Made by a program: the position numbers and the translations under genes
Virus record (IMG/VR): IMGVR_UViG_3300033997_000243
Coordinates: 248,001 to 312,000 of that record
Length of the DNA: 64,000 nt
Strand: one strand, 5' to 3'
Shown here: positions 1 to 64,000 of the stretch, piece by piece
Layout: the number at the start of each line of letters is the position of its first letter
Numbering within the stretch: position 1 is the stretch's first letter
Notes under the pieces: model-generated
The model's input: only the letters and a program-made list of their open reading frames with translations
Told to the model about the DNA's origin: nothing
The model's database searches: none

Positions 1-411
1 ACGCGCAGTCAAAATATCAATAATCATTTTTAATTGTGGGCGAAGTGCAATACTTTTAGCATCGTCACCGTCAGAAAAACGATTACCTTTATAACCACTT
101 AAATATTTTTCTGGAAATTTAGCAGCATCTTCTCCGCGTAAACGCTTTTCCATGAAATCGCGCATTATTTTCTTGCGCTTGTCCGAACCTTTTTTGTGGT
201 CAAATACAACAGCTAAAATAACTTGACCTCGTGACGCTAATCTTCTGCGAATAAGAGCATTTAGCATAACGCAAAAAGTTTTAGCTGCTCCAGTAGGTGT
301 TCCGTCTTTTAACGTCATTCCCTTATTTTTTAAACTGGAGTAATATGCTCGATTGAGCCAATTGTGGCCGTCAATAATATCTATAACCGGATTAGGTTTG
401 ATTTTACTCAT
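1..411 (-). CDS. 5'-3' exonuclease (PolA N-terminal / T4 RNase H / FEN family), truncated by window edge
   Basis: Not in ORF track. Hand translation from ATG 411: MSKIKPNPVIDIIDGHNWLNRAYY...DGTPTGA...VVFD...YKGNR, the FEN/PolA 5' nuclease motifs. ATGA overlap with upstream gene. Confidence 0.85.
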   Translation of the reverse strand, partial: MSKIKPNPVIDIIDGHNWLNRAYYSSLKNKGMTLKDGTPTGAAKTFCVMLNALIRRRLASRGQVILAVVFDHKKGSDKRKKIMRDFMEKRLRGEDAAKFPEKYLSGYKGNRFSDGDDAKSIALRPQLKMIIDILTAR

Positions 412-1109
412 TTGATTATCCCATGTTCGGATAGTTGAATTCTTTCCAATTTATCCGAATCGACCATTAGATTGTATACTAATGGATTTACAGTTTGCGC
501 TACGTAAGGAGTTTCAGTTTCTTTAGATGCTTTTAACCAACGTAAAGATTTAGCATTTACGTGAACAACTCGTTTTGGCTTAACTTGTGTAATAAGCCAC
601 TTTTCAAAAAAGCAACCAACGCTGCGATGACACTCAGCAAATTCTTCAAGCTTTTTCGGAGCGAGTATTCCAGAAAGCGTTTTGTATTCTGAAATAATAG
701 ATCCATTTTCTACTGTATGTATGTCCACAAACTGAAAACTTTTTCCTATAGTCCCCATATTCATAGGAACGCCAGCAAAAATAAAAGATCTTATGTCCGA
801 TTCTGTTTTCATGTTTTCTAACAACAGACAGAGAACTTTATTCCCACCAAAGAAATGCTTTATGTTTTCAACAGTCAGGTCATAAATATTGTTTATGACA
901 ACAAGATCTGTTATCACAGGTTTGAACGGCACATCTTCTGGATTAGCGCATAAATAAACGGAATACTTATCACGCACAAATTTTCTTTTCTTTAAAGGAT
1001 TTGGCCAGCTGCCTCTGATTATATATTGCCTTCCATGTATGTCACAGAAATCTGGCCCTTGCTTTTTAGCTGTGTTACTGCAACCACACGAATATAAAGT
1101 GCATATCAT
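408..1109 (-). CDS. hypothetical protein with N-terminal Cys/His cluster
   Basis: 233 aa ORF, AGGAG RBS, CxxxxCxC...FCxxH. Confidence 0.75.
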   Translation of the reverse strand: MICTLYSCGCSNTAKKQGPDFCDIHGRQYIIRGSWPNPLKKRKFVRDKYSVYLCANPEDVPFKPVITDLVVINNIYDLTVENIKHFFGGNKVLCLLLENMKTESDIRSFIFAGVPMNMGTIGKSFQFVDIHTVENGSIISEYKTLSGILAPKKLEEFAECHRSVGCFFEKWLITQVKPKRVVHVNAKSLRWLKASKETETPYVAQTVNPLVYNLMVDSDKLERIQLSEHGIIK

Positions 1110-1134
1110 AAATCTCTCCTATTACTAAAGAAAG

Positions 1135-1142
1135 ATTTACAG
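1135..1142 (-). promoter_or_regulatory. class II candidate promoter motif CTGTAAAT
   Basis: Recurrent motif, 26 nt upstream of start 1109. Confidence 0.55.
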
Positions 1143-1147
1143 TTTTA

Positions 1148-1450
1148 CTAATGCCACTCGGCTCGTTGGTTAATTAATTTCTGGTCTGGATGATTTTGAA
1201 TAAAGGTAGAAAGGTTCCTGTGTAGCTTTCTGCAATTAAGGCGTCCATTTGTATAGCAATAGCAACTTAACTTATCTGGAACCATAAGCGGCATTACCTG
1301 TTGGACTTTCTTTTTAAAGGTTTCCATATAGCGCTGCGCTTCTAGTGTATCGCTTGTATCACATAAAACAACAGTAAGTTCTCCTGCCATTTGATTGCGT
1401 ACAAAATGATTAACGGTTAAAACTGAGGAATGTACAAGTTGAATATTCAT
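1148..1450 (-). CDS. hypothetical protein
   Basis: ORF; start moved to ATG 1450 (MNIQL), downstream of terminator and AGGA. Confidence 0.7.
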   Translation of the reverse strand: MNIQLVHSSVLTVNHFVRNQMAGELTVVLCDTSDTLEAQRYMETFKKKVQQVMPLMVPDKLSCYCYTNGRLNCRKLHRNLSTFIQNHPDQKLINQRAEWH

Positions 1451-1465
1451 AATGAAATTCCTAAT

Positions 1466-1492
1466 AAAAAAGGGCGACACTGGGCCGCCCTT
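1466..1492 (-). terminator. intrinsic terminator
   Basis: AGGGCG/CGCCCT stem followed by U-tract on minus strand. Confidence 0.7.
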
Positions 1493-1506
1493 CCTTGGGT
1501 TAACTG

Positions 1507-1884
1507 TTATTCAAAGTCATCTTCTTCAGATTCAGCATCTTCAAAGGACGGTATGATTGTAATCAAAATGGTTTGACGAGTACCAAGCGCTAATAACGTA
1601 ACGCCTGAAATCATTGCAATGTTTTCAACGCCATCTTCTTCAGCTGAAGATTCGTCACCAACATACAATTCGTTTTCTTCCTGAAATTCACCAAAAGCAT
1701 CCACTAAAATTTCAGCTGTTTCGTAGTTAACGATCTCACCAAGATTTACGTATTTATCGTACTCTTGTTCAAAGCGTTTTAAGGTTTCCAGATCTTCCCC
1801 ATTGAAATTTCCAACAGGTAATATAACCAGTGCAGGGGCAGAACTCAAATCAACCTGAGAAAAATCAAACAAAGTTTCCATCAT
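1507..1884 (-). CDS. acidic hypothetical protein ending EEDDFE
   Basis: 125 aa ORF in operon. Confidence 0.8.
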   Translation of the reverse strand: MMETLFDFSQVDLSSAPALVILPVGNFNGEDLETLKRFEQEYDKYVNLGEIVNYETAEILVDAFGEFQEENELYVGDESSAEEDGVENIAMISGVTLLALGTRQTILITIIPSFEDAESEEDDFE

Positions 1885-1892
1885 TACTTCCT

Positions 1893-2162
1893 TTACTTTT
1901 TAAGTTGAGATAAAACTGCTTGCATAAGCAGTTTGTTCGGTATGGTTGCCATCATAAAATAAAACAAGTAAGCATCTTGTTGACTAGAAGGCAACTTATA
2001 AAATTGTTCAGAAACAGATCCGCTAAAGCTTGTTGCAATCTTAACTTGCAACTCAAGATCGGTTATAAAGCTTAAATCAAGTTTAACATGATCTTCTGCC
2101 CAAGCTTTAACAGGCTGTTTTGTAAGTTCTGACCAAGCGGCATTTAACTCTTCATTATTCAT
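1893..2162 (-). CDS. hypothetical protein
   Basis: 89 aa ORF, overlap-coupled. Confidence 0.75.
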   Translation of the reverse strand: MNNEELNAAWSELTKQPVKAWAEDHVKLDLSFITDLELQVKIATSFSGSVSEQFYKLPSSQQDAYLFYFMMATIPNKLLMQAVLSQLKK

Positions 2163-2538
2163 CTTGTTTATGATCCCTGTATGTCAATGTTGTTTTGTAC
2201 TGCATTGAATTAAACGGAACACCAGCAAGAGTTGTAGCTCCTGACATCCAAGCCATTACACGATTAACCAACAAACCAGCCGGATAATAAAGAACGTGTG
2301 GAATTACATAGCACGAATTTAAAGAGACGAGATTCTCGGCATTTGCTTGTAGTGCATCAGTCGCGTCTTTTGTAGTGAAGAATCTAACAATAGGTTCTAG
2401 CACTCCTTGATTGCTTCTAAAAATAATCCCAACACAAAACGCCGGTAAATTCACATCTTGAATAAGCAAGCGTATGTTTGATCCAGATTCTTTTTCCTCA
2501 AATTTCTTCAGAAATTCTGACCAAGAAAGTTCCATCAT
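2155..2538 (-). CDS. hypothetical protein
   Basis: 127 aa ORF, ATGA overlap, AGGAG RBS. Confidence 0.8.
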   Translation of the reverse strand: MMELSWSEFLKKFEEKESGSNIRLLIQDVNLPAFCVGIIFRSNQGVLEPIVRFFTTKDATDALQANAENLVSLNSCYVIPHVLYYPAGLLVNRVMAWMSGATTLAGVPFNSMQYKTTLTYRDHKQDE

Positions 2539-3320
2539 TTTCTCCTGAACAGGGCAACATCACTAACCATGCGTTTTGGCGCATATATGTAATTATCACT
2601 TTGAAGGGATTTGAATTTGAATTGCACGGTTGCCATTCTGTTAGACATTCTTTCAGGAAACATACGACGCACAACCATATAAAAATTGTAGCTGTATATA
2701 TGAAAGCTATCGTTGACAACTTCAAACAAAAAATCCTCAAGAAAGGTTTTTGTCTTTATGGCTTCAGGTGAAGTAAACTCTGAATAACCTTTACGCTCAA
2801 ATGCTATTAATGATGCAACAGCATATAAGAAATTGTTAGAGAAATTCACCAAATCTTTTGGGGCAAAAAATCTCAAAAACAACAGAGGTAGAGTTCTGTG
2901 AAATAAATTCAAATAAGTTTCAGTTGTTGTATTCTGGAAACGAGGATCTTCTGAAAATTTCTTAGAAAGCTCGGCAACCATCTTTTGCACTTCAACTGAA
3001 AAATTACTTTTGATAGATGACCTAGCAACAGTATCATATAGATCCGTAGCTACATAATCATTTATATCGAAAAGTTCTTTGTTTATCAAATCACGGCACA
3101 TAAATGCACCGTATTGATTGAAGTGTCTGTCTGTAAACCAAGCGGGATGCTCTGAAGTAAAAGCAAAGAGAATATCTTCAATTGCTTTTACTTCAGACAA
3201 AATTCCTCTCCTCAGATTATCTTCAAAGAAAGATAATGGCTGACGAATGAATCGGTGGAATACAAGCCAGTCAGATATTGCCGCAGTTCCTTTATAGAAA
3301 AGGTCACGGGCTAACTTCAT
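2535..3320 (-). CDS. hypothetical protein
   Basis: 261 aa ORF coupled to portal gene. Confidence 0.8.
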   Translation of the reverse strand: MKLARDLFYKGTAAISDWLVFHRFIRQPLSFFEDNLRRGILSEVKAIEDILFAFTSEHPAWFTDRHFNQYGAFMCRDLINKELFDINDYVATDLYDTVARSSIKSNFSVEVQKMVAELSKKFSEDPRFQNTTTETYLNLFHRTLPLLFLRFFAPKDLVNFSNNFLYAVASLIAFERKGYSEFTSPEAIKTKTFLEDFLFEVVNDSFHIYSYNFYMVVRRMFPERMSNRMATVQFKFKSLQSDNYIYAPKRMVSDVALFRRK

Positions 3321-5248
3321 TTAACTACTCCAAGAAGCCGTTGCATTTCTCTTTGCGTTGGCTTTAAATTTGTCATTGTTTCATGCGTTAACAATGGTGC
3401 ATTGCCATTCTTACTCATAGCAACTAAGGCTTTTGTAATCTTGGCATTTATCATCTTGTTTTTCGCAGTCTGATTAAATACATGCTTTTTCTTACCGCTA
3501 TGATCGTGAGTATATAACTCGCTGCCTTCACCAAAATCGTGACGTAAAAGATTTTGTGAAGCACCGCCCAGAATATTACTGAATCCGCGTGGCTGTGCAG
3601 TTACTTTATCAAGATAGCGATCTGGATTGAAATAACGATCAGAGCTTGAAGAACTGAAAGATCCCATTCCTCCGCCACCGCCTTCACCACCACCTTCGGC
3701 AGCAGCATATTTAGCGGTCATATCGGCAACACGTTTTTTGTAATCAAGAAGTTGACGTTGAATAGCAAAATCTTCATCTTGATTTAATAACAGCTGATCC
3801 AAGTTAAATCCACCAGCAGCAGCCATCATTCGTATTGGAACTGGAATTCCAGCAGCAGTCATACGATCAAGAATTTCCATATAAGATTGATCTTGCTCAG
3901 GCTTTAAACTTTTTGCCCAATGTACATTTGGAATTAAAAGTTTTGAACCATCTTGCATTAAACGTAAGCGTTCTTCTGTAGTTCCAGACATCAAGCCTTC
4001 ACGTTTAACAATCTTACCTTTACGAATTGTATTACCGTGCATCATAGAAACTAACGGAAATACTTTATCGTAGAAAATGCAACGAGTTTGCATATCACGA
4101 TATGCTCTCATTGTTTCAGTGAAAACAGTCATTGAGCCTTCCATTGTTTGATAACTTGCGTCACCACTCAAGAAAGCTTCACTTATTCCAAGCGCTCTCA
4201 TTTTTGCTGGAGTTGTTTGATCCCAAATGTCAGTAACTTTCCAAAAGTCACCACCTGGTCTTAACTCGCTAACGCTAATACCTAAACGTGTTGCGACAAC
4301 AGCACCTATAGGATCAGCATCAGCATCAAGAAATAAATCAGTTGCTTGTTCGTAATCTTGTGGTGTAGGTTCCCAACCTTCTTCACCTAACATTAAGTGA
4401 AGTATGGCTCGTTGTCTACGTCCACTTTCAATCAGTGTTCCGCGATATAAATTTTTCTCAATCAACCAAAGTGGAAGCACTCGTTTAAAGTAACTAACAC
4501 CTTCACCATAAGAGAAAGTTTTACGTGGAACATACAAAGTACCTACTGGATCTAATTCAATTTGATCGTTGAGTAGTTTGTTAAAAAATTCTATACCAAG
4601 ACTTTGACGTATTTGCTCTATGCGTTTTGAAGGCAAACCCAAAGTACGTTTCATATCAGCATCAAGCTGCAAGTACATTATTGGATCTTGACCAAATAAT
4701 GGCAAAGAGTGTACGGTAAGGTTTTCATATTTGTGACACATCAAATCAATGAATTGCTTTTTCTGGCTGTTGTACAAAATAGTTGCAGTGAATGCGCCAG
4801 TAACTTGATGGTCAATACTAATACGAGGCATTGCTGTACGCAGATTCAAGAGTTCAACTACTTCTCTGTATTGATCTAAATATTTGTCCGAAGCTCCGGC
4901 CAAACTAAATTCAGAAAAAGGAAGCGTTGAGTATAAATCTGCACAAGATCCACAAACAGGATCGTGCCAGTACATATCACGATAAACTCTGAACAGTTGC
5001 TGATCTTTTAAATCACTGTCCATACCTTCTAATAATAAAGAGGTATCTAAGTTTACGTCTAAACTACTCATACGTGCGCCAGCTGAAGCGTTACTTTCAG
5101 ATCTGAAGCCTTGTTGTTCGGATCGTGTTTTCTTTTTTTCTGCCTCAGCAGCTTTGCGAACACTAACACGATCTTTAGATGACGTACCTAACCCTTCTTG
5201 ATCTCGACTTCGAGAAGTGGAAGGAATTGTTTTCTTAAAACTGAACAT
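3317..5248 (-). CDS. portal protein (T4 gp20-like)
   Basis: 643 aa; YRDMYWHDPVCGSCAD resembles the gp20-type YRxM..P.V...D motif; YGEGVSYF and KMRALGISEAFL are portal-like segments; lies near terminase. Confidence 0.7.
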   Translation of the reverse strand: MFSFKKTIPSTSRSRDQEGLGTSSKDRVSVRKAAEAEKKKTRSEQQGFRSESNASAGARMSSLDVNLDTSLLLEGMDSDLKDQQLFRVYRDMYWHDPVCGSCADLYSTLPFSEFSLAGASDKYLDQYREVVELLNLRTAMPRISIDHQVTGAFTATILYNSQKKQFIDLMCHKYENLTVHSLPLFGQDPIMYLQLDADMKRTLGLPSKRIEQIRQSLGIEFFNKLLNDQIELDPVGTLYVPRKTFSYGEGVSYFKRVLPLWLIEKNLYRGTLIESGRRQRAILHLMLGEEGWEPTPQDYEQATDLFLDADADPIGAVVATRLGISVSELRPGGDFWKVTDIWDQTTPAKMRALGISEAFLSGDASYQTMEGSMTVFTETMRAYRDMQTRCIFYDKVFPLVSMMHGNTIRKGKIVKREGLMSGTTEERLRLMQDGSKLLIPNVHWAKSLKPEQDQSYMEILDRMTAAGIPVPIRMMAAAGGFNLDQLLLNQDEDFAIQRQLLDYKKRVADMTAKYAAAEGGGEGGGGGMGSFSSSSSDRYFNPDRYLDKVTAQPRGFSNILGGASQNLLRHDFGEGSELYTHDHSGKKKHVFNQTAKNKMINAKITKALVAMSKNGNAPLLTHETMTNLKPTQREMQRLLGVVK

Positions 5249-5274
5249 TATGTATTCTCCATATCTGTAATTGT

Positions 5275-5282
5275 ATTTACAG
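5275..5282 (-). promoter_or_regulatory. class II candidate promoter motif CTGTAAAT
   Basis: 27 nt upstream of portal start. Confidence 0.55.
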
Positions 5283-5294
5283 ATTTAGTGGATG

Positions 5295-5531
5295 TTACGC
5301 AGGAATAGGTGTAACCACGCAACATGGAGCGCACATATAAGCATCCACTGTGCTCATGCTATGTGTGTTAGCTTTAACTATATCCATAGAAACACCACAC
5401 TTTGGACACACACCAGCACGAGTGTTATCTACACTACTTTCACTCTTAATCGCACTACTTTCACTTGAAAGCTTTTGTTGTTTAACAAGTGCGAATGGAT
5501 CTAAAGGCTTTTTTCTTTGAGTTTGGTTCAT
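5295..5531 (-). CDS. small Zn-ribbon protein
   Basis: CPKC...CAPC motif, 78 aa. Confidence 0.75.
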   Translation of the reverse strand: MNQTQRKKPLDPFALVKQQKLSSESSAIKSESSVDNTRAGVCPKCGVSMDIVKANTHSMSTVDAYMCAPCCVVTPIPA

Positions 5532-5551
5532 GATCAGTTTCCTTGTGTTTA

Positions 5552-5564
5552 TACCCTTAAATTA
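5552..5564 (-). promoter_or_regulatory. class III candidate promoter TAATTTAAGGGTA
   Basis: Identical 13-mer also lies ~20 nt before the only plus-strand gene (51939-51951). Confidence 0.45.
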
Positions 5565-5587
5565 TCGAATTAGAGCATGTACCCTAC

Positions 5588-6271
5588 TTATTCTAAACAA
5601 GCGTTTATATATGGCAAATAAGGCAAATCAGCAGGATCTACATTTTCGGACAAAAACTTATCATAGATAAGGCGAGGTTTTTCATAAGGCAATTTCACAC
5701 TAGGAAATATCGAACTTTGGAAGTTCAGAATACCTACAATGAATTTACCACGCATCAATCTTAGATCATTATCTGTGTTAATAGCTCCAACAAATCGAAT
5801 AACTAAATTCCCACACAAAGAGAATTCCATGTCACAGTCTTTAATTGTTAAGGCTTTAAAAGAATTGCTATTGTATTCAGCCAATGATTTAAGTAAATTT
5901 GAGAACCAAGGACTATCTCGGAAAATATCTTTGAATCGATTGAACATATATGCACGTTCAGTACGACACAAATAAAGGTGTTTAGGTTGTGCGTTGTGTT
6001 CGTGAAAATTGAGTGTTGTTATTTGAGTATGTATCGCATATAAAAATAATGCTTCATAATAGTTAACATCACCCATTACACTATTTTGAAAAAATGTAAT
6101 TTTGTGTGCGTAGTCCATTACACTTGCAGTAGACATCTTTTCCCAAATAACAGATTGCCCTAAAAACTGAGGCGCAGAGACAAACTCAAGAAAATTTGCG
6201 GCTTTAAGTACATTATGTTTTTGCAGAAAGTCTGAGTGATGCTTAGCACTATAGACATATTGATTTGACAT
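5588..6271 (-). CDS. hypothetical protein
   Basis: 227 aa ORF, AGGAG RBS. Confidence 0.8.
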   Translation of the reverse strand: MSNQYVYSAKHHSDFLQKHNVLKAANFLEFVSAPQFLGQSVIWEKMSTASVMDYAHKITFFQNSVMGDVNYYEALFLYAIHTQITTLNFHEHNAQPKHLYLCRTERAYMFNRFKDIFRDSPWFSNLLKSLAEYNSNSFKALTIKDCDMEFSLCGNLVIRFVGAINTDNDLRLMRGKFIVGILNFQSSIFPSVKLPYEKPRLIYDKFLSENVDPADLPYLPYINACLE

Positions 6272-6284
6272 AGGTTTCTCCTGA

Positions 6285-6307
6285 TAGGGGATAAAGTTTA
6301 TCCCCTA
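6285..6307 (-). terminator. hairpin / possible terminator after terminase
   Basis: TAGGGGATAAA-G-TTTATCCCCTA perfect inverted repeat; weak U-tract. Confidence 0.5.
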
Positions 6308-6313
6308 ATCAAT

Positions 6314-9262
6314 TTATTTTCCTGTTCGTTTTACACCAATGAATTTTGTCGAACCCGAATAAGTTTTGTTTCCGGTTGTAACAGTAAGTGCATTCATTCC
6401 GCCCGTGAGTTTTTTCAACAGTGCTAACGGTGGCTGAACTTTCTTACTTTCAACCTCACCAACCAAATGCTCTTGATAATCTGGATTAGTTAAACCAAAA
6501 TAACAAAGCGCGGCTGCTCTCCAAAGATCATCGGTGAATCCATTTCCTTTTTCAACAGATTTCTTACCAACATCAACAACGGTTGCAAGTTGCAACAGCA
6601 AATGATGTACAGGTCTACCTTCAAAACACGCTGGATAATCATCGAGGTTACTAGCAAGGATATTTTTAATGCTAGGATCTTCAATGTTTGGTATTTTGAA
6701 TTGACCCATTTCAATAGCTGTTTTAACTTCGTACATATCGTTGTAGCGTAAGCTATATTGACCTGACACTTTTAAACTATCATAGGTGGCTTGAGCATCT
6801 TGCAATAACTTGATACTATTCCAACGGTCTGCTAGAAGTATACTGCAATTGCGCTGTTCAATAAGTGGAAGTACAGCATCTGCAAAAACAGAAGTGAAAC
6901 TTATTGGAATACCAGGAAGAGCATTTATTTCTAAAAGGCAATCCATGTGAGGAATACCATCATGCAAAGATCCACAGACTATGGCAAAACAGTTGTTAGA
7001 GAATCCAGCATCAATAGCCATAACACTCCTAGAACCATTTTGTTTGACGTTAAGTAACTCAACGGTTCTGTGCTTTTCGTCTCGACTGATACGAATAGTT
7101 TTGAGCGCATATTTAACCCAATTTTTACCGCTAGTTCTAACAGTCTCTTCAAGTAATCTGTGATTACTCATAAACGGATTACTTGATAAACTTGGCTCGG
7201 CTCCAAAGTCTCGTGCAGCTCCAATAGGATCTTTACGATATTCTTCACGTATCAATTCACCATCAAATGGAATATGTGGATTCATTTTCCATGTTGGACG
7301 ATGAAGGCCAAGCATCTTACGACTGCCCAAACTTTGTTTATAAAGTTCCATGATTTTGTCACGGATGTTATTTGGAGAACTTACGTTCAACATATATCCG
7401 GTTAACATGAATTGATCAAAGCCTTGTTCGACTAAACGCTTTTCACTTTGTCTGGCAGTAGCCAAACTGTTTGACATTGCTTTATAAACTTCGTGCGCGT
7501 TATCCTTAACTTTTTTACTATCACGATTAGAGTCAAACCACCCAAGTTCATCCAGGGCTCCGAGTATACGAGTACGACCACGAAGTACACGTTTGTCTGG
7601 AGTTGCCGGATAAAGTTTAAGGTTTCTATGACGATAATCAATAAAGGTATCTTTTAGCTTTAGTAGAACTTCTCCGTATTTCTTTTCATAACGACGAAGC
7701 ATTAAGTGATAAGCTTTAAACCAAGGACTATTATTTATGTAACCGAGAAAAGGTTCCCATAAGTTTTGTGTTGCTTGTCCAAGTGTAAGTGCAAGGAAAG
7801 TTCCATGCAATATTTCGTTATTACGAATATTGAAAAGTTCAGTTGGTTTACCACACATCAAAAACAAATGCACTATATAAGCACTTATCATGGTAACAAC
7901 CGCAGACTTGCCGCTGTTATGTGAATCAATGCCATTGGTAATAAAATGTTGTGTGATAGGCATTGTAACATCGTACATGACTTCAGTTCTATCTGTAACT
8001 CCGCAGCTAACAACGGATAAAAGATGCCGATTTCTTTTGACGGATCTGTGATCATCAAATAATATATTTCGGTTTTCGTTTGAGATAGAAATGGAGATTG
8101 TTTCTGAGGTATTTTGAATTGTAGGCAGAATGCCAATGTTTAGCAGCAAGGCATAAACATCTTTTACTAATTGGCGGTAAGCAATAGGATATTGCGTTGT
8201 GTTGTTGTCGAATATTCCACGTAGAAATTCTCGACAATTTTTCATACTATATTTTAAAAGATCTGGATGTAAGCCTTTACCATCCACTGTATCGACCAAC
8301 AAGTCTAGTCGATTTGTAATATCAGATCCTATAGAGCGTAATTCATCAACTGTATAAGGGCAGTTTAAATTTCCCCAACAATTTTGTCCGGTTTGTACAA
8401 CAACTTGCTCACCAGCTTTTATTTGGTGCAAAGCACGATAACCAAACTTTTCAACACGAACAGGATGGTCAAGAGTTCCACTTAAAGTAGATCCATTATC
8501 CAGCTGTAGTGTGTAAACGTGTTCGGCTTTCGTTATATAAAATTCTTTTGTTGTCTCAAGCTTTTCACCGTTGAATACAGGATATTTAAAATCATTGTAA
8601 CCCTGTTTAGCATTGCGCGGAACAAGATCTCCAATTCTTTCAATACCTTTTCCAGTGAAAATATGAGTATCGCCAGTAACACAACGCTGTCCAGCAACAA
8701 CTACAAGTTCGTTATAGAAATTTAGTTCACCACTTGCAATAAGTTCGGATTTACGTGCGCCACACTTTGGACAAACACCATGATGCAAAAGAGACACTTT
8801 TCTGGAAAGTGTTGCTAATGGTTCATCTGCCGAGTGTCCATCATCAGAAAACCATTTTAAATCAGAACATTCAGGTCTTGGACAATACTCAGCAAAAAGT
8901 TTGATACCTATTATGGCCTGTTCGAGATAAGGCGTGGAACTAAGAAAACTTTCATCGTTAGCAAACTGTAAGAAGTTTTTTGCTATCGGCATAGAACTGT
9001 CATCTATACGCAAATCTTTAGAGATCGGCCTAGCATTATCCAGTTCATCATATATAAGTTGTTCGAGATCTAAGACTTCATGGCCATCTTCTAAATCATG
9101 CTTAAAATGATGGCCATCATCGTCGTCATCGTCGTCATGTACTATTGTGACGCTTTCATCGTCATCTTCACCCAACAAATTGAATAAATCATCTAATGGT
9201 TTAATTGCACTAGGTTTTTTGGCTTTACCTATTGGCTTCTTTTTCTTTATCTGCTTTACCAT
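6314..9262 (-). CDS. terL: terminase large subunit with intein
   Basis: Spliced Walker A VVAGQR|SGKS, Walker B LGALDELGW, VSSP coupling motif, RNase H-like nuclease AIDAG...ADRWN...DDLWRA. Confidence 0.9.
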   Translation of the reverse strand: MVKQIKKKKPIGKAKKPSAIKPLDDLFNLLGEDDDESVTIVHDDDDDDDGHHFKHDLEDGHEVLDLEQLIYDELDNARPISKDLRIDDSSMPIAKNFLQFANDESFLSSTPYLEQAIIGIKLFAEYCPRPECSDLKWFSDDGHSADEPLATLSRKVSLLHHGVCPKCGARKSELIASGELNFYNELVVVAGQRCVTGDTHIFTGKGIERIGDLVPRNAKQGYNDFKYPVFNGEKLETTKEFYITKAEHVYTLQLDNGSTLSGTLDHPVRVEKFGYRALHQIKAGEQVVVQTGQNCWGNLNCPYTVDELRSIGSDITNRLDLLVDTVDGKGLHPDLLKYSMKNCREFLRGIFDNNTTQYPIAYRQLVKDVYALLLNIGILPTIQNTSETISISISNENRNILFDDHRSVKRNRHLLSVVSCGVTDRTEVMYDVTMPITQHFITNGIDSHNSGKSAVVTMISAYIVHLFLMCGKPTELFNIRNNEILHGTFLALTLGQATQNLWEPFLGYINNSPWFKAYHLMLRRYEKKYGEVLLKLKDTFIDYRHRNLKLYPATPDKRVLRGRTRILGALDELGWFDSNRDSKKVKDNAHEVYKAMSNSLATARQSEKRLVEQGFDQFMLTGYMLNVSSPNNIRDKIMELYKQSLGSRKMLGLHRPTWKMNPHIPFDGELIREEYRKDPIGAARDFGAEPSLSSNPFMSNHRLLEETVRTSGKNWVKYALKTIRISRDEKHRTVELLNVKQNGSRSVMAIDAGFSNNCFAIVCGSLHDGIPHMDCLLEINALPGIPISFTSVFADAVLPLIEQRNCSILLADRWNSIKLLQDAQATYDSLKVSGQYSLRYNDMYEVKTAIEMGQFKIPNIEDPSIKNILASNLDDYPACFEGRPVHHLLLQLATVVDVGKKSVEKGNGFTDDLWRAAALCYFGLTNPDYQEHLVGEVESKKVQPPLALLKKLTGGMNALTVTTGNKTYSGSTKFIGVKRTGK
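7916..8683 (-). mobile_element. intein (256 aa) in terminase Walker A, degenerate LAGLIDADG remnant
   Basis: Starts CVTGDT, block B GTLDHPV, block F MYDVTM, ends NGIDSHN followed by Ser. Confidence 0.92.
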
Positions 9263-10034
9263 CACGAATTACCTTAGATTTTTTCATTCCAACGCCAGCA
9301 ACATATCCGGCAGGATTGTCCAGTCTTTCTTGGTAACGTCTGTGCTGTTGAGCCGCAAGATTATTTTTAGCTAGATAACGCGCAGATGCAAGAGCATCAG
9401 TTACATAACCTATAATATAAGCTTGTCGGGTTTCTTCACTTAGGTTAGTCAATTGTTTTAGGATAAGGCTAACGAAATCAGTCTTGATCGCGTTATGAAT
9501 ATATGGAATCATATCAACGCTTATCTCAAATTCAGATAAGCCGAGTCCGTCTTTTGCAAATGCCTCTACATAAGCAGAAGCTTCATCAATACCTAAAATT
9601 TGAGGAAGATATTCTTTTATAAAAACATCTTTTATCAAACCTGATTTAGTTTGAAGTATTTTAGGAAAGTTTTTTATATGGGCAGTTTTTAAACGTATCA
9701 GATTGTCAGGTGGAGAAATATCAACTTCGATGTCAACTTCCTGCATGACTTCTTTTTGTTCGGCTGTTCGTTTGTAGCGAGAAAGTTTGCTGAGATCTAC
9801 AGTTGTATATTTTTGTTGAATAAAATCTTGTTCAAAGCTTTCTTCGACAACAACTTGTTTGGCTTCAGGTGGGCGGATTACAATGTGGCATACAGGTTGA
9901 AACCTTGGAAGCTTTTTGACTTTGACCGTTTGACCGTGTATATAAGGTTCACACAAAGATTCTTCTATTTCAACCAAGGGTATTGTATGTTCTGGCAATA
10001 CTCCATAAGGACTATTTTCTGGTGAACTAAACAT
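9225..10034 (-). CDS. hypothetical protein upstream of terL
   Basis: 269 aa ORF. Confidence 0.75.
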   Translation of the reverse strand: MFSSPENSPYGVLPEHTIPLVEIEESLCEPYIHGQTVKVKKLPRFQPVCHIVIRPPEAKQVVVEESFEQDFIQQKYTTVDLSKLSRYKRTAEQKEVMQEVDIEVDISPPDNLIRLKTAHIKNFPKILQTKSGLIKDVFIKEYLPQILGIDEASAYVEAFAKDGLGLSEFEISVDMIPYIHNAIKTDFVSLILKQLTNLSEETRQAYIIGYVTDALASARYLAKNNLAAQQHRRYQERLDNPAGYVAGVGMKKSKVIRDGKADKEKEANR

Positions 10035-10052
10035 ATTTTTATTTCCCCAAAG

Positions 10053-10076
10053 AATAGAGGCACAAAATGTGCCTCT
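10053..10076 (-). terminator. intrinsic terminator candidate
   Basis: AGAGGCACA/TGTGCCTCT stem after dnaB stop. Confidence 0.55.
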
Positions 10077-10085
10077 TATCTAAGT

Positions 10086-11453
10086 TTACGATAACGCATT
10101 AAGACCAGCATCTTCATCATCTTCATCAACGTCAGACCCGCCAGCAGCACTTGCTCCAAATTGAGAACCTGCAACTCCGGGTAAGTTTGAAACACGCATT
10201 GTTTCAAATGTCTCTTGCAACTCAAGACGGAATAATTCACCGTCACGCGCTTTAACAACATCGATTGGTAATATCTTCGTAGCACGAACTTCAGGTTTAC
10301 TATAGTTCCAAGTCCACACAATGTCCGCGTGTTCTTTCATACCACGAGAATATCTCAGATTGTTACTATCGCTATCTAACTGAGCAAGAATTATAAACAA
10401 CACTTTGAATTCAGTTGCATAAACTTTTGCTTTACGACAAATAGCGCTTAGCATACGCCACTGGTTATCATCGTCTACACCTTCAAGCAAACTAATGTAG
10501 TCAAGAATAACAACATTGTAACCAAAAGGTTTGACCATGTTAATGACATCATCTATCGTCATTGAACCATCAGGACTCGAATAACTAAATTTGCTGCCAA
10601 GTTTTTTCAGTTTCTTATCGTGCTTTAAGGCAGCACGTTCTATTCTTTTCTTCTCCTGTTTAGTAAGCTTGTTTTGTTTGAACTTCCATAATGGAATTCC
10701 AGTAAGCATTGAAAGAACCCTGTTGGTTTCTTGCTCTGCCGTCATTTCAAGAGTTATCTTGATAGCTGAAAGTCCAGAATTTAAAGAAGTTAGATTATGT
10801 TCCAAGTTTGATGCGAGAACGGATTTACCGCCGCTCGTTGTACCAGCAAGTAACATAACTCCAGTTGTCGGCAATCCACCATTACGCCTATCGTAATCTG
10901 CGTAACCAGTTTTGTACATTCGTTCTGTTGGTTTATGCAAAGTTCTGCGTACCAAAGCACGAATAGATCCACCAACACCAAACGTGTGTATTTCTTGTTG
11001 CTTTCCAAACTCTTTACGGTTATTGGCTAGTTGAAGCGCTAACTTATCTGCAAGTTCTTCAGGATCTAAAGAATCCTGTAAATCGAAATAGGAAATAATA
11101 TCCTTTCCCATATCAAATAGACCGCGTAATTTGCGGTAACGATCTAAACGCTCAATTAGAGTCCTTGCCTTTATTTTACTTTTTACAGGCTTAGCATCTG
11201 AGTCCGCTAAAAATTCTCGGACTTTTGCATCGAACGTAGGATCATCAACTATATCATCCCAAACAGGAACACGTTGCTTTGCTTCAGTCAATTTTTTCAC
11301 ACGCAAGAAAGCTTTCTTTGTTGCAGGTGTATGAAAAAGACTTGCATCAGTTTTTGCAAGCAACATAGTTCTTTGTTTTTCTGGAACGTCAGTGTCGGTT
11401 ATCGTCTTTAACAAAGTCATTTCCGCTAGTGGCGAAAACAATTTCTTAGACAC
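10086..11453 (-). CDS. dnaB: replicative DnaB-family helicase
   Basis: Walker A AGTTSGGKS, TLEM, VVILDYISLL, ILAQL, HADIV, KARDG motifs. Confidence 0.92.
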   Translation of the reverse strand: MSKKLFSPLAEMTLLKTITDTDVPEKQRTMLLAKTDASLFHTPATKKAFLRVKKLTEAKQRVPVWDDIVDDPTFDAKVREFLADSDAKPVKSKIKARTLIERLDRYRKLRGLFDMGKDIISYFDLQDSLDPEELADKLALQLANNRKEFGKQQEIHTFGVGGSIRALVRRTLHKPTERMYKTGYADYDRRNGGLPTTGVMLLAGTTSGGKSVLASNLEHNLTSLNSGLSAIKITLEMTAEQETNRVLSMLTGIPLWKFKQNKLTKQEKKRIERAALKHDKKLKKLGSKFSYSSPDGSMTIDDVINMVKPFGYNVVILDYISLLEGVDDDNQWRMLSAICRKAKVYATEFKVLFIILAQLDSDSNNLRYSRGMKEHADIVWTWNYSKPEVRATKILPIDVVKARDGELFRLELQETFETMRVSNLPGVAGSQFGASAAGGSDVDEDDEDAGLNALS

Positions 11454-11456
11454 TGG

Positions 11457-11903
11457 TTAACTCCCTTTGCTTTTTTGTTCAAGCGCACCGATTACTACGT
11501 TAACCAATTTCAAAGCCGAATTTTCTAACTCTAAAGCAGATAACCACTGGTCAGCAAGTTCTGCGTTTTGAATAGAGTAAAAAACTTTTTCAGGGCGTTT
11601 AGCATCCTGAGTATTTTTGCGACTCCACACTAAAGGAGGTGTGCCAGCTGCATCCGTTGTTAAAGCATCTACCATTTGCATAATAACTTTTTCTGAAAAT
11701 GGAAAACGCTTAGACAGATTGTAGGACAACATGCTATTAGATATACTCGGATAGCGCTTAAGCGTTTTGAGTACAACATAAAGCAGATTGTTCTTTTCCT
11801 CGAACAAGCCCTCAGAAACCAACCCAAACAATAGTGACCTTTTTATCAATAAGTCACCGTCCACTTTACTACTTTTTAATAACAAATTTGATGTAGTTGT
11901 CAT
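11457..11903 (-). CDS. hypothetical protein (possible winged helix)
   Basis: 148 aa ORF in operon; fold guess only. Confidence 0.7.
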   Translation of the reverse strand: MTTTSNLLLKSSKVDGDLLIKRSLLFGLVSEGLFEEKNNLLYVVLKTLKRYPSISNSMLSYNLSKRFPFSEKVIMQMVDALTTDAAGTPPLVWSRKNTQDAKRPEKVFYSIQNAELADQWLSALELENSALKLVNVVIGALEQKSKGS

Positions 11904-11912
11904 TTTACTTAC

Positions 11913-13043
11913 CTAATTCATGACGCCAAGTTCTAACGCAACTTCCCGTAGTTTTTTATGAACGTAATCGACATCAGATCCCATAAATTTAGCTACAACA
12001 CTTGCAGTTTCATCAAAACCGCGCTCAGCTAAAAAATCTTGACAACTTTTATCTTCTGTACGAATGTATCTTTTCTCACGGAGCCACTGTGTAAACTTGG
12101 CTACTTCCCGTCCAACATAAACAGCAAGGATGAATCCTTTTTTGGTGTTGCGTAAACGATCAAGCATACGATCTACGCTGAAATCAAAATCACTTCCAGA
12201 TTTAGTGTGAGCAGATTCATCGAAACGATCTTCGATTGAAATTTCTTCACCGTCACCATTGTAACGTGGAGTTATTTGACTCATAGCTTCTACGTTCAAC
12301 CGATAACGACGATCTGCGCCTTCACCATCACCAATAAGTGTTTGACGTTTTTCAGTTGTGTACTTATCGATAAGATTGCAAGTTGTATTACGAACACTGG
12401 CTCTTAAATAATTCAGCATGTGGTCATAACTTAAATTGCACGGCTGTCTTTTATAGTATGCTCTTAAAGCAGCTATAGTAAGTTCAGAGTGAAAATCCTT
12501 CTTATCAATATTGTTAGACTGATAAACAAATTTCAGTTTGCTTTTAGTCTTATAACGTATAAAGCGTTGAATCGGCTCGGCATACTGAGCAAAGCCATTA
12601 CGAACCTGCTCAAATTCACTTGGGCAAAAAAGTTTGCTTGTTTGCTTACGTTTAACCAAAAATTTGTTTATTGCCGTTCTGTGTATTTTAACTGCGTGAA
12701 ATACTCGCACAGCATCACAACGGCATAAATCAAATCGCGCATAGTTTTCTTCGGCCACCATACTGTTCAAACCACGATAGCCGGACAGGAATGTTGCATA
12801 GTAACGCAAATTCAAAACAACATAACCTGTTTCAGAAAGAAGTAATCTAAACTGGCTGGCAGAAAGTTCCGTATCATTAAAATTCACAACAGAGGAAATC
12901 TTTTTATGGAAATCCGCTATATTGGTCTGCATACAAAAATGTTCAACAACATAATTGAACAAATCTTTACATTGCTGAGTATCGTATTCAACACCCAAAA
13001 CTTTTTGAAAAACGCTTACTATGGATCTGGACTCTATTTGCAT
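11913..13043 (-). CDS. divergent sigma70-region-2-like protein
   Basis: DFHSELTIAALRAYYK...NYLRASVRNTTCNLIDKYTTEKR resembles sigma region 2; helical C-terminus. Confidence 0.5.
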   Translation of the reverse strand: MQIESRSIVSVFQKVLGVEYDTQQCKDLFNYVVEHFCMQTNIADFHKKISSVVNFNDTELSASQFRLLLSETGYVVLNLRYYATFLSGYRGLNSMVAEENYARFDLCRCDAVRVFHAVKIHRTAINKFLVKRKQTSKLFCPSEFEQVRNGFAQYAEPIQRFIRYKTKSKLKFVYQSNNIDKKDFHSELTIAALRAYYKRQPCNLSYDHMLNYLRASVRNTTCNLIDKYTTEKRQTLIGDGEGADRRYRLNVEAMSQITPRYNGDGEEISIEDRFDESAHTKSGSDFDFSVDRMLDRLRNTKKGFILAVYVGREVAKFTQWLREKRYIRTEDKSCQDFLAERGFDETASVVAKFMGSDVDYVHKKLREVALELGVMN

Positions 13044-13066
13044 TTTTAAATCCCTGAATAAGAAGG

Positions 13067-14152
13067 TTAGTCTGCCATATCGCCAAGTTCAGTTTTGATC
13101 TTACCGCCTTTAGGACTTCGTTTCTTACCAGAGTTTTTCGTTTCGGCCTGAGCCTCTGCCAATTCCAGTTCCAATTTTTCAAGATAAGCTGTTGACAGAT
13201 GTTGTCTTAAGTCATCGATGTCATCGCTTTCTTTAATATCACGAGGTATACGAATTTTGTTCTTTTTAGCAAACTTCAGAAGTTGCGCTTCTTCCATTTC
13301 CTGAATATCTTCAATCGTGGTTTCACGCTTGTAATCAAGTTCATCCAGTTCGTAATGATCTTCATCCGTTTCTTTATGAGCTTTTGCATAGCCACGGTCA
13401 ATATCACGAGCAATATCAACAAGGCTGTAAACTTGCTGATCAGAACTTTCGCGTTTAATTTTGTTGCGCTTAGCCAACGATCCTATGTCATCAATGTAAC
13501 CCATGACTCCATTGGTATTCAATTTTAATTCAAATGGAAGTTCAAGAGCTTTTACATTTTTAGCGGTCGGTCTGTCCAACTTGGGATCTACAACACGACC
13601 TTTGAATTCCATCTGACGGCGGAAAATAGAAAACTGAGAAACAGTAAATATATTCTTCTCTTTTCCTAAATTTTGGAAAGTCAGTACAATCTTCCCATCA
13701 TCACTACACACACGCACATAATCTTTATCAGCTGAAAGAATACGTGCTGTCATGAAATTCGATAAATAATCTGAAGCCAAAGTTCCACGGAAACGAACAT
13801 AAACTTTTTGCAAGAATGTATAACCTTGCTTGCGAGTAATATGTTCGTTTAAAATAGCTGCACCAAAAAGTCGTAACTGTCCATTATCGAATTCACGCAT
13901 AATATCGGCAAGCTCATAAAGTGAACTGCCATTTTTCTCAATGCTCTCGGCCAGAGCCACACTGTTGGGTTTAAAATTTTCACAGCTCGAAGAGTATTCA
14001 AAGCGACCTTGTTTAATGCAAGGCGTATCATCACCAGCAATCAACCGCTCTCGTGTGAGTCCAATGCACTCACCACAAGTTAGTTTTTCTTCTGTTATGA
14101 CTTTTATCTTTATCTGCGCTTTGTTTACTGATGTCTGTCTTTTTGTTGTCAT
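13067..14152 (-). CDS. hypothetical protein with N-terminal Cys cluster and C-terminal HeH/Rho-N-like module
   Basis: CGEC..C..C; IQEMEEAQLLKFAKKNKIRIP...DDLRQHL. Confidence 0.75.
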   Translation of the reverse strand: MTTKRQTSVNKAQIKIKVITEEKLTCGECIGLTRERLIAGDDTPCIKQGRFEYSSSCENFKPNSVALAESIEKNGSSLYELADIMREFDNGQLRLFGAAILNEHITRKQGYTFLQKVYVRFRGTLASDYLSNFMTARILSADKDYVRVCSDDGKIVLTFQNLGKEKNIFTVSQFSIFRRQMEFKGRVVDPKLDRPTAKNVKALELPFELKLNTNGVMGYIDDIGSLAKRNKIKRESSDQQVYSLVDIARDIDRGYAKAHKETDEDHYELDELDYKRETTIEDIQEMEEAQLLKFAKKNKIRIPRDIKESDDIDDLRQHLSTAYLEKLELELAEAQAETKNSGKKRSPKGGKIKTELGDMAD

Positions 14153-14621
14153 TTTTTAATCCTTTGGATCTCAACGTGTGATTGATACAATATAAGATCG
14201 TCTGCTCCATATTGGTTATCCCCGGAAGATCTTTTTTGAGTAACTCTAATCCTTGCCGAGTTGCTGGATCGGCATGTACCATAGGAAGTAAAGTCATTTT
14301 AGCATTGGAAGAAACTGGAGGACTCAATAATGCCTTGACCAAAATTTCTAACCAAGTTTTAGCTCTAAGTTCTGTCTCAGGATCTGCCCAAAATTTCCTT
14401 AAGGGTTTTGGGTTTTTAGCACCAATACGTGCAACTATAGCATCTGCGTGAGCATGAAGTGTTGTATGGCAAGCTCCATCAATAGGAATTTGCAAACTAT
14501 CACTACCACCTAACGATCTTGGAATAGTGTGGTGCCAATGTATATTGGCAAACCAGTTCATACAAATACAGCATAACTCACAGCCGTCGGCTCTTTTTAC
14601 CACTGGCAGTTTGTTTTCCAT
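14070..14621 (-). CDS. HNH endonuclease-like protein
   Basis: CCIC...HHTIPRSLGGSD...CHTTLH. Confidence 0.8.
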   Translation of the reverse strand: MENKLPVVKRADGCELCCICMNWFANIHWHHTIPRSLGGSDSLQIPIDGACHTTLHAHADAIVARIGAKNPKPLRKFWADPETELRAKTWLEILVKALLSPPVSSNAKMTLLPMVHADPATRQGLELLKKDLPGITNMEQTILYCINHTLRSKGLKNDNKKTDISKQSADKDKSHNRRKTNLW

Positions 14622-15963
14622 TTGAAACTCCTAAACTTTTATTTGAAAGCGGAAGTCCCCATGACAAAACTTTGATATTGCCTTTTGTTTGAGCATACAA
14701 CTTTTTATAGACGGCTGTTGGTACGATCCATGCCAAGGAAATATCGCTATTAGCAGGACTGGTAGCAAAATCATTTGACATTAAACTATATTCATGGCCG
14801 CGAGATCTAGCGTCATCAAGAAATTGATTAACGCGCTCAAAATAAACATTTGAGGTTTTCTTGTCAAGGAATCGAGCCTTGGAATCATAGATACTTTTAG
14901 CTTCTACTCCATGACGTTTCAAAATAGAGATCATCTTTTCAGAAGTATCTATTTTAACTTGAACCGATTTCAGTTCGGCTTCAAGTTTTTTACGTAATTC
15001 AGAGTCCAGAGTTCCAGTACGCTTTGCCCCTTCTTTTCTGTTATTTAGTTTTTCACGTTCGGTCAGAAGTTTACGTAACAAACTTTTTTCCGCTTTCATT
15101 GCAGACTTGTTTTTTGTTACGGCATCGGCAAACTTTGAATCGTCGTGTTTTGTAGCAATCAACAATTCGCTTTGACTTTTGCTAAACTGCAAAAGAATTT
15201 GATTAGGTAAAATTAAAGCAACATCACTGCTATCAGGGCCAGCAAAGCCAAGCGCATCGACACCAGTAAATATGTGACGTAAAAGTTTTGTGCTGCGTAA
15301 AGCAACATTTTCAAAGTTAACTGTAACAGGGCACTGCGTTGGTATTACAGCACTTCTGGAGAAATTTAATTTATCAGATTTTATTTTGCTGACTAATGCT
15401 TTGTGTACAGCTTGACTATGAACAGCCAATCTGTTTGTCACAAATTCATATTGAGCTTGAGAAAAATCGGCAATCTCTTCGTACTCCTCGACAGGTTCTG
15501 CCTTGGATTTTGAAGCACCAGAAACTTTTTTGTAGGATTCAACAAAAATGGCATGGCCAACTTCGTCGTCACTTACTTCCATTAAAAGATCTGGATTTTG
15601 CTCGATCCTTTTTATATGGGTCTGCGAAGAATCTTTTAGATCTTGCAATCTGTCAGACATTTCTGTTCTGATCAATTCACAAAATCTAGTGAGATTAATC
15701 TCACGATTTTCCAACGCATCCTTTAAAGAACGTATAGTGTTAGCTAAATACCGAGCAGGTTTTCGCTGTGCGGTAAATTTACGATCCCGCTTTGAGCTAG
15801 AATCGAAGTCAGCTAAAGCATCTATAGTAGATGATAGGTCAGCCAGTGTTTCACTAGCTTTAGCAAACTTTTTAGGTGTTGCAGCCTTTTTAATCAAATT
15901 GTCTGTTGAGCTAATGCTCGACATCAATGATTGAAGTACCGTCGCGTAAAGGACTTCTGACAT
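14578..15963 (-). CDS. coiled-coil hypothetical protein
   Basis: 461 aa ORF with heptad-rich segments. Confidence 0.8.
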   Translation of the reverse strand: MSEVLYATVLQSLMSSISSTDNLIKKAATPKKFAKASETLADLSSTIDALADFDSSSKRDRKFTAQRKPARYLANTIRSLKDALENREINLTRFCELIRTEMSDRLQDLKDSSQTHIKRIEQNPDLLMEVSDDEVGHAIFVESYKKVSGASKSKAEPVEEYEEIADFSQAQYEFVTNRLAVHSQAVHKALVSKIKSDKLNFSRSAVIPTQCPVTVNFENVALRSTKLLRHIFTGVDALGFAGPDSSDVALILPNQILLQFSKSQSELLIATKHDDSKFADAVTKNKSAMKAEKSLLRKLLTEREKLNNRKEGAKRTGTLDSELRKKLEAELKSVQVKIDTSEKMISILKRHGVEAKSIYDSKARFLDKKTSNVYFERVNQFLDDARSRGHEYSLMSNDFATSPANSDISLAWIVPTAVYKKLYAQTKGNIKVLSWGLPLSNKSLGVSNGKQTASGKKSRRL

Positions 15964-16018
15964 TGTGTTAATTTCCCTAATTTTCTGTTTGTTATAATGG
16001 GCTAGGCCCGAAAGGTGT

Positions 16019-16043
16019 AGAGGATTATAAATTATAATCCTCT
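16019..16043. terminator. perfect palindrome after topoisomerase A gene
   Basis: AGAGGATTATAA-A-TTATAATCCTCT. Confidence 0.5.
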
Positions 16044-16064
16044 TGCCTTTATCCTAAAGCAGCG

Positions 16065-17708
16065 TCAGTCTGCTTTTTTCTTGCGCTTCTTCTCAGACTT
16101 TTTAGTGTCTGCGATTGAAGCATTTACCATCCGTACATACTTATTTACAGATTCGGTCAAGGAAGAAGCGATACGAGGATTAGGATCTTTGTGATCGCGT
16201 TTCCATCCTTTAATGTCGGCAGTAGCAATTTTAATCTTGTCCTGTAGCGCTTTCAGTTCAAGTTTTGCCAGCCTACGCATTTTCAATTCCAAAATGAAAG
16301 TAGCTTCATCTTGAGGAATCTTCAATGTTTTTGCAGTGTAAGTATCTGGATCATCTTTGTCCAAAGCTTTTTTCATTACTTCCAAGATTTTATTCTTGTT
16401 GATAACAGCGTAGGACAATACGTTGTATTCCCACAAATCGCGTTCGCGTTTTGCAATAATGTTTTCCAGATAACGCTTTTCCAATTCCACACGATAGCGA
16501 ACCCAGTTTTTAATATAGGTCGCAAAGTTACAGTAAAGGAATTTAGCAGTTCCATCGACGTTGTTTATTGTAAGTCCTAAGTTATAGAACTCACTGCCAG
16601 TCAACATCTTACGAATTTTTTCAGCTAAATCAAAAAGGCCGTCATCTGACATTCCACGTTTTGGTACAACATAATAATATGCACCATAAGGGCCAGCGTT
16701 CGGACGTTTATCACCACAGTCACTTACCCAACGACTAACTTCGGGTAATTCTAAAATCTTATCACGTTTTTTAGCAACGCCATCTTCAGATGCGAAACCG
16801 GGAGAATAAGAAACAATTTCAACGATTTTATTTTTGTAATCAACTTGAACTTTCGGACAATATTTTATTGCCTTTGCTCTACCTGTTTCAATAAAGCTTG
16901 CAAGTTCTTCTGGTGGGCTAACGCAATCAGATCCAAAAGGAGCTTGAATTTTTAAATGCTTTACACAATCAGAAGATTTCAAATCGCCTTTTTCCAATAC
17001 AATTTGAATAAGTTTTGTAACGCCTTCAATTTCAAAAGCAGGATTACAAGCACGAACACCGTAGGCAATACCACCAGCATTTCCAATCAACAGCATTGTT
17101 GGAAGAAGCGAAGGCAAATACAACGGAATTTTTTCGCTGTCATCAAAGTTGTTTATACGCGGAACAACTTCAAGATAACCTTTATCCAAAAGAAAAAGTT
17201 TGCTGTAATCACTCAAACGCGCTTCAGTATAACGCTGAGCTGCCGCCATATCGAGTGGACTGCCAAAATTTCCTCTACCTTGAATAAGTTTTGGAATTGT
17301 ATTGGCTAACGTAACTAATGCACCATACGTTGCAGAGTCACCGTGAGGATGATACTTACCAATTGTATCACCAACAATACGCGCACACTTTTTAAAGTCA
17401 GAACCGAATAAATTCAGCTGAGACATTGCATAAATAATGTGGCGGTGAACTGGCTTTAATCCATCACGGAATTCTGGAACAGCACGATCTTGTACAACGT
17501 ATTCACCGTAATGAGTTAAATTTCTTTTTGCAAAGTTTGCCAAATCTTCTTTGACAATAGTTTTCATCAGTACAGTGGAAGGCAGTTTGAATTGATTAGG
17601 TTCAACAACTGCGGGTAAATTTTTCTTCGACTTTTTATGTTGTTTAATATCTCCCAACTCAGTCTTAGAAACTTTCTTTGTTTTTGCTGGCGGCTTTTTT
17701 GATTTCAT
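16065..17708 (-). CDS. gyrA: type IIA topoisomerase subunit A (GyrA/ParC-like, no C-terminal pinwheel)
   Basis: [36 protein letters not shown] catalytic Tyr. Confidence 0.93.
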
Positions 17709-17748
17709 TGTTTAGTTTACCAACTTTTTGTGTAAGCGAACAGGCCGG

Positions 17749-17807
17749 ATTATACCAAAATAAGGTATTGAAATAAACCCCTGATTTTTGACACACTTGG
17801 ATCAGTT
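17749..17807 (-). promoter_or_regulatory. class I promoter module (AACTGATCCAAGTGTGTCAAAAA-N30-TATAAT)
   Basis: Conserved repeat, TGGTATAAT extended -10, upstream of gyrA. Confidence 0.85.
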
Positions 17808-18232
17808 CATACTAAAGATGGTGTTCCTTTAGGTAACACTTCTTTTAAGAATGAAGTGAACTGAACTTGATCATACGGATTATTTGAACTCAAATAAGAA
17901 ACATATGCTCTTACAGAGTCAAGACCTAAAGTTGAAAGAGTTTTCTTTTCACTCAATTCATTAAGCAATGTATCTGTCAGAAATTTACTATTCTTACCCA
18001 ACCAATAAAGACCTGTAGTGTAAACACGGGAAACGCTACCAATAATATTTTGTGGAGGGCGTTTTATGAAAAATCCGTTCGCATCCACAATAGCTAAGGC
18101 CATACACTGCAATCTAGTCTCCAACAACTTTTTAGGATTGTCATTAACTTCAAGTTCAGCTTTTATCCATCGACAACTTTCTTCGACTACACCTTGAGCC
18201 ATATACATGAATACAATTTGTTTTTTAATCAT
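17807..18232 (-). CDS. hypothetical protein
   Basis: 141 aa ORF, GAGG RBS. Confidence 0.75.
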   Translation of the reverse strand: MIKKQIVFMYMAQGVVEESCRWIKAELEVNDNPKKLLETRLQCMALAIVDANGFFIKRPPQNIIGSVSRVYTTGLYWLGKNSKFLTDTLLNELSEKKTLSTLGLDSVRAYVSYLSSNNPYDQVQFTSFLKEVLPKGTPSLV

Positions 18233-18241
18233 GCAATTTCC

Positions 18242-18631
18242 TCAACAAATATTATGCAAACTATTTTGCGTAACTGGAAGCAAAGCAATACGTCTGCGAT
18301 AAGACTCTCTCGATCCATAATACTGAATCATACGCTTTCGCGCCAGACTTATTTTTAAAAGCTCGTCCCAATTCCAATCATCACCATCAAGAGAAGTTCT
18401 CTCAAACACATTCAATATAACTGAAGATATTGTTTTAGATTTTGTAGGCCAAACACTTTTTACGATTGTACCATCATTACTAAGTACAATCAGAGCGGCC
18501 CGTTTAATCTTTGTGTTGATAAATGAAAGTCGAACCCAAAACACAGTCAAACTATTATTTCGCATGTGATCGGGATTCATCTTTATTGGAATAAAGCTTA
18601 AGTCCATTAGAGCATAGTAGCGTTGTCCCAT
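18242..18631 (-). CDS. hypothetical protein
   Basis: 129 aa ORF, GAGG RBS. Confidence 0.75.
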   Translation of the reverse strand: MGQRYYALMDLSFIPIKMNPDHMRNNSLTVFWVRLSFINTKIKRAALIVLSNDGTIVKSVWPTKSKTISSVILNVFERTSLDGDDWNWDELLKISLARKRMIQYYGSRESYRRRIALLPVTQNSLHNIC

Positions 18632-18643
18632 TTCACGATCCTC

Positions 18644-20626
18644 TTAATCGTTGGAACTTAACCCCAACAATTGCCGTCTGGCAGAGGCATCTTCACCGAC
18701 AACTGATCTGTAAAACGCAAGATCTTCTTGAACTTTACCGTATTCAATTTGAATCAACTTTCTGTTGTTAATATCAAATGCTATGGCTTCAAGTAAATCT
18801 GCATCTGTCTCTCCCCAACCTTTTGCACGGAACACACTTCCCTTCGGAGCATTTTTTGGTAACTTAGCTAAACATTCTTCCATTGTGTTTCCGCTGTAAT
18901 GCACACCATTAACGAGTGCGTTATACAATTGAGCGTCAACAACAAACAAACGACCTTCTTTAATAAAGTCCGGCATAAGTTTATAGAAAAATGCGGTGAT
19001 AAGTACGTTAATGTGAGATCCATCAGCATCAGCATCAGCAAGCAACATTGCAACAGCAACTCGCAGATTCTTTGTACTGAATGTAGGATTATCAGCTTTA
19101 ACATCCAAACTTTTTATGTCAACTCCCAAACTGTTCAGCATATCTTGAATGCGGTCATTTGAAAGTAAGGCACTTAGACTGACGTTCAATGCGTTTGGAA
19201 TTTTACCGCCAAGTTTTAAAACTTCCTGATTAAAACCACGAGCATTTTTGGCAGTACCACCAGCCGAATCGCCTTCGACAAAATACAGCTCACGCTCATG
19301 CGGTTTACAATCTGGAGCTTCATAAAGTTTTATTGGCAGCTTACTTCCACCTTTTTTAACTTCGCTCATGCCTTTCATTGTTTTAGCAAGATCTTCACGG
19401 GAAGCCGCAACATCACTTGCGCGTTTTATAATCTGCTTGGCTAATGTTTTGTTCTTTGCAAAAAAATCGGTTAATGGTTGAGTCAGTAAATCACAAACTT
19501 CGTTATCGATTTTAGATACCAGTTTATCTTTTACCTGACCACTAAATTGAGCGCTGTTCATTTTCCAGTTGATAATAGCAACTGCGCCAACATAAAGATC
19601 TTCTGGCTTAAACTTACCTGCTTTTTTGGGCAGATAGTTTTTCAAAGCTTTTGACATGGCCGCACGGAAACCATTTACATGCGTACCATGATCTATTGTT
19701 GGACTACTATTTACATAACTTCTGAACAGATCACTGTCATAGTGATTAGACCATTGAATAGCAACTTTCAGGCTTGAGCCATCGAACTCGAATGGCTTAC
19801 CCAAAGGCTCTAAATCATGATCAGAAATTATTGAACTGACTACAGCACCCAAACCTTTATCATTGTAGAAAACCTGTTCTTTGTTTGTTTCAAGGTTTAG
19901 GAAACCAATATAAAGCTTGCTATTCATGGTACTCATGAACTTTAAATAATCAGCAAACTTTTGTTCTTCCAAAACAGCTTGGGTATATGTTTTAAGTTTT
20001 GAGGTACGACTAGCATCAACGCTTATCACGCTTTGATCTGGAACCAAGCGAATGATAGTGCCAAGTCGCTTAAACTTTTTCTTGAGAGGTAAAAGATAAC
20101 CAAACTTTTTCTTGAGGAAAGTGTCTGGAACCTTTTTAACCGGACTGGTTTCTTTTCCGCATGAAAAACTTTGGTAGTACCACTGATCTTCACGACAAGT
20201 CCAGACCTCAAGTTCTTTTGATAAAGCATTGACCGCAGAAATACCAACACCGTGCGTACCACCTGAAGTCTGATAAGCTTTTACATCAAATTTTCCGCCA
20301 GCATGAAGTTCAGTAAGAATTACTGTTAATGCGCTTACTTTTTTACCTTCAACTGTTTTCATTCCAACAGGAATACCTTGAGCGCAGTCGGCAAAAACGT
20401 ATTCACTTGTTTTGTTATTAAAGGCTACATAGATTGCGTTGTTGCGTCCAGCTTCGTATTCATCGCGGCTGTTTTCAACAGCTTCTTTGCCCATGCGATA
20501 CATCATTGAATCGCCAAGCTCACCCATGTACATACCAGCGTTTAATCTAACACCAGCTAAACCTTTGTGAACCTGAATACTATCTTCATCATAAGTATTT
20601 GCAGATTTTGCTTTTGCTTTAGCCAT
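18644..20626 (-). CDS. gyrB: type IIA topoisomerase subunit B (GyrB/ParE-like)
   Basis: EAVENSRDE, LHAGGKF, GGTHGVGISAVNALS, VEGDSAGG, DADADGSHI, KGWGE. Confidence 0.95.
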   Translation of the reverse strand: MAKAKAKSANTYDEDSIQVHKGLAGVRLNAGMYMGELGDSMMYRMGKEAVENSRDEYEAGRNNAIYVAFNNKTSEYVFADCAQGIPVGMKTVEGKKVSALTVILTELHAGGKFDVKAYQTSGGTHGVGISAVNALSKELEVWTCREDQWYYQSFSCGKETSPVKKVPDTFLKKKFGYLLPLKKKFKRLGTIIRLVPDQSVISVDASRTSKLKTYTQAVLEEQKFADYLKFMSTMNSKLYIGFLNLETNKEQVFYNDKGLGAVVSSIISDHDLEPLGKPFEFDGSSLKVAIQWSNHYDSDLFRSYVNSSPTIDHGTHVNGFRAAMSKALKNYLPKKAGKFKPEDLYVGAVAIINWKMNSAQFSGQVKDKLVSKIDNEVCDLLTQPLTDFFAKNKTLAKQIIKRASDVAASREDLAKTMKGMSEVKKGGSKLPIKLYEAPDCKPHERELYFVEGDSAGGTAKNARGFNQEVLKLGGKIPNALNVSLSALLSNDRIQDMLNSLGVDIKSLDVKADNPTFSTKNLRVAVAMLLADADADGSHINVLITAFFYKLMPDFIKEGRLFVVDAQLYNALVNGVHYSGNTMEECLAKLPKNAPKGSVFRAKGWGETDADLLEAIAFDINNRKLIQIEYGKVQEDLAFYRSVVGEDASARRQLLGLSSND

Positions 20627-20638
20627 TGGGATCTTTCC

Positions 20639-21016
20639 TTAAGGCGTATTGTTATTTGTATTGAAATAACGAGACTCCAACACTTGAATTATTTTTGAAG
20701 TCAGATCTGGATCAGCATCTGGTAATCTTCCAGAAGAAATAAGGTTAAGAACTTTTACATAAGCATTAACCAATTTCAGATCAGAAGAATCTAACTTGAC
20801 TGGTATCTGAGAAAAATTTTCGTCAAGAACGGTGGCGACAATTTCAATAGGCGCTGTGATTGAGTTACCTGTAGCTGTTATCAGGAAAGTATAACCATCC
20901 AAAATAAAAGCTCGGAAAACATCTTGACGGAAAACATCAACCTTAGCCTCAAACTTTTCAAACCACGAAGTTCCTTGATTCTGCAAAGAAGTCAAGCGCT
21001 TTTTAATGCTCGGCAT
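20639..21016 (-). CDS. hypothetical protein
   Basis: 125 aa ORF. Confidence 0.75.
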   Translation of the reverse strand: MPSIKKRLTSLQNQGTSWFEKFEAKVDVFRQDVFRAFILDGYTFLITATGNSITAPIEIVATVLDENFSQIPVKLDSSDLKLVNAYVKVLNLISSGRLPDADPDLTSKIIQVLESRYFNTNNNTP

Positions 21017-21431
21017 TTAAAGTTATCCCCAAACATTTTCGGAAATATTCGTTAATTCCATCAATCTGAATAGATAAAATCTTTTCTTCGCTGAGATTAT
21101 AATGTTTCCCTAGCAAGGAAAGATTTGCATTAACAGCATCAAGAACCATAGAGGTTTCTATCAGACTAACTTTTAGAATTTCCAAAGAGGCTTTGGCACA
21201 AGATACTGAACCTTCCCAAATTGCAATATCTTCTGGATCTAGATTGTCCTTGTTTTTAGTAAGGATTCTATTTCCTTTTGCAACTAAGTTTGTTTGTTCA
21301 GTTTTTTGTTGCTCTAGTTCAAGTAAGTTGAGGCGAAGCGAAGTGCGGTAAGAAACCATGTAAGCATAAAGCTCAACAGGATCTTTTATGTGAAGCAGAT
21401 TATTGGTTACATGAGCCAAACTCGTGTTCAT
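21003..21431 (-). CDS. coiled-coil hypothetical protein
   Basis: 142 aa ORF. Confidence 0.75.
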   Translation of the reverse strand: MNTSLAHVTNNLLHIKDPVELYAYMVSYRTSLRLNLLELEQQKTEQTNLVAKGNRILTKNKDNLDPEDIAIWEGSVSCAKASLEILKVSLIETSMVLDAVNANLSLLGKHYNLSEEKILSIQIDGINEYFRKCLGITLNAEH

Positions 21432-21463
21432 TTCTCAATTCCATTCGCTAGAGAACTTTTACG

Positions 21464-21488
21464 AAAAAAGCCGCAAGAAGCGGCTTTT
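21464..21488 (-). terminator. intrinsic terminator
   Basis: AAAAGCCGC/GCGGCTTTT stem with U-tract. Confidence 0.8.
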
Positions 21489-21510
21489 GTTTGTTAACGA
21501 CTAAAATTTA

Positions 21511-21978
21511 TTATTCAAAATCGAAGTCGTTATTTTTCTTTTTTGTAGAAGGCTTTTTGTCAGCTTTCTTGTCTGACTTGGCCGGAGCTTTTTTGTCAGC
21601 AGACTTTTTATCAGCTGGCTTTTTGTCAACTTTCTTGTCTGACTTGGCCGGAGCTTTTTTGTCAGCAGACTTTTTATCAGCTTTCTTATCCGCTTTGGCC
21701 GGAGCTTTTTTGTCAGCTTTTTTGTCAGCTTTCTTATCCGCTTTGGCCGGAGCTTTCTTATCGGCTACCGGAGCTTTTTTGTCAGCTTTGGCAGGAGCTT
21801 TTGCGGCAGGAGCTGGATTACCTGCTAAAGCTTCGGCTTGCTGTTTTGTAGCGGCAGCAACTGCTTCTGCTTGTTCAGCGGCTTTAACTAAAGCTTCTGC
21901 TTGTTTGCGTAAAGCAGCGGCTTGCTTTGTAGAAGCAGTTGCACTTTTGTTCAGTGCGGAAATAGCTTGTTTACTCAT
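21511..21978 (-). CDS. histone H1/AlgP-like Lys-Ala-Pro repeat protein
   Basis: Ala-rich helix, then tandem PAKADKK/KSADKK repeats, ends NNDFDFE. Confidence 0.8.
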   Translation of the reverse strand: MSKQAISALNKSATASTKQAAALRKQAEALVKAAEQAEAVAAATKQQAEALAGNPAPAAKAPAKADKKAPVADKKAPAKADKKADKKADKKAPAKADKKADKKSADKKAPAKSDKKVDKKPADKKSADKKAPAKSDKKADKKPSTKKKNNDFDFE

Positions 21979-22009
21979 TTTTCAATTTCTCTTATTGCGA
22001 ATTAAAGGA

Positions 22010-22033
22010 AAGCGATGCAATACACATCGCTTT
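22010..22033 (-). terminator. intrinsic terminator candidate
   Basis: AAGCGATG/CATCGCTT stem. Confidence 0.55.
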
Positions 22034-22066
22034 AAATTTTAAAGAAGGTTAGTTAGAGGTCAGGGA

Positions 22067-22783
22067 TTAATCTTCTTCCCACTCTTCCTCTTCTTCCTCT
22101 TCTTCCTCTTCTTCCTCTTCCTCTTCTTCGTCAGAGGAATAGTTTTCTTCCAGCCACTCACGCAGAGTATCTTCGTTCTTCAGCGCCTTCTTAGGCGGCT
22201 CAAGATCGTTTTCTTTTGCGAAAGCCTTCATTTCTTTTAAATCCATTTCTTCAAAGTCTGGTTCTTCAGACTCTTCTTCCTCTTCTTCCTCTTCTTCGTC
22301 AGAGGAATAGTTTTCTTCCAACCACTCGCGCAGGTCATCTTCGTCTTTCAGAACTTTGGCAGGAACTTCCAGATCATTTTCTTTCACAAACTTTTTCAGT
22401 GCTTTGTGATCCATGTCCTCGAAGTCAGGAGAATCAGATTCTTCTTCCTCTTCTTCCTCTTCCTCTTCGGAATACTGCTCAGCTAAAAACTCGCGCAGGT
22501 CATCTTCATCTTTGATCTTTTTAGGGATCTCGATTTCGTTGTCTTTAGCAAACTTTTTCAGCTGCTTCAGATTCATTTCTTCAAAGTCTGGTTCATCAGA
22601 CTCTTCTTCCTCTTCGACTTCTTCATCCTTTTTGGATTTTTTGCCTTTGGAGGATTTACCGGCAGGAGCGCCTACAGCGGCAACAACGTCATCAGCTTCG
22701 ATAACACCTTCTTCAACACAAACTGTCAGCAATTCCAGTAACGCAGAAGCAACTGTTTTTCCGGCGGTCTTTTTCTTTGACAT
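22067..22783 (-). CDS. poly-Glu protein with three tandem HeH/Rho-N-like modules
   Basis: 3x PDFE(E/D)M.LK.LK.F.K.N.LE.P.K..K.ED.LRE(F/W)L separated by poly-E. Confidence 0.85.
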   Translation of the reverse strand: MSKKKTAGKTVASALLELLTVCVEEGVIEADDVVAAVGAPAGKSSKGKKSKKDEEVEEEEESDEPDFEEMNLKQLKKFAKDNEIEIPKKIKDEDDLREFLAEQYSEEEEEEEEEESDSPDFEDMDHKALKKFVKENDLEVPAKVLKDEDDLREWLEENYSSDEEEEEEEEESEEPDFEEMDLKEMKAFAKENDLEPPKKALKNEDTLREWLEENYSSDEEEEEEEEEEEEEEEEWEED

Positions 22784-22845
22784 GATATTTTCCCAATGTT
22801 CTACTGTTATAAAAAATTGTTTATACCATTTAGGTATACTAAAGA

Positions 22846-22853
22846 ATTTACAG
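22846..22853 (-). promoter_or_regulatory. class II candidate promoter motif CTGTAAAT
   Basis: Intergenic, upstream of start 22783. Confidence 0.5.
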
Positions 22854-22895
22854 TATTCCCAAAGCAGACTAAACTAAGGGAATACTTGAAAAGAA

Positions 22896-23417
22896 TTACT
22901 CGGCCAGTTCGGTCTGCATTTCAAAGCCGTCAGTATTTGACGTATTAAAAACAGTAACGTCACCAGTGTCCAAATTTGTGATAACATTGGCAGAACCGCG
23001 AGTTTCAACATTGGCACGTTTGATTTCACGAACAACTTCTTGTGACATCACGGTGATTTGAGCGCGTTCACCTACAGCACCAGTGTACATGATTACATCT
23101 TTCGCTGGAAAGATTGAAACTGTTTGCTTGGAAGAACGAGGTTTTGTGTGTGAGAAAACAAAAGATTCACCTTCGATTTTCAGCAAATAACCTTGCAGGT
23201 GTTGGGCAGTGCGTTTCGCAACAATACGAACACGTAATTCCATTTTAGGGTTGTGTTTGCGTAAAGAAATTTTGGAAAGTTTGCTTTCAAACTTATCAAG
23301 CATCGAAGGCTGGCCAGCTTTCTTAACTTTTGTAGCAGGAGCTTTGGCAGGTACTTTACCGGCAGCTTTTACAGGGGCTTTGCCTTTGGTTAAAGGCAGT
23401 TTCTTTTGGTTTGACAT
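22896..23417 (-). CDS. Lys-rich N-terminus plus possible Sm/LSm-like barrel
   Basis: LRVRIV...HLQGYLLKIEGESFVF...VSIFP..DVIMY strand pattern. Confidence 0.7.
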   Translation of the reverse strand: MSNQKKLPLTKGKAPVKAAGKVPAKAPATKVKKAGQPSMLDKFESKLSKISLRKHNPKMELRVRIVAKRTAQHLQGYLLKIEGESFVFSHTKPRSSKQTVSIFPAKDVIMYTGAVGERAQITVMSQEVVREIKRANVETRGSANVITNLDTGDVTVFNTSNTDGFEMQTELAE

Positions 23418-23514
23418 AGCTATAAATTTCCTTTGCGATTTTAGTCAAAAGCGACAGTTATTACATTATCATCGGCAGGTCAGAATTCTAAAATTCCTCC
23501 CGACCTGCCTATGT

Positions 23515-23522
23515 ATTTACAG
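23515..23522 (-). promoter_or_regulatory. class II candidate promoter CTGTAAATA followed by 5' leader hairpin (23474-23509)
   Basis: AAAACTGTAAATA, then GGCAGGTC/GACCTGCC stem. Confidence 0.6.
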
Positions 23523-23540
23523 TTTTAGCAGACCAGCAGC

Positions 23541-25691
23541 TTACTCAATGACAATCATTGAGTTTGCAGACCACGGCAACAGGTAAGAAATTGAATCAAA
23601 ATCAGATAACAGAGTGTGAACAATGTCGGTTTCGACTTCTGACTCAGTTTCTTCTTCTGAATCAATTTCTTCTTCTGTTTCTTCAACTTCTTCGCTTTCG
23701 TACTCTTCATCCAATTCACCATCGAATTCAAATTCAGAGTCCTGCATTTCAGCGGCCTGTTCTGCTTTTTCACGAACATATTCAACTAACTGTTCGCGGC
23801 TATAGTAGCCTGTTTTGTTAAACAGATCAACAACAGCACGAGATTTTAACAGCAGATCTAAATCGGCTGCAAAAGTAACCATGATTTCAATCGACTCTTC
23901 TGTCGCTTCATCAGCAATTGCTTGAGCAGATTTTTTTAGTGCCGTCAGATTTCCGCGCAACTTTTCTGAATCACGGCTACGGCCCAACATTGGGACGTTC
24001 AGAGATACGAAAAAGTTGTACACGATTTCATTTTCAGTATCACCGACTGAAGGTTGAACATTGATAGAAGCTAAATCGCTTAAATCAATACCTTCTGGTA
24101 ATACGTTGTCATCGGTTAAACCGTAGACCAAAGCTTTTGCAACTTTTTGCAGGTTCTCACAAATACCGTAAACGGTTTGATGAACAGCAATTGTTGGGCC
24201 GCAGTAAACGCGCTGTTTCATGTTAAACTCTGCAACCATTTGCGATAATGATTGCATTGGATCTACAAACCAGCCCATATTTTTGTCATCGGTTTCACGA
24301 CGGCGTAACGGATGATTGGCACACATTGCATTTTCACCAATGTAAATTGCGGCCAGTTCTTCCTGATCGATTTCACGAGTTTGCTGTGTGCCAGCCGATA
24401 AAACCAGAATAATGCGAGAAGAAGTTGTAAGTTCAAAGTGCGGAACTTCTGAACCTAAATAATCTACTTCTTCTAAGTGACGAATCACTTCGGCATTCAA
24501 AGCTTCAGCTTCAGCTTCAGCTTGCATTTCTGCTTCGATTTCGGCATCCATTTCAGCCAGTTGTTCTTCGGTGAATTCGATCTGAACACCATCTTCTTCA
24601 TCTTCATCAGAAACATAGTTTTCAGGATCGTCGCGTTCAACTTCTTCGACTTCTTCTTCATGAGTTTCAAAGTCGTCAGTTTCGTCAGAAGTTTCTGATT
24701 CATCTTCGGCTTCTACTTCAGCCAAAGCTTTGTTTTCAGCAACGGCCAGAACGTCAGAATACTGGCCGCGTAATTCTTCACGAATTTCTGAAGTACCTAA
24801 GTCAGAAATTTCTGAAAGCTGATCAGCTGTTAAGCTAATGTGCTGTTCAAAATGAGAAAGCAAGGCTTTGCGATCCATAGAGTCCAGAACTTCCAGAAAT
24901 TTATCTTCGTCACCGTTGGTAGCATGTTCCAGAAGTTCATCAAAATCTGAATCATCAACTTTTTCAGTTCCGGTGATTTCCTGCATAACCTGCGCTGTTG
25001 AAACAGTTTCGTTTTCTGCAAAATCAAATTCGCTCGACTCTTCGGCTTCAAAATCGCTGGCAGTCGGCACAGCATCAACAACTACAGTTGTACTTTCATC
25101 TGAATCTTCAGCATAAATTTTGTTGATTGCAGCAATCAACATTTGACGAGCTTCGTCTGAAGTTTCAGCGTTTTCTGTAGCTTCATCGGCATAACCGCCT
25201 AAGTGAATAAGCAGATCGGCCAGACCATCATCAGAAAGTTGTTCAACTTTTGAAGGGTCTGAGTAATCAACCATCGGATCGAATTCAGCAAAATCAGCTT
25301 CATCAAAAGTAGAGTTTGCCGAATTTCCGCCAGATAAAGCGGCCAACAACGGATCAATTTCGGCACGAAGTTTGTTGCGAGATTCAGCACCGTTTTTAAT
25401 ACCTTTCAACAAAGCTTCCGCATTACCACCTAAATGATTCAACAGATCTTTGTGGCCTTTCAAACTTAACTCTTCCAGATTCACCGGATTGGTGTAATCA
25501 ACAGATGGATTGAATTGCTTTTTCTCTGGAGCAGGAATTTTAACTTCGTTAACGTACATTGCGGTTTCTCCAACATTTGTTTTTGGTTCAGCCACAACAG
25601 GCGCTGAGTTCGGCACTACTTTAGATTGTTGCATAGAAGCAGCGGCAGCTGCACTAACTTTAGGCAACAACTTATGTTTTGGTTTTAGCAT
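23541..25691 (-). CDS. large acidic protein with internal repeat
   Basis: 716 aa; repeat FNPSVDYTNP..LEELS..G..DLL.HLGG / FDPMVDYSDP..VEQLS..G..DLL.HLGG; Glu/Asp tracts. Confidence 0.85.
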   Translation of the reverse strand: MLKPKHKLLPKVSAAAAASMQQSKVVPNSAPVVAEPKTNVGETAMYVNEVKIPAPEKKQFNPSVDYTNPVNLEELSLKGHKDLLNHLGGNAEALLKGIKNGAESRNKLRAEIDPLLAALSGGNSANSTFDEADFAEFDPMVDYSDPSKVEQLSDDGLADLLIHLGGYADEATENAETSDEARQMLIAAINKIYAEDSDESTTVVVDAVPTASDFEAEESSEFDFAENETVSTAQVMQEITGTEKVDDSDFDELLEHATNGDEDKFLEVLDSMDRKALLSHFEQHISLTADQLSEISDLGTSEIREELRGQYSDVLAVAENKALAEVEAEDESETSDETDDFETHEEEVEEVERDDPENYVSDEDEEDGVQIEFTEEQLAEMDAEIEAEMQAEAEAEALNAEVIRHLEEVDYLGSEVPHFELTTSSRIILVLSAGTQQTREIDQEELAAIYIGENAMCANHPLRRRETDDKNMGWFVDPMQSLSQMVAEFNMKQRVYCGPTIAVHQTVYGICENLQKVAKALVYGLTDDNVLPEGIDLSDLASINVQPSVGDTENEIVYNFFVSLNVPMLGRSRDSEKLRGNLTALKKSAQAIADEATEESIEIMVTFAADLDLLLKSRAVVDLFNKTGYYSREQLVEYVREKAEQAAEMQDSEFEFDGELDEEYESEEVEETEEEIDSEEETESEVETDIVHTLLSDFDSISYLLPWSANSMIVIE

Positions 25692-25699
25692 AATGTCCT

Positions 25700-26977
25700 C
25701 TAGGCTTTTTGCCAGTACATTTTAGGTTTTGAAATTCTCACAACTGGCTGAGTTCCATTTTTGCCCTTTCTGCTTTCGAGACTGGAACTCTGAGCTGTTT
25801 TTGATTCACAACAAACAAAACCCAAACTTTTTAGTTTGCTCATAATCTGAGTGTGTTTAACGCTCGGTGGAGTGCATGTGATCTCATTTGAATTTGAGCA
25901 AAGAAATAAATCTAATGCTTTAAAACAAAATAAATTCACTGGGTCATTTGCTTTCGCAACTTCACGAGCTTTTTTACGCAATTCACGATTGGCTTCTCGC
26001 TTTTCTTCAAAAGCATCAATCAACTTTTTAGCGGCTTCAGCCAAATTAATCTGGCGTCGTGTTGGCCGTTTTATTTGATCGAACTCTGAAAGATAAAGCA
26101 CTGCCTTTGCTTTCTTTTCACGATACTTATCTAAGAATCCAATATATGGACTTTTTCGATCCGCACGTTCACGATAGATCTCAGCTAAACGATCAACATC
26201 GTGAATAATCCATTCATGAATCACCGAAGCATAATCCATTTCAGGATCGTATTCGTTGCGCTCAAGTTTGCCGTAAACAACATAATACTGCTCACTTTTA
26301 CCAAAAGCACCGTCAGGTAAATTCGGTGGAACAATGTTTGAAGCTTGATACGTAAAATCAACAAACTTTTCTTTTTGTTTGGAGTCTACGTAATTCAGAA
26401 AAGCAGAAACTAACTTAGTCTGACCAGCAACTTTTTTATAAACGCAGTACATATCATAAGCGTCAGTTTGAACACGAACAAAACTTTTACCTAAACAAGA
26501 TTTTGCTGGCCCATCTACTATTTTGAACTGAGAAATACTCTTCATCAATTTTAAATAGTGATCAGAAGGAACATAAGTCACACTGCAATCTAAAGCGGAG
26601 CGCATGTGTTCTTTTAAAACTGATCTTAGATCTTTTTTCGTTAATACGGAATCAGGCAACTGAACCGCATCATAACCAGCAACTTCATTCCAAAGCATTT
26701 TATTTATATTGCTTTGGGGCAAAGCTAAACCGCATTCGTAAAGTAATGCAACTTTTTCACAAGCAACATAACTACCACGACAAATTTGATTGTACAAATT
26801 AATAAGGTGCGAACGTGATATACGCAACATGAAATGATGTTCGCTGCTTGCGCTACCTCGCGCTACCCAACGATCACCAGACAAAGGCACAGCAGTAGTA
26901 ATCAAACAATTTGTTAAAGCGTTTGGCGCTTGTTCATGCAAAATGCTTGAATAGATCAACTTTGTGTGCTGATTCAT
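25700..26977 (-). CDS. hypothetical protein
   Basis: 425 aa ORF. Confidence 0.8.
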   Translation of the reverse strand: MNQHTKLIYSSILHEQAPNALTNCLITTAVPLSGDRWVARGSASSEHHFMLRISRSHLINLYNQICRGSYVACEKVALLYECGLALPQSNINKMLWNEVAGYDAVQLPDSVLTKKDLRSVLKEHMRSALDCSVTYVPSDHYLKLMKSISQFKIVDGPAKSCLGKSFVRVQTDAYDMYCVYKKVAGQTKLVSAFLNYVDSKQKEKFVDFTYQASNIVPPNLPDGAFGKSEQYYVVYGKLERNEYDPEMDYASVIHEWIIHDVDRLAEIYRERADRKSPYIGFLDKYREKKAKAVLYLSEFDQIKRPTRRQINLAEAAKKLIDAFEEKREANRELRKKAREVAKANDPVNLFCFKALDLFLCSNSNEITCTPPSVKHTQIMSKLKSLGFVCCESKTAQSSSLESRKGKNGTQPVVRISKPKMYWQKA

Positions 26978-26992
26978 AAATTTTCCAGATTA

Positions 26993-27014
26993 GGCGGTAG
27001 GAATTCCTACCGCC
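26993..27014. terminator. perfect 22-bp palindrome / terminator candidate
   Basis: GGCGGTAGGAATTCCTACCGCC. Confidence 0.55.
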
Positions 27015-27069
27015 AATTTACTTGGTTAAAGATTCTTCCTCTTCGTCATCTTCCTCTTAAGCTAGAGGA

Positions 27070-28536
27070 TTATTCGCTCTCGAACTCGAAGTCCTCTTCG
27101 CCAGTAGTTTCTTCAGCGTCAACCAACTTTTCAATCAGTAAAGCTTTCAACGCTTTGATTTTACGGAAGTGACGGATGTTCTGCGAAACTTTACCAACTT
27201 TATCGCTGTATTGTTTTGCAATTTCCAGTAAAGAATCGAAGTCGCGGATTTCGTTGATTTCTTCGGCAGTAATGCCTTCCTCAACTTCTTCTTCCTCCTC
27301 TTCCTCTTCTTCAGTTTCTTCAAAGAACAGGCTGACCACGTATTCGATCAGTTCTTCTTTATCCAAACCTTCGATGTAATCAACAGTAGCTTCGTAATCT
27401 TCGCTACCTTCTTCACCTAAATCAACAGCACCAAAGATGAAAGTGCGGATTTCTGATTCAGAGTAATCGGCCAGTGCGTCAGCGGCTTCTTCAGCAGATT
27501 CACAGCCTTCTAAAAGATTTGAATCATCTTCAGATTCTTCTTCCTCTTCTTCGGCTTCGTCCAGCTCGTCCAGTTCATCAACTTCTTCTTCCTCCAGTTC
27601 ATCAACTTCTGTTTCCTCTTCTTCAGAGAAAGGAACAAAGTCTAAACTCTCAAAGTCTTTTGAACCAACATCTTTTGGTTCACCGTTTTCATCTTCCAGA
27701 ATCAAACGAACTGGATCACGTTGCATACCAGCAAAGTAGTAAGTTTTACCATCTTCGTCAACTAAGCGTGAACCGATGACAAACTCTTCCATTTCTTCTT
27801 CGTCCAGTTGCAGTGCGGCAAACACACGTTGAGCAACTTTTGAATTCGCGGCAACCTGACTTTCCCACAGACCTTCTTCAACCAGAGATAAAGTTTCTTC
27901 GCTGAAGTTAAATTCTACAGCTTCTTCCTCTTCTTCCAGTTCTTCCAGTTCTTCTTCCAACTCTTCCTCTTCTTCAGGAATGTCAAAAGTTAAATCTGAC
28001 ATGCAAAGAATAACGGTCGGATCGCCACCTTCTTCTTCGATTTGTGCGCCAGTGTTTACGCTAACGAAATTGTCAAAGCGTTTTGGCAAATGTTCACGCA
28101 GAATTTCTTCAACCGCTGAACGAATTTCACCTGACTGTTCAGTAACATTTTCGATAGTAATGGCATCAACTTCTTCCAGTTCTTCCACAACTTTGGTGGC
28201 AGACTTACGTGCAGGTTTTGTTTCAGCAACTTTTTTGCCAGCTGGTTTTTTGTCGGCTTTGGCCGGAGCTTTTGCTGGAGCTTTTTTGTCGGCTTTGGCC
28301 GGAGCTTTTTTAACTTTTGGCAAAGTCACATAACCAGAACCAACTTTTGCACCGTCAACAGGCTGATCGATTTCTTCAAACTTTTGACCATCACGTACAA
28401 CACAATTTGCGGCAACGCCTTTACGACGACCTTGCAGTTTGTAACCAGTTTTAGTTGTCTCTGTGATAGTGTCACGCGAACCATCTAACAGAGTAATTTT
28501 TTTACCGACTAAAGTTTCATTAGGAGTTACTTTCAT
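27070..28536 (-). CDS. bipartite basic/acidic protein (PAKADKK repeats, poly-E, ends EDFEFESE)
   Basis: Start moved to ATG 28536 (MKVTP) with AAGGA RBS, downstream of CTGTAAAT motif. Confidence 0.85.
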   Translation of the reverse strand: MKVTPNETLVGKKITLLDGSRDTITETTKTGYKLQGRRKGVAANCVVRDGQKFEEIDQPVDGAKVGSGYVTLPKVKKAPAKADKKAPAKAPAKADKKPAGKKVAETKPARKSATKVVEELEEVDAITIENVTEQSGEIRSAVEEILREHLPKRFDNFVSVNTGAQIEEEGGDPTVILCMSDLTFDIPEEEEELEEELEELEEEEEAVEFNFSEETLSLVEEGLWESQVAANSKVAQRVFAALQLDEEEMEEFVIGSRLVDEDGKTYYFAGMQRDPVRLILEDENGEPKDVGSKDFESLDFVPFSEEEETEVDELEEEEVDELDELDEAEEEEEESEDDSNLLEGCESAEEAADALADYSESEIRTFIFGAVDLGEEGSEDYEATVDYIEGLDKEELIEYVVSLFFEETEEEEEEEEEVEEGITAEEINEIRDFDSLLEIAKQYSDKVGKVSQNIRHFRKIKALKALLIEKLVDAEETTGEEDFEFESE

Positions 28537-28568
28537 TTCAACTTTCCTTACATTGGATTCAAATAAAT

Positions 28569-28576
28569 ATTTACAG
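28569..28576 (-). promoter_or_regulatory. class II candidate promoter motif CTGTAAAT
   Basis: 33 nt upstream of ATG 28536. Confidence 0.55.
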
Positions 28577-28625
28577 AACGGTCGGAGCAGGATTGCCCCA
28601 CACATTAATCAAACAAACTTTTTTG

Positions 28626-29231
28626 TTAGAAACTGATTACAGTATCTGACTCAACGCGAACATCTTTGCCTTTGGCATTTTTACAGATTAAGCGGCAAAC
28701 GCCACCACGCACTGAAACACCGTAAACCAGAAGTTCCTGATCATCTACGAATATCGACTTGTTGAACATTGATAATGCAACGCCGAATTCTTTAGCTTTG
28801 GCTAAATTCGCCTTGAACGAATCTTTAGTTTCGCTCAAACCTGCTTCACGATAAACTTTTCGTAACTCTGTGGATGGAGCAACGAACTGCGCTACCGCTT
28901 GCTTTTTACTTGCTTTGCCAGTCACTGTTTTATTTACAGTTTTGGCAGTACCAGAACCTTTCAGATCAACCAACTTTTCTTTTATCAAAGTTGAAAGTTG
29001 ATCTACGGCAGAAAGAACACGAGTTAATGATTTTGCATCTAAGTTGTCGATGTTGTTTACTTCGATGCCAGCACTTTTTAAAGTTGACCTTACCGCAACA
29101 GGAATACTTGCTTTTGGTTTTTTAACCGGAGTATCTTTTGCAGGAAGTTTAGCACTTGGTTTAACTTTACCAGAAGGTTTTACACTTACTGGAGCTTTGT
29201 TTTCACCTTTCTTTGGAAACTTTTTAATCAT
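28626..29231 (-). CDS. basic Lys-rich protein
   Basis: Start moved to ATG 29231 (MIKKFPKK) with GAGG RBS. Confidence 0.8.
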   Translation of the reverse strand: MIKKFPKKGENKAPVSVKPSGKVKPSAKLPAKDTPVKKPKASIPVAVRSTLKSAGIEVNNIDNLDAKSLTRVLSAVDQLSTLIKEKLVDLKGSGTAKTVNKTVTGKASKKQAVAQFVAPSTELRKVYREAGLSETKDSFKANLAKAKEFGVALSMFNKSIFVDDQELLVYGVSVRGGVCRLICKNAKGKDVRVESDTVISF

Positions 29232-29301
29232 GGTCGAGATCCTCAAATGATTGATAAACTTTTTACTTTGATTGGGCGATATTGCCCTAACCAATGTACA
29301 C

Positions 29302-29350
29302 ATTATACTAAAAGTGGCCGCTCATAACAACCACTATTTTTGACACACTT
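29302..29350 (-). promoter_or_regulatory. class I promoter module with embedded terminator hairpin
   Basis: GTGTGTCAAAAA-N29-TATAAT; TTGTTA-17-TATAAT; AGUGGUUGUU/AGCGGCCACU-UUU. Confidence 0.88.
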
Positions 29351-29413
29351 TGTTTAGTAACAAACTTTTTATCGGGAACGAAACTTCAGACAAACTTTCT
29401 CTGTTGTTTCGAT
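29311..29413 (-). ncRNA. candidate ~100 nt sRNA between tandem promoter modules
   Basis: No plausible ORF between promoter 29420 and terminator hairpin 29311-29336; internal stems GAAAC/GUUUC, CAGA/UCUG. Confidence 0.4.
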
Positions 29414-29419
29414 GGTGTA

Positions 29420-29477
29420 ATTATATCAAAAGTGGCCGCTCATAACAACCACTATTTTTGACACACCTCGATCAGTT
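29420..29477 (-). promoter_or_regulatory. class I promoter module (tandem duplicate)
   Basis: Near-identical copy of 29302-29350. Confidence 0.88.
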
Positions 29478-29479
29478 GA

Positions 29480-29731
29480 CTATCGTTGAGCTTTACGTGC
29501 CTTCTTTTGTACAGCACGTTTTGCTCTACGTAAACTTTTTGGAATCAACTTTTTCGTTGCACGATAGCGAGTGGCTGTACCTTCATCGTGCCAAGAATCT
29601 TGCTGCGGCTCACTGTAATCATCTTTTAAACTTTTTACAATGCGCTTTACTTCAGCATCAATATTATCTTCGGCTATCGCAATCTGATTAAATTGAGAAG
29701 CGACGATTGCACCAACTAATTCTTTTCTCAT
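29480..29731 (-). CDS. small basic hypothetical protein
   Basis: 83 aa, AAGGA RBS. Confidence 0.75.
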   Translation of the reverse strand: MRKELVGAIVASQFNQIAIAEDNIDAEVKRIVKSLKDDYSEPQQDSWHDEGTATRYRATKKLIPKSLRRAKRAVQKKARKAQR

Positions 29732-29795
29732 ATAAATATCCTTTTGCTAAAGCTTGCGTAAAAGGCGACTTAATAAAATCACCTTTGCCAAAACT

Positions 29796-30572
29796 TTATT
29801 CTATATCAATTCCGTTTATAACAGCATCCAGATATTCTTGCATAGAAGATTGACTGGTATAAATACCGTGATCAATGCTTGCACCTTTATCCGGCAGATT
29901 TTCACGAGCGTAACGCTGCAAAGCTGGCAAACTCATTTCCTGAAAATCGACAAAGTTTTCTACAGGTAAATCAGCATCATCTTCTTCCATATCTTCTTCA
30001 TCTTCACGAAGAATACGAACGCTGTAACTGCAATTTGTAAAAAGTTGGCCGTCAACCATTATTGAATTTGGGGTTATAGGTTGAATTTTGAATTCGTCGG
30101 CAAATGAGAATTCAACCCTGTACGGAACGTCAACAACAAAAACGGAAAACTTATCTTTCAAAGAATTAATATGCAGCCCAAGTTTAGGTAACTGAATAAA
30201 CTTTTCAACACGTTTTACCATGCCGTAGTTAAACAGCAAACGTGCATCAGTAACCACACCAAGATCTTCACGAATTTCATAACCTGAATTCATAAAGTCA
30301 GGCGCACGACCTTTTGCAGCTGTTTGTGCTAAAAATTCTACATAAGCATCAACACATTCGCTGGAAACCAAAAGTTTGCATTCCTGAGTAGTGTCGATAA
30401 CAACATGAACAGGTGCTTTGTTTGCGTAGATTGCGTTTCGAGTCAAATACTCAACAACAGCTTTTTGATATTTTGTTGAACGCATTTGTTCAGGAATGGT
30501 TAAACCTTTTTCTTCCGCGAAAGTTAAAAGGTCTGACATACTAGCGTTGTTTAACTCTTGTATACTTTTCAT
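29796..30572 (-). CDS. hypothetical protein with terminal HeH/Rho-N-like modules
   Basis: LNNASMSDLLTFAEEKGLTIP and FQEMSLPALQRYAREN. Confidence 0.8.
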   Translation of the reverse strand: MKSIQELNNASMSDLLTFAEEKGLTIPEQMRSTKYQKAVVEYLTRNAIYANKAPVHVVIDTTQECKLLVSSECVDAYVEFLAQTAAKGRAPDFMNSGYEIREDLGVVTDARLLFNYGMVKRVEKFIQLPKLGLHINSLKDKFSVFVVDVPYRVEFSFADEFKIQPITPNSIMVDGQLFTNCSYSVRILREDEEDMEEDDADLPVENFVDFQEMSLPALQRYARENLPDKGASIDHGIYTSQSSMQEYLDAVINGIDIE

Positions 30573-30633
30573 GATCTAGATTCCCATCATAATATGTTTA
30601 ATTGGTGGCCTTATTGCCTTAACCAATGACTGT

Positions 30634-30688
30634 ATTTTACCAAAAAGCTTAGTGTCGATCAATCACTGTTTTTGACACACTTGGATCA
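30634..30688 (-). promoter_or_regulatory. class I promoter module overlapping 3' end of upstream CDS
   Basis: GATCCAAGTGTGTCAAAAA-N29-TAAAAT; TTGATC-17-TAAAAT. Confidence 0.82.
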
Positions 30689-31065
30689 ATTCGTTTAGCT
30701 TGGTGACGATCAAGAACAAATTCCAGATCGCGCTGTTTGCGTGGAACACAGGCCATAGCAAAACTTGCAAACAAACGAACAGCGTAAAATGGCGTAAGTC
30801 TGTAAACATCTTTTTGCGAGTTACCTTCAGAATCAATACGATCCAAAAGTAATTGATAAACTTTTTCACTGATGCGAGTCAAAGTGATTGCATAATCTTT
30901 TGATGAATAGCGCAAACTTTTTCCAGCTGTTATTAAGTTCTCAGCAAAGGCCGGACGTTTTTCAGCATATAACCTGAGTGTTTGAAAGTCAGCATCAGGA
31001 ACTTTAGCAAAGAACTTCTCGGCGTATGTTTGAAGTGCAGGAATTCCAACAATTTCTTTTTTCAT
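30649..31065 (-). CDS. hypothetical protein
   Basis: 138 aa ORF. Confidence 0.75.
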   Translation of the reverse strand: MKKEIVGIPALQTYAEKFFAKVPDADFQTLRLYAEKRPAFAENLITAGKSLRYSSKDYAITLTRISEKVYQLLLDRIDSEGNSQKDVYRLTPFYAVRLFASFAMACVPRKQRDLEFVLDRHQAKRIDPSVSKTVIDRH

Positions 31066-31068
31066 ATA

Positions 31069-31323
31069 TCACCCGTAGGTCAAGCTGTGATTCACTAAAC
31101 GAATAATGCTCAACTGGCTTGCTCTAAATTGATCACCTTGTTGAGTCATTGCCATAAAAAATCTTTCGCCTTTAAAACCTTGTTTAACTTTTTCAACGGA
31201 AATAATCAAACAATTTTGTTGGCGTCCGTTAATATGAATTTCTACAACTGCATTTGGCTTTAATTGCTCAACAGTCATATTGAATGGGAACCCATTATTA
31301 ACGCTAAGTATATTAGCTTGCAT
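31069..31323 (-). CDS. small hypothetical protein
   Basis: 84 aa, AAGGAG RBS, directly after class I promoter. Confidence 0.8.
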   Translation of the reverse strand: MQANILSVNNGFPFNMTVEQLKPNAVVEIHINGRQQNCLIISVEKVKQGFKGERFFMAMTQQGDQFRASQLSIIRLVNHSLTYG

Positions 31324-31349
31324 GTTTTCTCCTTTGTTTGAATGTGCCT

Positions 31350-31397
31350 ATTATATAAAAACAGACTATAATAGGCAACACTCATTTTTGACACACC
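31350..31397 (-). promoter_or_regulatory. class I promoter module
   Basis: GTGTGTCAAAAA-N29-TATAAT; TTGCCT-17-TATAAT. Confidence 0.85.
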
Positions 31398-31406
31398 TAG
31401 AAAAGT

Positions 31407-33116
31407 TTAGGTCAACAGTGCATCGATAAGATTTTTAACGCGCTGTTCTTTGCTATCAACACTATTGATAGAAGTTACTTCAATTTCAGGATGAAGCATT
31501 GAACAAACTGACAGTGCCACCGGAAAAGTCTTTGTGGAATAATCCGCGAATTCAATATCCATATCGTCAGTCGCAAGTAAGGCGGCTTCAAGTTGAGCTA
31601 ACCATGAATCACCGACAACAATAACTCCAGTATCGGACAGACGTTTTTCAACTTTACATAAAGCTTCGTAAACGTCTGGTACGCACGAAGATAAAGCGTT
31701 CACTGTAATAACATCATTCAAAACAGCGCGAACAATTTTAGCGCGTTTCTCGATAGATGTTTCGGATAAACAGCGATTGTCAACCAGCTTGCGAACTTTT
31801 AAAGCTTCAAAAAGTTGGTCAATAACTTCAGGAACATAGCGAAGTAAATTAGTGCAGCCGCTATCTTCAAACTGATCTTCTGTTGTGTAATAAGTTCGGA
31901 TCAGGTCAACAGCATACAATGCACCATCTTCTGTGAATCGTGTTTCTGGATTCACATCAATAAAGCCGAGCAAGCTTAAAACAATACACGCTTTACCGCG
32001 CTTAGACCAAGCTGTTGTAGTTTTACCATCGTTGATCGCAACATAAATGTTTAGGATTGCGCCCAAAACTTCGTTTGTTACATAAGCTGTATCAAGCAAG
32101 AAAGCTTCAACTGTTGGAGCATCAAGCGACGATTCAAACGGCAGACTTAAATGTTTTATGATTCGTAAGGCAGCACAAAAACTTTCAAACGAAGTACAAT
32201 CAAACTGACTACTAACTTTAATAACGCGCGTCTGGCCTTCAGCCAAAGCGGTCAAGTGTGAAAGAACAGGGGCCAAATAGTTGGCACAAAATTCCTGATC
32301 CCAAACTAAACTTGTATCGTCTGTTGTAAGGCCAACAAAAGCTTCATAAATGAAAGCGCTGACATCACCGCTTTCTCTTAAAGATTCTGTTAACTGTTGG
32401 ATAAACTCAGCGTTTTGAATATTCGCGTAAACTTTGTAACTATCCAAAGAAAACAAATGCGCGTAGCCTGAGTTTTCAACAGCGGCATCAAAAGCATCTT
32501 TATTCAATTGAGTAGCATCAGTTTCGAGTAAAGCTGAAGTTGTTGGAATCAAATCAAACTCAACTTCTTCAGGTTCTACATTGGACTCGCTGTTTTCGAC
32601 AACGGGTTCAGGCGCAACAACTTTTGCGCCTTCGTCTGTTGGAACAAACTCTAAAGATGAAGCCTGTGGCTTTTCAAATCCTGTTGCAAATTCTTCAGGA
32701 TCTTTTACCAAAGCCGCAATATCAACTTCATCGGCTGGTACGGTCAAAGTTGGTAAGAACAAAGAACTACCATAAATTGTTTGAACCATACCCGCAATAA
32801 AAAAGATTGGACGAGTTTTTCCGGATTTTTTGTCATGCGTAACCGCAGAATAAACCGGATAGATAGAGTCACCATAACCAACTTCCATTTCGGTTAGCTG
32901 AATTGTATTTGAGCAATCAGCATCAATCGGATTTTTAGGAACCAAAAGTACAGCGCCAGAAAGTTGTTCAATCAGACTGTAATCATCGGTTTCAATTTTG
33001 TAAGTTGGCAAAGCATCATCTTTTGGGATGATAGCGGCCATAGCTTTGTTTGTTTGAGATTGAAAAAGTTCACCAACAGCAATAAGGTGAGTAATACGAA
33101 CTGTGATACTTTGCAT
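31407..33116 (-). CDS. large acidic hypothetical protein
   Basis: 569 aa ORF, GAGG RBS. Confidence 0.85.
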   Translation of the reverse strand: MQSITVRITHLIAVGELFQSQTNKAMAAIIPKDDALPTYKIETDDYSLIEQLSGAVLLVPKNPIDADCSNTIQLTEMEVGYGDSIYPVYSAVTHDKKSGKTRPIFFIAGMVQTIYGSSLFLPTLTVPADEVDIAALVKDPEEFATGFEKPQASSLEFVPTDEGAKVVAPEPVVENSESNVEPEEVEFDLIPTTSALLETDATQLNKDAFDAAVENSGYAHLFSLDSYKVYANIQNAEFIQQLTESLRESGDVSAFIYEAFVGLTTDDTSLVWDQEFCANYLAPVLSHLTALAEGQTRVIKVSSQFDCTSFESFCAALRIIKHLSLPFESSLDAPTVEAFLLDTAYVTNEVLGAILNIYVAINDGKTTTAWSKRGKACIVLSLLGFIDVNPETRFTEDGALYAVDLIRTYYTTEDQFEDSGCTNLLRYVPEVIDQLFEALKVRKLVDNRCLSETSIEKRAKIVRAVLNDVITVNALSSCVPDVYEALCKVEKRLSDTGVIVVGDSWLAQLEAALLATDDMDIEFADYSTKTFPVALSVCSMLHPEIEVTSINSVDSKEQRVKNLIDALLT

Positions 33117-33131
33117 AAAGTTTCCTCTGCA

Positions 33132-33404
33132 TTAATCTAAGAAATTTAATTTAACGACAAAACCTTCATCGAACAATTCAAAAGAATATTCGCCATCTTC
33201 GTTTTTATAGAAACTGAGATTTTCGATATATTTCTCAAGTTGTTCATCCGTAAGTTCTGGATATTGACAATCAGCTTCAAAATAACGCTGCCAATAAGTT
33301 CGCATGGCAGCATCGTGTAAAACATCAACTATTTCCGAGGTGCTTGTACTAAACTCAACTACTTCGGTTGATTCACAAACTTGCGCGGTGTTTTGCTGTG
33401 TCAT
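33132..33404 (-). CDS. acidic hypothetical protein
   Basis: 90 aa ORF. Confidence 0.75.
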   Translation of the reverse strand: MTQQNTAQVCESTEVVEFSTSTSEIVDVLHDAAMRTYWQRYFEADCQYPELTDEQLEKYIENLSFYKNEDGEYSFELFDEGFVVKLNFLD

Positions 33405-33472
33405 AATTAATTCTCTGTTGTTATATTTGATTCGGCCAGTTTATCTGGCAATACTATTTAACGAAGTAAAAT

Positions 33473-34291
33473 CTACTTCTTATCTTTCTCACGAGATTTC
33501 TTATCGTGAGATTTTTTGTCCTTACCTTCCAACTTGCTTGCGACTATTTTATGTATCTCAAGCTTATCGTCGTCGGACATTAATTCAGATTTGTCCTGTT
33601 TCGGCACAACAAGATCGTAACTGTTATTCACATCAACCACAGTCTTAAACTTTTTACTACGTGCCAAAATTTGCAAAGTTTTCTCAGGAACAAATATCAA
33701 ATCTTTCCAATCCAAGCGATCTATCGGACGGAACTTAGTTGGCACAATGCCAACATTTCCTTTATCCGTAATAAGGACTGTAAAAGAAGTTGCAGGGATT
33801 TTAGATCCGCAGCGAGAACATTTACCTGTCTGTCGAATAGACAAACGACTGTGGCCAACGGCTTCACATACAACGGAAGCAACTTTATCTTCCGGTAAAT
33901 TTAAACGCTTCAGATTTTGAATATCTGCAAACAAAACTTGCTTACTATTTAACAGATCATCAAAATCATCCATTGAATATTTTTCAGCATCTGTCAGGAA
34001 AGTATTTGTATCACGGAAAATGTAATACAACTTTCTGGCCTTGCCTTCAGTGGCTGATTCACGCTGTTCTGTTGGTAAGCTAACCAAACATACACCGCTT
34101 AACATCAGCATTTCCTGCAACTTTAAAATCGCAGAAGGATCAGCTTTAAGATCAGCAGAATTAACTGCAATCAATTTTAAAAGCTGTTCGGTCGTCAAAG
34201 CAATAACTAAATCGTCAACGACTGTACGAGCAACGAATTGTTGGACGGCAGAAACCATTGTATCGAGTTTTGCATCAGTTAACTGTGTCAT
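33473..34291 (-). CDS. hypothetical protein (C..H..CSRC possible Zn site)
   Basis: 272 aa ORF, ATGA overlap with NADAR gene. Confidence 0.8.
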   Translation of the reverse strand: MTQLTDAKLDTMVSAVQQFVARTVVDDLVIALTTEQLLKLIAVNSADLKADPSAILKLQEMLMLSGVCLVSLPTEQRESATEGKARKLYYIFRDTNTFLTDAEKYSMDDFDDLLNSKQVLFADIQNLKRLNLPEDKVASVVCEAVGHSRLSIRQTGKCSRCGSKIPATSFTVLITDKGNVGIVPTKFRPIDRLDWKDLIFVPEKTLQILARSKKFKTVVDVNNSYDLVVPKQDKSELMSDDDKLEIHKIVASKLEGKDKKSHDKKSREKDKK

Positions 34292-34917
34292 AAGTAACGA
34301 TCCATATAAACAGTTGTGATTGATTTATCGGCCAGAATTTCACGAACTTCTTCTGTAAGTAAACCAGAATTGTTTGATCCGTTCCCTTGTTCGTCAACAC
34401 CCCAAAACTTTTCTTTGTCCCAAGGTGCAAGTTCAACCAACTTAGCATCTTCAGTAGCAAGAAGCCACTTTTTCAAAATCAAGTTTTGGCCATATTTTGC
34501 AAGAAGAAGATTTTTCATCACGCTCTTGCGAATTTCTTTCCAGTCAGGTCGCATAGGGCAACCAGATTTTTCACTGCCATGATAACGAGCGTCTTTTGCT
34601 TTGACGCAGTTGTAAATCTTTTGGCGGAATTCAGGACTGCGAGTTTTGAAGTAATGGAAGCCTTGTTCCACACTGCTAAACTTTAATGTTTCGCCAGTAG
34701 TACGATCAATAACCACAACGATCAAACAAGGTTGAAAGTTTGATAACCATTCCAACTTTTCAATCTGGCTGTTGTAAGTTAAAGTGACAGGTTCTTTTTT
34801 CTCTGCTTTAGCAGGAACAGATTTTTGCTCGGCCTGAGACTTAATAAAAGACTTCTTCAATGGAAGCGAAGGCTTTTTAGCCAAAGGTTTCTTTGCAAGT
34901 TTCTTAGGTTCTTTCAT
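34288..34917 (-). CDS. NADAR (YbiA-like) family protein
   Basis: WLSNF, FSSVEQGFHYFK, RPDW..IRKSVM..LL.AKYGQN, LLAT.DAKLVELAPWD..FWG...G.NNSG. Confidence 0.9.
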   Translation of the reverse strand: MKEPKKLAKKPLAKKPSLPLKKSFIKSQAEQKSVPAKAEKKEPVTLTYNSQIEKLEWLSNFQPCLIVVVIDRTTGETLKFSSVEQGFHYFKTRSPEFRQKIYNCVKAKDARYHGSEKSGCPMRPDWKEIRKSVMKNLLLAKYGQNLILKKWLLATEDAKLVELAPWDKEKFWGVDEQGNGSNNSGLLTEEVREILADKSITTVYMDRYL

Positions 34918-35072
34918 TTAGATTCTCTCTTTGATTCAAGGCTTTTAGGATCTACACCCAAAGCCATTAACTTGCGCTCATACAATTTCATCAAGCGTTT
35001 GTGCTCTACGAGCTTTTGCTTAAGACGTTTGTTGAGCTTGCGTTTTGATTCACAACCTAAACAAGCACACAT
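34914..35072 (-). CDS. small Cys/basic protein (52 aa, below ORF-track cutoff)
   Basis: MCACLGCESKRKLNKRLKQKLVEHKRLMKLYERKLMALGVDPKSLESKRESK fills the gap exactly; ATGA overlap. Confidence 0.7.
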   Translation of the reverse strand: MCACLGCESKRKLNKRLKQKLVEHKRLMKLYERKLMALGVDPKSLESKRESK

Positions 35073-35074
35073 AT

Positions 35075-35647
35075 TTAACGTGAGCTATAAACAGAAGCAG
35101 AGTAAAGCTTCTGGAGTTCTTCACCCGCATCTGAGATATAATCCATAACATGGCGTTTCGCCAAATCATGAAAGTGTCTTTGAATGCGAGTGCAGAAATT
35201 TTTGTTGTAGGTAAGAAAAGTACCGGAGTCCAGATCAAACCAAACAACATTACGTAAATCGTTGTTCTCGCTTTGAGGTAAACAAAAAGCGCAGTCAGAG
35301 TTTTCCACAGTCTTTTTGCGGTACGCTGATATAGTTTCCTGAAGATCCAGCAAATAATCCGCATCAATCGGCTGACTTTGGTTCAAAGGTAAAGCACGTA
35401 AATACCACACGCTGCTTTGCTCAGACTTTTTCTCAGGAACAACGATTTCACGATTCAAACTAAAATCCAATATTGGATTTTCATTATTCAATAAAATACT
35501 ACGCAACATAACATCGTTGGCTTTATTGAAAGCATCCAACTTATCGTTGCGAGTTTGGGCCGGACGAATTACGTCACGCATTGTTGCAGGAATAGATTTC
35601 CATTCCGAATCCCAACGGTGATTAAAAATATAAGACACTAACTGCAT
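35075..35647 (-). CDS. hypothetical protein
   Basis: 190 aa, AGGAG RBS, CAFC...C..H. Confidence 0.8.
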   Translation of the reverse strand: MQLVSYIFNHRWDSEWKSIPATMRDVIRPAQTRNDKLDAFNKANDVMLRSILLNNENPILDFSLNREIVVPEKKSEQSSVWYLRALPLNQSQPIDADYLLDLQETISAYRKKTVENSDCAFCLPQSENNDLRNVVWFDLDSGTFLTYNKNFCTRIQRHFHDLAKRHVMDYISDAGEELQKLYSASVYSSR

Positions 35648-35657
35648 TTTTATTCTC

Positions 35658-35879
35658 CTAGCTAGTATGCCAGATTACCGGATCTAAACTTTTCTTATCA
35701 GCTTTTTTCTTGGCCTTGCGTTTTAAGGCACGAACAAGTTTAGCTGCCTTTTCAATCAAACGCTTAGGTGGCTTTCTTTTTGGCGGCTCCAAACCCAACA
35801 AAGCATATTCAGCATCAGTAAGATCCAATAAAGCCAATTTACGTTTCAAAGACCTGAGAAGCTTTTCATTCTTTGTCAT
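35658..35879 (-). CDS. small basic protein
   Basis: 73 aa, Lys/Arg-rich. Confidence 0.7.
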   Translation of the reverse strand: MTKNEKLLRSLKRKLALLDLTDAEYALLGLEPPKRKPPKRLIEKAAKLVRALKRKAKKKADKKSLDPVIWHTS

Positions 35880-36450
35880 TACACTTTACCTTAAGATTTA
35901 CAGTTACTAAATCCAGTTTGACCGCCAAAACAATTAGACCTAAACGGCCAAACATTTCATTCATCAAATTCATCAATGTCGGCCAAGCATCAAAATCGCT
36001 GGCAGTTCTGCGAAAGTTGATCTCAAACTTTTCACGAGTAAAAGAAGGATCATCTTGCTCGTTTCTAGCCAAAAGCAAAAGAGTGTAAAATTCATCCAAA
36101 GCTTTTTCTCTGTGTTGCAGCCACGTTGTAGATTTTTCATCACTCAACATCAAGCTTTCCGCAAAGTCCAAAGACATAAAGCGATGCAGCGCGTTAAAAC
36201 GACGACACATAGATCGGCTGAGCATTTCTTCCGACTGACACATTTTATTTTTTGTCCACAAAGTAATACGAGTAGATTTAAGTTCGGCAGCCACTGTATC
36301 GATGTGTTTCGCTTTGGTCGCAAACTTTTTATCCAGTTTTGAATAAAAGGGCAAACAAGCTACGACAATTCGGAAAAGCAATTCAATAAAAAGAGCTATT
36401 AATAATCCGACTGTGTAGCGCAAAATAAAGTTGATTACATTCTTAACCAT
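35866..36450 (-). CDS. membrane-anchored hypothetical protein
   Basis: N-terminal hydrophobic segment, GAGG RBS. Confidence 0.75.
   Translation of the reverse strand: MVKNVINFILRYTVGLLIALFIELLFRIVVACLPFYSKLDKKFATKAKHIDTVAAELKSTRITLWTKNKMCQSEEMLSRSMCRRFNALHRFMSLDFAESLMLSDEKSTTWLQHREKALDEFYTLLLLARNEQDDPSFTREKFEINFRRTASDFDAWPTLMNLMNEMFGRLGLIVLAVKLDLVTVNLKVKCNDKE
35896..35903 (-). promoter_or_regulatory. class II candidate promoter motif CTGTAAAT
   Basis: 17 nt upstream of start 35879. Confidence 0.4.
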
Positions 36451-36474
36451 TTCTAGATCCTCAAGTGGTTACGT

Positions 36475-36648
36475 TTAAAAGTGCCGTGGCCTATAGAATA
36501 CAAAGTATATTAAATAAATAACACAAATTGATCCAATAGTCGGCGTTAATATCGAATGCGCTTTAACAAAAGGAAATGGCAAAACGCAAACAATTAAAAG
36601 AATAACAGCAATCAGCGCGATTACCCGTAAGCAATATTCAACAAACAT
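36475..36648 (-). CDS. small two-TM membrane protein
   Basis: Start moved to ATG 36648 (MFVEY) with AAGGA RBS. Confidence 0.65.
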   Translation of the reverse strand: MFVEYCLRVIALIAVILLIVCVLPFPFVKAHSILTPTIGSICVIYLIYFVFYRPRHF

Positions 36649-36802
36649 TTTGATCCTTAATTCGCATCGACAATTTTGCTTCAATGTCATGGCGAAAAGT
36701 TTGTATTGTTATTAAATCTAGTTCAATACCGAACAAAGTTTTGAATAAACGGACTAGCTGCCATTCGGTCATAACAGCCAGTCCTTGATTTATCACACAC
36801 AT
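36638..36802 (-). CDS. small protein (54 aa from coupled ATG 36802, or 44 aa from ATG 36772)
   Basis: MCVINQGLAV-MTEWQLVRLFKTLFGIELDLITIQTFRHDIEAKLSMRIKDQNVC; TAATG overlap with upstream gene. Confidence 0.55.
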   Translation of the reverse strand: MCVINQGLAVMTEWQLVRLFKTLFGIELDLITIQTFRHDIEAKLSMRIKDQNVC

Positions 36803-37446
36803 TACTTTTCTAAACGGGAAAGTCTTTCCAAATATACTTCTTCTGTATCAGAGTATAAGACTTTTTCCATCAAAGTTTGTTTATCAGAAATTGGTGCATA
36901 AGCAACATATTCAAACTGAGCGGCAAGCGTCATAACAACCTTTGATTGCAATAGCTTAGAAAGTCTGACGATACGCGCTCGGTTGTGATTACATTCCAGC
37001 ACCAGAACAACTTCAATATCTTCGCAGGAATCAATATTCAGCGTGGAAAAGTTGATCGTGTCTGCGGTACAGAATAAAGCGTATCTGTTTTTATACACCG
37101 AACAATCAATGACTATGGCAGTTTGAGACATACCAGATTCAAAAGGTTCATAAGTTTCAAGTTCAAAATCGGAAATATCTAATTCTGAATATTGATAAAC
37201 CTTATTAGTCTTTTCAATTTGAATAAAATGCTCAAGCAGACTAATCAGTTCTTTCAGATCGGAAAGATTTTGTCGTCCAGATAAACCAACAGCGTAATTA
37301 TCCCAATCTACTTCAAAAGAATAGCCAGCGGCTTTTGATACCAGATCAAAACCAAAGTAAGCAGCTGGAAACAATGGAGTAACTAAAGTAGGCTTTTCTT
37401 TCTTTGCTTTACTTTTAGTTGTTTTTTGTCGTGTTATTTTCTTCAT
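36802..37446 (-). CDS. hypothetical protein
   Basis: 214 aa, GGAG RBS, Lys-rich N-terminus. Confidence 0.8.
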   Translation of the reverse strand: MKKITRQKTTKSKAKKEKPTLVTPLFPAAYFGFDLVSKAAGYSFEVDWDNYAVGLSGRQNLSDLKELISLLEHFIQIEKTNKVYQYSELDISDFELETYEPFESGMSQTAIVIDCSVYKNRYALFCTADTINFSTLNIDSCEDIEVVLVLECNHNRARIVRLSKLLQSKVVMTLAAQFEYVAYAPISDKQTLMEKVLYSDTEEVYLERLSRLEK

Positions 37447-37457
37447 AAAGTTCTCCG

Positions 37458-37949
37458 CTAAACTTTAAAGTAACGAGGTTCTAAACGATCCGCATAAAGC
37501 ACTACAATTTTATTGGCATCGGCATATCCTGAAATGTTTGAGCCTTCCACATAATAAAGGCAGCGCATAATATTAAGTCTGTTGTACGCTTCTTCAGAAA
37601 TTTCACGATAGCCATCTGAGTGCATAGTGAACTCGCCTTCATATAATGTTTGGCGGCTGGCCTCTAAAATCGTGTGGCCTAAAAGTTTGAAACCTGCAAC
37701 AGCGTTCGCGCAAAACGAATCAACCTGCAATTCACCTTTTTCGTTAAACGAAACAGCGTCAACAAAAAGAACTTCTGTTTTAATAATAGGATATGTTATT
37801 AAGTAGTCAGATTCTTCCATGAAAACACAATCAACTTTTTGAGCAGGAACCAAAAGATTTTCGATCTTAACAAAACCATTTTTTGGTTCTATTGGTTTAC
37901 GTGAAGTTACCGTTACGTTGCTTTCATATACTAATGTTACTTGATACAT
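37458..37949 (-). CDS. hypothetical protein
   Basis: 163 aa, GAGG RBS, first gene after class I promoter. Confidence 0.8.
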   Translation of the reverse strand: MYQVTLVYESNVTVTSRKPIEPKNGFVKIENLLVPAQKVDCVFMEESDYLITYPIIKTEVLFVDAVSFNEKGELQVDSFCANAVAGFKLLGHTILEASRQTLYEGEFTMHSDGYREISEEAYNRLNIMRCLYYVEGSNISGYADANKIVVLYADRLEPRYFKV

Positions 37950-38003
37950 TTATTGATCCTCAAATGTCATTATCGGAGGCACTATTGCCTTACCAATGAA
38001 GCT

Positions 38004-38054
38004 ATTATACCAAAAGCGGCCATTCATAACAACCGCTGTTTTTGACACACTTGG
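38004..38054 (-). promoter_or_regulatory. class I promoter module with embedded terminator hairpin
   Basis: TTGTTA-17-TATAAT; AGCGGUUGUU/AAUGGCCGCU-UUU, compensatory change relative to the 29302 copy. Confidence 0.88.
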
Positions 38055-38055
38055 T

Positions 38056-38526
38056 TTAGTTCAGATTACGAAGAGAAGTTTCTAAGTTGTTCGATGATTC
38101 TAAGAATCGGCACAGTTTCTTTATACAACTTTTTGTATTGCCCTTTAAGTAAAAGCGTTGCGTGTAAACAGTATCAAATTTAGAATCGATCTTGCATTCT
38201 AAATAAAGACCAGTATCTGAATCACAGCATAGCCAGAAAGTTCCATAACAGTCAACAAAGGCAAAAGGAAAGCTTAAAGCAATTTTTCCAGAATCACGTT
38301 CTCCCATCATTTCTTTATTCGTTGTATCATGTTTGAATGGACGTAAAATACCAAGATTCTTCTTAGTCCTTTTATTTGTAGAACGACCTATCAGATTAAC
38401 GGCCAATGTTTTTTGTTGTCCTGTTATAAATCCTTTGTCAACTGCCTTAGATAATTGAGAGTCAACACTGCGAACTACCGATTGAACTTCTGCTGTTATT
38501 TGAATTCTATTGCCAGCTTTTTTCAT
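38056..38526 (-). CDS. hypothetical protein
   Basis: 156 aa ORF. Confidence 0.75.
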   Translation of the reverse strand: MKKAGNRIQITAEVQSVVRSVDSQLSKAVDKGFITGQQKTLAVNLIGRSTNKRTKKNLGILRPFKHDTTNKEMMGERDSGKIALSFPFAFVDCYGTFWLCCDSDTGLYLECKIDSKFDTVYTQRFYLKGNTKSCIKKLCRFLESSNNLETSLRNLN

Positions 38527-38858
38527 TACGACTTCCTTTGATAATAAAATGGGATTTCAACACGAACATAATCAGGATGAAAAGCAAGTAAACAAGGTAA
38601 TACATAGATCTTGTATTTGTTCACATCCAATTTCTGTTGGACAACCTCGTTAAGTTTATCCAAACATTCTTCTAAAGTTTTTGCACTTTTTTGAATTCTT
38701 TTGTAGTGGCATTTCTCCGTATCAACATTTATAAATTTAGATGCAACGCCAAATACAGCGTCACATATTTCTTTGGTGCTAATTAGCTTTTTGGGAACCA
38801 AACTTTTTTCAAGTTTGTGTGGCTTTCTAGGTCGGCCACTTCCATCATAAATTGACAT
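38526..38858 (-). CDS. hypothetical protein
   Basis: 110 aa, GGAGG RBS. Confidence 0.75.
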   Translation of the reverse strand: MSIYDGSGRPRKPHKLEKSLVPKKLISTKEICDAVFGVASKFINVDTEKCHYKRIQKSAKTLEECLDKLNEVVQQKLDVNKYKIYVLPCLLAFHPDYVRVEIPFYYQRKS

Positions 38859-39867
38859 TCCTTCCTCCAGAAATAGATTTCAGGTATTGATCAATTAATT
38901 GCTGTGAAGCAATGTTTTTATGTTTCGCCTCACACATAATATCGAAGCTTGGTAGAAAACTTAGCGCCCAAGCATTCGAGTGCCAGTTTGGATATTGGTC
39001 ACTGTGCTCACGCAACTTTCTACTATCAGTCTCCATTTTTGCCAAAGTAGGTCTACGTGAAAACTTTTCATTGACCAGATATTCCTCACGCGAATACGCA
39101 TAGTGAATAACTGGCCTGACGCCTCTCCAACTTTCTATAACTTGTAACGCACGTTTAGAATCAGGTTTAATGTAACCGCCGCTATGAATCCAATGATGGT
39201 GAATATCCAGAACAATAGGAACCAAGTCGGCTATAGCTAAAACGTCATCCAAGCCAGAACTGTATTCATCATTTTCCACAGTGATTATGTTACGGGCAGC
39301 CGCACTTAATCTTTTGTAGGTTTTTCTGAAAACAGATTCACCACCTTTACCATTCAAATGAATGTTGCATTTAAAATCTTGAAACTTTCTACCATAGCCC
39401 ATAAGTTCTGCGATATAAGCATGATACTCAAATTCTTCAATACTCTTTTCAACAACATTTGGATTCTCACTGGCAAGCACACAAAATTGCGCTGGATGAA
39501 AACTAAGTCTAACGTCACCTGCAAAAGTTCGCACATTTGCCAAATGTTTTTCTAGGTAACGCTCTACGTCTTTACGTTTGTAAAAATGAGAAAAATCAGG
39601 ATGCGTAAAAAGAGGAAAAGCATCACTACTAAGGCGAACCATTTGTGCAATCTTTGGAAGCGACCTAACATAGCTAATCATGTTGTAGATAGCTTTGATG
39701 TTGAATTCCATTATTTCCCAAAGGCGATCTTGCCAAAGGTCAGGATTGTCTTTGCACCACTTGACAGTTGTGGTTCTCATATTGTAAGGTTCTTCCAACT
39801 TTTTAAGTTCACTCGTTTTTAGTGATCTGTCAGGGTGCATGTATTTACAAGCGAAGCCAATTTTCAT
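38845..39867 (-). CDS. uvsE: UV damage endonuclease UvsE/UvdE
   Basis: KIGFACK, VRLSSD, RLSFHPAQF, ITVENDE, VLDIHHH, HSD, DIMCEAKHKN. Confidence 0.93.
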   Translation of the reverse strand: MKIGFACKYMHPDRSLKTSELKKLEEPYNMRTTTVKWCKDNPDLWQDRLWEIMEFNIKAIYNMISYVRSLPKIAQMVRLSSDAFPLFTHPDFSHFYKRKDVERYLEKHLANVRTFAGDVRLSFHPAQFCVLASENPNVVEKSIEEFEYHAYIAELMGYGRKFQDFKCNIHLNGKGGESVFRKTYKRLSAAARNIITVENDEYSSGLDDVLAIADLVPIVLDIHHHWIHSGGYIKPDSKRALQVIESWRGVRPVIHYAYSREEYLVNEKFSRRPTLAKMETDSRKLREHSDQYPNWHSNAWALSFLPSFDIMCEAKHKNIASQQLIDQYLKSISGGRNVNL

Positions 39868-39868
39868 A

Positions 39869-40147
39869 TTACACCAGTAAAAGAAGTATTAAAAGTTGCG
39901 GAGCAAAAATCAAATCATTTTTGTACGCGGCTATTCCCGTGCGATCAGGATTAGCTTCTGAATCTTTTATCAGCAAATAAAGGCTAACAATTGAAAATAA
40001 AGTTGAAATAATTATAGGGGCCGCTGATAAAATTCCAACTTGTCTAAAGTATTTATCGAGGCAAAAAGAAAATAAACTAATGGCCGTCAGTGCGGCAATC
40101 AAATGAAAAGTTTTTCCACTTGTAATAATCGAGCCTGACTGGATCAT
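39869..40147 (-). CDS. small membrane protein
   Basis: 92 aa, 2-3 hydrophobic segments. Confidence 0.65.
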   Translation of the reverse strand: MIQSGSIITSGKTFHLIAALTAISLFSFCLDKYFRQVGILSAAPIIISTLFSIVSLYLLIKDSEANPDRTGIAAYKNDLIFAPQLLILLLLV

Positions 40148-40577
40148 GATGAATTACCCTTACAATACTTTTATCTTTATTGACTGATATACAAAAGAAG
40201 CCTTTACGAAAACAAAACAGATCCAGATCTCTAAGTGAGTTTCTGTTTTTGTAATGCAAATCTTTAATGACTAATGGATCACTGATGCACATTTTCATTT
40301 GATGTGCATAATAGCGAACAAAAGCTTCAGAGTTTGATGCGTTCCAAGAACTTCCTGTAATAACACACTTCAAACTTTTCTGTTCTTGATCATTCGCCTT
40401 ATAGGTATACAAAATCGGATTAGGATCAAAGCGATTGTATTTTGAAACGTGTACAGGATTTAATTTTGGATAAGGGAAGAAGATTTTATCTTCTGTTCGA
40501 CCATAGCTCAAATGAGTTGTTTCTATACGACAACCATAACGTCTAAGGTCTTTTAAAATCTCTAATCTAGTTTGCAT
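40077..40577 (-). CDS. hypothetical protein
   Basis: Start moved to ATG 40577 (MQTRL). Confidence 0.7.
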   Translation of the reverse strand: MQTRLEILKDLRRYGCRIETTHLSYGRTEDKIFFPYPKLNPVHVSKYNRFDPNPILYTYKANDQEQKSLKCVITGSSWNASNSEAFVRYYAHQMKMCISDPLVIKDLHYKNRNSLRDLDLFCFRKGFFCISVNKDKSIVRVIHHDPVRLDYYKWKNFSFDCRTDGH

Positions 40578-40631
40578 ATCACAATTCCCATACGCAAAAG
40601 TTTGCGGCCCCAATTAAGAGGCCACGTTTGT

Positions 40632-42251
40632 TTATTCTACAGAAACAGTTGTCGGCATTTTGAAAACAGCACGAGTTGTTTTCACAACTTCTTCTTCATA
40701 AGTAATCAGCCCCAAATGAGCAAATTCCAAAATGAAGTTTTCTGAGTATTCATCACAATTTTCGTACACGGGTTTTTCAGTACCAACTTTTGTACGTTTG
40801 CTAACTTCTACAACCAAAGGTTCTCCAGAGATTCGCGTCTGACTTTCAACCAGATAGTTGTAGAAAACTCTGATAGCATCTGCCGCTGTTTCAACTTGTT
40901 GTATAAAGTTTTGTATTGTCAGACCAACACGGCCTTTAGATGAAACATAATGAATGCCGAACATATAAACTTTGCCGTCCAAAGATTCTGCAAAAGTATA
41001 GCTCTGCTCTTCAAAAAATTCAGTATCTGGAATATCCAGAACGAAGCCGTAAAGTGAAGTTTGACCCAAGACCGAAATAATATCAGACTGTGTATCTTCA
41101 TCCAGATCAATAAGCATAAGCCTTGGCGTATCTAAATGCGTGGCGTTAAAGCTGGAAACCATTGACATTAAAGCAGGGCCGACACCGCGAATCACAACAG
41201 GCTTTTCTTCTTTTTTGAACTTTGGATTTAGTTTAATTCTTTTTGGCTTCTTAACAGGCCGAACCTTTTCAGAAGCGCTTTCTGCCGGAACTTCAACAAG
41301 TTCGTCAACTGGAACGGATTCAGATTCCAGTGGAAGTTGTTTTTGTTCTGAAACTTTTTTATCTTCAGTCGGCTCACGCAGCAAAGATGCCAGTTCAAGC
41401 TTTTTACTTGAACTGCTTGGAGCTTTTTGTTCTTCAGTCATAGCGGCCTCGGCTTTTGCAAAGTTGTTTAAAATAAATGCTGATAACTCTTTGTACTTTT
41501 TGGCTTCATTCGCTTCTGGATGTTCCATATACGAATTAATATAACGATATTTAAAGTTCAGGATATAAGAATAGAACTTAGATTTACTTCTGGCATATTT
41601 TGCCATGAAGTCGATCATAGTAGAGACTTTCTGATGAATGTGTGAAGCATCAGTTAATTCATCAATGTCCACAGACTTGTAATAAGTCTGATTTAACCAA
41701 ATGGCTGCCTCAACAAATTCGTCGGAAATTTCTGAAGTAACATCCAGACGATTTATTTGATACATCAGAGTTTCTTTACCATGTACCGCAAATGCCTGAC
41801 ACACCATTGGAATCTTATCAAGAAACATAAGTTTATCCATTTCCTGAGTGGTAATAAACTTTCCTACCAAGCCGTACTGATCAATAAGATCGACCATGCG
41901 AAGAACAAGGCTATTGTTAGAACTACGAACAGTATTGGTCTGTTTAATAACAGCCGATTCACAAAACTTGCGAAGAGGTTCGCGGATTTCTGCTTTACCT
42001 TGGCAGTGACGAACATGAAAGGCACGAAAGCCAGACAGAGTATCTGACAAACTTTTTTGTTCAGAATTGGCCAGTGAAGATTTCTCAGTTAAATTCTCAA
42101 CGAGAATTTGTGCTTGAACACAAACATCGTTAATTAAATTCAGTGGAACTTTTGAAGCTTTTGCTTGTGTGCGAAAAGCTTCTGGAGTAGCGCAAATTTC
42201 TAACGCCATTGCAGATAAAACGAAACTTAATGATGAAGTGACTTTGCTCAT
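40632..42251 (-). CDS. hypothetical protein
   Basis: 539 aa, GAGG RBS. Confidence 0.85.
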   Translation of the reverse strand: MSKVTSSLSFVLSAMALEICATPEAFRTQAKASKVPLNLINDVCVQAQILVENLTEKSSLANSEQKSLSDTLSGFRAFHVRHCQGKAEIREPLRKFCESAVIKQTNTVRSSNNSLVLRMVDLIDQYGLVGKFITTQEMDKLMFLDKIPMVCQAFAVHGKETLMYQINRLDVTSEISDEFVEAAIWLNQTYYKSVDIDELTDASHIHQKVSTMIDFMAKYARSKSKFYSYILNFKYRYINSYMEHPEANEAKKYKELSAFILNNFAKAEAAMTEEQKAPSSSSKKLELASLLREPTEDKKVSEQKQLPLESESVPVDELVEVPAESASEKVRPVKKPKRIKLNPKFKKEEKPVVIRGVGPALMSMVSSFNATHLDTPRLMLIDLDEDTQSDIISVLGQTSLYGFVLDIPDTEFFEEQSYTFAESLDGKVYMFGIHYVSSKGRVGLTIQNFIQQVETAADAIRVFYNYLVESQTRISGEPLVVEVSKRTKVGTEKPVYENCDEYSENFILEFAHLGLITYEEEVVKTTRAVFKMPTTVSVE

Positions 42252-42277
42252 TTATTGATCCTCAAATGATAAACTTT

Positions 42278-42502
42278 TTATTTCCACAATTTCTTTGGAG
42301 CTTTAGTCCGATTGATTTTGTGGTAAACAGTTGATACTACAAATCCGAAAGTTGTTAAAGTAAAAAATACTACTAAACAACCATAAACAAAATACGCGGC
42401 AGCTTTAGTCGAGTACACATCAAAAAGAGCGCACGATAAAAGTAATAAAGTGGCACTAATTACAGCACCGAATAATCGACGTTGCCAACGCTGAGTTTGC
42501 AT
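42278..42502 (-). CDS. small two-TM membrane protein
   Basis: 74 aa, AGGAG RBS, first gene after class I promoter. Confidence 0.75.
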   Translation of the reverse strand: MQTQRWQRRLFGAVISATLLLLSCALFDVYSTKAAAYFVYGCLVVFFTLTTFGFVVSTVYHKINRTKAPKKLWK

Positions 42503-42569
42503 TTACTTCTTCTCCTAACAAACTTTTGTGCTTGTGAAAGTACAGCACTTCCCTTGTTTGTATGATGCC

Positions 42570-42627
42570 ATTATACCAAAAATGACCAAGTGCGTCTATG
42601 TCGATTTTTGACGCACTTGGATCAGTT
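42570..42627 (-). promoter_or_regulatory. class I promoter module
   Basis: AACTGATCCAAGTGCGTCAAAAA-N29-TATAAT; TAGACG-17-TATAAT. Confidence 0.85.
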
Positions 42628-42629
42628 GA

Positions 42630-42722
42630 TTACACACGTTTAATTTGACGCAGAACACGAATCATATTCGCTTTGTTCTGCCAGACCAAACGCTTTTGTT
42701 TTTCCAAAAGTTCTTTGCTCAT
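42630..42722 (-). CDS. 30 aa basic peptide (below ORF-track cutoff)
   Basis: GAGG RBS, then MSKELLEKQKRLVWQNKANMIRVLRQIKRV. Confidence 0.6.
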   Translation of the reverse strand: MSKELLEKQKRLVWQNKANMIRVLRQIKRV

Positions 42723-42764
42723 ATCTACCTCTTAATGACTGAGCAAAATATTACTCAGTCTTAC

Positions 42765-43403
42765 TTACTCAATATCAATGTTGTCTGCATTATATACTTG
42801 CCAGACACGTTTAATTATTTCCATAGAGCGATCATCTGGATGCCGATTTTTATTGTGCGGATTTTCAGCGTCCCACAATCTGTACTCATTACGAATCGCT
42901 TGACCAGTTGTATGATGAAGTTCAATCAAATCATCAAACGCAATTTCAAGCCAGCTTTCCATTTCATCCTGTGTGGAATTCTCCGTAATGTCATGTACTA
43001 TTTGATCGTCGTCCAGATAAACGAATTTACTTTCCTTAGTCTCTTTATCATCAAGCTGTTTTACAACTTTTCTGATTCGAGAATAAAGCTTTGCTCTTTT
43101 TTCTTTCTTACGGATTAATCGTCTTTTACGCATTAGCCGATCATGAGTTACCATGCCAGCAACGTAACCTAAACCGATACCTAGACCTGTGAATACACCA
43201 AACACAAATCCATTATTCGCGACAATAGCAATCGAAGCTGCATCAGCTAATCCCATAAACCAGCCTACACCAAAGGCCGAGAATTTTAGATTAGCCTGTA
43301 CGTTTTTACTTTGTATGGATCTGAAAAACGCACTAATGAAACCTGCTAAAGTAGCATACAAGAAAAATTGATACTCGATAATAAACTCCATCCAATACCT
43401 CAC
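42765..43403 (-). CDS. membrane protein with C-terminal G.AIRN...LW...HPDD.S domain (DUF6794-like, from memory)
   Basis: Three hydrophobic segments, then HHTTGQAIRNEYRLW...HPDDRSMEII. Confidence 0.7.
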   Translation of the reverse strand: MRYWMEFIIEYQFFLYATLAGFISAFFRSIQSKNVQANLKFSAFGVGWFMGLADAASIAIVANNGFVFGVFTGLGIGLGYVAGMVTHDRLMRKRRLIRKKEKRAKLYSRIRKVVKQLDDKETKESKFVYLDDDQIVHDITENSTQDEMESWLEIAFDDLIELHHTTGQAIRNEYRLWDAENPHNKNRHPDDRSMEIIKRVWQVYNADNIDIE

Positions 43404-43843
43404 AACTTTTCATAAACATAAGCGTCTATATTTTCCTGATTTATTCTGGCCCAACCTCCGGCAAGAATACGAGGATTAAGATGAAACAATTCAAGCTTAG
43501 GCTTAAACTGAATAGCTTCCTCGTTTTCAAGTCGATAATAACGCTTACCATTTCCTTTACGTAACAAATGAAAAACTGCTTCTTCAAACTTTTCAGGTGT
43601 TACAGCAACTAACCAGCCATGAAGATCTTTTTCACCTTCAGACTGTTCGACTATTCGAGCGCAATAAATAATCGAAGGCAAAGCTGGCTCAGCTTGGGCG
43701 CGAACTAAAGAGATCAGATCATTTAACATGGCCTCTTTCTTAAGTTTGACTGGCGTTCTTTGCGTAGATAGTCTACGAATTTCAGACTCAAGCCACTGAA
43801 TTTGATCGCGTCTAGTAAACTTACTTAGATTATTCAACTGCAT
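43400..43843 (-). CDS. hypothetical protein
   Basis: Start moved to ATG 43843 (MQLNN), GGAG RBS. Confidence 0.75.
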   Translation of the reverse strand: MQLNNLSKFTRRDQIQWLESEIRRLSTQRTPVKLKKEAMLNDLISLVRAQAEPALPSIIYCARIVEQSEGEKDLHGWLVAVTPEKFEEAVFHLLRKGNGKRYYRLENEEAIQFKPKLELFHLNPRILAGGWARINQENIDAYVYEKL

Positions 43844-43850
43844 AAAATTT

Positions 43851-44594
43851 CTACTCTCCAGCACTAAACTTACGCAATGTGTCAACTAAGTTATCTTCGT
43901 AATTGACAACACTGCGATTCGGTAAATAAATGTGAGGCATGAATTCTTCAATGAAAGAACATACCACGTACATGAAGTACCATTTATTTTCCAGTATCTT
44001 AATATTGTTCTGGAAGAAAAAACTGAATTCACTTAAAGCCATAAGCTCAGTCATTATTGCATTCAATTCAAAACGCGGGTTTATGTAAAGTTCTTTCTTT
44101 AAATATTTCACGCAAAGTTCTGTGGACTTACGTACAGAAAAATAACCACCTTCTAACCTTGAGGTGAAAAGCCAAGCTGCATTTGGAGCATCAGCAAAAC
44201 AACTGGCTACAGCAGTAGCTGAATGCGTTTCATGTTCGCTATTAATAAAGTAAAGTATGCGAGACATGAAAGCATTTTTGTTCGCCATATTTTCTTCCAT
44301 GATAATCCGGCAGCTTGATTTGTAGCAGGATATAACAGGATAATACTGTTGCATTGCCAAGCTGTCAGACGCATAAAGTCTGGTGTTGAGGTACTTGAGA
44401 ATACGACCGCCTTTGGACAAACTAGAGAAACCATACTGAGTTATTTTGGTTTCATCTTCAAACATTTCAAAGACAGCGTTAACAACAGAATCATACTGAT
44501 CCACGGTTGTTTCACCGGAAATCAGATATTGAATTTGATGATCCAGTTCTTTGTGGAAATCTTCGATTAAAAGAGAAAGCATTTGATAGTTCAT
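43851..44594 (-). CDS. hypothetical protein
   Basis: 247 aa ORF. Confidence 0.8.
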   Translation of the reverse strand: MNYQMLSLLIEDFHKELDHQIQYLISGETTVDQYDSVVNAVFEMFEDETKITQYGFSSLSKGGRILKYLNTRLYASDSLAMQQYYPVISCYKSSCRIIMEENMANKNAFMSRILYFINSEHETHSATAVASCFADAPNAAWLFTSRLEGGYFSVRKSTELCVKYLKKELYINPRFELNAIMTELMALSEFSFFFQNNIKILENKWYFMYVVCSFIEEFMPHIYLPNRSVVNYEDNLVDTLRKFSAGE

Positions 44595-44596
44595 TT

Positions 44597-45055
44597 TTAT
44601 TTCCTTACCAGATTGGCAATTGCAATTTGCATTAACTTCATAAATTCAGAAGCGGTTATTGTCGGCATACGTCTGTAAACAATCCAAACAAAAATTAACA
44701 CTTCTGGATTGTACATATAAGGCCGTTGATCATTTTCCAAATTGAACTGGGCGTACTCCAAATGCAAATTGAATTCAATAAGATCGAATTCTTTGCGCTT
44801 CGTTAAATGTATGCCAGCTAAAATATTCACGCCGAGGTTACTTACAAAAGTTTGCATTGCAGCAACACGTACTTCCATTTCAGAAAGCGGCCAAAATTTC
44901 TTATCGAAAAAGTAGCTACGAAAAACACGGCCTTCAACAACCAGCTCTACGTTAAAGCCTTCGATTAAACTTTCAGCAAATAGCTGGCAAGTTGTCTCTA
45001 ATGTTTCGGCTGTAAAATGAACCGGATGAATTAACGGAAAATCAAGTTGACTCAT
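44597..45055 (-). CDS. hypothetical protein
   Basis: Start at ATG 45055, ATGA overlap, GGAG RBS. Confidence 0.75.
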   Translation of the reverse strand: MSQLDFPLIHPVHFTAETLETTCQLFAESLIEGFNVELVVEGRVFRSYFFDKKFWPLSEMEVRVAAMQTFVSNLGVNILAGIHLTKRKEFDLIEFNLHLEYAQFNLENDQRPYMYNPEVLIFVWIVYRRMPTITASEFMKLMQIAIANLVRK

Positions 45056-45633
45056 TTTGGACTCCAATAAATGCTGGCTTCACCAGCACGTTTTTGTTCT
45101 ATAGAGAAAGCGTCAGAGAACTTTAGATAAATCTCAAAACTGTCTACCATAGAATCATCGGCAACCAAAGACAGATAAGTAAAAACAATTGAGCGTAACG
45201 CAGAAGCTGTTACTGCACCAGCAGTAGCATCGCGTTTGTTCAAACTGTTTCGGACATCAGCCAAAACCATTTGATAAAACACACCTGTCATTTTATCATC
45301 AGGCAAAGTATTATCAAGATAAACTGTGCGTAATAAAGTTTGCAGCAATACTTTGTCTGTATCAAAGGACACAAGTTCGACAAACTGCAAAAAATTACGC
45401 ATCACAACCGCAGTCACCAAATGAGCAGAACGCATCTTCTTTAATTCTGCAAATACGTCTTTGCGAACTTTGCTCTCAAAAGAATCGTTGATTCTTATTG
45501 ATTCACCGTCAGTAGGTAAAGTTAATTCGCCTATTACAGTGGCGCAGTGTTTAACTATATTTGTGCGAAGTTTATTGTCGGTTGGAAAAGAACGCATAGC
45601 CATTAAATAGGTTAATACAGCATTCGTACTCAT
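45052..45633 (-). CDS. hypothetical protein
   Basis: 193 aa, GAGG RBS. Confidence 0.8.
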   Translation of the reverse strand: MSTNAVLTYLMAMRSFPTDNKLRTNIVKHCATVIGELTLPTDGESIRINDSFESKVRKDVFAELKKMRSAHLVTAVVMRNFLQFVELVSFDTDKVLLQTLLRTVYLDNTLPDDKMTGVFYQMVLADVRNSLNKRDATAGAVTASALRSIVFTYLSLVADDSMVDSFEIYLKFSDAFSIEQKRAGEASIYWSPK

Positions 45634-45646
45634 AAAAATTCCTCAA

Positions 45647-45928
45647 TTATTCGATGATCATTACGTGCTTGATTATATCGTTAGACCAAACCAAGCCATT
45701 AAATTTTTGAACGGTTTCGATGCCAATAGGACTAAGTAAGCAGCGCTTAAACTGTCCAGATATTTCACTGCGAACATCAGCATCTTTGTAAACGTAGCCT
45801 TGTTTTGCAATAGCAAACTTTTTACCTTCTTCAACATCAAAGCAAACAATATGTCCATCTGGACGAGACATGCCGTGATCGAATTCGGTAACAGAAACTA
45901 TGTACGCATTAAACTTATCAGAGTTCAT
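45647..45928 (-). CDS. hypothetical protein
   Basis: 93 aa, GGAG RBS. Confidence 0.75.
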   Translation of the reverse strand: MNSDKFNAYIVSVTEFDHGMSRPDGHIVCFDVEEGKKFAIAKQGYVYKDADVRSEISGQFKRCLLSPIGIETVQKFNGLVWSNDIIKHVMIIE

Positions 45929-45931
45929 AAA

Positions 45932-46522
45932 CTACTCCGCAGGTTCTGGCTGATTCTCTTCTGAACAGACAATAGATTTAGATCTGGTTCCAGCAAGAAA
46001 TTTAGAGTCAACTAAGTCACATTGCTGCATTAACAAACCAAGTGCATAAAATATCCTTGAGTGCAAAACAAACTGATGCCAAAGCATTTGGTCGTTAAAA
46101 GATTGCAACCCAATAGTTGAAACGTCCACAACGTAAGTTTGATTTACGTCTTTGTTTATAAGTTTCATTATCTGATTTACAGTAGTCTTATCGAAAGGAC
46201 TTTCGCTTTGAACCATGTAGTGCATAATCAATACGAAAATCATGGGAAGCCAACGCATGGTGCGATCTTGATAAGACATTTTATGACCTTGTTTATCAGT
46301 GGCAACCATACCTGCTATATGTTTTTCTATAAACAAATTGTTTTGCAAGAATCTGTCTATGCGTGAATACACGACTATCAAATCCTGTTCTTCAGATTTA
46401 TTGACAAGATCGTCGTTCAGACTTAACCTTAAACTGTTCATGTGTATAATGAAGTTGAGTTTGAAGCTTAAGTTGTTAAAGAACACAAGAATTTTAAACT
46501 TTAAGTTATGATAAAATTTCAT
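45932..46522 (-). CDS. hypothetical protein
   Basis: 196 aa ORF. Confidence 0.75.
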   Translation of the reverse strand: MKFYHNLKFKILVFFNNLSFKLNFIIHMNSLRLSLNDDLVNKSEEQDLIVVYSRIDRFLQNNLFIEKHIAGMVATDKQGHKMSYQDRTMRWLPMIFVLIMHYMVQSESPFDKTTVNQIMKLINKDVNQTYVVDVSTIGLQSFNDQMLWHQFVLHSRIFYALGLLMQQCDLVDSKFLAGTRSKSIVCSEENQPEPAE

Positions 46523-46532
46523 TGTACTTTCC

Positions 46533-47213
46533 TTATACCCAAGAACGCATGTTTAATTGCATTCTTTTCAATGCTTGTTTATGAAGATTACTTATGCGAG
46601 GCACACAAAGTTCCATACGATTTCCAATCTCTTCCATGTTAAGATCGCGCATATAGTAAAGATTAACTACAATGGATTCCTGCTTTGGCAGTTTTGATAC
46701 GAATACTTTTAAAGCAGATCCTAACTTTGTGACCTCGCACTGACGATCCACAAAATCCACTTCAGTGCAGAAACCGTCAAAGTTGCTTTCATTGAGTTCA
46801 CTGTCAAGTAACACATGAATGCTGTGTGTTTCACGTTCGAGTTTATTAAACTCTTCGATAGAAATATTCAGCTCACGAGCAATTTCAATATTTGTTGGAA
46901 CGCGCAAAAACTTCTGCTCTAATGCAGAACGCACTTCATTTAGTTTACGAGCTTCTGCACAAACATTTTTAGGAATCCAACCTAGTTTTCTGGCCTCGTC
47001 TAACATTGAACCGTAAACTCGAATTCCAGCAAAAGTTTGAAAAGAAGTGCCAGAGTTTGAATCATAACGATCAATCGACTCCAGTATTCCAAGCATACCA
47101 GCTTGGATTAAATCATCCAGCTGTATACTCGCGGAAAGTTTGCCAATTAAACTGTTGGCAATGCGTTTAACCATAACCATATTATCCGCAATAATTTTTT
47201 GTTTGCTATTCAT
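46533..47213 (-). CDS. fliA: FliA/sigma28-family sigma factor
   Basis: VKRIANSL..KLSASIQLDDLIQAGMLGILES..RYD...G..F.TFAGIRVYGSMLDEARKLGWIP; region 4 LYY..DLNMEEIG..M.L...RIS.LHKQAL. Confidence 0.9.
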   Translation of the reverse strand: MNSKQKIIADNMVMVKRIANSLIGKLSASIQLDDLIQAGMLGILESIDRYDSNSGTSFQTFAGIRVYGSMLDEARKLGWIPKNVCAEARKLNEVRSALEQKFLRVPTNIEIARELNISIEEFNKLERETHSIHVLLDSELNESNFDGFCTEVDFVDRQCEVTKLGSALKVFVSKLPKQESIVVNLYYMRDLNMEEIGNRMELCVPRISNLHKQALKRMQLNMRSWV

Positions 47214-47961
47214 TATTGCCTCCTATTGCGACAATCTGATTTAAGTAAAGAGTTTTGTAAGACATATAACCGCCTTCTTTAAACTCAATGTTGATCAAAT
47301 GAAGATCTCGTGTCGGCACACCTTCCTGTTTAATCAGTGCAAAGTTTACCGGATTGAAATTTACAACCGTAGCATATTTCAACTTACCACGATCAAGATA
47401 TGTTATGCGTGATCCTTTTTGAATGCTAAAAAGATTAAGACCAAAACGCATATCATAGTTAAAGTTTTTCAGAGTGTGTGCAGAATAAGATTTGCCTTCA
47501 AACTCTAAAACTTCATTCAGATGATCTATGTAATTTTCTAAATCATCTTTTAATACATCAAGTGCCGCTCTTGGCGATACTGATATACTTGGGTCTGGAC
47601 TGTAATTACTACAGTTCAACAAACATTTTATTTTGTAGATGCGTTCTTCGTCAATAGTCGGAAACGAACCATCCCAAATAAGTTCAACGTGTAAGTGACA
47701 AGAGTTATTAATAATGATAACCTTGTTTTCTTCAACGAACATTTTTCGTGAAGTCACGTTGAACAACTGATAAACTTTTTCAACACTAATCTTTATAGTG
47801 CCACGAACTATTAAAGTTGCTAAACTGTCAGGTTCATAAAGACACTCACCAAGATAACTGCCTGAGATACTAATCCGCGCTTGTTGATCATACATGATCT
47901 TTATTAAGCTTGATAAATCCGCAGTAGCAGGTTTGTTTGGTATGGTATATAATTGTCGCAT
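47206..47961 (-). CDS. hypothetical protein
   Basis: 251 aa ORF overlapping fliA start. Confidence 0.8.
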   Translation of the reverse strand: MRQLYTIPNKPATADLSSLIKIMYDQQARISISGSYLGECLYEPDSLATLIVRGTIKISVEKVYQLFNVTSRKMFVEENKVIIINNSCHLHVELIWDGSFPTIDEERIYKIKCLLNCSNYSPDPSISVSPRAALDVLKDDLENYIDHLNEVLEFEGKSYSAHTLKNFNYDMRFGLNLFSIQKGSRITYLDRGKLKYATVVNFNPVNFALIKQEGVPTRDLHLINIEFKEGGYMSYKTLYLNQIVAIGGNNE

Positions 47962-47982
47962 TTGATTTTCCTTTCAAGCGGT

Positions 47983-48002
47983 AGGGGAACTTCTGTTCCC
48001 CT
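47983..48002 (-). terminator. hairpin / terminator candidate
   Basis: AGGGGAAC/GTTCCCCT stem. Confidence 0.5.
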
Positions 48003-48012
48003 CAGTTTAGTT

Positions 48013-48801
48013 TTAAGAACGCACGTAATTCAAAGCTGACGCCAACGCATCTTCAATAGATGCAATAATCAAAACTTTATCAACTTTTTTCTGACGTTTT
48101 ACCGCAGTCGGCCCAAAGTTGTCTATAAGAATTTGACTGATCGGATGAAAAGCGGTTGTAGAATTTTTAATATTCAGCTGGTCATTAGTTACGTAAATAG
48201 ATGCAGGCATTCCTACATTTTTATTTTTGGTAAAAAAGTCAACAATTTGAGCAGCCGATGAAAACTCTTCGATTTTGTTTTCATCTAAAAACACAAACTT
48301 TGCTTTCATCGCGGATAGTGCAGATACCTTAAACTTTTCCAGTTCGATACTAACAAGATTGGATATATCATCAAAGTTAATATCCAGATCCAGCTGGTCA
48401 AGACCTTCACAAAGTTCATTGGCAATTTCTGGCAAGTCCAGATCGTCAAGCGCATCGTGCGCTAAAATATCAGCGGCCATGCCTTTTAATATCCAGTCTG
48501 CAAAAATTGTGGAATTCATTTCCATCTTACGAAGATTAGCAACGACTACTTTTAAAGCAGAATATACTTCGTCAGTATTTCCATCAACATAAGAAATTTC
48601 GTTTTGCGCGGAAAGCAGTGTGATCCGGTAAACATAATTTTCAGGTTCACAATCAGATACGTCTTTGGTAATGTTCTCTATGTTCATTACCACATCGTAA
48701 ACATCACCAAGAGTAAGGCGTTTCACCAGCGATAAAACTTGCAGAGGTGAGTTTGAACCGCCTTTCTGTGGTTTGTTAGATTCTAATTTGAATAAATTCA
48801 T
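48013..48801 (-). CDS. hypothetical protein
   Basis: 262 aa, GGAG RBS. Confidence 0.8.
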   Translation of the reverse strand: MNLFKLESNKPQKGGSNSPLQVLSLVKRLTLGDVYDVVMNIENITKDVSDCEPENYVYRITLLSAQNEISYVDGNTDEVYSALKVVVANLRKMEMNSTIFADWILKGMAADILAHDALDDLDLPEIANELCEGLDQLDLDINFDDISNLVSIELEKFKVSALSAMKAKFVFLDENKIEEFSSAAQIVDFFTKNKNVGMPASIYVTNDQLNIKNSTTAFHPISQILIDNFGPTAVKRQKKVDKVLIIASIEDALASALNYVRS

Positions 48802-48812
48802 AGATTCTCCGT

Positions 48813-49502
48813 TTATTTATCAGAAGCTAAACTGCTTATTAAATTTGACTTGATGAAAAGTTTTTTGCCTTCACACAAAACTTGTATGTCGAGGGCAAAA
48901 GGTTGTTTACGTCCATCACGAGTTTTAGCAACATCTTTCAAATCTGTGTAAGAAAGAACGTCAACATTGACCAGATCGTTACTGAGGAAAACACCAACTT
49001 TTTTGTTGACCAATTGGTGAATGCTAAGGCCGATAGGTAAACCGTGATTGATTCGCATATCGATATTTTTTGCGAAACAAACTTTTGTATGAGCCTGTGT
49101 CACATGAAACTTCAGGTACTGAGAAAAAGCGTGAGCTTCCATCGTTTGATCGAAAACATCATAACTTGCTTCAGGCGCAAGACCGATAGTAATATCCATC
49201 AAAGTAAATTCAGTAATTCGACCTGTTGCTGTATTTTGAACGACTGCTTTTATAAAATCGTTCTCATAACGATCCATGAAAAACTTACTTGCAACAGTCG
49301 GTAAAGTTGGTTCAGCTCGTTCTTGCCTGTGACATTGTTTTGCACACAGTCTGAGAATTTCACGAGCCTCGTTTGACTGAGCAAAAAGTTTGCCGAAAAT
49401 GTACACGCGATTTCCCTGCAAAGAAACTTCAGGCATAGCCTTAGTTGATTGCATCAGCAAATGAAGCACTTGAAAAACTACTTCCGTGGTAAGTTTACGC
49501 AT
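48813..49502 (-). CDS. hypothetical protein
   Basis: Start moved to ATG 49502 (MRKLT), GGAG RBS. Confidence 0.8.
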   Translation of the reverse strand: MRKLTTEVVFQVLHLLMQSTKAMPEVSLQGNRVYIFGKLFAQSNEAREILRLCAKQCHRQERAEPTLPTVASKFFMDRYENDFIKAVVQNTATGRITEFTLMDITIGLAPEASYDVFDQTMEAHAFSQYLKFHVTQAHTKVCFAKNIDMRINHGLPIGLSIHQLVNKKVGVFLSNDLVNVDVLSYTDLKDVAKTRDGRKQPFALDIQVLCEGKKLFIKSNLISSLASDK

Positions 49503-49515
49503 AAACTTTTCTCCC

Positions 49516-49543
49516 AAAAAGTTGGTGGCCCGAAAGCCACCGA
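49516..49543 (-). terminator. intrinsic terminator
   Basis: GGTGGC-TTTCGG-GCCACC then U-tract on minus strand. Confidence 0.7.
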
Positions 49544-49549
49544 ATGATT

Positions 49550-49957
49550 TTACTGAGCCAGAGCTACCAACTTTTCTTTGATCGAATCAAAGTCCAGTGT
49601 GTTTATTTGGCTCTGGAATTCGTCTTTGATTCGGTTAGCACCTTTGGCACTTAGCGCATCTGAAACCGCAGCGTAGATGTCAGCTTCTGGATCATTAACA
49701 TCAAAATGTTTATCGTCAGTCAGATAGTTCATAACCGTACTTTCCTGCAAGCCGTTGTTACGAATATCGTAGCAAACAACTTTTTTAACATTTTCTTCCG
49801 TGGTATGACAAATTTCATCGTCAGAATCCGCCATGCAAGTGATCATGGTTTTTGTTGGATTCGATGAAAAACGAAAAGACAGTATAGTGAAAGTGCCTTT
49901 ACGATCTTTCAGTGTAACGCGCATTAAACTTTTCAAATTGATTCGTGCTTGTGACAT
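49550..49957 (-). CDS. hypothetical protein
   Basis: 135 aa, first gene after class I promoter. Confidence 0.8.
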   Translation of the reverse strand: MSQARINLKSLMRVTLKDRKGTFTILSFRFSSNPTKTMITCMADSDDEICHTTEENVKKVVCYDIRNNGLQESTVMNYLTDDKHFDVNDPEADIYAAVSDALSAKGANRIKDEFQSQINTLDFDSIKEKLVALAQ

Positions 49958-50017
49958 AACTAGATTCTCTTATGCTTGGCAAGATTTGACATGGTTCTTG
50001 CCCTAACCATTGAATAC

Positions 50018-50068
50018 ATTATACCAAAAAAGGGCAGCCGAAGCCACCCCTATTTTTGACACACTTGG
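50018..50068 (-). promoter_or_regulatory. class I promoter module containing a canonical UUCG terminator
   Basis: GTGTGTCAAAAA-TA-GGGGTGGC-TTCG-GCTGCCC-TTTTTT-GG-TATAAT (29 nt spacer). Confidence 0.88.
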
Positions 50069-50069
50069 T

Positions 50070-50690
50070 TTAGTTGCTATTCGCGCTTAAATCGCAGATT
50101 GAATCGGCCATTTCTTTTCCAACCATCGAAACGTACATGGCGTGTTTCATCTTGTCGAATTCGGCTAAAAAGTTTGCATCCAGTTTAGTCTTATCCGAAT
50201 CTATTTCAACAGCCAACTCTGGCAATGATGTCCACAGCTGATAACTATTCAAGATCAAACTCTGGCCATTTTCATCAGCAGGTGCAATCGCATTTACTTC
50301 ATTCCCTTGAATGTAAATCAATCCGTGATAGCCAGCAAAGTTGGTGCGAACAATGTAACGTCCTTCGCTAGTTTTAAAATCGCGCGGGTAAATAGAAAAA
50401 ATAACTCCATCTTCACCGACAAAATAGCAGGTCTTTGGTAATAAACGATCTGCCGTACTTACAGTTGGTTTCTTTCCAGTAGAGATTTTTTCAGCTGTTA
50501 AATCGATTGGATCGTAACCCAAAATCTCAATTCGTTTTTCACGGGAATCTTCTGAATCAGCATACTTGCCTTCAAAAGCTTGCCACAACTTTTCAGCATC
50601 GGCCAGAGAACGTAAGCCCATTGATAAAAATGAACTTTGTAATGCTAACCAACGAGAAACTTCAACCATTTTGTTTGTTACGTCTTTCAT
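50070..50690 (-). CDS. hypothetical protein
   Basis: 206 aa ORF. Confidence 0.8.
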   Translation of the reverse strand: MKDVTNKMVEVSRWLALQSSFLSMGLRSLADAEKLWQAFEGKYADSEDSREKRIEILGYDPIDLTAEKISTGKKPTVSTADRLLPKTCYFVGEDGVIFSIYPRDFKTSEGRYIVRTNFAGYHGLIYIQGNEVNAIAPADENGQSLILNSYQLWTSLPELAVEIDSDKTKLDANFLAEFDKMKHAMYVSMVGKEMADSICDLSANSN

Positions 50691-50691
50691 G

Positions 50692-51087
50692 TTATTTCAC
50701 CTTTTTCAGAAAACCAATTGATAATACATAACGTGTACCGGACTCAATGTAAGAAACAGAGTGTCCAATTAAATCAGGTCGAAAATAAACTAACGGGCCG
50801 AAGTGTGTAACCTTGTTTTTATGACCAAACTTATTGAATTGATCATAACGGAATTCACCGCCAACTTTTGCTGGAAACAACACAATGTTGATTCTATGAT
50901 GTTCGTAATCCTTACCAACACGATCAAAGTGATATGGAATGCTGCTTCCGGCTTCGTAGCGCAGAATATGAAGATCCAGATTAAAGCGTTTGCTGATTAA
51001 GATCTCGAACTTTTTATATCCGGTTCCTTGTCTACCGTCTTTCCACCGAAAGTAATTTCTCAGGGTATCAACAAACTTTTTAATCAT
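50692..51087 (-). CDS. 2OG-Fe(II) oxygenase
   Basis: LRY..GSSIPYHFD (HxD), GGEF, FRPD..GHSV...GTRYVLS. Confidence 0.88.
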   Translation of the reverse strand: MIKKFVDTLRNYFRWKDGRQGTGYKKFEILISKRFNLDLHILRYEAGSSIPYHFDRVGKDYEHHRINIVLFPAKVGGEFRYDQFNKFGHKNKVTHFGPLVYFRPDLIGHSVSYIESGTRYVLSIGFLKKVK

Positions 51088-51455
51088 ACGTCACCAAACA
51101 CAAGTTGTTTATTACGGCCACCATCAAGATCGTGAAATACCCAACCATCGTTATACTCAAGGATTAAGGCAATTTCACAATCTCGATAGATTTCTTCAAT
51201 GTCATCTACCCAAGACCAAGGCATAAATTTTTCATCATGTCCATGATAGAATTGCCATCCGTTTTCGTCATCAAAATAAATGTACGAATATTTTTCAAAA
51301 ATTGCATCATTGTAAAATCTGATGCGTGTTGATATAGGTTGATTCATCGTTCTGGCTAAGAAAGATTGTATCTGTTCAACTGTAATCGGATATTCAACAG
51401 GATCAACTATCAACTCACCTTCAACAACTGGCGCTACTTTAATTAAATCATTCAT
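51084..51455 (-). CDS. hypothetical protein
   Basis: 123 aa ORF. Confidence 0.75.
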   Translation of the reverse strand: MNDLIKVAPVVEGELIVDPVEYPITVEQIQSFLARTMNQPISTRIRFYNDAIFEKYSYIYFDDENGWQFYHGHDEKFMPWSWVDDIEEIYRDCEIALILEYNDGWVFHDLDGGRNKQLVFGDV

Positions 51456-51465
51456 AAACTTTTCC

Positions 51466-51792
51466 TTATTTCTTAACTGTTACATTGTAAAGTTCATCTT
51501 CAGTTATTTCTACTGAAAAGCACAATTTTTCAAAAGAGCCTTTTGCGGTTCTGCGAGCATGGTTATCTAAAAGAACGAGTACGAAAGATTGTGGACAAAA
51601 AGCATCCAGATTTTCAATATAACTTTTATTTAACTCATGAATAGATATGACCTGATAGAATGATTCGGAATCCAGTAGAGGATCTTTTCCCAATAAAGCT
51701 TCATCTAATTTAATAAAGTCCAGCAGTTTAACTTCTGCCAAACCTACTCCGCAGCTTCTAACAAACTTTTTATTTGATACCGATACTTTCAT
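51466..51792 (-). CDS. hypothetical protein
   Basis: Start moved to ATG 51792 (MKVSV), GAGG RBS. Confidence 0.75.
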   Translation of the reverse strand: MKVSVSNKKFVRSCGVGLAEVKLLDFIKLDEALLGKDPLLDSESFYQVISIHELNKSYIENLDAFCPQSFVLVLLDNHARRTAKGSFEKLCFSVEITEDELYNVTVKK

Positions 51793-51832
51793 TTTTAATA
51801 CCTCGTAGATTCTTCGCTGTTTCAATGTGCCT

Positions 51833-51890
51833 ATTATAGCAAAAATCTAGGATCATGTATATAGCTATTTTTGACACACTTGGATCAGTT
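51833..51890 (-). promoter_or_regulatory. class I promoter module
   Basis: AACTGATCCAAGTGTGTCAAAAA-N29-TATAAT; TATACA-17-TATAAT; TGC extended -10. Confidence 0.85.
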
Positions 51891-51938
51891 CAGCAACTTT
51901 CAACGATTTTTGTTAAATTTGAAGGTCATACTTGTTAG

Positions 51939-51951
51939 TAATTTAAGGGTA
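51939..51951 (+). promoter_or_regulatory. class III candidate promoter TAATTTAAGGGTA
   Basis: Same 13-mer as 5552-5564, similar distance to ATG. Confidence 0.45.
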
Positions 51952-51969
51952 CTACTAAAGGAGATTATT

Positions 51970-52173
51970 ATGAAAGAAGTTATTCAAGAAGTGATCGAAG
52001 GAACTAAAACTCTGGAGGATCTTGAAAAGTCAATTGCAGAAAATTTTGAATTGCGTAATAGCAGTGATAACAAACAACGTGGAATATACAGACTTGCAAC
52101 ATTACTATTGGCAAGTCCAGAAAAAGCCAAGGACGGTCAATTTTTAGATCGCTTTAAACAACTGTCAGAATAA
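51970..52173 (+). CDS. small hypothetical protein (only convincing plus-strand gene)
   Basis: GGAG RBS, ATG 51970 MKEVIQEVIEG..., 67 aa, followed by bidirectional terminator. Confidence 0.8.
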   Translation: MKEVIQEVIEGTKTLEDLEKSIAENFELRNSSDNKQRGIYRLATLLLASPEKAKDGQFLDRFKQLSE

Positions 52174-52177
52174 ATGC

Positions 52178-52209
52178 AAAAGGGAACCCCGAAAGAGGTT
52201 CCCTTTTTT
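52178..52209. terminator. bidirectional intrinsic terminator
   Basis: AAAAGGGAACC/GGTTCCCTTTT between convergent genes. Confidence 0.85.
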
Positions 52210-52212
52210 GAT

Positions 52213-52656
52213 CTAACTTGGATGTTTTATTTTCAGTGCTTTTTTAATTGCGCGTGTTAAAGAAGGAGAAAGCCTCGGAGCTTCTTTAACTTTGGTTCCA
52301 GATAAAATCATTATCTTGCCTTTATCGGGATTTGATATGCGATCAATCAAAGCACTGAGTTCGGCAGGTTTTAATTTTTCATCGGAAAGATCGACAGATA
52401 GAATTTCGTATTCTTCAATTTGCTGCAAAGTCATTTCATTGGTAGGTAGGAAAGTAATCTCAGTAACAAGATCTTTATCAATGAATACGCTTGAAAATAC
52501 GCGAACGGTAGCTTGTCCTGCTTCGGCCACTATTCGATTTTTATCCGCAGAACTAAGTTCTGCAAAATCAGAAAGTTTTCGATAGGCTTCGGCCATTGTC
52601 CAACGCACACCAGAAAATGTGAGTCTAGGGCTGTTTAAGTGGCATAATATTCTCAT
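52213..52656 (-). CDS. hypothetical protein
   Basis: 147 aa, ATGA overlap with tmk. Confidence 0.75.
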   Translation of the reverse strand: MRILCHLNSPRLTFSGVRWTMAEAYRKLSDFAELSSADKNRIVAEAGQATVRVFSSVFIDKDLVTEITFLPTNEMTLQQIEEYEILSVDLSDEKLKPAELSALIDRISNPDKGKIMILSGTKVKEAPRLSPSLTRAIKKALKIKHPS

Positions 52657-53288
52657 ACATCACCAAAAGCTTTACGCGCACACATTAAAATCATTTCCGC
52701 AGTATCTTCAATACTAACTCCATTTATGTCGAAAGTGACTAAACTTTTCGCAACAGTATGATCCATATTGCTAAGAGCAAACATGCGGTCATATTCGGCA
52801 CCAATCTTTTCTCTGAACTCAAAATACTCAAACTCAATTCGATCTTCAGGCTCTTTTACTTTGCCTGAGTTAGTTCCGTAAAAAATCATATCAGGAACCA
52901 AGGTATCTAAACTCAGTATTTTACGCAGGTTATAAAAGTGCTCAAGTGGAAAACCTTTACCTCCACACTGAAAAGCTCTTGTTGAAAAATCCCAACGATC
53001 TGCAACAACATTAACGCCAGCGGCAAGTTGTGATCTTACGTAAGGAACCAATTGCGCTCTGGCAGCAAACATTAAAAGAGTTTCTGCTTCTACAGTAAAC
53101 TTTTCATCAGAGTTATTAGCATTACCTTTTACCACAGTACGTATCTGTTCTGCAATCGGAGTTCCTCCAGGTTCGCGTACTTGAATAGTCGGGCCAAATA
53201 TTTTAGTAAGATTTGCCGTCAATATTTTTGCTTGTTCACTTTTACCAACACCATCCAATCCTTCAAGTACAAAAAATTTACCTTGCAT
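52653..53288 (-). CDS. tmk: thymidylate kinase
   Basis: MQGKFFVLEGLDGVGKS, REPGGT, ETLLMFAARAQ, VVADRW; start moved to ATG 53288. Confidence 0.93.
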   Translation of the reverse strand: MQGKFFVLEGLDGVGKSEQAKILTANLTKIFGPTIQVREPGGTPIAEQIRTVVKGNANNSDEKFTVEAETLLMFAARAQLVPYVRSQLAAGVNVVADRWDFSTRAFQCGGKGFPLEHFYNLRKILSLDTLVPDMIFYGTNSGKVKEPEDRIEFEYFEFREKIGAEYDRMFALSNMDHTVAKSLVTFDINGVSIEDTAEMILMCARKAFGDV

Positions 53289-53310
53289 AGTTATTTCCCC
53301 AGTTAAGATC

Positions 53311-53336
53311 AAAAAAGGCCACAGCAAAGTGGCCTT
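53311..53336 (-). terminator. intrinsic terminator closing the structured-RNA island
   Basis: AAGGCCAC/GTGGCCTT plus U6 on minus strand. Confidence 0.8.
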
Positions 53337-53342
53337 GTGTTT

Positions 53343-54356
53343 AATAGATTTTTGTTCTGACGGCAAAACGCAACAGACTGTAATATGTACTGGTGCTCGA
53401 ACAAAGCCAGTGCGAAAGTTGAATCTTACCGTCAGAACAAAAATCTATTTTATTCGGTGGGTTTGTTTTCCTTGTCCAAAATGCGAACAACAAACCCACC
53501 TGCTGGATTATTTAATATCGGTATTGCGGCTACCGAGATTTGTTCTTACCCTCTCAACAAGATAAGGAGTCATGTAAATAACAAATCGCCAAGCATCATA
53601 TCAACGAGTGCTTATAGTGAGCAGGTTTATGCTCCACTTGTACAACGCGAACAGTTAACCAACCTTTAAGGTCAAAGTAATCTGTTATACGTTGAATGTT
53701 GGTTGATATGCGAAAACTTTCTACGGATGACCGCCGTAAATTGTTTTCGCGGTTAATACAAATCGTTAGAAAAAAGATGAATAGAGTTACCATGAATATT
53801 CCTGTATAGCGGCATTTCAAATACACGACCCAAGAATTGAAGCAAGGAAAAAAGTCCAAAAACCTACAACAATTCAAAGTCTAAACATTGCTTAATGTTA
53901 GATTAAGGTTTGTACTCTCAGCGGGAGTTCGCGTCAGCACGTTCATGTTTTGAAATAACGAATGAGTGCGTGAGATACTCACAATACTAACCGACTTGGA
54001 GGGACGCAAGTATTGTCTCGTTGTTTTTCCTCTATAAGTTCATCAGCACAGCGGCAAGGAAGAATCCGCCTCACACAAAACTTTTTCAAGGACTGCTTAA
54101 ACTAATGCCGCGAAAAATTAGAATGCCTGTTCGACACAACTTGCTTGGAACCCCACGTACCTAAAAGGAGATCGAACAGACAAAGATGTTAAAGGAGATT
54201 CCACTAAAAATCTCGAAGTTAGGCTACTTCGTATAAAGTCTAGTCAAGGGATCTAGCTTGACATAATAAACTTTGCACTGCATACCAGCGCACAAGCAAC
54301 GGCTGTTCTGACCTAAGACAAAAAATGTCTCTGCTTGCAGATCTAAAGTGGAATCT
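53343..54356 (-). ncRNA. candidate large structured ncRNA(s), ~1 kb
   Basis: No credible CDS. Contiguous stems including a 21-bp perfect IR (53343-63/53429-49), a 12-bp IR (53456-67/53489-500) and a 10-bp IR (54196-205/54347-56); G-U extensions mostly favour the minus strand. Confidence 0.65.
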
Positions 54357-54687
54357 ACTTTAACATATTCAAAATATCTTCAAATTCTTCTGTAGTCAAT
54401 TGGTTTCGTTCAACTAAAATTTTCATGTAATTCAAATACAAACCTTTTGAGTAAGAAGTTTGGGCTATCAAGAATTCTACTTCAGGCCAACGACATTTCT
54501 TTTCGCGCAAAACAATTAAAGCGCATCTGTAAGGTATTCTATTTGGAGGCAAAGAAGTTAAAGCTTGCTTAAGCGTTGTAAATCTTCGCATCTGACTCCA
54601 ATAAAAAGCGCAGAATTTTTCTTTGTTGTTAAGTTCAAGAAAATGTTTAGAATAAAATTCAGGGCAATTTAAAAACTCTGGTTCCAT
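54355..54687 (-). CDS. hypothetical protein inside RNA island
   Basis: 110 aa ORF, RWPEVEFLI motif. Confidence 0.7.
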   Translation of the reverse strand: MEPEFLNCPEFYSKHFLELNNKEKFCAFYWSQMRRFTTLKQALTSLPPNRIPYRCALIVLREKKCRWPEVEFLIAQTSYSKGLYLNYMKILVERNQLTTEEFEDILNMLK

Positions 54688-54705
54688 AAATGATTACCAA
54701 ATAAA

Positions 54706-54819
54706 GATTCCTGTTCAGTGATACACTTAAACCACCAACTTTTCATAGTCTCCTACGCGGCTAAGTGCATGACTATCTTAAGTTACTTAGCTAACTGAAA
54801 TAAGTTTAGTGTTGGAATC
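54706..54819 (-). ncRNA. candidate structured RNA domain
   Basis: Nested GATTCC/GGAATC, ACACT(T)AAAC/GTTTAGTGT, TTTCA/TGAAA, TAGTC/GACTA, AGTTA/TAACT. Confidence 0.45.
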
Positions 54820-54906
54820 AAAAACTTAGCGCAATCAAAATAACAAAAACTAAAACAAGAGAAAGCAGATAGGGTTTTAATTCTGAATAATCTGGAAGCA
54901 TTTTTG

Positions 54907-55000
<94 letters not shown>

Positions 55001-55019
<19 letters not shown>

Positions 55020-55390
55020 CATGGAAAGTCACTGAAAAGCAATTTCAACAAACAGCCTCTAGTGGAAAGCATTACACTATAACCATCTATCTTATATGCT
55101 TTGATAAACGTGATCAGATCGCCAATCAGATTCGGTGGCGCTAATACAAAACAAAGAATTTCTCATGACAGCTACTCACGTATCTCGCATGTCGATGCAA
55201 ACGAATAAACTTGTTTTGTAAAACCAGTCTTGCGACCAGAAACAGCACTTAGAGGACGCTAGAGTGCCGAAATAAAAAAGACCGTAAGAAATTCTTACAC
55301 AAACTATCGGAAAGGATGTAGCGCAGACACAATCCAGTTCCTGAGTTTAGTTGCCAAACAAATACATGCAAAGTTTGGCAGGTCAGGGAA
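55001..55390 (-). ncRNA. candidate structured RNA upstream of tRNA
   Basis: Non-coding; stems CCATGTTT/AAACATGG, AAAGCAT/ATGCTTT, TACAAAACAA/TTGTTTTGTA, AAGAATTTCT/AGAAATTCTT, TGCCAAAC/GTTTGGCA. Confidence 0.5.
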
Positions 55391-55392
55391 AT

Positions 55393-55815
55393 CTATATAC
55401 TGTCTTTTATAGACAGAACTATACGGGCTTCGCCAGTTGTGACTATCTTAACTGCGGTTACAAGATGTTCAATGGATTCCATTTTAGTTTCACCAGCTGG
55501 AATTCCGGTAAGCAGATCAGATAACATCCAATCGGCTGTAATAAATTTTTCCTGTGTTTCCCCATCAGCCGGAAGATCAGGAATATTCGCAAGTTTTATA
55601 TCAGAAGCTGTGTAGAAAATATCTGTTGTTCCACTTATACTGTGAGCCTGCATGGTAAGAAATGAATAATTCTGTGGAACCAACAAAATAAAATCTTTTG
55701 TTGGATCAGATGGAACATGGTGAGTAAAAATATTTTTGTTGACTTTTAAACTGGCACTTACGTCACCAAGTTGTTCTAAAAACTTTTTACTATTTACTAA
55801 AACTATAGGTTTCAT
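55393..55815 (-). CDS. hypothetical protein inside RNA island
   Basis: 140 aa, AAGG RBS. Confidence 0.75.
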   Translation of the reverse strand: MKPIVLVNSKKFLEQLGDVSASLKVNKNIFTHHVPSDPTKDFILLVPQNYSFLTMQAHSISGTTDIFYTASDIKLANIPDLPADGETQEKFITADWMLSDLLTGIPAGETKMESIEHLVTAVKIVTTGEARIVLSIKDSI

Positions 55816-55835
55816 TTGAGTGTACCTTAATGAAG

Positions 55836-55961
55836 TGCTGGTGCGGAAAGCTAGAAGTTCAGGTTTAATGTTCTACTTTCACCCCTAAACCAAAAGCCTT
55901 GTGAGTGTAATAACAAACTGAGTGAGTTATGTTTAAATTACCTAACATTTCCGCACCAGCA
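55836..55961 (-). ncRNA. candidate 126-nt RNA closed by a perfect 14-bp stem
   Basis: TGCTGGTGCGGAAA (55836-49) / TTTCCGCACCAGCA (55948-61). Confidence 0.55.
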
Positions 55962-55967
55962 AAACTT

Positions 55968-56309
55968 TTAAGATGACTTTTTAGCCGACAGTTTTGGTAA
56001 GCCGAAATTATCTAACAAACTATCCAGCTTTGATATACGATTTACAGTTTCCTCTGAGCGCTCGTCGATGCAGATAAGAATGTTATCGCGGTGCTGGATC
56101 AACTCTTCAATGTAGCCGACCAATTGATCCAGTTTTAAGTTTGCCGTACTTTCTTTCAAACGTGTTTTAACATTTGAAATAGTAGAATCGTAACTAAGAT
56201 CAAAATGATCTTCAGCAAAAGTAATGAGATCAGAAACTTGTTGACGAGCCTTAACCAGCTTTGCATTTAAAGAAGCACGATCAATTTGAACAGATAATTG
56301 TTGCAACAT
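55968..56309 (-). CDS. coiled-coil hypothetical protein
   Basis: 113 aa, AGGA RBS. Confidence 0.75.
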   Translation of the reverse strand: MLQQLSVQIDRASLNAKLVKARQQVSDLITFAEDHFDLSYDSTISNVKTRLKESTANLKLDQLVGYIEELIQHRDNILICIDERSEETVNRISKLDSLLDNFGLPKLSAKKSS

Positions 56310-56380
56310 TTTAAGATTCCTATAATAAAGGTGGAACTCTCCTTGTTCCGGTTGGGACGTCCGATTTACCTACGACAACA

Positions 56381-57169
56381 CTAAACTAAAAGGCGAGGGA
56401 AATTCAAAAGATTTTCACAGGCCACTAAAGCTTTAGACCACATTTCGAGTTGGTCAAAATACTTTTCGTTAAGTTCTTCACGAGTGAACCAGCCAAGGAA
56501 GTTTAACTGTTCTTCAATTTCAAGAACATCAGCATCTTTGACCTCAACAACATAAACAAGTGCAAGATGACGACAATCAACTGGAACAGCACGACTTGTA
56601 ATTATGGTATGCAAACGAGTACCATAAGTGCGCTCCATATAAGTATCGTGATCCAAGGTTTCAGAATAACCTACAATGTTGTGTTGATCTATTCCAAACT
56701 CTTCGTCAAGTTCACGTAGCGTACTGCTAACAAGAGTAGAAGGAATATCCAAAGAATCTTTTTTGTACTCATGGCGATCAACATTAACTGTAGCACCAAA
56801 ATACGCACACTCGGCCATTTCAATATGGCCACCAAAGCCAATACTTAATTTGCCGTGAAGTTGACCTTCAGTTCCTTTTGGTGTACGTGCGTACAAAGCA
56901 AATTTTCCGTCATGCACAACAGGGATATACGGAATAAAATGTCTGTGTTTAATTGGAGTGAAACGATCTTCAGTATCATCCAATAGTTCGCGTGAAGCAC
57001 CAAACAAATAAAGCGGGTTAAAAAGTTCGGCAAACGAAGCGGTGTGTTCGGTAACAATGATAGAGTTTGGCAAACGAGGATCTAAAGATTCAGAAGGATT
57101 TGCCATGTGTTCATCAAGGTAAGCATCGAACTTAGGGTCTAAAGTACCTAAAATTAATTCTGTACGCAT
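56381..57169 (-). CDS. Nudix-family hydrolase
   Basis: HFIPY...YAR...E..LHGKLSIGFGGHIE...RELDEEFGI...HLALVY...LEMWS. Confidence 0.85.
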   Translation of the reverse strand: MRTELILGTLDPKFDAYLDEHMANPSESLDPRLPNSIIVTEHTASFAELFNPLYLFGASRELLDDTEDRFTPIKHRHFIPYIPVVHDGKFALYARTPKGTEGQLHGKLSIGFGGHIEMAECAYFGATVNVDRHEYKKDSLDIPSTLVSSTLRELDEEFGIDQHNIVGYSETLDHDTYMERTYGTRLHTIITSRAVPVDCRHLALVYVVEVKDADVLEIEEQLNFLGWFTREELNEKYFDQLEMWSKALVACENLLNFPRLLV

Positions 57170-57179
57170 TTCAAATTCC

Positions 57180-57893
57180 TTAAGCTTTAAGCGCGTAAGT
57201 TTCGTCGCCAGCGGATTCGTCAGATTCTGGAGAAAGACCTAAAGCGTTTTCAACAGAACCTACTTGAGAAGAATCAATTGCAACAGATTCTTTTGTTTCA
57301 ACTTGATCCGCTGTTGGATCGTAACCATCAGGGCCACCACAACAACCGTCTGATCCAATTGGGCCTTCAGATCCATCAACAGAAGTAGATGGAGGAACAG
57401 GAAGATTTGAAAACATTTTCAACAGTGCCATTGCACCAGCTTCCCACGCAGCAATAACTTCAGGACGTTGAAGATTGTATTCAGGTAAATCAGCACCAGA
57501 GTAAACTGACTTCCAATTTGTTGCATCACAATAAGCATTGTAAACTACTTCACCCAATGAAAGTGGAGTACCTTCAGATTGCAAGGAAAAGGTTCCATTT
57601 GAGTTGGGTAAAAGTTTTGGAAATTGTGTCGCTGGAGAATGTGCAGAATAGTAATGACTGGCCCAAACTTCTTTAGCAGGTTTGTCATTAACTGTAATTG
57701 GATCTGATTCTGCATCCATTTCAGCGCCACCTTTCACATTATGAAAGGTTTTGTATGCAACTATTGCAGCATAATTAACAAGTTGGTCTGAAGTAAATTC
57801 ATAAACTTGTTTATCGTGTGAGAAATTTTCACGATCAGCACTTTCCAAAGCAAGTGCTTTGCTAAAAGCAAACGATGTGTTTTCGTAGGACAT
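57180..57893 (-). CDS. hypothetical protein
   Basis: Start moved to ATG 57893 (MSYEN) with GGAG RBS, removing the overlap with recA. Confidence 0.8.
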   Translation of the reverse strand: MSYENTSFAFSKALALESADRENFSHDKQVYEFTSDQLVNYAAIVAYKTFHNVKGGAEMDAESDPITVNDKPAKEVWASHYYSAHSPATQFPKLLPNSNGTFSLQSEGTPLSLGEVVYNAYCDATNWKSVYSGADLPEYNLQRPEVIAAWEAGAMALLKMFSNLPVPPSTSVDGSEGPIGSDGCCGGPDGYDPTADQVETKESVAIDSSQVGSVENALGLSPESDESAGDETYALKA

Positions 57894-57945
57894 AATAAAT
57901 CTCCAAGTCGATTTGTTAGGATAGGCGGCTGTTAACCGCCTATTT

Positions 57946-60177
57946 TTATTCGTCATCAGTATCGATTTTTTCTTTACTGCGTTTGACGATTTGATCTTTG
58001 TAGCGTTTCGGGCCTTTTCCACTTGCACAATGTTTAGAACACCATGTACGAATGTTTCCAGCTTTCTTCAAACCAACTCGCTCACAAACTTCGGTGATTT
58101 GTTTTTTACTACCAAGAACAAGAACTTTGAAATCTTCAAAGCTTAATTTTTTCGCACCATGCAGTGGAACATCTGGATGGAACTTTAAGTTGTTTCTTGT
58201 TCCATCTACATACCCAAGTTGTTTTAAATACTCAAAGGTATCAAAAACTGGATCGAATCCACGAGCACGACCGTCACCATCAGTAACCCAAACACGCGCC
58301 CAAACTTCACGGTTAGGAATACCACCGAGTTTGTTTTTGACAGTACGCAAACAGATGAAACGATAAATATCTTTACCGCCTTCAACAGTCACAGAATTTT
58401 CTTCCATGATACCTTTATCAAGAACAAAACCGTAAGGTGCAGATCCACGAGAAGTAGATTTTATACGAACGTCTGAGTTATGGCTAACAATTCCGTTAGT
58501 GATAATTGTATGCGTGTCAGGCATGTTTGCATCGTAAGTCTGCTCAGCTTCTTGATATTCAATATCGACAATTTCGTCAGTAAGATAATCGACATCGCAA
58601 GAAAGATCCAAGACAGAAACAGTATAAAAGTTCTCTACCTTTTCTAACTTTGAAAATACACAACTATCAAGAAGTAGTAACTGGAAATCTACTGCGTGTT
58701 GGTAGTGTCTGTGGGTATTAGTTACAGAACTATATCCTTTAATATAAGCACTAACAAGATCGGAAGATCCTGTCCTTATATTAAATGGAACTCCATGTAA
58801 GGAATCCAACTGACCTAAACCTACCTTGACGCCTGTATTATAAGCATCTTGATAATCAAGATCAGAATTGCTTGATACAGGTCTAGTAATTTCGTTTGAT
58901 GGTTTAATCAAAACAAATTTACCAACAGTCAAAGAATCAAGTCTAGCAAATTGATAGTTACTTGGTGATTTAGCTTGGTCATTAGCTAAAACCTGATGTC
59001 CATGTTTGCCGCGCAGTGTATAGCCATTTGATGTAGTAATTTTAATGATATTATCTACACCAGTATCGTCGAAGATTGTCGGAGATTCCAAACCGCATTT
59101 ACCTTGAATTTTAGGTAAAGAGTGTCTGAATTTTTCGTAGTATTCTTCAACAGATACCAACCCAAGTTCTGTTCTGATTCGAGTTTCAGGTGCCAGACAG
59201 AAAAATTTGAGCGCTTCCCCGGAAGGCTCATACTCAGGATTACCGTGCATAACAGCAGGACGTAAACGTAATTGGTTTACACCAAAAACAGTCATACGTT
59301 TTTTACGCATACCGCTTCGTACTTTTTTAATACCAGCAGCGTGCATACGTGCTTGTTCTGCCATAGCTTCATTACGATCATCATCATCTAAGCCTTCAGG
59401 CAACATGGCCGGATAACTATCAACGATTGATACTGCTTGCATAAAGCCATCTGGAGCAGGAATACGAATTTTATTTGTTTTAGTCAAATACTTGACATCG
59501 TACTTACCAGAAAACTTCTTTTTGTTTTCTTGCGTATGTTCGTAAACATACCAATACTTATCACCGATTTTTTGTACGTCAGGCAGTGCGCGACGAAGTT
59601 TTGCTTGGTAACGATAAAAATCTTCGCCAACATCAGGCATGTAGTAACGAATTTTTGGTTTAATCAACCAAGAACCAGTATCGTCATCTTTGATACCGAA
59701 TATTGTAGTAGCATCAGATTTTAATCCAAGCGCTTCCATCATGTTACCGATATATTCAATGTCGGTAGAGCCTTCGTAATCAAAAATACTGGCAGCAATT
59801 TTTCTGTTTAATTCATCAATAGCATTCTGAATCATACAGAGAAGAGTCATTGTCAATGTCGATTTACAGCTTTGTTCACCACCATAAATAGTGTACCAAC
59901 CGCCACCAACAATACCGCCATTAAGAAGTAAATCAAGAGCCAACAGCCCTGTGGACAATCTTTTTTCATCACGGTCAACCAAACTGCTTGAAAGGCCATA
60001 TTTCTTTTCAACACCATCAAGCAAATCATCGATGTCGTCAGCAGGAGAATAACCACGAGCATCTTCAATAGCAGAGTCTACAATTTCTTTGGCAGACTTG
60101 CCTTTTGATTTACCCTTTTTCTTTGACTCTTCTACAGCAACGTCATCATCAATGTCTAACTTTTTCTTTTTAGCCAT
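57946..60177 (-). CDS. recA: RecA/UvsX recombinase with intein
   Basis: STGLLALDLLLNGG, IYGGEQSCKST, IVDS, MAEQARM, VNQLR, GNPEYEPSGEALKFF|SDVR, VKNK. Confidence 0.93.
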   Translation of the reverse strand: MAKKKKLDIDDDVAVEESKKKGKSKGKSAKEIVDSAIEDARGYSPADDIDDLLDGVEKKYGLSSSLVDRDEKRLSTGLLALDLLLNGGIVGGGWYTIYGGEQSCKSTLTMTLLCMIQNAIDELNRKIAASIFDYEGSTDIEYIGNMMEALGLKSDATTIFGIKDDDTGSWLIKPKIRYYMPDVGEDFYRYQAKLRRALPDVQKIGDKYWYVYEHTQENKKKFSGKYDVKYLTKTNKIRIPAPDGFMQAVSIVDSYPAMLPEGLDDDDRNEAMAEQARMHAAGIKKVRSGMRKKRMTVFGVNQLRLRPAVMHGNPEYEPSGEALKFFCLAPETRIRTELGLVSVEEYYEKFRHSLPKIQGKCGLESPTIFDDTGVDNIIKITTSNGYTLRGKHGHQVLANDQAKSPSNYQFARLDSLTVGKFVLIKPSNEITRPVSSNSDLDYQDAYNTGVKVGLGQLDSLHGVPFNIRTGSSDLVSAYIKGYSSVTNTHRHYQHAVDFQLLLLDSCVFSKLEKVENFYTVSVLDLSCDVDYLTDEIVDIEYQEAEQTYDANMPDTHTIITNGIVSHNSDVRIKSTSRGSAPYGFVLDKGIMEENSVTVEGGKDIYRFICLRTVKNKLGGIPNREVWARVWVTDGDGRARGFDPVFDTFEYLKQLGYVDGTRNNLKFHPDVPLHGAKKLSFEDFKVLVLGSKKQITEVCERVGLKKAGNIRTWCSKHCASGKGPKRYKDQIVKRSKEKIDTDDE
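58477..59199 (-). mobile_element. intein (241 aa) in RecA, degenerate LAGLIDADG remnant
   Basis: Starts CLAPETRI, block B G..GHQV, block F TYD, ends NGIVSHN followed by Ser. Confidence 0.92.
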
Positions 60178-60193
60178 TTTAAGAATCCAAGTT

Positions 60194-60215
60194 AGCGGCC
60201 AGTTTATTGGCCGCT
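60194..60215 (-). terminator. hairpin / terminator candidate between ssb and recA
   Basis: AGCGGCCA/TGGCCGCT stem. Confidence 0.5.
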
Positions 60216-60258
60216 CATTAAAACAAAATGCAGTTAACTAAATTTAATAGTCAAACAA

Positions 60259-61290
60259 CTATTTCTTTTTCTTCAGTTTTGAAGTTGTTTTCTTAACAGG
60301 CTTCTTGCCGGACTTTTTAGCAGGTTGGTCATCTTCGTCATCAAACTTTGAAGTTTTCTTGACAGGTTTCTTTTTCTTGGTCGGTTTGTCATCTTCATCT
60401 TCGTCGAATTTTGAAGATTTTTTACCAGACTTTTTCAGTGGCTTCTTGCCGGATTTTTTCTTGCTGCCAAGAGAATCTTCATCCTCTTCTTCATCTTCGT
60501 CATCGATGTCAGTACCACCAACAACTTTCATGCGTTTGAAATCTTCGTCGGCTTCTTCCTGTGATTTAATGCCAAGCTTTTCTACCAGTGAAGCATCTAA
60601 ACACCAAACAAGATATTTTGATTCTTCTTCTGTGATTGGAGAAAGTTCACCACGGTCAATGCTGTATTTATCACCACCAGCTTTATCATTGTCAAAGTTG
60701 ATTGCAAGATCAATACCGTACTTAGGATGGGTGATTGGGAAAGATTCTTTCTCACCAGTTTTCTTGTTTTTATGGATATTGCGCTTTTCGGCCTTCTGAA
60801 TTTTTTCAGCTAAAGAACCAGGAAGTGCAAGAACTCGAACAGGTGTCCAAGTTTTACTGCCTTGTTGAATAAAGCCAGTTTTCTTTTCTTCTGCCGAAAG
60901 TTTTTGTTTCATTGCAGCACGAGGCATGTCAGCTTGCAAGTCACGAACAATAGCGTTCGCATAATACTTAACGCTTGTTTGACAAGCTCCATCTTCGCCT
61001 TGAGAAAGTGAACAATATGGGCACGTTACACCTTTGCGTGGAACTTTTTCGTTTGTAGGATCAAATGCAATACACCAACGACTTACCTTGATTTCTTTGT
61101 TGTCTTTACCAGCAATGATTTTAATCCAGTGCTGTTTTAACGGCAGGATAGGAGTTTGTAAAAAACGAAATTCTGAAAAGTCTTGATTGGACACAAATTT
61201 GTGCATACCCAATACTTCGTCAATTCGAGCCTCGTCTTTGTACTTACTGTTTCCTGCTTTTGGGTCTATACTACCAAAACCACTTGCCAT
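60259..61290 (-). CDS. single-stranded DNA-binding protein (T4 gp32-like)
   Basis: FRFL, H-W, C...CPYC Zn ligands, KYYANAIVR, PITHPKYGIDL, KYS; adjacent to recA. Confidence 0.7.
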   Translation of the reverse strand: MASGFGSIDPKAGNSKYKDEARIDEVLGMHKFVSNQDFSEFRFLQTPILPLKQHWIKIIAGKDNKEIKVSRWCIAFDPTNEKVPRKGVTCPYCSLSQGEDGACQTSVKYYANAIVRDLQADMPRAAMKQKLSAEEKKTGFIQQGSKTWTPVRVLALPGSLAEKIQKAEKRNIHKNKKTGEKESFPITHPKYGIDLAINFDNDKAGGDKYSIDRGELSPITEEESKYLVWCLDASLVEKLGIKSQEEADEDFKRMKVVGGTDIDDEDEEEDEDSLGSKKKSGKKPLKKSGKKSSKFDEDEDDKPTKKKKPVKKTSKFDDEDDQPAKKSGKKPVKKTTSKLKKKK

Positions 61291-61328
61291 TATTTTTCTC
61301 CGAGAATTGTATGAAGCTTCATCTTATT

Positions 61329-61336
61329 ATTTACAG
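61329..61336 (-). promoter_or_regulatory. class II candidate promoter motif CTGTAAAT
   Basis: AAACTGTAAATA 39 nt upstream of ssb start; overlaps upstream stop codon. Confidence 0.55.
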
Positions 61337-62350
61337 TTTAGACAGAGTATGCCGTTCCATTAACTCTAGCTCTGCCTCAGTAAATACCTCTGGTATCTCA
61401 AGCGTAAGTCTGGCCAATCCAAAAGGATCTGCTCTTTTTGCCATGAGATATAATCGCCTTAGTTCATGATCGACAGCATGTTCATCAGAAAGATCTTCTG
61501 TTTCTGCCGTAAGTAATTCATGTAAATTTCCATCTTCATCTTCACCCTGAGAAAGTAAGGTGTCCATTGAAGTTGAAAAGTTTACATTTGAACTATGACC
61601 ACCACTCAAAGTTTTCTTGTGGTTCTGTGGGATAACATAAGCTATTCCATATTCATGTTCAGAACTTGCACAAGTAAGACTGTTGAGAATCCAATACTTT
61701 ATATATGACGTTAAAGCGCCTTTGCTACTGTCATATTTGTTTAGTGCTACCACAACATTACGCAAAAAGTTTTGCACCACATCTTTGTAGTCGTAATTAT
61801 TTCCAGTGTTTGTATCAATCAAATGTTTTGCATGTGTATAACAAAACTTATGATACTGCTCAACAACACTGTTGAAATATTTGTAGAATAAGGCCAGATA
61901 CTCAGAAGGCTGAGTAATAGCAACGAAAACATCTTGTATACTATCTGCACCCAAAAGAGCTTTGTAAGGAACCATCCGATCACGATAAAAAATTCTTCGC
62001 TTTGGTTCGCTCATATAATGGAAATAAAGTTCCATGTATACGTCTTTGTATTCGGCTAAAAATTTCTTTATGAAAACATGAACAAAAGATCTTTCGATCT
62101 TGAGTTTTTTGATCAGCTCGAACTTACGAATGCGGTCAGGACAAACTATGGCTTGTGCCAAAATGTCTATGGTCTGAGATCTTTCAAGAGCACAAAACTT
62201 TCGTTTTTTGTTTTTTATAACAGCGGTTAGTAAATAGATAAGTTGACTGTCAAAGACATTTGTATGGATCACTATTGGTTCAAGTGCTTTATATAAAAGC
62301 GTGTCCATTATTTCTTGTATTTGACCGCCTGTTAAATTTTCTTTACTCAC
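61331..62350 (-). CDS. divergent sigma70-family factor
   Basis: DVVQNFLRNVVVALNKYDSSKGALTSYIKYWILNSL matches sigma regions 2.2-2.4; SMDTLL resembles region 3.2; no obvious region 4 HTH. Confidence 0.7.
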   Translation of the reverse strand: MSKENLTGGQIQEIMDTLLYKALEPIVIHTNVFDSQLIYLLTAVIKNKKRKFCALERSQTIDILAQAIVCPDRIRKFELIKKLKIERSFVHVFIKKFLAEYKDVYMELYFHYMSEPKRRIFYRDRMVPYKALLGADSIQDVFVAITQPSEYLALFYKYFNSVVEQYHKFCYTHAKHLIDTNTGNNYDYKDVVQNFLRNVVVALNKYDSSKGALTSYIKYWILNSLTCASSEHEYGIAYVIPQNHKKTLSGGHSSNVNFSTSMDTLLSQGEDEDGNLHELLTAETEDLSDEHAVDHELRRLYLMAKRADPFGLARLTLEIPEVFTEAELELMERHTLSKL

Positions 62351-62384
62351 ATAGAATCCTTTAACATTAAGCCCTTACCCTAGT

Positions 62385-62392
62385 ATTTACAG
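62385..62392 (-). promoter_or_regulatory. class II candidate promoter motif CTGTAAAT
   Basis: AAAACTGTAAATA 35 nt upstream of sigma-like gene, just after a terminator. Confidence 0.6.
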
Positions 62393-62413
62393 TTTTACAA
62401 AAGCAGAGGCAAT

Positions 62414-62443
62414 AAAAAAAGGCAGCTTTTTAGGGCCGCCTTT
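62414..62443 (-). terminator. intrinsic terminator
   Basis: AAAGGCGGC/GCTGCCTTTTTTT on minus strand. Confidence 0.8.
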
Positions 62444-62450
62444 AACATTG

Positions 62451-63137
62451 CTATTGATTACTTTCTGACTTGGCTGAAATAAGCAGTCGTGCTTTCTTTG
62501 CATACAGTGTAATGTGTGTACGTAGAATATACATGCGTGTATCTGCATTATTCAAAGATTCTTTTTGCGATTTGTCATAGTTTTCAGCGGATTCTTTTAT
62601 ACCGCAACTTTTGAATGTTTCATCGGTAGAAAGAAAGAACGTACTTAATAACCAGCACAAGGTTCGCTTACCATTCGCATATTCACGAATACGTTTGGTT
62701 GCATCAACATCAGTAAAACAAGAGGTAAAGAAATCGCACACCCAATCGTTAATCGCATCACTTTCGCGTTGACGCTCAGCTCTTTGCACAACTTGTTGAG
62801 AACTTACGTTGGCTTGACTACGCGCAAGTTCAAGATCTTTCTTGCTTTGTTCAGCATTGATCTTGGCTTCATACTCTAAAGTTTTTACTCGCTCAGTAAG
62901 ACTCATTGCAAGTTGTTGCGTTGTTTTAAGAATTGTAAGTTCTTCAACTAATCGATTGTTTGCCGCGAATAACATTTCTTGTAGAACCGAAACTTTGTTG
63001 CAACTGATAGAAAGATCATTACTTTGTTTTTGAATAATGAAATTTTTATCACTAACAAGAGTTTCCAATTTGCTCACTTGATTTGAAAGATCAGAGATCA
63101 ATTTCATTTCTTGTGTTACGCCTTTAGTTTCTTCCAC
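62451..63137 (-). CDS. coiled-coil hypothetical protein
   Basis: Probable GTG start at 63137 after AGGAG. Confidence 0.75.
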   Translation of the reverse strand: MEETKGVTQEMKLISDLSNQVSKLETLVSDKNFIIQKQSNDLSISCNKVSVLQEMLFAANNRLVEELTILKTTQQLAMSLTERVKTLEYEAKINAEQSKKDLELARSQANVSSQQVVQRAERQRESDAINDWVCDFFTSCFTDVDATKRIREYANGKRTLCWLLSTFFLSTDETFKSCGIKESAENYDKSQKESLNNADTRMYILRTHITLYAKKARLLISAKSESNQ

Positions 63138-63148
63138 TTGTATTTCTC

Positions 63149-63430
63149 CTAGCAATCACATTTTGGTTTTAATTTGTGAGGTATTGGTTTCGCTTCGCTA
63201 ACTGCTCCGCATATTGTGCATTTATTGATCCAACCATCTGCCGTAACTGATGTAGTGCAATTAGCGCAAGCTGATTGACCTGTCGGCCCAGTTAATGGTT
63301 TAGCTTGAGCAACTGAATCACTACCGATAGAAGTGACCAACTTTTTTGCACCACTAGCTATTTTGTCTGTAATGTTTACTGCAAAAGATTTAATTGCTGC
63401 CCTACGTCTAGCGCAACCTGAACAAGCCAT
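63149..63430 (-). CDS. small Cys-rich protein
   Basis: MACSGC...CANC...CTIC...CDC. Confidence 0.75.
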   Translation of the reverse strand: MACSGCARRRAAIKSFAVNITDKIASGAKKLVTSIGSDSVAQAKPLTGPTGQSACANCTTSVTADGWINKCTICGAVSEAKPIPHKLKPKCDC

Positions 63431-63440
63431 TTTATATCAC

Positions 63441-64000
63441 CTACCAATTTTTCTTAACTAATTCTTCGGCCAACGCAACACAGTGTTTGCATAAACCAAC
63501 TGCATTTCCAGGATTGGTAAAAGTCGGTGGATCACCATTACCATAAACCAATTTACTTGCGCCATGTAAAGCATTTGCGTATTCCCAAGTAAAAACATAG
63601 TTTTCGCACGGACAGCTTACAAGAACTCGACGCTGTTTATTAATCGGATCTGTTTGACTATCAAGTCCAATTATATAAAGCTTGTGATCTCTTCTTGTTT
63701 TATTCGGACGATAAGGATCTACGGAATAGGCAACTGCTTCAACAGCAGGTAATCCACTTTTAGTTTTCTTACGAACCAATTTGCTTATAATAACGTGCTT
63801 GGCGTTATGTTTGAAAAGTGGTGGAGTACCACGCAACAATTCTTTCAAGCTTTTACCTTTACGTGTAAGAACTGTGTCAGGTAATTGTTGAACAATGCCA
63901 GCATTTTGTTTTAATGGAACGACACGGACAACTCGATCTTTAAGTTCAATTCTTTTTGTCTTAGCTTTGTCAGCTGAAGTAGGTTTCTTTTGCGCTGTTT
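63441..64000 (-). CDS. SWIM-type Zn-finger protein (5' end outside window)
   Basis: VSCPCENY...LCKH; frame is open to the window edge. Confidence 0.8.
   Translation of the reverse strand, partial: TAQKKPTSADKAKTKRIELKDRVVRVVPLKQNAGIVQQLPDTVLTRKGKSLKELLRGTPPLFKHNAKHVIISKLVRKKTKSGLPAVEAVAYSVDPYRPNKTRRDHKLYIIGLDSQTDPINKQRRVLVSCPCENYVFTWEYANALHGASKLVYGNGDPPTFTNPGNAVGLCKHCVALAEELVKKNW

Follow-up and report, generated by a model that had tools for sequence, protein, structure and literature searches.

Phage-encoded sigma factors are a classical route to takeover of host transcription, and sigma70-family factors such as SPO1 gp28 and phiEco32 gp36 redirect the host polymerase to phage genes. What role, then, might be played in a phage by a relative of FliA, the bacterial sigma28 factor that recognises TAAA-N15-GCCGATAA promoters and is kept inactive by FlgM, an anti-sigma factor? 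Such a gene is found at positions 46533-47213, on the minus strand, of the 64,000-nucleotide stretch of DNA analysed here (hereafter the window), which comprises positions 248001-312000 of the IMG/VR record IMGVR_UViG_3300033997_000243. A preliminary description, made from the letters alone, regarded it as a phage-borne FliA with altered residues and offered three possible roles for it, namely reprogramming of host motility, titration of FlgM, or recognition of changed promoters.

The FliA-like gene and its product

The ORF codes for 226 aa from an ATG start, can be read without any alternative genetic code, and is preceded at a distance of 5 nt by a perfect Shine-Dalgarno sequence, AGGAGG (47219-47224, minus strand); this ATG and the stop codon of the preceding gene overlap. 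In Pfam, regions 2, 3 and 4 all exceed their gathering scores: region 2, for core binding and -10 melting, spans residues 8-79 (46977-47192; PF04542, E 6e-12), region 3 spans residues 88-127 (46833-46952; PF04539), and region 4, with an altered -35 recognition helix LCVPRISNLH, spans residues 173-219 (46557-46697; PF04545), all on the minus strand. The architecture is that of group 3, with sigma2, sigma3 and sigma4 and with no region 1.1 or non-conserved insert, and the AF2 model (pLDDT 78) consists of three helical domains with a disordered 3/4 linker. The top PDB matches, aligned over the full length, are P. aeruginosa FliA (9WSF/9WSM, E 4e-40) and E. coli FliA (6PMI, E 2e-36), with SigF-type and primary sigma factors scoring far below FliA among the solved structures. 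The NCBIfam model TIGR02479 (FliA_WhiG) is barely passed, at 190.4 bits against a cut-off of 189.6, and the score for the narrower FliA model PRK06986 falls below its threshold (189.4 vs 201). The earlier view of the product as a full-length sigma28-like protein with regions 2-4 is thus borne out by Pfam, TIGR02479 and the FliA structures, and the two segments quoted in its support, GWIPKNV and LCVPRISNLH, are present and align to DW(A/V)PRSV and VSESRVSQLH in the FliA proteins of P. aeruginosa and E. coli.

Genomic setting and a second sigma factor

The source genome is that of a complete jumbo phage. The record of 319,518 bp carries direct terminal repeats (DTR), is estimated to be complete, and encodes a large terminase, a portal, tail proteins, a giant helicase and a DNA polymerase, so that the gene is indeed phage-borne, as had been proposed. 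The phage is distantly related to the Erwinia/Dickeya jumbo myoviruses Y3, Yoloswag, Alexandra and JA11, with about 40% identity between the terminases, and the host probably belongs to the Gammaproteobacteria. We looked for a further clue to the host among homologues of the UvdE-type UV-damage endonuclease (38845-39867, minus strand), and that search returned only metagenomic and jumbo-phage matches; its nearest relatives, 50-66% identical, occur on many metagenomic contigs of 260-350 kb, indicating that this group of jumbo phages is widespread and largely uncultured. Near-identical DNA is present in subsurface (groundwater) metagenomes, and related strains in wastewater and drinking-water runs. 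The window also contains a single tRNA gene, tRNA-Gly(UCC) (54921-54995, minus strand), about 93% identical to enterobacterial tRNA-Gly genes in phage records.

The FliA-like protein is not the only sigma factor of this phage. A second one, of 339 aa (61331-62350, minus strand; phrog_17569, E 1.5e-111), in which only region 2 is detectable, belongs to the core of the clade, with counterparts of about 45% identity in 88 cultured jumbo phages. A gene for a single-stranded DNA-binding protein (SSB) with a Lys/Asp/Glu-rich tail (60259-61290) follows, in a gene order identical to that in Y3. The FliA-like gene is absent from all 88 cultured jumbo phages carrying the clade-core sigma, and thus counts as accessory, having joined a lineage already in possession of a sigma factor.

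Origin of the FliA-like sigma factor

A word search of 5.8 billion proteins, in which relatives of >50% identity would have been detected, yielded only two kinds of close relatives, a 99% copy (L023, L024) and an 80% copy (L021), on metagenomic contigs. All other matches were at most 38% identical and represented cellular gammaproteobacterial FliA; in the best 80 species-representative genomes, which span many gammaproteobacterial orders and include Moraxellaceae, Alteromonadales, Pseudomonadales, Methylococcales and others, FliA is 33-38% identical to the phage protein. Maximum-likelihood analysis with a rooted tree placed the phage pair among the proteobacterial FliAs and apart from RpoD, RpoS and RpoH-like outgroups, from which it is separated by starred branches, on a stem of 2.89 substitutions per site as compared with a median tip of 0.24. 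The phylogenetic check suggested in the preliminary description therefore places the gene within the FliA clade and not outside it. No donor lineage emerges either from this tree or from the best 80 cellular FliAs.

A scan of IMG/VR revealed a second complete jumbo phage, G003 (261,032 bp, DTR, GC 43%), carrying both the clade-core sigma and a FliA-like sigma, the latter 37% identical to its counterpart in the 319-kb phage. Two adjacent proteins (L127 positions 590-2316, as compared with genome positions 135599-137325) are 82-91% identical between these phages, while the others are 28-44% identical, which suggests that a small module may have been exchanged recently between jumbo phages that are only distantly related. 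At 82 columns which are at least 90% conserved in the 80 cellular FliAs, the sigma factor of the 319-kb phage has changed in 31, and in 10 of the 82 the two phages share identical derived states, including WIPKN in place of W(A/V)PRS; control pairs, composed of other divergent viral sigma factors, share 0-5 such states. The two FliA-like sigmas also form a clade with 99/95 support, to which long-branch attraction could contribute. Taken together, the common derived states and the clade argue for a phage-specific FliA-like lineage.

A different kind of viral FliA is found in G004 (L128; IMGVR_UViG_3300033553_000156), a complete phage genome of 51.6 kb with DTR. Its FliA is host-like, being 48-52% identical to cellular FliA, keeps the canonical DWAPRSVHR and TESRICQIH segments, and is sister to the jumbo-phage FliA-like clade (93/87); it could be a true host-mimic. 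Two other sets of viral candidates were set aside. The gene annotated as fliA in Microcystis phage MaAM05 (L122, MW495066.1, 9499-13182) is flanked by rpsA/ispH and falls outside the FliA clade; it seems to lie in cellular DNA, or else to represent another type of sigma factor. The unverified "phage FliA" entries on faecal scaffolds are merely 25-30% identical. In the scenario we favour, an ancestral proteobacterial fliA would have been captured by a lineage of environmental jumbo phages, and would then have evolved as a phage gene.

Replacement of promoter-reading residues

The open-complex structure of P. aeruginosa (Pa) sigma28 identifies R97, S224 and Q228 as base-specific readers, with R97 reading the extended -10 GC and S224 and Q228 making base-specific contacts to the -35 element; H100 contacts the template strand near -10 and was mutated in that study, R101 makes a backbone contact at -14, H36 stacks on the -7 base, Y76 stacks on the flipped -11A, R80 contacts -12G, and D87 contacts -12/-13 (PMC12784957). 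Alignment of the phage protein to Pa FliA shows that the residues in this list from R97 to H36 have been replaced. The altered extended -10 reader, GWIPKNVCA, occupies residues 78-86, just upstream of region 3, and within it Pa R97 corresponds to K82, its neighbour S98 to N83, H100 to C85, and R101 to A86. In the -35 recognition helix, E223 is replaced by V204, S224 by P205, and Q228 by N209, and H36 is replaced by S21. Thus, at the three positions by which FliA specificity for an extended -10 GC and a -35 TCTAAAG is judged (R97, S224 and Q228), the phage protein has K82, P205 and N209. In cellular FliAs these positions hardly vary: S224 is present in 59/59, and R97, Q228 and E223 each in 53/59.

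The part of the protein that opens promoters and binds the core enzyme has fared differently. R80 and D87 are kept as R65 and D72, the other sigma2 contacts (Pa D66, S72, L86 and R90) are also kept, Y76 is represented by F61, F being the commonest residue at this position in cellular FliA, and the core-binding motif DLIQAGM of region 2.2 is invariant. The replacements at the -35 and extended -10 readers are common to the 80% relative, and H36S, R40K, R97K and S98N are found in the G003 sigma as well, the -35 helix of which has Q228I. The recognition helix is nevertheless still drifting, as Pa R225 is R in the 319-kb phage but S in the 80% relative.

The replacement of near-invariant readers and their subsequent fixation, with melting and core binding retained, fits a change in specificity better than decay. 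Of the three roles proposed at the outset, changed promoter specificity is the one which these data support, since it is at positions of 90-100% conservation among cellular FliAs that the -35 and extended -10 readers have been replaced, the new residues then becoming fixed in the phage lineage; we infer such a change from the residues, which could also reflect relaxed rather than redirected DNA reading. Binding to the host core RNA polymerase would be preserved. Judged by its sequence, the protein is a member of the FliA/WhiG family, but the promoter-reading residues that define sigma28 are not those it carries.

Purifying selection on the gene

Comparison with the 80% relative gave a dN/dS of about 0.06 for the sigma gene, a ratio clearly well below 1 even though dS is near saturation, and four downstream neighbours gave higher values of 0.09-0.20. 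The gene order is kept in the 80% relative and in both 99% relatives. Wastewater contigs from an independent study, which are patchy assemblies from four candidate RNA runs, show 0 differences across the sigma gene and up to 23 across flanking stretches. By these measures, the gene is under strong purifying selection and appears to be functional.

Probable expression from an early-type operon

The sigma gene is the fifth in an early-type operon of ten tightly packed genes (43851-49957, minus strand), the other nine of which have no known family, with no matches in Pfam or PHROG. The operon is headed by one of 15 genomic copies of an element that we call class B (50018-50075, minus strand), composed here of a 24-nt box, a GC-rich hairpin, which was also picked up by the terminator scan, and an extended -10 sequence TGGTATAAT, with TATAAT at 50023-50018. 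The promoter lies 2.8 kb upstream of the sigma gene, and the terminator scan found only a weak hairpin between the two (49541-49524). In G003, the FliA-like gene is the last in an operon headed by TATTGACA-N17-TATAAT, a promoter of the TTGACA type, behind a conserved box. The extended -10 of class B and the TTGACA-N17-TATAAT of G003 indicate that in both phages the FliA-like gene would be expressed early, by the host sigma70 holoenzyme.

Promoter classes in the phage genome

De novo motif searches yielded three promoter-like classes, designated A, B and C, in addition to terminators and ribosome-binding sites. Class A (AAACTGTAAAT; 27 strict matches genome-wide, 18 of them in promoter position) can be written as (A/T)A(A/C/T)CTGTAAA(T/C) and precedes 18 genes by 25-110 nt. 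Among the products of these genes are DNA polymerase, the portal, SSB and the core sigma, in the last case with the motif 45 nt upstream of the start; examples in the window are at 62385-62395, 61339, 5285 and 1145, all on the minus strand. Class C, (C/T)ATAATTTA, has 26 strict matches genome-wide, with 15 in promoter position, found mainly before large, mostly plus-strand genes (e.g. at genome positions 872, 14465, 69183, 77652, 91120, 91925 and 206796 on the plus strand, and at window positions 16034-16036 on the minus strand), and may represent a late promoter class.

Class B has 15 strict matches, 12 of which are in promoter position, and all of its copies are confined to the minus strand of the genomic interval 147-300 kb (in the window, for example, at 29346, 29464, 30678, 31394, 38048, 42614 and 51877). 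Each is a conserved element of about 60-85 nt, consisting of the box AACTGATCCAAGTGTGTCAAAAAT, the GC-rich hairpin and TTTTG(C/G)TATAAT (TGnTATAAT in the strict search), and is often followed by a conserved 5′-UTR hairpin CATTGGT…ACCAAT. Its layout looks like that of a cassette combining a terminator with an extended -10 early promoter of the sigma70 type. In G003 its counterpart is a different box fused to a consensus TTGACA-N17-TATAAT.

The distribution of classes A and C bears directly on the question of which sigma factor may read them. In Erwinia phage Y3, whose sole sigma is the core sigma, the cores of both classes (TCTGTAAAT and GCTAATTT(A)) are enriched upstream of genes, and G003 also has both motifs; the role of class C in Y3 and G003 is filled by GCTAATTTA/CTAATTTA. 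Since both classes occur in the FliA-less Y3, they are clade-wide and have no need for a FliA-like sigma, and class A is presumably read by the core sigma. Assignment of either class to the FliA-like sigma was rejected on the same grounds.

Search for sigma28-type promoters

The preliminary description had found no good TAAA-N15-GCCGATAA promoter in the window, and this is essentially right, as no perfect site is present. At up to two mismatches there are 20 such sites in the window against 7.8 ± 2.5 expected, an excess which results from coding bias and from a Lys/Ala repeat: 6 of the 20 are inside a Lys/Ala-rich coding repeat, where GCC-GAT-AAA spells Ala-Asp-Lys on the coding strand. Lys/Ala/Pro-rich coding repeats of this sort (…AAAGCTCCGGCCAAAGC[G/C]GATAA…; 21608-21784, 23356-23382 and 28286-28312, minus strand) mimic sigma28 matches, and resemble protein tails of a low-complexity, histone-like or DNA-binding kind. 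The closest match to the sigma28 consensus in the window, with one mismatch, is TAAAGTTT-N11-GACGATAA (7611-7637, plus strand), which is antisense within the terminase gene and probably due to chance. Only one canonical-looking site of the sigma28 type stands in promoter position within the window, namely AGAAGTTC-N11-GCCGATAA (34325-34351, minus strand); it lies 41 nt before a 272-aa ORF, and may also have arisen by chance.

Genome-wide, the -10 core shows a modest positional excess: CCGATA is found 20-85 nt upstream of a same-strand start at 9 of 72 sites, against 3.7% in permutations (rank 2/180), and 13.3% of GCCGATAA sites with up to one mismatch are in promoter position, as compared with a mean of 6.7%. 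Among the sites of the -10 core in promoter position throughout the genome, no common -35 element could be found, and at least one of them, at genome position 285977, falls within a conserved 5′-UTR hairpin. The positional excess of CCGATA is absent from G003 (2/78, rank 133/180). After masking of classes A, B and C, no k-mer was enriched in promoter position in both phages bearing the FliA-like sigma, and the candidate motif AACTAAA was rejected as stop-codon and ribosome-binding-site context. The scan for canonical sigma28 sites likewise yielded no promoter class, with the window excess attributed to coding bias and the genome-wide excess not replicated in G003. The regulon predicted for the FliA-like sigma would be either small or not on the phage.

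Possible roles of the FliA-like sigma factor

The reading we favour, and hold to be somewhat better than an even bet, is that an early-made, FliA-derived sigma takes the host core polymerase to a promoter set unlike the classical flagellar one. According to it, the protein would be made early, when the host sigma70 holoenzyme transcribes an operon composed of small genes specific to the phage, and would bind the host core RNA polymerase through intact surfaces in region 2.2 and region 4. Promoter opening would be carried out by the conserved sigma2 machinery, and as the readers of the -35 TAAAG and of the -15/-14 GC have been replaced and held fixed, the promoters chosen would be unlike the classical flagellar ones. 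Its targets are probably a few genes of the phage, or else genes of the host, and not the main part of the phage programme, because classes A and C are present in the FliA-less Y3 and class B is sigma70-like.

Regulation of host genes can be given a broader form, in which the FliA-derived lineage would serve the virus as a global regulator, redirecting part of a host motility, chemotaxis or other sigma28-like regulon with a shifted promoter code, or intercepting the FlgM checkpoint. We offer this only tentatively and with considerable doubt; it is suggested by the fact that the clade-wide promoters and the core sigma appear to serve the phage's own programme.

It is unlikely that the protein simply functions as a FliA, switching on late flagellar and chemotaxis genes of the host and thereby altering motility or surface display. 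By homology and phylogeny it is a FliA, the sigma2 readers of -12G and -11A are kept, so that a CGATAA core could still be read, and the Lys for Arg replacement at Pa R97 is chemically conservative; there are also a few near-canonical sites in the phage genome, such as TAAA-N15-GCCGATAT before an endolysin-like gene (genome position 244760). However, all of the base-specific -35 readers, as well as the extended -10 reader, have been replaced at near-invariant positions, and identity to any cellular FliA does not exceed 38%, unlike the FliA of G004 with its canonical residues. Flagellar assembly, moreover, outlasts the typical lytic cycle. Reprogramming of host motility, as first proposed, thus finds no support, in that the residues reading canonical flagellar promoters are the very ones that have changed.

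Improbable too is the notion that the protein has no promoters of its own and acts as a decoy or competitor, soaking up FlgM or occupying the core RNA polymerase for host shut-off. The invariant core-binding region 2.2 and the predicted early expression would suit such a role, as would the failure of k-mer and motif scans of G003 and the 319-kb phage to find a cognate promoter class, and most of the hydrophobic sigma4 residues lining the FlgM groove (L168, V172, I181, L185, Y187 and L191) are kept. On the other hand, the FlgM interface has undergone non-conservative changes (Pa F152 to D, A203 to N and R82 to Y), a domain scan of the phage genome found no FlgM domain or homologue, and conservation of the sigma2 DNA-melting residues would be superfluous in a decoy. 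The idea that the phage protein titrates FlgM finds no support in these observations, given the altered interface and the lack of a FlgM homologue in the phage.

A still less probable possibility, and one to which we assign little weight, is that the FliA-like sigma reads the main class A (CTGTAAAT) or class C (TAATTTA) promoters as part of a three-step temporal programme. Three promoter classes could be matched with three sigma factors, namely sigma70 of the host, the core sigma of the phage and the FliA-like one, and the lack of a visible -35 element in classes A and C would fit changed -35 readers; yet both core motifs are found in Y3, the entire record of which contains no sigma other than the core one, and neither resembles the CGATAA core read by the conserved sigma2 residues. 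Finally, that this is a decaying passenger gene devoid of function, as its very long stem and 31 changed columns might imply, is effectively refuted by its dN/dS, and is further contradicted by the intact frame and perfect ribosome-binding site, by synteny in the 80% relative, and by the keeping of a homologue in the distantly related complete phage G003.

Comparison with known sigma factors

Bacterial FliA (6PMI/6PMJ; 9WSF/9WSM) and the phage protein share the three-domain group-3 architecture, length and end-to-end alignment, the motif for core binding, and the sigma2 residues by which -11A is flipped and -12G contacted. They differ in the 31 of 82 conserved columns that have changed, including all of the -35 and extended -10 readers, at an overall identity of 33-38%, and in their setting, since the phage gene belongs to an early operon of family-less genes rather than to the flagellar/chemotaxis cluster by which FliA may be recognised, and a partner gene encoding FlgM is absent.

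Like SPO1 gp28 and phiEco32 gp36, the FliA-like sigma has regions 2 and 4, appears to be produced early by the phage, and would take the place of the host sigma. For SPO1 gp28 and phiEco32 gp36 there are defined classes of phage promoters, whereas none was found for the FliA-like sigma in our scans; it can, by contrast, be traced to a specific host sigma, and coexists with the clade-core sigma. Sigma factors of the T4 gp55 late type and the phrog_17569 core sigma also act on the host core polymerase, but show region 2 only and are clade-wide, while the FliA-like sigma has regions 2 to 4 and is accessory.

A further parallel is offered by Bacillus phages, which carry host-like sporulation sigmas of the sigF/sigG type (Schwartz et al., bioRxiv 10.1101/2021.11.12.468384). 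There, too, a phage copy of a host developmental sigma clusters with cellular sequences and is carried beside the phage's own lytic-cycle sigma. Those genes represent another sigma family and another host phylum, and the diverged promoter-reading residues of the FliA-like sigma argue against simple mimicry. In Proteobacteria phages, 95% of those which bear sigma factors have a single one (Schwartz et al., bioRxiv 10.1101/2021.11.12.468384). A literature search did not uncover any description of a FliA-derived sigma lineage in jumbo phages of the proteobacterial type.

The interest of this gene lies in the retention of a FliA-derived sigma, its promoter-reading residues rewritten, beside another sigma of the phage. 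It represents a natural experiment on sigma28 specificity, in which the extended -10 reader has K in place of R and the -35 helix contains V-P…N, and the FliA-like sigma may add a third tier to the control of transcription in jumbo phages. Should its targets be host genes, it would provide an example of a virus manipulating a behavioural regulon, and if it proves to be a global regulator of the host, the phage would be in control of the infected cell's behaviour.

What the first reader, a model, noticed from the sequence alone, without database searches (positions are those of the whole stretch)
54196..54356. 161-nt five-way-junction RNA domain
Seen (minus strand): closing stem AGAUUCCACU/AGUGGAAUCU encloses arms GCAAGCAG/UUGCUUGU (with inner AGACA/UGUCU), GCGCUG/CAGUGC, AAAGUUUA/UAGACUUU (with inner GUCAAG/CUUGAC) and CGAAGU/ACUUCG, leaving almost no unpaired linker. 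Three arms need G-U pairs that would be A-C on the plus strand. Inference: a compact folded RNA, such as a tRNA-like mimic, ribozyme or protein-binding domain.
Basis: partly seen in the sequence, partly recalled or inferred. Interest (0 to 1): 0.65.

Follow-up and report, generated by a model that had tools for sequence, protein, structure and literature searches.

The report
Folded domain of large phage RNA
The 161-base element is a real folded RNA module that opens a roughly 1-kb structured non-coding RNA lying beside a tRNA gene in an uncultivated giant phage; this RNA matches no catalogued family and recalls the mysterious "ornate" phage RNAs GOLLD and ROOL.

Summary
On the minus strand, 54196-54356 folds exactly as described: -61.3 kcal/mol, z -7.2, against -44.9 on the plus strand. 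The closing helix runs further out than reported (54182-54370, z -8.0) into the last codons of the upstream 110-aa gene. It is the longest inverted repeat in the 64-kb window.

Four distinct versions from two phage lineages keep all 57 pairs. Three pairs show compensatory changes and about eight show G-U-mediated one-sided changes. Loops and junctions are nearly invariant.

The element does not stand alone. It is the first domain of a ~1.05-kb gene-free stretch (54370-53316) that is more conserved than the flanking genes, is full of covarying helices, and ends at an intrinsic terminator in front of tmk. More distant jumbo-phage relatives keep the order tRNA(s), ~1-1.4 kb non-coding RNA, tmk, and share loop motifs over covarying stems. 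At the position of this domain they carry other multiway junctions closed by ~25-27-bp helices.

No Rfam family matches (GOLLD, ROOL, tRNA, ribozymes). A homologue of the 110-aa gene occurs elsewhere without the RNA.

Best reading: a variable 5' module of a new, rare, tRNA-linked large phage RNA. Its function is unknown, and its long closing helix is a likely processing or insulating clamp.

The parts
54182..54370 (-). Whole helix-closed domain, including the outer extension of the closing helix (an interrupted helix of about 28 bp enclosing four arms).
   Evidence: The 193-nt fold is -72.7 kcal/mol, z -8.02. The alignment fold of 4 versions keeps it. It is the longest inverted repeat in the window.
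54196..54356 (-).
- P1b: 54347-54356 with 54196-54205.
- P1c: 54339-54344 with 54208-54213.
- Arm 1: 54292-54338 (inner hairpins 54315-54331 and 54301-54313).
- Arm 2: 54275-54291.
- Arm 3: 54235-54274.
- Arm 4: 54214-54231.
   Evidence: All 57 pairs are kept in 4 distinct sequences. Arms 1, 2 and 3 are supported by substitutions. P1b, arm 4 and the 3-bp hairpin never vary.
54355..54687 (-). 110-aa gene (ORF110). Its last three codons and its stop codon form the 5' strand of the closing helix. It is an insert specific to this lineage.
   Evidence: Differences by codon position are 22/15/38. There is no Pfam or PHROG match. The AF2 model has pLDDT 94.7, is all-alpha, and has no fold match. It is absent from L063-L065. 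A homologue occurs elsewhere without the RNA.
54921..54995 (-). tRNA-Gly(UCC), the tRNA gene that heads the locus.
   Evidence: Relatives carry tRNA-Met plus tRNA-Gly or tRNA-Arg at the same place.
54123..54183 (-). Hairpin with a conserved apical GGGGUUCC motif, 13 nt after the domain. It is the first element of the core shared by all lineages.
   Evidence: In six sequences, 7 of the 9 stem pairs show compensatory double changes while the loop motif is invariant.
53921..54029 (-). A 109-nt block with a single difference between the two lineages, whose ORF110 proteins are only 72% identical.
   Evidence: Invariant columns 1372-1480 of alignment A3.
53810..53960 (-). Second multibranch domain, closed by a predicted 15-bp long-range helix (53943-53960 with 53810-53828).
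   Evidence: Alignment fold. The helix strands are invariant, so the helix itself is untested. The inner hairpin 53880-53902 has 2 compensatory pairs.
53616..53638 (-). Hairpin inside the conserved GUACAA...CAUAA.CC motif shared with distant relatives.
   Evidence: Two compensatory pairs across 4 sequences.
53343..53449 (-). Long 3' hairpin (stem of about 27 bp) with the conserved internal GUACAUAUUACA motif.
   Evidence: z -8.1 here, and z -4.0 to -7.5 for the counterparts in L063, L064 and L065, whose stem sequences are entirely different. It is the second-longest inverted repeat in the window.
53316..53335 (-). Intrinsic terminator (GC-rich hairpin plus U run), the probable 3' end of the RNA, 27 nt before the tmk start codon.
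   Evidence: Equivalent terminators occur in L063 and L065.
52653..53288 (-). Thymidylate kinase gene (211 aa from the ATG at 53288), the conserved downstream neighbour.
   Evidence: Pfam PF02223. Gene calls in relatives agree.

Best explanation
The element is a genuine, independently folding RNA domain read from the minus strand. It is the 5'-proximal, lineage-variable module of a ~1.05-kb multi-domain non-coding RNA (about 54370 to 53316).

What is shown:
- The fold, its strand specificity, and its conservation.
- Membership in a conserved, structured, gene-free interval shared by a small clade of jumbo phages.

What is inferred:
- The RNA is co-transcribed with the phage tRNA gene(s) and stops at the intrinsic terminator in front of tmk.
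- The long closing helix (about 28 bp here, 25-27 bp in relatives) works as a clamp. It lets the junction fold independently of the flanking sequence. Because it is double-stranded over more than two helical turns, it probably also serves as an endonucleolytic (RNase III-type) processing site. Cleavage there would separate the ORF110 message, the module and the conserved core.
- The nearly invariant loops and junction nucleotides (CAGAACA, GUAUG, CUAGAUCC, AGCCUA) make tertiary or intermolecular contacts.

By context and organisation (next to tRNAs, about 1 kb, variable 5' part, conserved 3' part, no protein partner evident), the whole RNA behaves like the ornate phage RNAs GOLLD and ROOL. It is not a member of either family.
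For: - Fold: MFE -61.3 kcal/mol, z -7.16. With the extended helix, -72.7 kcal/mol, z -8.0.
- Strand: the minus strand beats the plus strand by 16 kcal/mol.
- Conservation, window versus L012: non-coding segments are 84-90% identical, ORF110 is 77.5%, and neighbouring genes are 65-86%.
- Pairing: all 57 pairs are kept in 4 distinct versions, with 3 double-change pairs and about 8 G-U-mediated single changes.
- Substitution test, using the structure predicted from the window sequence alone: 13 of 14 substitutions fall in paired columns, yet only 2 pairs break, against about 5 expected (P about 0.01-0.03).
- The downstream 907 nt: 279 predicted pairs, 19 of them with compensatory changes.
- Relatives: those with a 50-58% identical Nudix-like neighbour keep the order tRNAs, 1-1.4 kb non-coding, tmk. 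They share loop motifs over covarying stems.
- At the domain's position they carry 231-305-nt multiway junctions closed by 25-27-bp helices.
Against: - Only two independent lineages carry this particular 161-nt domain, so covariation statistics are weak (19-29 of 500 shuffles reach the observed score).
- The closing helix, arm 4 and the 3-bp hairpin never vary, so they are untested.
- There are no transcript data. Co-transcription, processing and stability are all inferred.
- Homology between this domain and the closed domains of distant relatives is not shown. The covariance model finds only an 11.7-bit match in L063, no better than plain hairpins score.
- The domain is so far seen only together with ORF110.
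Confidence: 0.55

Rival explanations
1. The element is a 3'-UTR device of the ORF110 message. In this reading it is a structured end, or an RNase III site, that stabilises or destabilises that mRNA. The models are the RNase III sites of T7 early mRNAs and lambda sib retroregulation. It would have no role in the downstream RNA.
For: The closing helix begins inside the last codons and the stop codon of ORF110. The domain and ORF110 are found only together, in the same two lineages.
Against: - A stem alone would do this job. Four arms with invariant loops are more than it needs.
- The ORF110 homologue in L074 ends with an ordinary terminator hairpin.
- Relatives without ORF110 have helix-closed junctions at the same place.
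- No terminator separates the domain from the conserved core, which starts 13 nt later.
Confidence: 0.2
2. The whole 1-kb structured interval, this domain included, is a giant cis-acting leader that controls tmk expression through the terminator just upstream of tmk (attenuation).
For: The terminator lies 27 nt before the tmk start codon. The RNA-then-tmk adjacency is kept in all relatives.
Against: - No known leader approaches 1 kb.
- No alternative anti-terminator pairing is evident.
- The whole region is syntenic, so the adjacency may simply be inherited gene order.
- The RNA is linked to tRNA genes as much as to tmk.
Confidence: 0.1
3. The element is a tRNA-like mimic or a self-cleaving ribozyme.
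For: It is a compact multiway junction next to a tRNA gene.
Against: ARAGORN and the Rfam tRNA model do not see it. No ribozyme family matches at E<=10. It has no T-loop or D-loop motifs and no CCA-like 3' end.
Confidence: 0.05
4. The element acts at the DNA level: a cruciform, a miniature inverted-repeat element, or an origin or packaging signal. The RNA fold would then be incidental.
For: It has a perfect 10-bp terminal inverted repeat, and it is the longest inverted repeat in the window.
Against: - Six G-U pairs become A-C mismatches on the other strand, and the plus strand folds 16 kcal/mol worse.
- The substitutions run through G-U intermediates.
- The window holds no second copy.
- There is no presence/absence polymorphism and there are no iterons.
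Confidence: 0.03

Closest known systems
GOLLD RNA (Rfam RF01998)
   Same: It is encoded by phages and prophages, often next to or containing tRNA genes. [quoted passage not shown] The RNA here is about 1.05 kb, follows tRNA genes, and has a swappable 5' domain with a conserved 3' core.
   Different: The Rfam model gives no match at E<=10 in the window or in relatives. The sequence motifs are unrelated. The RNA here is known only from a handful of metagenomic jumbo-phage contigs. Oligomerisation has not been tested.
ROOL RNA (Rfam RF03087)
   Same: It is a large structured RNA of phages and prophages, often found near tRNA islands, and its function is unknown (10.1101/2024.12.08.627333).
   Different: There is no covariance-model match. 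ROOL is about 580 nt (from my own knowledge) and rich in pseudoknots. No pseudoknot has been demonstrated here.
Phage T4 RNAC and RNAD (stable RNA species 1 and 2)
   Same: They are small stable phage RNAs of unknown function (PMC9697503). They are encoded beside the T4 tRNA gene cluster and processed from the same precursor (from my own knowledge).
   Different: There is no sequence similarity: T4-like genomes match the 2.2-kb query only over tRNA-Gly. The T4 RNAs are about 120-140 nt, not a 1-kb multi-domain RNA.
RNase III processing helices (rRNA operon stalks, T7 early-mRNA sites, lambda sib)
   Same: They are double-stranded stems of two or more helical turns, often with a small internal loop, that bracket or follow a functional RNA and are cut to release it (established knowledge). 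The closing helices here are 25-28 bp with small internal loops.
   Different: Cleavage has not been tested. The host and its RNase III are unknown. Known sites usually enclose either nothing or a whole rRNA, not a 140-nt four-arm junction.

Membership tests
GOLLD RNA | Match to the family covariance model (conserved 3' domain). | tested here: not met
   Rfam 15 scans at E<=10 of window 53300-55500, L063 12100-13900 and L067 6200-8950 gave no GOLLD hit. Scans at the gathering threshold of the window and 5 loci found only tRNAs.
GOLLD RNA | Phage-encoded, adjacent to tRNA genes, over 800 nt, variable 5' region and conserved 3' region. | tested here: met
   The contigs are jumbo-phage contigs. 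tRNAs lie directly upstream. The gene-free intervals are 1.0-1.4 kb. The 5' closed domain differs between lineages while the core motifs are shared.
ROOL RNA | Match to the family covariance model. | tested here: not met
tRNA or tRNA-like structure | Cloverleaf with D- and T-loop signatures, recognised by ARAGORN or Rfam RF00005. | tested here: not met
   Only 54921-54995 is called as a tRNA.
Known self-cleaving ribozymes and group I/II introns | Match to an Rfam family model. | tested here: not met
   There is no such hit at E<=10.
Known self-cleaving ribozymes and group I/II introns | Self-cleavage or splicing activity. | not testable with these tools
   This needs an in-vitro transcript assay.
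RNase III processing helix | About 20 bp or more of double-stranded RNA, often with an internal loop. | tested here: met
   The predicted helix runs 3 + 9 + 10 + 6 bp, interrupted by one-nucleotide gaps and a 2x2 loop. Relatives have helices of 25-27 bp.
RNase III processing helix | Cleavage by RNase III in vivo or in vitro. | not testable with these tools
   No transcript data exist.
T4 RNAC/RNAD | Sequence similarity to the T4 RNAs. | tested here: not met
   The distant blastn of 53300-55500 against 50,697 phage records matched T4-like phages only over tRNA-Gly.
Ribonucleoprotein with the adjacent 110-aa protein | The protein and the RNA co-occur across homologues. | tested here: not met
   The L074 homologue lacks the RNA. 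The relatives L063-L065 have closed domains without the protein.

The most novel reading that the evidence does not exclude
The ~1.05-kb tRNA-linked RNA is a new class of ornate phage RNA that works without protein. Like GOLLD and ROOL, it may self-assemble into a higher-order particle. Its helix-clamped 5' junction is an exchangeable peripheral module, and the invariant palindrome-containing loop CUAGAUCC could mediate RNA-RNA contacts.
Probability: 0.2. Interest if true: 0.85.

Novelty: new variant of a known kind. Interest (0 to 1): 0.62.

Why it matters
Large, highly structured bacterial and phage RNAs with no assigned function are few (GOLLD, ROOL, OLE, raiA and a handful more). Each new one has opened structural and functional questions.

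This locus adds a candidate from an uncultivated jumbo-phage clade with the same telling context: it is tRNA-linked and has a variable 5' part and a conserved 3' part. It also gives a concrete modular picture of helix-clamped multiway junctions swapped in front of a conserved core.

If the RNA is stable and processed as proposed, it offers a compact test case. The questions it could address are how phages build and excise structured RNA modules from tRNA operons, and whether tRNA-linked ornate RNAs share a function.

Tried and rejected
- **Rfam.** Scans at the gathering threshold and at E<=10 found nothing but tRNAs.
- **Public phage genomes.** The distant blastn matched only tRNA-Gly. There is no close cultured relative by protein either.
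- **Exact and gapped DNA-pattern scans.**
  - Viral contigs.
  - Metagenome contigs.
  - GTDB genomes.
  - All hits were either the already known contigs or chance matches.
- **Covariance model R1 of the domain.** It found no second copy in the window, in 24 candidate viral loci, or in the distant relatives. With filters off, the best match was an 11.7-bit, 131-nt hit right after tRNA-Gly in L063. That is no better than plain hairpins score, so homology is inconclusive.
- **Thymidylate kinase homologues at 40% identity.** They turned out to be bacterial yceG-tmk-holB loci.
- **ORF110.**
  - It has no Pfam, PHROG or PDB sequence match.
  - The first AF2 model was poor.
  - The second is confident (pLDDT 94.7) but has no meaningful fold match: Foldseek E>1, and VIA-align top Z 5.8 to generic helical repeats.
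- **MAFFT alignment of the 3' long hairpin across clades.** It misaligned and gave no consensus. Single-sequence folds were used instead.
- **DNA-level repeats.** No iterons or direct repeats suggest an origin.

Full report
**1. Where the window comes from**

The window belongs to a 319,518-bp viral contig, IMGVR_UViG_3300033997_000243. All sizeable genes lie on the minus strand. They include topoisomerase II, a UvsX-like recombinase carrying an intein, a Nudix-like protein and thymidylate kinase. There is no close cultured relative. It is an uncultivated jumbo phage.

**2. The observation**

- The same fold survives in a 501-nt context.
- The fold adds a 6-bp continuation of the closing stem behind a UU/UU internal loop, and a 3-bp hairpin in arm 1.
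- The window copy has six G-U pairs.
- The plus strand reaches only -44.9 kcal/mol. On the alignment, the consensus fold has z -6.2 on the minus strand and -3.9 on the plus strand.
- The helix also extends outward. 54358-54366, the last codons of the upstream gene, pairs with 54186-54194. This gives an interrupted helix of about 28 bp, and the 193-nt piece folds at -72.7 kcal/mol, z -8.0.
- This is the longest inverted repeat with arms within 450 nt anywhere in the 64 kb.

**3. Comparative evidence for the domain**

The near-identical relatives (L002, L006, L008, L009) give no information. A second lineage does. It comprises L005, L012, L069 and L070, found through the 110-aa protein (72% identical) and through the thymidylate kinase (90% identical).

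Identity between the window and L012 by segment:

| Segment | Identity |
|---|---|
| The domain | 90% |
| Other non-coding segments | 84-90% |
| ORF110 | 77.5% |
| Neighbouring genes | 65-86% |

Pairing evidence:
- Four distinct versions keep all 57 consensus pairs; all 225 pair cells are paired.
- In the three-sequence alignment, three pairs in arm 1 (one in helix 2, two in helix 3) change on both sides.
- About eight pairs in arms 1-3 and in the closing stem change on one side through G-U.
- With partners slid by 1-3 columns, only 35-43% of cells pair.

A non-circular test used the structure predicted from the window sequence alone. Of 14 substitutions, 13 fall in paired columns, yet only 2 pairs break, against about 5 expected (P about 0.03 for L012 and 0.01 for L005, which are not independent).

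Loops and junctions are almost invariant.

Limits of this evidence:
- There are only two independent lineages.
- The shuffle control is reached in 19-29 of 500 trials.
- The closing helix, arm 4 and the 3-bp hairpin never vary.

**4. The domain is the first part of a larger RNA**

- From the end of the domain to the start codon of tmk (53288) there are 907 nt with no conserved reading frame.
- Gene callers place a 94-aa ORF on the opposite strand in some contigs (L007, L008) but not in L005, L006 or L012.
- The alignment fold of this stretch predicts 279 pairs, 19 of them with compensatory changes.
- A 109-nt block (53921-54029) differs at one position between the lineages.
- The stretch ends with a 107-nt hairpin (z -8.1) and an intrinsic terminator at 53316-53335.
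- No terminator separates the domain from the next hairpin, which begins 13 nt later.

**5. More distant relatives**

I searched with the Nudix-like neighbour and found contigs with 50-58% identical proteins: L063 (a 286-kb JGI contig), L064, L065 and L067.

They keep this gene order:

1. UvsX.
2. The Nudix-like gene.
3. Small genes.
4. tRNA genes: Met plus Gly, or Met plus Arg.
5. 1.0-1.4 kb without genes.
6. tmk.

blastn sees no similarity outside the tRNAs. The alignments nevertheless show shared motifs in the same order:
- An apical GGAAGGGGUUCC hairpin.
- UUUCG...UUAGUUUA.
- AAAACAAC.
- G(A/G)UCGUGUA.
- GUACAA...CAUAA.CC.
- GUACAUAUUACA inside a long 3' hairpin.
- A terminator.

The stems under these motifs covary:
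- 7 of the 9 pairs of the GGGGUUCC hairpin show double changes across six sequences.
- The GUACAA hairpin has 2 compensatory pairs.
- The 3' hairpin has wholly different stem sequences but the same shape (z -4.0 to -8.1).

At the position of the 161-nt domain, immediately 5' of the GGGGUUCC hairpin, the relatives carry other closed junctions:
- L063 and L065 have a junction of about 300 nt closed by a 25-27-bp helix, with 2 compensatory pairs in that helix.
- L064 has a 231-nt junction closed by about 27 bp.

So a helix-clamped multiway junction is a conserved architectural slot, and its content varies. Whether the contents are homologous is open. The covariance model of the window domain scores only 11.7 bits on a 131-nt element after tRNA-Gly in L063, no better than plain hairpins score.

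**6. How widespread the family is**

A motif pattern spanning two core motifs returns exactly three contigs from 2.9 million viral contigs. From 185,579 species genomes it returns only chance hits. Including Logan and ENA contigs, about ten contigs are known. The family is rare.

**7. The 110-aa gene**

- Differences concentrate at third codon positions (22/15/38), so it is a real gene.
- It has no Pfam, PHROG or PDB relative.
- With seven sequences, AF2 gives a confident eight-helix model (pLDDT 94.7) that has no informative fold match.
- It is absent from the distant relatives.
- Its closest outside homologue (48% identical) lies in a different phage context and is followed by an ordinary terminator hairpin.
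- In L005, a degenerate tRNA remnant sits just upstream of it. The remnant is half deleted in L012 and gone in the window.

The gene therefore looks like a lineage-specific insert in the variable slot between the tRNAs and the RNA core. It does not look like a dedicated partner of the domain.

**8. Comparison with known classes**

- No Rfam 15 family matches at E<=10 in the window or in relatives, apart from tRNAs.
- GOLLD and ROOL are the closest in kind. They are phage-encoded, lie near tRNA islands, and have unknown function. [quoted passage not shown] Membership fails on the defining model match.
- T4 RNAC and RNAD are tRNA-cluster RNAs of unknown function (PMC9697503; their location is from my own knowledge). 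They share no sequence with this RNA.
- The long closing helices fit the general form of RNase III substrates (established knowledge). Cleavage is untested.

**9. Verdict**

- Shown: a real, strand-specific, conserved RNA fold that forms the 5' module of a conserved, structured, tRNA-linked interval of about 1.05 kb in a small clade of jumbo phages.
- Inferred: co-transcription with the tRNA, termination before tmk, the closing helix acting as a clamp and processing site, and tertiary or intermolecular roles for the invariant loops.
- Unknown: the function.

It is best filed as a new variant of the tRNA-linked large structured phage RNAs.

Noticed in passing
L005:289-337 (aligned just upstream of window 54687): A 49-nt tRNA remnant (acceptor stem, T arm and CCA, but no anticodon arm) sits immediately before ORF110 in L005. 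It is half deleted in L012 and absent from the window. This suggests a second tRNA gene decaying at this spot.
   Followed up: partly
window 54907-54919 and 55007-55019: A perfect 13-nt direct repeat flanks tRNA-Gly. A similar trailer motif follows tRNA-Met in L063 and L065. The 400-nt conserved non-coding stretch upstream of tRNA-Gly (54996-55392, 90% identical to L012) may hold the remains of another tRNA unit.
   Followed up: no
window 55812-55972 (-): The spacer between the 113-aa and 140-aa genes folds into another helix-closed element: a 13-bp GC-rich closing stem enclosing two arms. Its z is -5.0 alone, and -8.8 on the two-sequence alignment.
   Followed up: partly
window 53921-54029 (-): A 109-nt block is virtually invariant between lineages whose adjacent protein is only 72% identical, yet it has only modest predicted secondary structure. 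It is a candidate functional core or tertiary-contact region of the large RNA.
   Followed up: partly
window 54312-54315 and 54220-54223 (-); 54249-54256 (-): Loop 4 (CCUA) is complementary to UAGG at the arm-1 junction, a possible pseudoknot. Loop 3 (CUAGAUCC) contains the palindromes CUAG and GAUC. All of these are invariant, so they cannot be tested by covariation.
   Followed up: no
window 29314-29346 and 29432-29464 (-): Two identical copies of a 33-nt element (a hairpin followed by a TATAAT-like box) lie 118 nt apart in a 490-nt spacer. They may be repeated promoters.
   Followed up: partly
window 35051-35210 (-): This is the most strongly structured 160-nt window in the scan (z about -14 with 15 shuffles), lying at or within the start of the 190-aa gene.
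   Followed up: no
window 57946-60177 (-); L064, L065, L067: The UvsX-like recombinase carries an intein (Pfam Intein_splicing). The relatives carry inteins with LAGLIDADG domains of different sizes.
   Followed up: no
L067:6272-6401 and 8848-10026: A tRNA hit 130 nt long (an insertion or intron?) is followed by an HNH-like ORF. The tmk gene of this contig appears split into pieces.
   Followed up: no
window 53385-53669 (+): Public gene calls place a 94-aa ORF antisense to the structured RNA in some near-identical contigs (L007, L008) but not in L005, L006 or L012. It is probably spurious.
   Followed up: partly

Follow-up and report, generated by a model that had tools for sequence, protein, structure and literature searches.

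A roughly 1-kb, highly folded, presumably non-coding RNA that matches no Rfam family is predicted between the tRNA genes and the dTMP-kinase gene of a small group of uncultivated jumbo phages, and a long hairpin together with a neighboring 12-bp hairpin forms its conserved 3′-terminal domain. We analyzed a 64,000-nucleotide stretch (the window; positions 248001–312000) of the IMG/VR virus record IMGVR_UViG_3300033997_000243, which is 319,518 bp long and has direct terminal repeats, so that it is a jumbo phage. Almost all genes in the window are on the minus strand. The predicted RNA (about 54354 to 53311, minus strand, ~1.05 kb) lies downstream of tRNA-Gly(UCC) (54921–54995, minus), the only tRNA gene of the genome, and of a 110-aa ORF (54355–54687, minus) that is conserved in the related contig L008 (ENA, 329 kb), absent from clade B (see below), and without a Pfam or PHROG match. 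Its 5′ limit was taken as the base after the stop codon of this ORF and its 3′ limit as the U run of an intrinsic terminator, which is followed after about 20 nt by the dTMP (thymidylate) kinase gene (tmk, PF02223; 52653–53288, minus).

The two helices had been described in an earlier note, and every sequence statement in it was confirmed. Positions 53343–53363 are perfectly complementary to 53429–53449, and on the minus strand six more pairs, four of them G-U (53364–53369 with 53423–53428), extend the helix to 27 contiguous pairs, so that the 5′ arm of this stalk spans 53423–53449 and its 3′ arm 53343–53369. After a C/U mismatch, CAAC/GUUG (53418–53421 with 53371–53374) and an ACUGG/CCAGU arm (53407–53411 with 53389–53393) follow, whereas the 12-bp hairpin pairs 53456–53467 with 53489–53500 and contains a small inner stem and a purine-rich 3′ loop strand (GGAAAA). 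The 113-nt stalk-and-head folds at −46.2 kcal/mol compared to −18.9 ± 3.5 for dinucleotide shuffles (z −7.9), and the hairpin has a z-score of −3.9. The 21-bp repeat is the longest local inverted repeat in the whole genome, the next being 16 bp, and no other such helices occur. Among the shorter repeats, a 14-bp perfect inverted repeat (55836–55849 with 55948–55961) encloses two inner hairpins in the intergenic stretch between two small ORFs (55816–55967, minus; MFE −46.3 kcal/mol), which could be another structured RNA or a regulatory site. Three points of the note need correction. On the RNA strand the 12-bp hairpin precedes the long helix rather than following it; the head, described as branched, is one 5-bp arm plus a 14-nt single strand in clades A and B and a true three-way branch only in clade C; and the 9-mer repeat discussed below is not conserved.

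The helices close a 1,066-bp stretch (53289–54354) that is among the largest ORF-free gaps of the genome. No frame is open under the standard code or any single stop-codon reassignment, and indels that are not multiples of three separate it from L008, ruling out a hidden gene in the readings examined. As RNA, the minus strand of 53337–54330 folds with a z-score of −7.6 and the plus strand with −5.4. Searches against Rfam covariance models at the gathering threshold across the window, at E up to 10 for 53200–55100, and at E up to 1 for the clade B, C, and D loci returned only tRNA, thus excluding matches to the models of GOLLD, ROOL, self-splicing introns, RNase P RNA, tmRNA, 6S, Y RNA, and other known RNAs at these thresholds, and ARAGORN found no tmRNA or tRNA inside the gap.

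Searches with the flanking dTMP kinase and the nearby UvsX recombinase brought in related phage contigs, giving thirteen loci together with the window. They fall into four clades, namely clade A (the window, L004, which is 99.2% identical, and L008, which is about 85% identical in the gap), clade B (L013, L025, L026, L027, L029), clade C (L014, L028, L030, L034), and clade D (L031–L033). Every locus has an ORF-free gap of 0.95–1.3 kb directly upstream of tmk and, where the contig reaches far enough, tRNA-Met and/or tRNA-Gly lie upstream on the same strand. In clade B the gap also contains, between tRNA-Gly and the RNA, a conserved 41-codon ORF with a Shine–Dalgarno sequence (L026 1689–1814, L025 65–190, L027 62–187, L029 501–626), which trims the RNA to about 1.15 kb; this ORF looks degenerate in L013 and is unrelated to the 110-aa ORF of the window clade. 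A 705-bp ORF-free region around the tRNA gene of the window (54688–55392, minus) is 90% identical to L008 and hence more conserved than the kilobase RNA itself (85%), but no remnant of tRNA-Met was found there, although relatives carry tRNA-Met plus tRNA-Gly at this place. The UvsX/RecA-like recombinase (57946–60177, minus) has 743 aa compared to 497 aa in L013 and L014, and the additional ~250 aa give a sub-threshold Pfam Intein_splicing match (E 1e-5, residues 375–567), so this is probably an intein; in a 99%-identical contig (L012) the match spans 2,844 nt, suggesting a still larger insertion. The 3.8-kb clade C contig L030 (GCA_019751115.1, JAIENT010001014.1), which carries the RNA and a phage-type dTMP kinase, is binned in a MAG labeled Pararheinheimera sp., which is either a weak hint at a Rheinheimera or Pararheinheimera host or a binning artifact.

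No similar DNA was found for the window, L013, or L014 RNA in about 50,000 deposited phage genomes, and the related isolates Phage NCTB and Vibrio phage Yong XC31 show no homologous region. A pattern scan with the conserved block found only already known contigs in the viral contig collection and nothing among the prokaryote genome contigs. A scan with the head motif gave 21 loci, of which the ten with the most pairs enclosing the motif were inspected; by eye these look like chance matches, some inside coding sequence, and none has a stalk around the motif. The metagenome contigs L022 and L023, which carry distant UvsX relatives, gave no convincing covariance model hit in a search that left out L024.

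Compensatory changes support the fold along its whole length. On the alignment of the window, L004, and L008, RNAalifold predicts 330 pairs, of which, between the window and L008, 20 changed on both sides and stayed paired, 23 changed on one side and stayed paired, and 9 broke, whereas sliding the partners by 1–3 columns gives 0–2 double changes and 53–71 broken pairs. Sixteen of the 20 compensatory pairs lie outside 53343–53500, three are in the 12-bp hairpin, and one, an A-U to G-C change in L008, is in the stalk. A core of about 95 nt (53921–54016, minus) is invariant between the three sequences. Over the full length, the five clade B sequences (57–83% identical) give 236 consensus pairs with 90.8% of cells paired and 61 pairs with double changes, against 8–16 in slid controls. 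A clade B profile aligns to the L008 RNA over 565 nt (E 6e-13), so clades A and B are homologous along the body of the RNA and not only at its 3′ end.

The same data fix the strand and make a DNA-level element, such as a cruciform, a replication origin, or a recombination site, highly unlikely. In favor of such an element, the 21-bp core is a perfect DNA palindrome arm pair, and the covariance model also scores the opposite strand, although weakly (54 against 211 bits). However, four of the six extension pairs exist only as G-U on the minus strand, one-sided changes keep G-U pairing on this strand but break it on the other, and the consensus fold energy is −316.8 kcal/mol on the minus strand compared to −260.9 on the plus strand, with 9 against 21 broken pairs. 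In addition, the whole kilobase covaries as RNA and a terminator follows.

The 3′ domain is conserved as a structure. As a MAFFT alignment of the divergent 3′ domains proved not to be structural, we used alignments fitted to covariance models, which inflates the pairing percentages, although the size of the effect and the detection across clades do not depend on this. A model of the window's domain (R1) finds the clade B domains directly upstream of tmk on the correct strand at 26–40 bits. In the five clade B sequences, 97.1% of cells are paired and 35 of 48 pairs changed on both sides, which none of 500 shuffles reaches, while slid controls pair at 28–41%; in the 12-bp hairpin, 11 of 12 pairs changed on both sides and 98% of cells are paired. 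On eight clade A and B sequences, 98.4% of cells pair and 30 of 39 pairs changed on both sides, with slid controls at 32–42%. As an independent cross-check, a model built from clade B alone (R2) recovers the window's domain at exactly 53338–53503 (minus) with 56.8 bits (E 2e-9) and that of L008 with 59.6 bits. R2 also gives the top, though weak, hit of each clade C locus at the expected place, but the assignment of clades C and D rests on synteny, architecture, and short motifs rather than on significant sequence or covariance model scores (12.7–18.7 bits), and the stalk shows no variation within clade C.

Conservation takes different forms in the stalk and in the head. The stalk has 27 bp (+4 in the coaxial extension) in clade A, 10+16 bp with one mismatch in clade B, and about 25–26 bp with one mismatch or bulge in clade C; its center (UUUGUUCUG/CAGAACAAA) is partly conserved between clades A and B, while both ends covary. 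The upstream hairpin keeps an 11–13-bp stem with an inner stem in clades A, B, and C, and in A and B also a GGAAA(A) loop strand. The head (53370–53422, minus) consists of the CAAC/GUUG extension, the 5-bp arm with a loop carrying GUUCGA (53402–53397), and the 14-nt 3′ single strand carrying CAUAUUAC (53387–53380). The only sequence elements of the domain kept in clades A, B, C, and D are here, namely the GUU(C/A)G and (G)UAC(A)UAUUAC motifs. In clade D the same head (UGUUCGAG...GCAUAUUACAG) sits on a stalk of only 11–14 bp (in L031 at about 2900–2990). By eye, the GUUCGA loop resembles a T-loop, the five-nucleotide U-N-N-R-A module closed by a stem as in the tRNA T arm, RNase P, and T-box stem I; from sequence inspection alone, UUCGA occurs in clades A and D and in L025 and UUAGA in most of clade B, but clade C has UUCGG, which departs from the motif. 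No complement of CAUAUUAC occurs elsewhere in the RNAs, and no partner for the head was found.

The intrinsic terminator (53311–53336, minus) has an 8-bp G+C-rich stem (five G-C pairs) with a 6-nt loop (together 53336–53315) and a U run, with equivalents at the same place in clades B and C but none in clade D. Its position about 20 nt upstream of the tmk ribosome-binding site, with no promoter evident between them, would also be compatible with the RNA being a long 5′ leader of the dTMP-kinase operon whose 3′ helices take part in regulated termination, as would the fixed arrangement next to tmk in every locus and a weak, structure-only resemblance to Rfam leader and terminator models far below threshold. 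We consider this unlikely, as no conserved anti-terminator alternative was found, clade D lacks the terminator, 1 kb of covarying structure is far more than any known attenuator needs, and the tRNA linkage points to a stable-RNA unit. The only candidate alternative pairing, proposed in the earlier note, relies on the recurrence of TGTTCTGAC at 54304–54312 (on the minus strand the 9-mer GUCAGAACA, identical to part of the stalk's 3′ arm), which we found in a predicted hairpin loop. It is not supported, since L008 keeps only a 7-mer, other clades have no consistent counterpart, and copies of that size arise by chance with P about 0.2–0.3 (8 nt or more in 15–40% of shuffled upstream sequences). 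In all four clade C RNAs, the strongest partner for the stalk's 3′ arm elsewhere in the RNA lies at the same internal position (about 550–590, e.g. L014 about 13160–13200; duplex −17 to −22 kcal/mol), but these sequences are closely related and this may only reflect shared ancestry. Regarding a promoter of its own, the sigma-70-like site at 54399–54371 (minus) is not conserved in L008 and promoter-like sites are at chance frequency. However, L008 encodes a protein with sigma-70 region 2, 3, and 4 domains a few kb downstream of the RNA (11746–12435; window about 46533–47213, minus), so the phage may use its own sigma factor, which would make scans for the sigma-70 consensus uninformative.

The interpretation given in the earlier note, an RNase III processing stem or a dsRNA decoy at the 3′ end of a larger transcript, is partly supported. 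That these are RNA-level domains on the minus strand at the 3′ end of a larger transcript agrees with the G-U pairs, the strand-asymmetric covariation, and the terminator, whereas the specific function is neither shown nor excluded. Cleavage by host RNase III, which would mature the 3′ end of the upstream RNA and separate it from the dTMP-kinase mRNA, remains a live possibility, if the less likely one. The near-perfect helix exceeds the roughly two helical turns RNase III needs in three clades, its length is kept while its sequence turns over, it is unique in the genome, and it sits at the boundary between a presumed stable RNA and an mRNA. On the other hand, clade D keeps the head motif on a stalk below this length, sequence conservation lies in the head and not at a putative cleavage site, the terminator already defines a 3′ end 6 nt further on, and no RNase III or dsRBD gene was found in the phage. 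RNase III hairpins of phage T7 early mRNAs and the processing stems of rRNA operons likewise place a long double-stranded segment between a stable or structured RNA and downstream message, but T7 sites are short hairpins with internal loops that recur between many genes and rRNA stems enclose the whole mature RNA, whereas here one helix per genome encloses only a 53-nt head. A decoy soaking up a host dsRNA-binding or dsRNA-sensing factor is very unlikely, with nothing in its favor beyond the existence of a long, conserved dsRNA segment. There is a single helix per genome, embedded in a large conserved fold with a sequence-conserved head and short in clade D, it has no known target, and nothing in the neighborhood, where the proteins are uninformative in PHROGs and Pfam, links it to defense.

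We therefore favor, with a probability of roughly 0.6, a reading in which the ~26–31-bp helix is a rigid stalk, with selection acting on its length and pairing but not on most of its sequence, that holds out a small, sequence-conserved head at the 3′ end of a large stable RNA. The head may be a docking site, either for a tertiary or intermolecular RNA contact or for a protein, and the stalk, the 12-bp hairpin, and the terminator hairpin together may give the RNA a compact 3′ end that resists exonucleases, while read-through of the terminator would supply the downstream genes. Of this picture, the analysis itself establishes the structure with its conservation and covariation, the strand, the synteny, and the lack of an Rfam match, whereas transcription, probable co-transcription with the tRNAs in one transcription unit, the RNA ends and stability, the docking role of the head, and end protection are inferences from sequence, and the covariation rests on a family of only about 13 loci in four clades.

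The closest known systems are GOLLD and ROOL. GOLLD is a large, multi-domain structured RNA of unknown function and of comparable or smaller size, found in phages and prophages and often next to tRNA genes (PMC5737381), a context shared by the RNA described here, which differs in lacking a match to the GOLLD model, in being longer (~1.05–1.2 kb), in being carried by uncultivated jumbo phages, and in its fixed position upstream of tmk. ROOL has the same genomic habits, being tRNA-adjacent and phage-associated with many multistem junctions (PMC5737381), but its model also gave no hit at any threshold used, and it averages 581 nt, about half the size of this RNA. Cryo-EM shows RNA-only assemblies for GOLLD and ROOL (bioRxiv 10.1101/2024.12.08.627333). 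The species 1 and 2 RNAs of the phage T4 tRNA gene cluster are likewise stable, phage-encoded non-tRNA RNAs of unknown function beside tRNA genes, but they are around 140 nt, and the RNA has no match in the phage collection to indicate a sequence relation. A large survey of IMG/VR structured RNAs reported only elements of 29–151 nt (PMC10690425), although we cannot exclude that a fragment of this RNA is among them.

The 3′ stalk-and-head module offers a compact, testable handle on this RNA, for which clade D provides a natural short-stalk control. A more speculative and, on present evidence, unlikely possibility is that the RNA represents a new class of giant "ornate" phage RNA, larger than GOLLD, acting as an RNA machine or RNA-only assembly, in which the constant-length ~27-bp stalk would serve as a strut and the T-loop-like GUUCGA and CAUAUUAC of the head as the contact that joins protomers or grips a partner such as a tRNA elbow, which would tie its function to the tRNA genes it travels with. 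Very few bacterial or phage non-coding RNAs above 500 nt are known, and those that are (rRNA, group II introns, RNase P, GOLLD, ROOL, OLE, raiA) have repaid study, most recently as RNA-only cages. To these, the RNA described here would add a family without a relative in Rfam, of about 1–1.2 kb, with clear covariation and a fixed genomic position.
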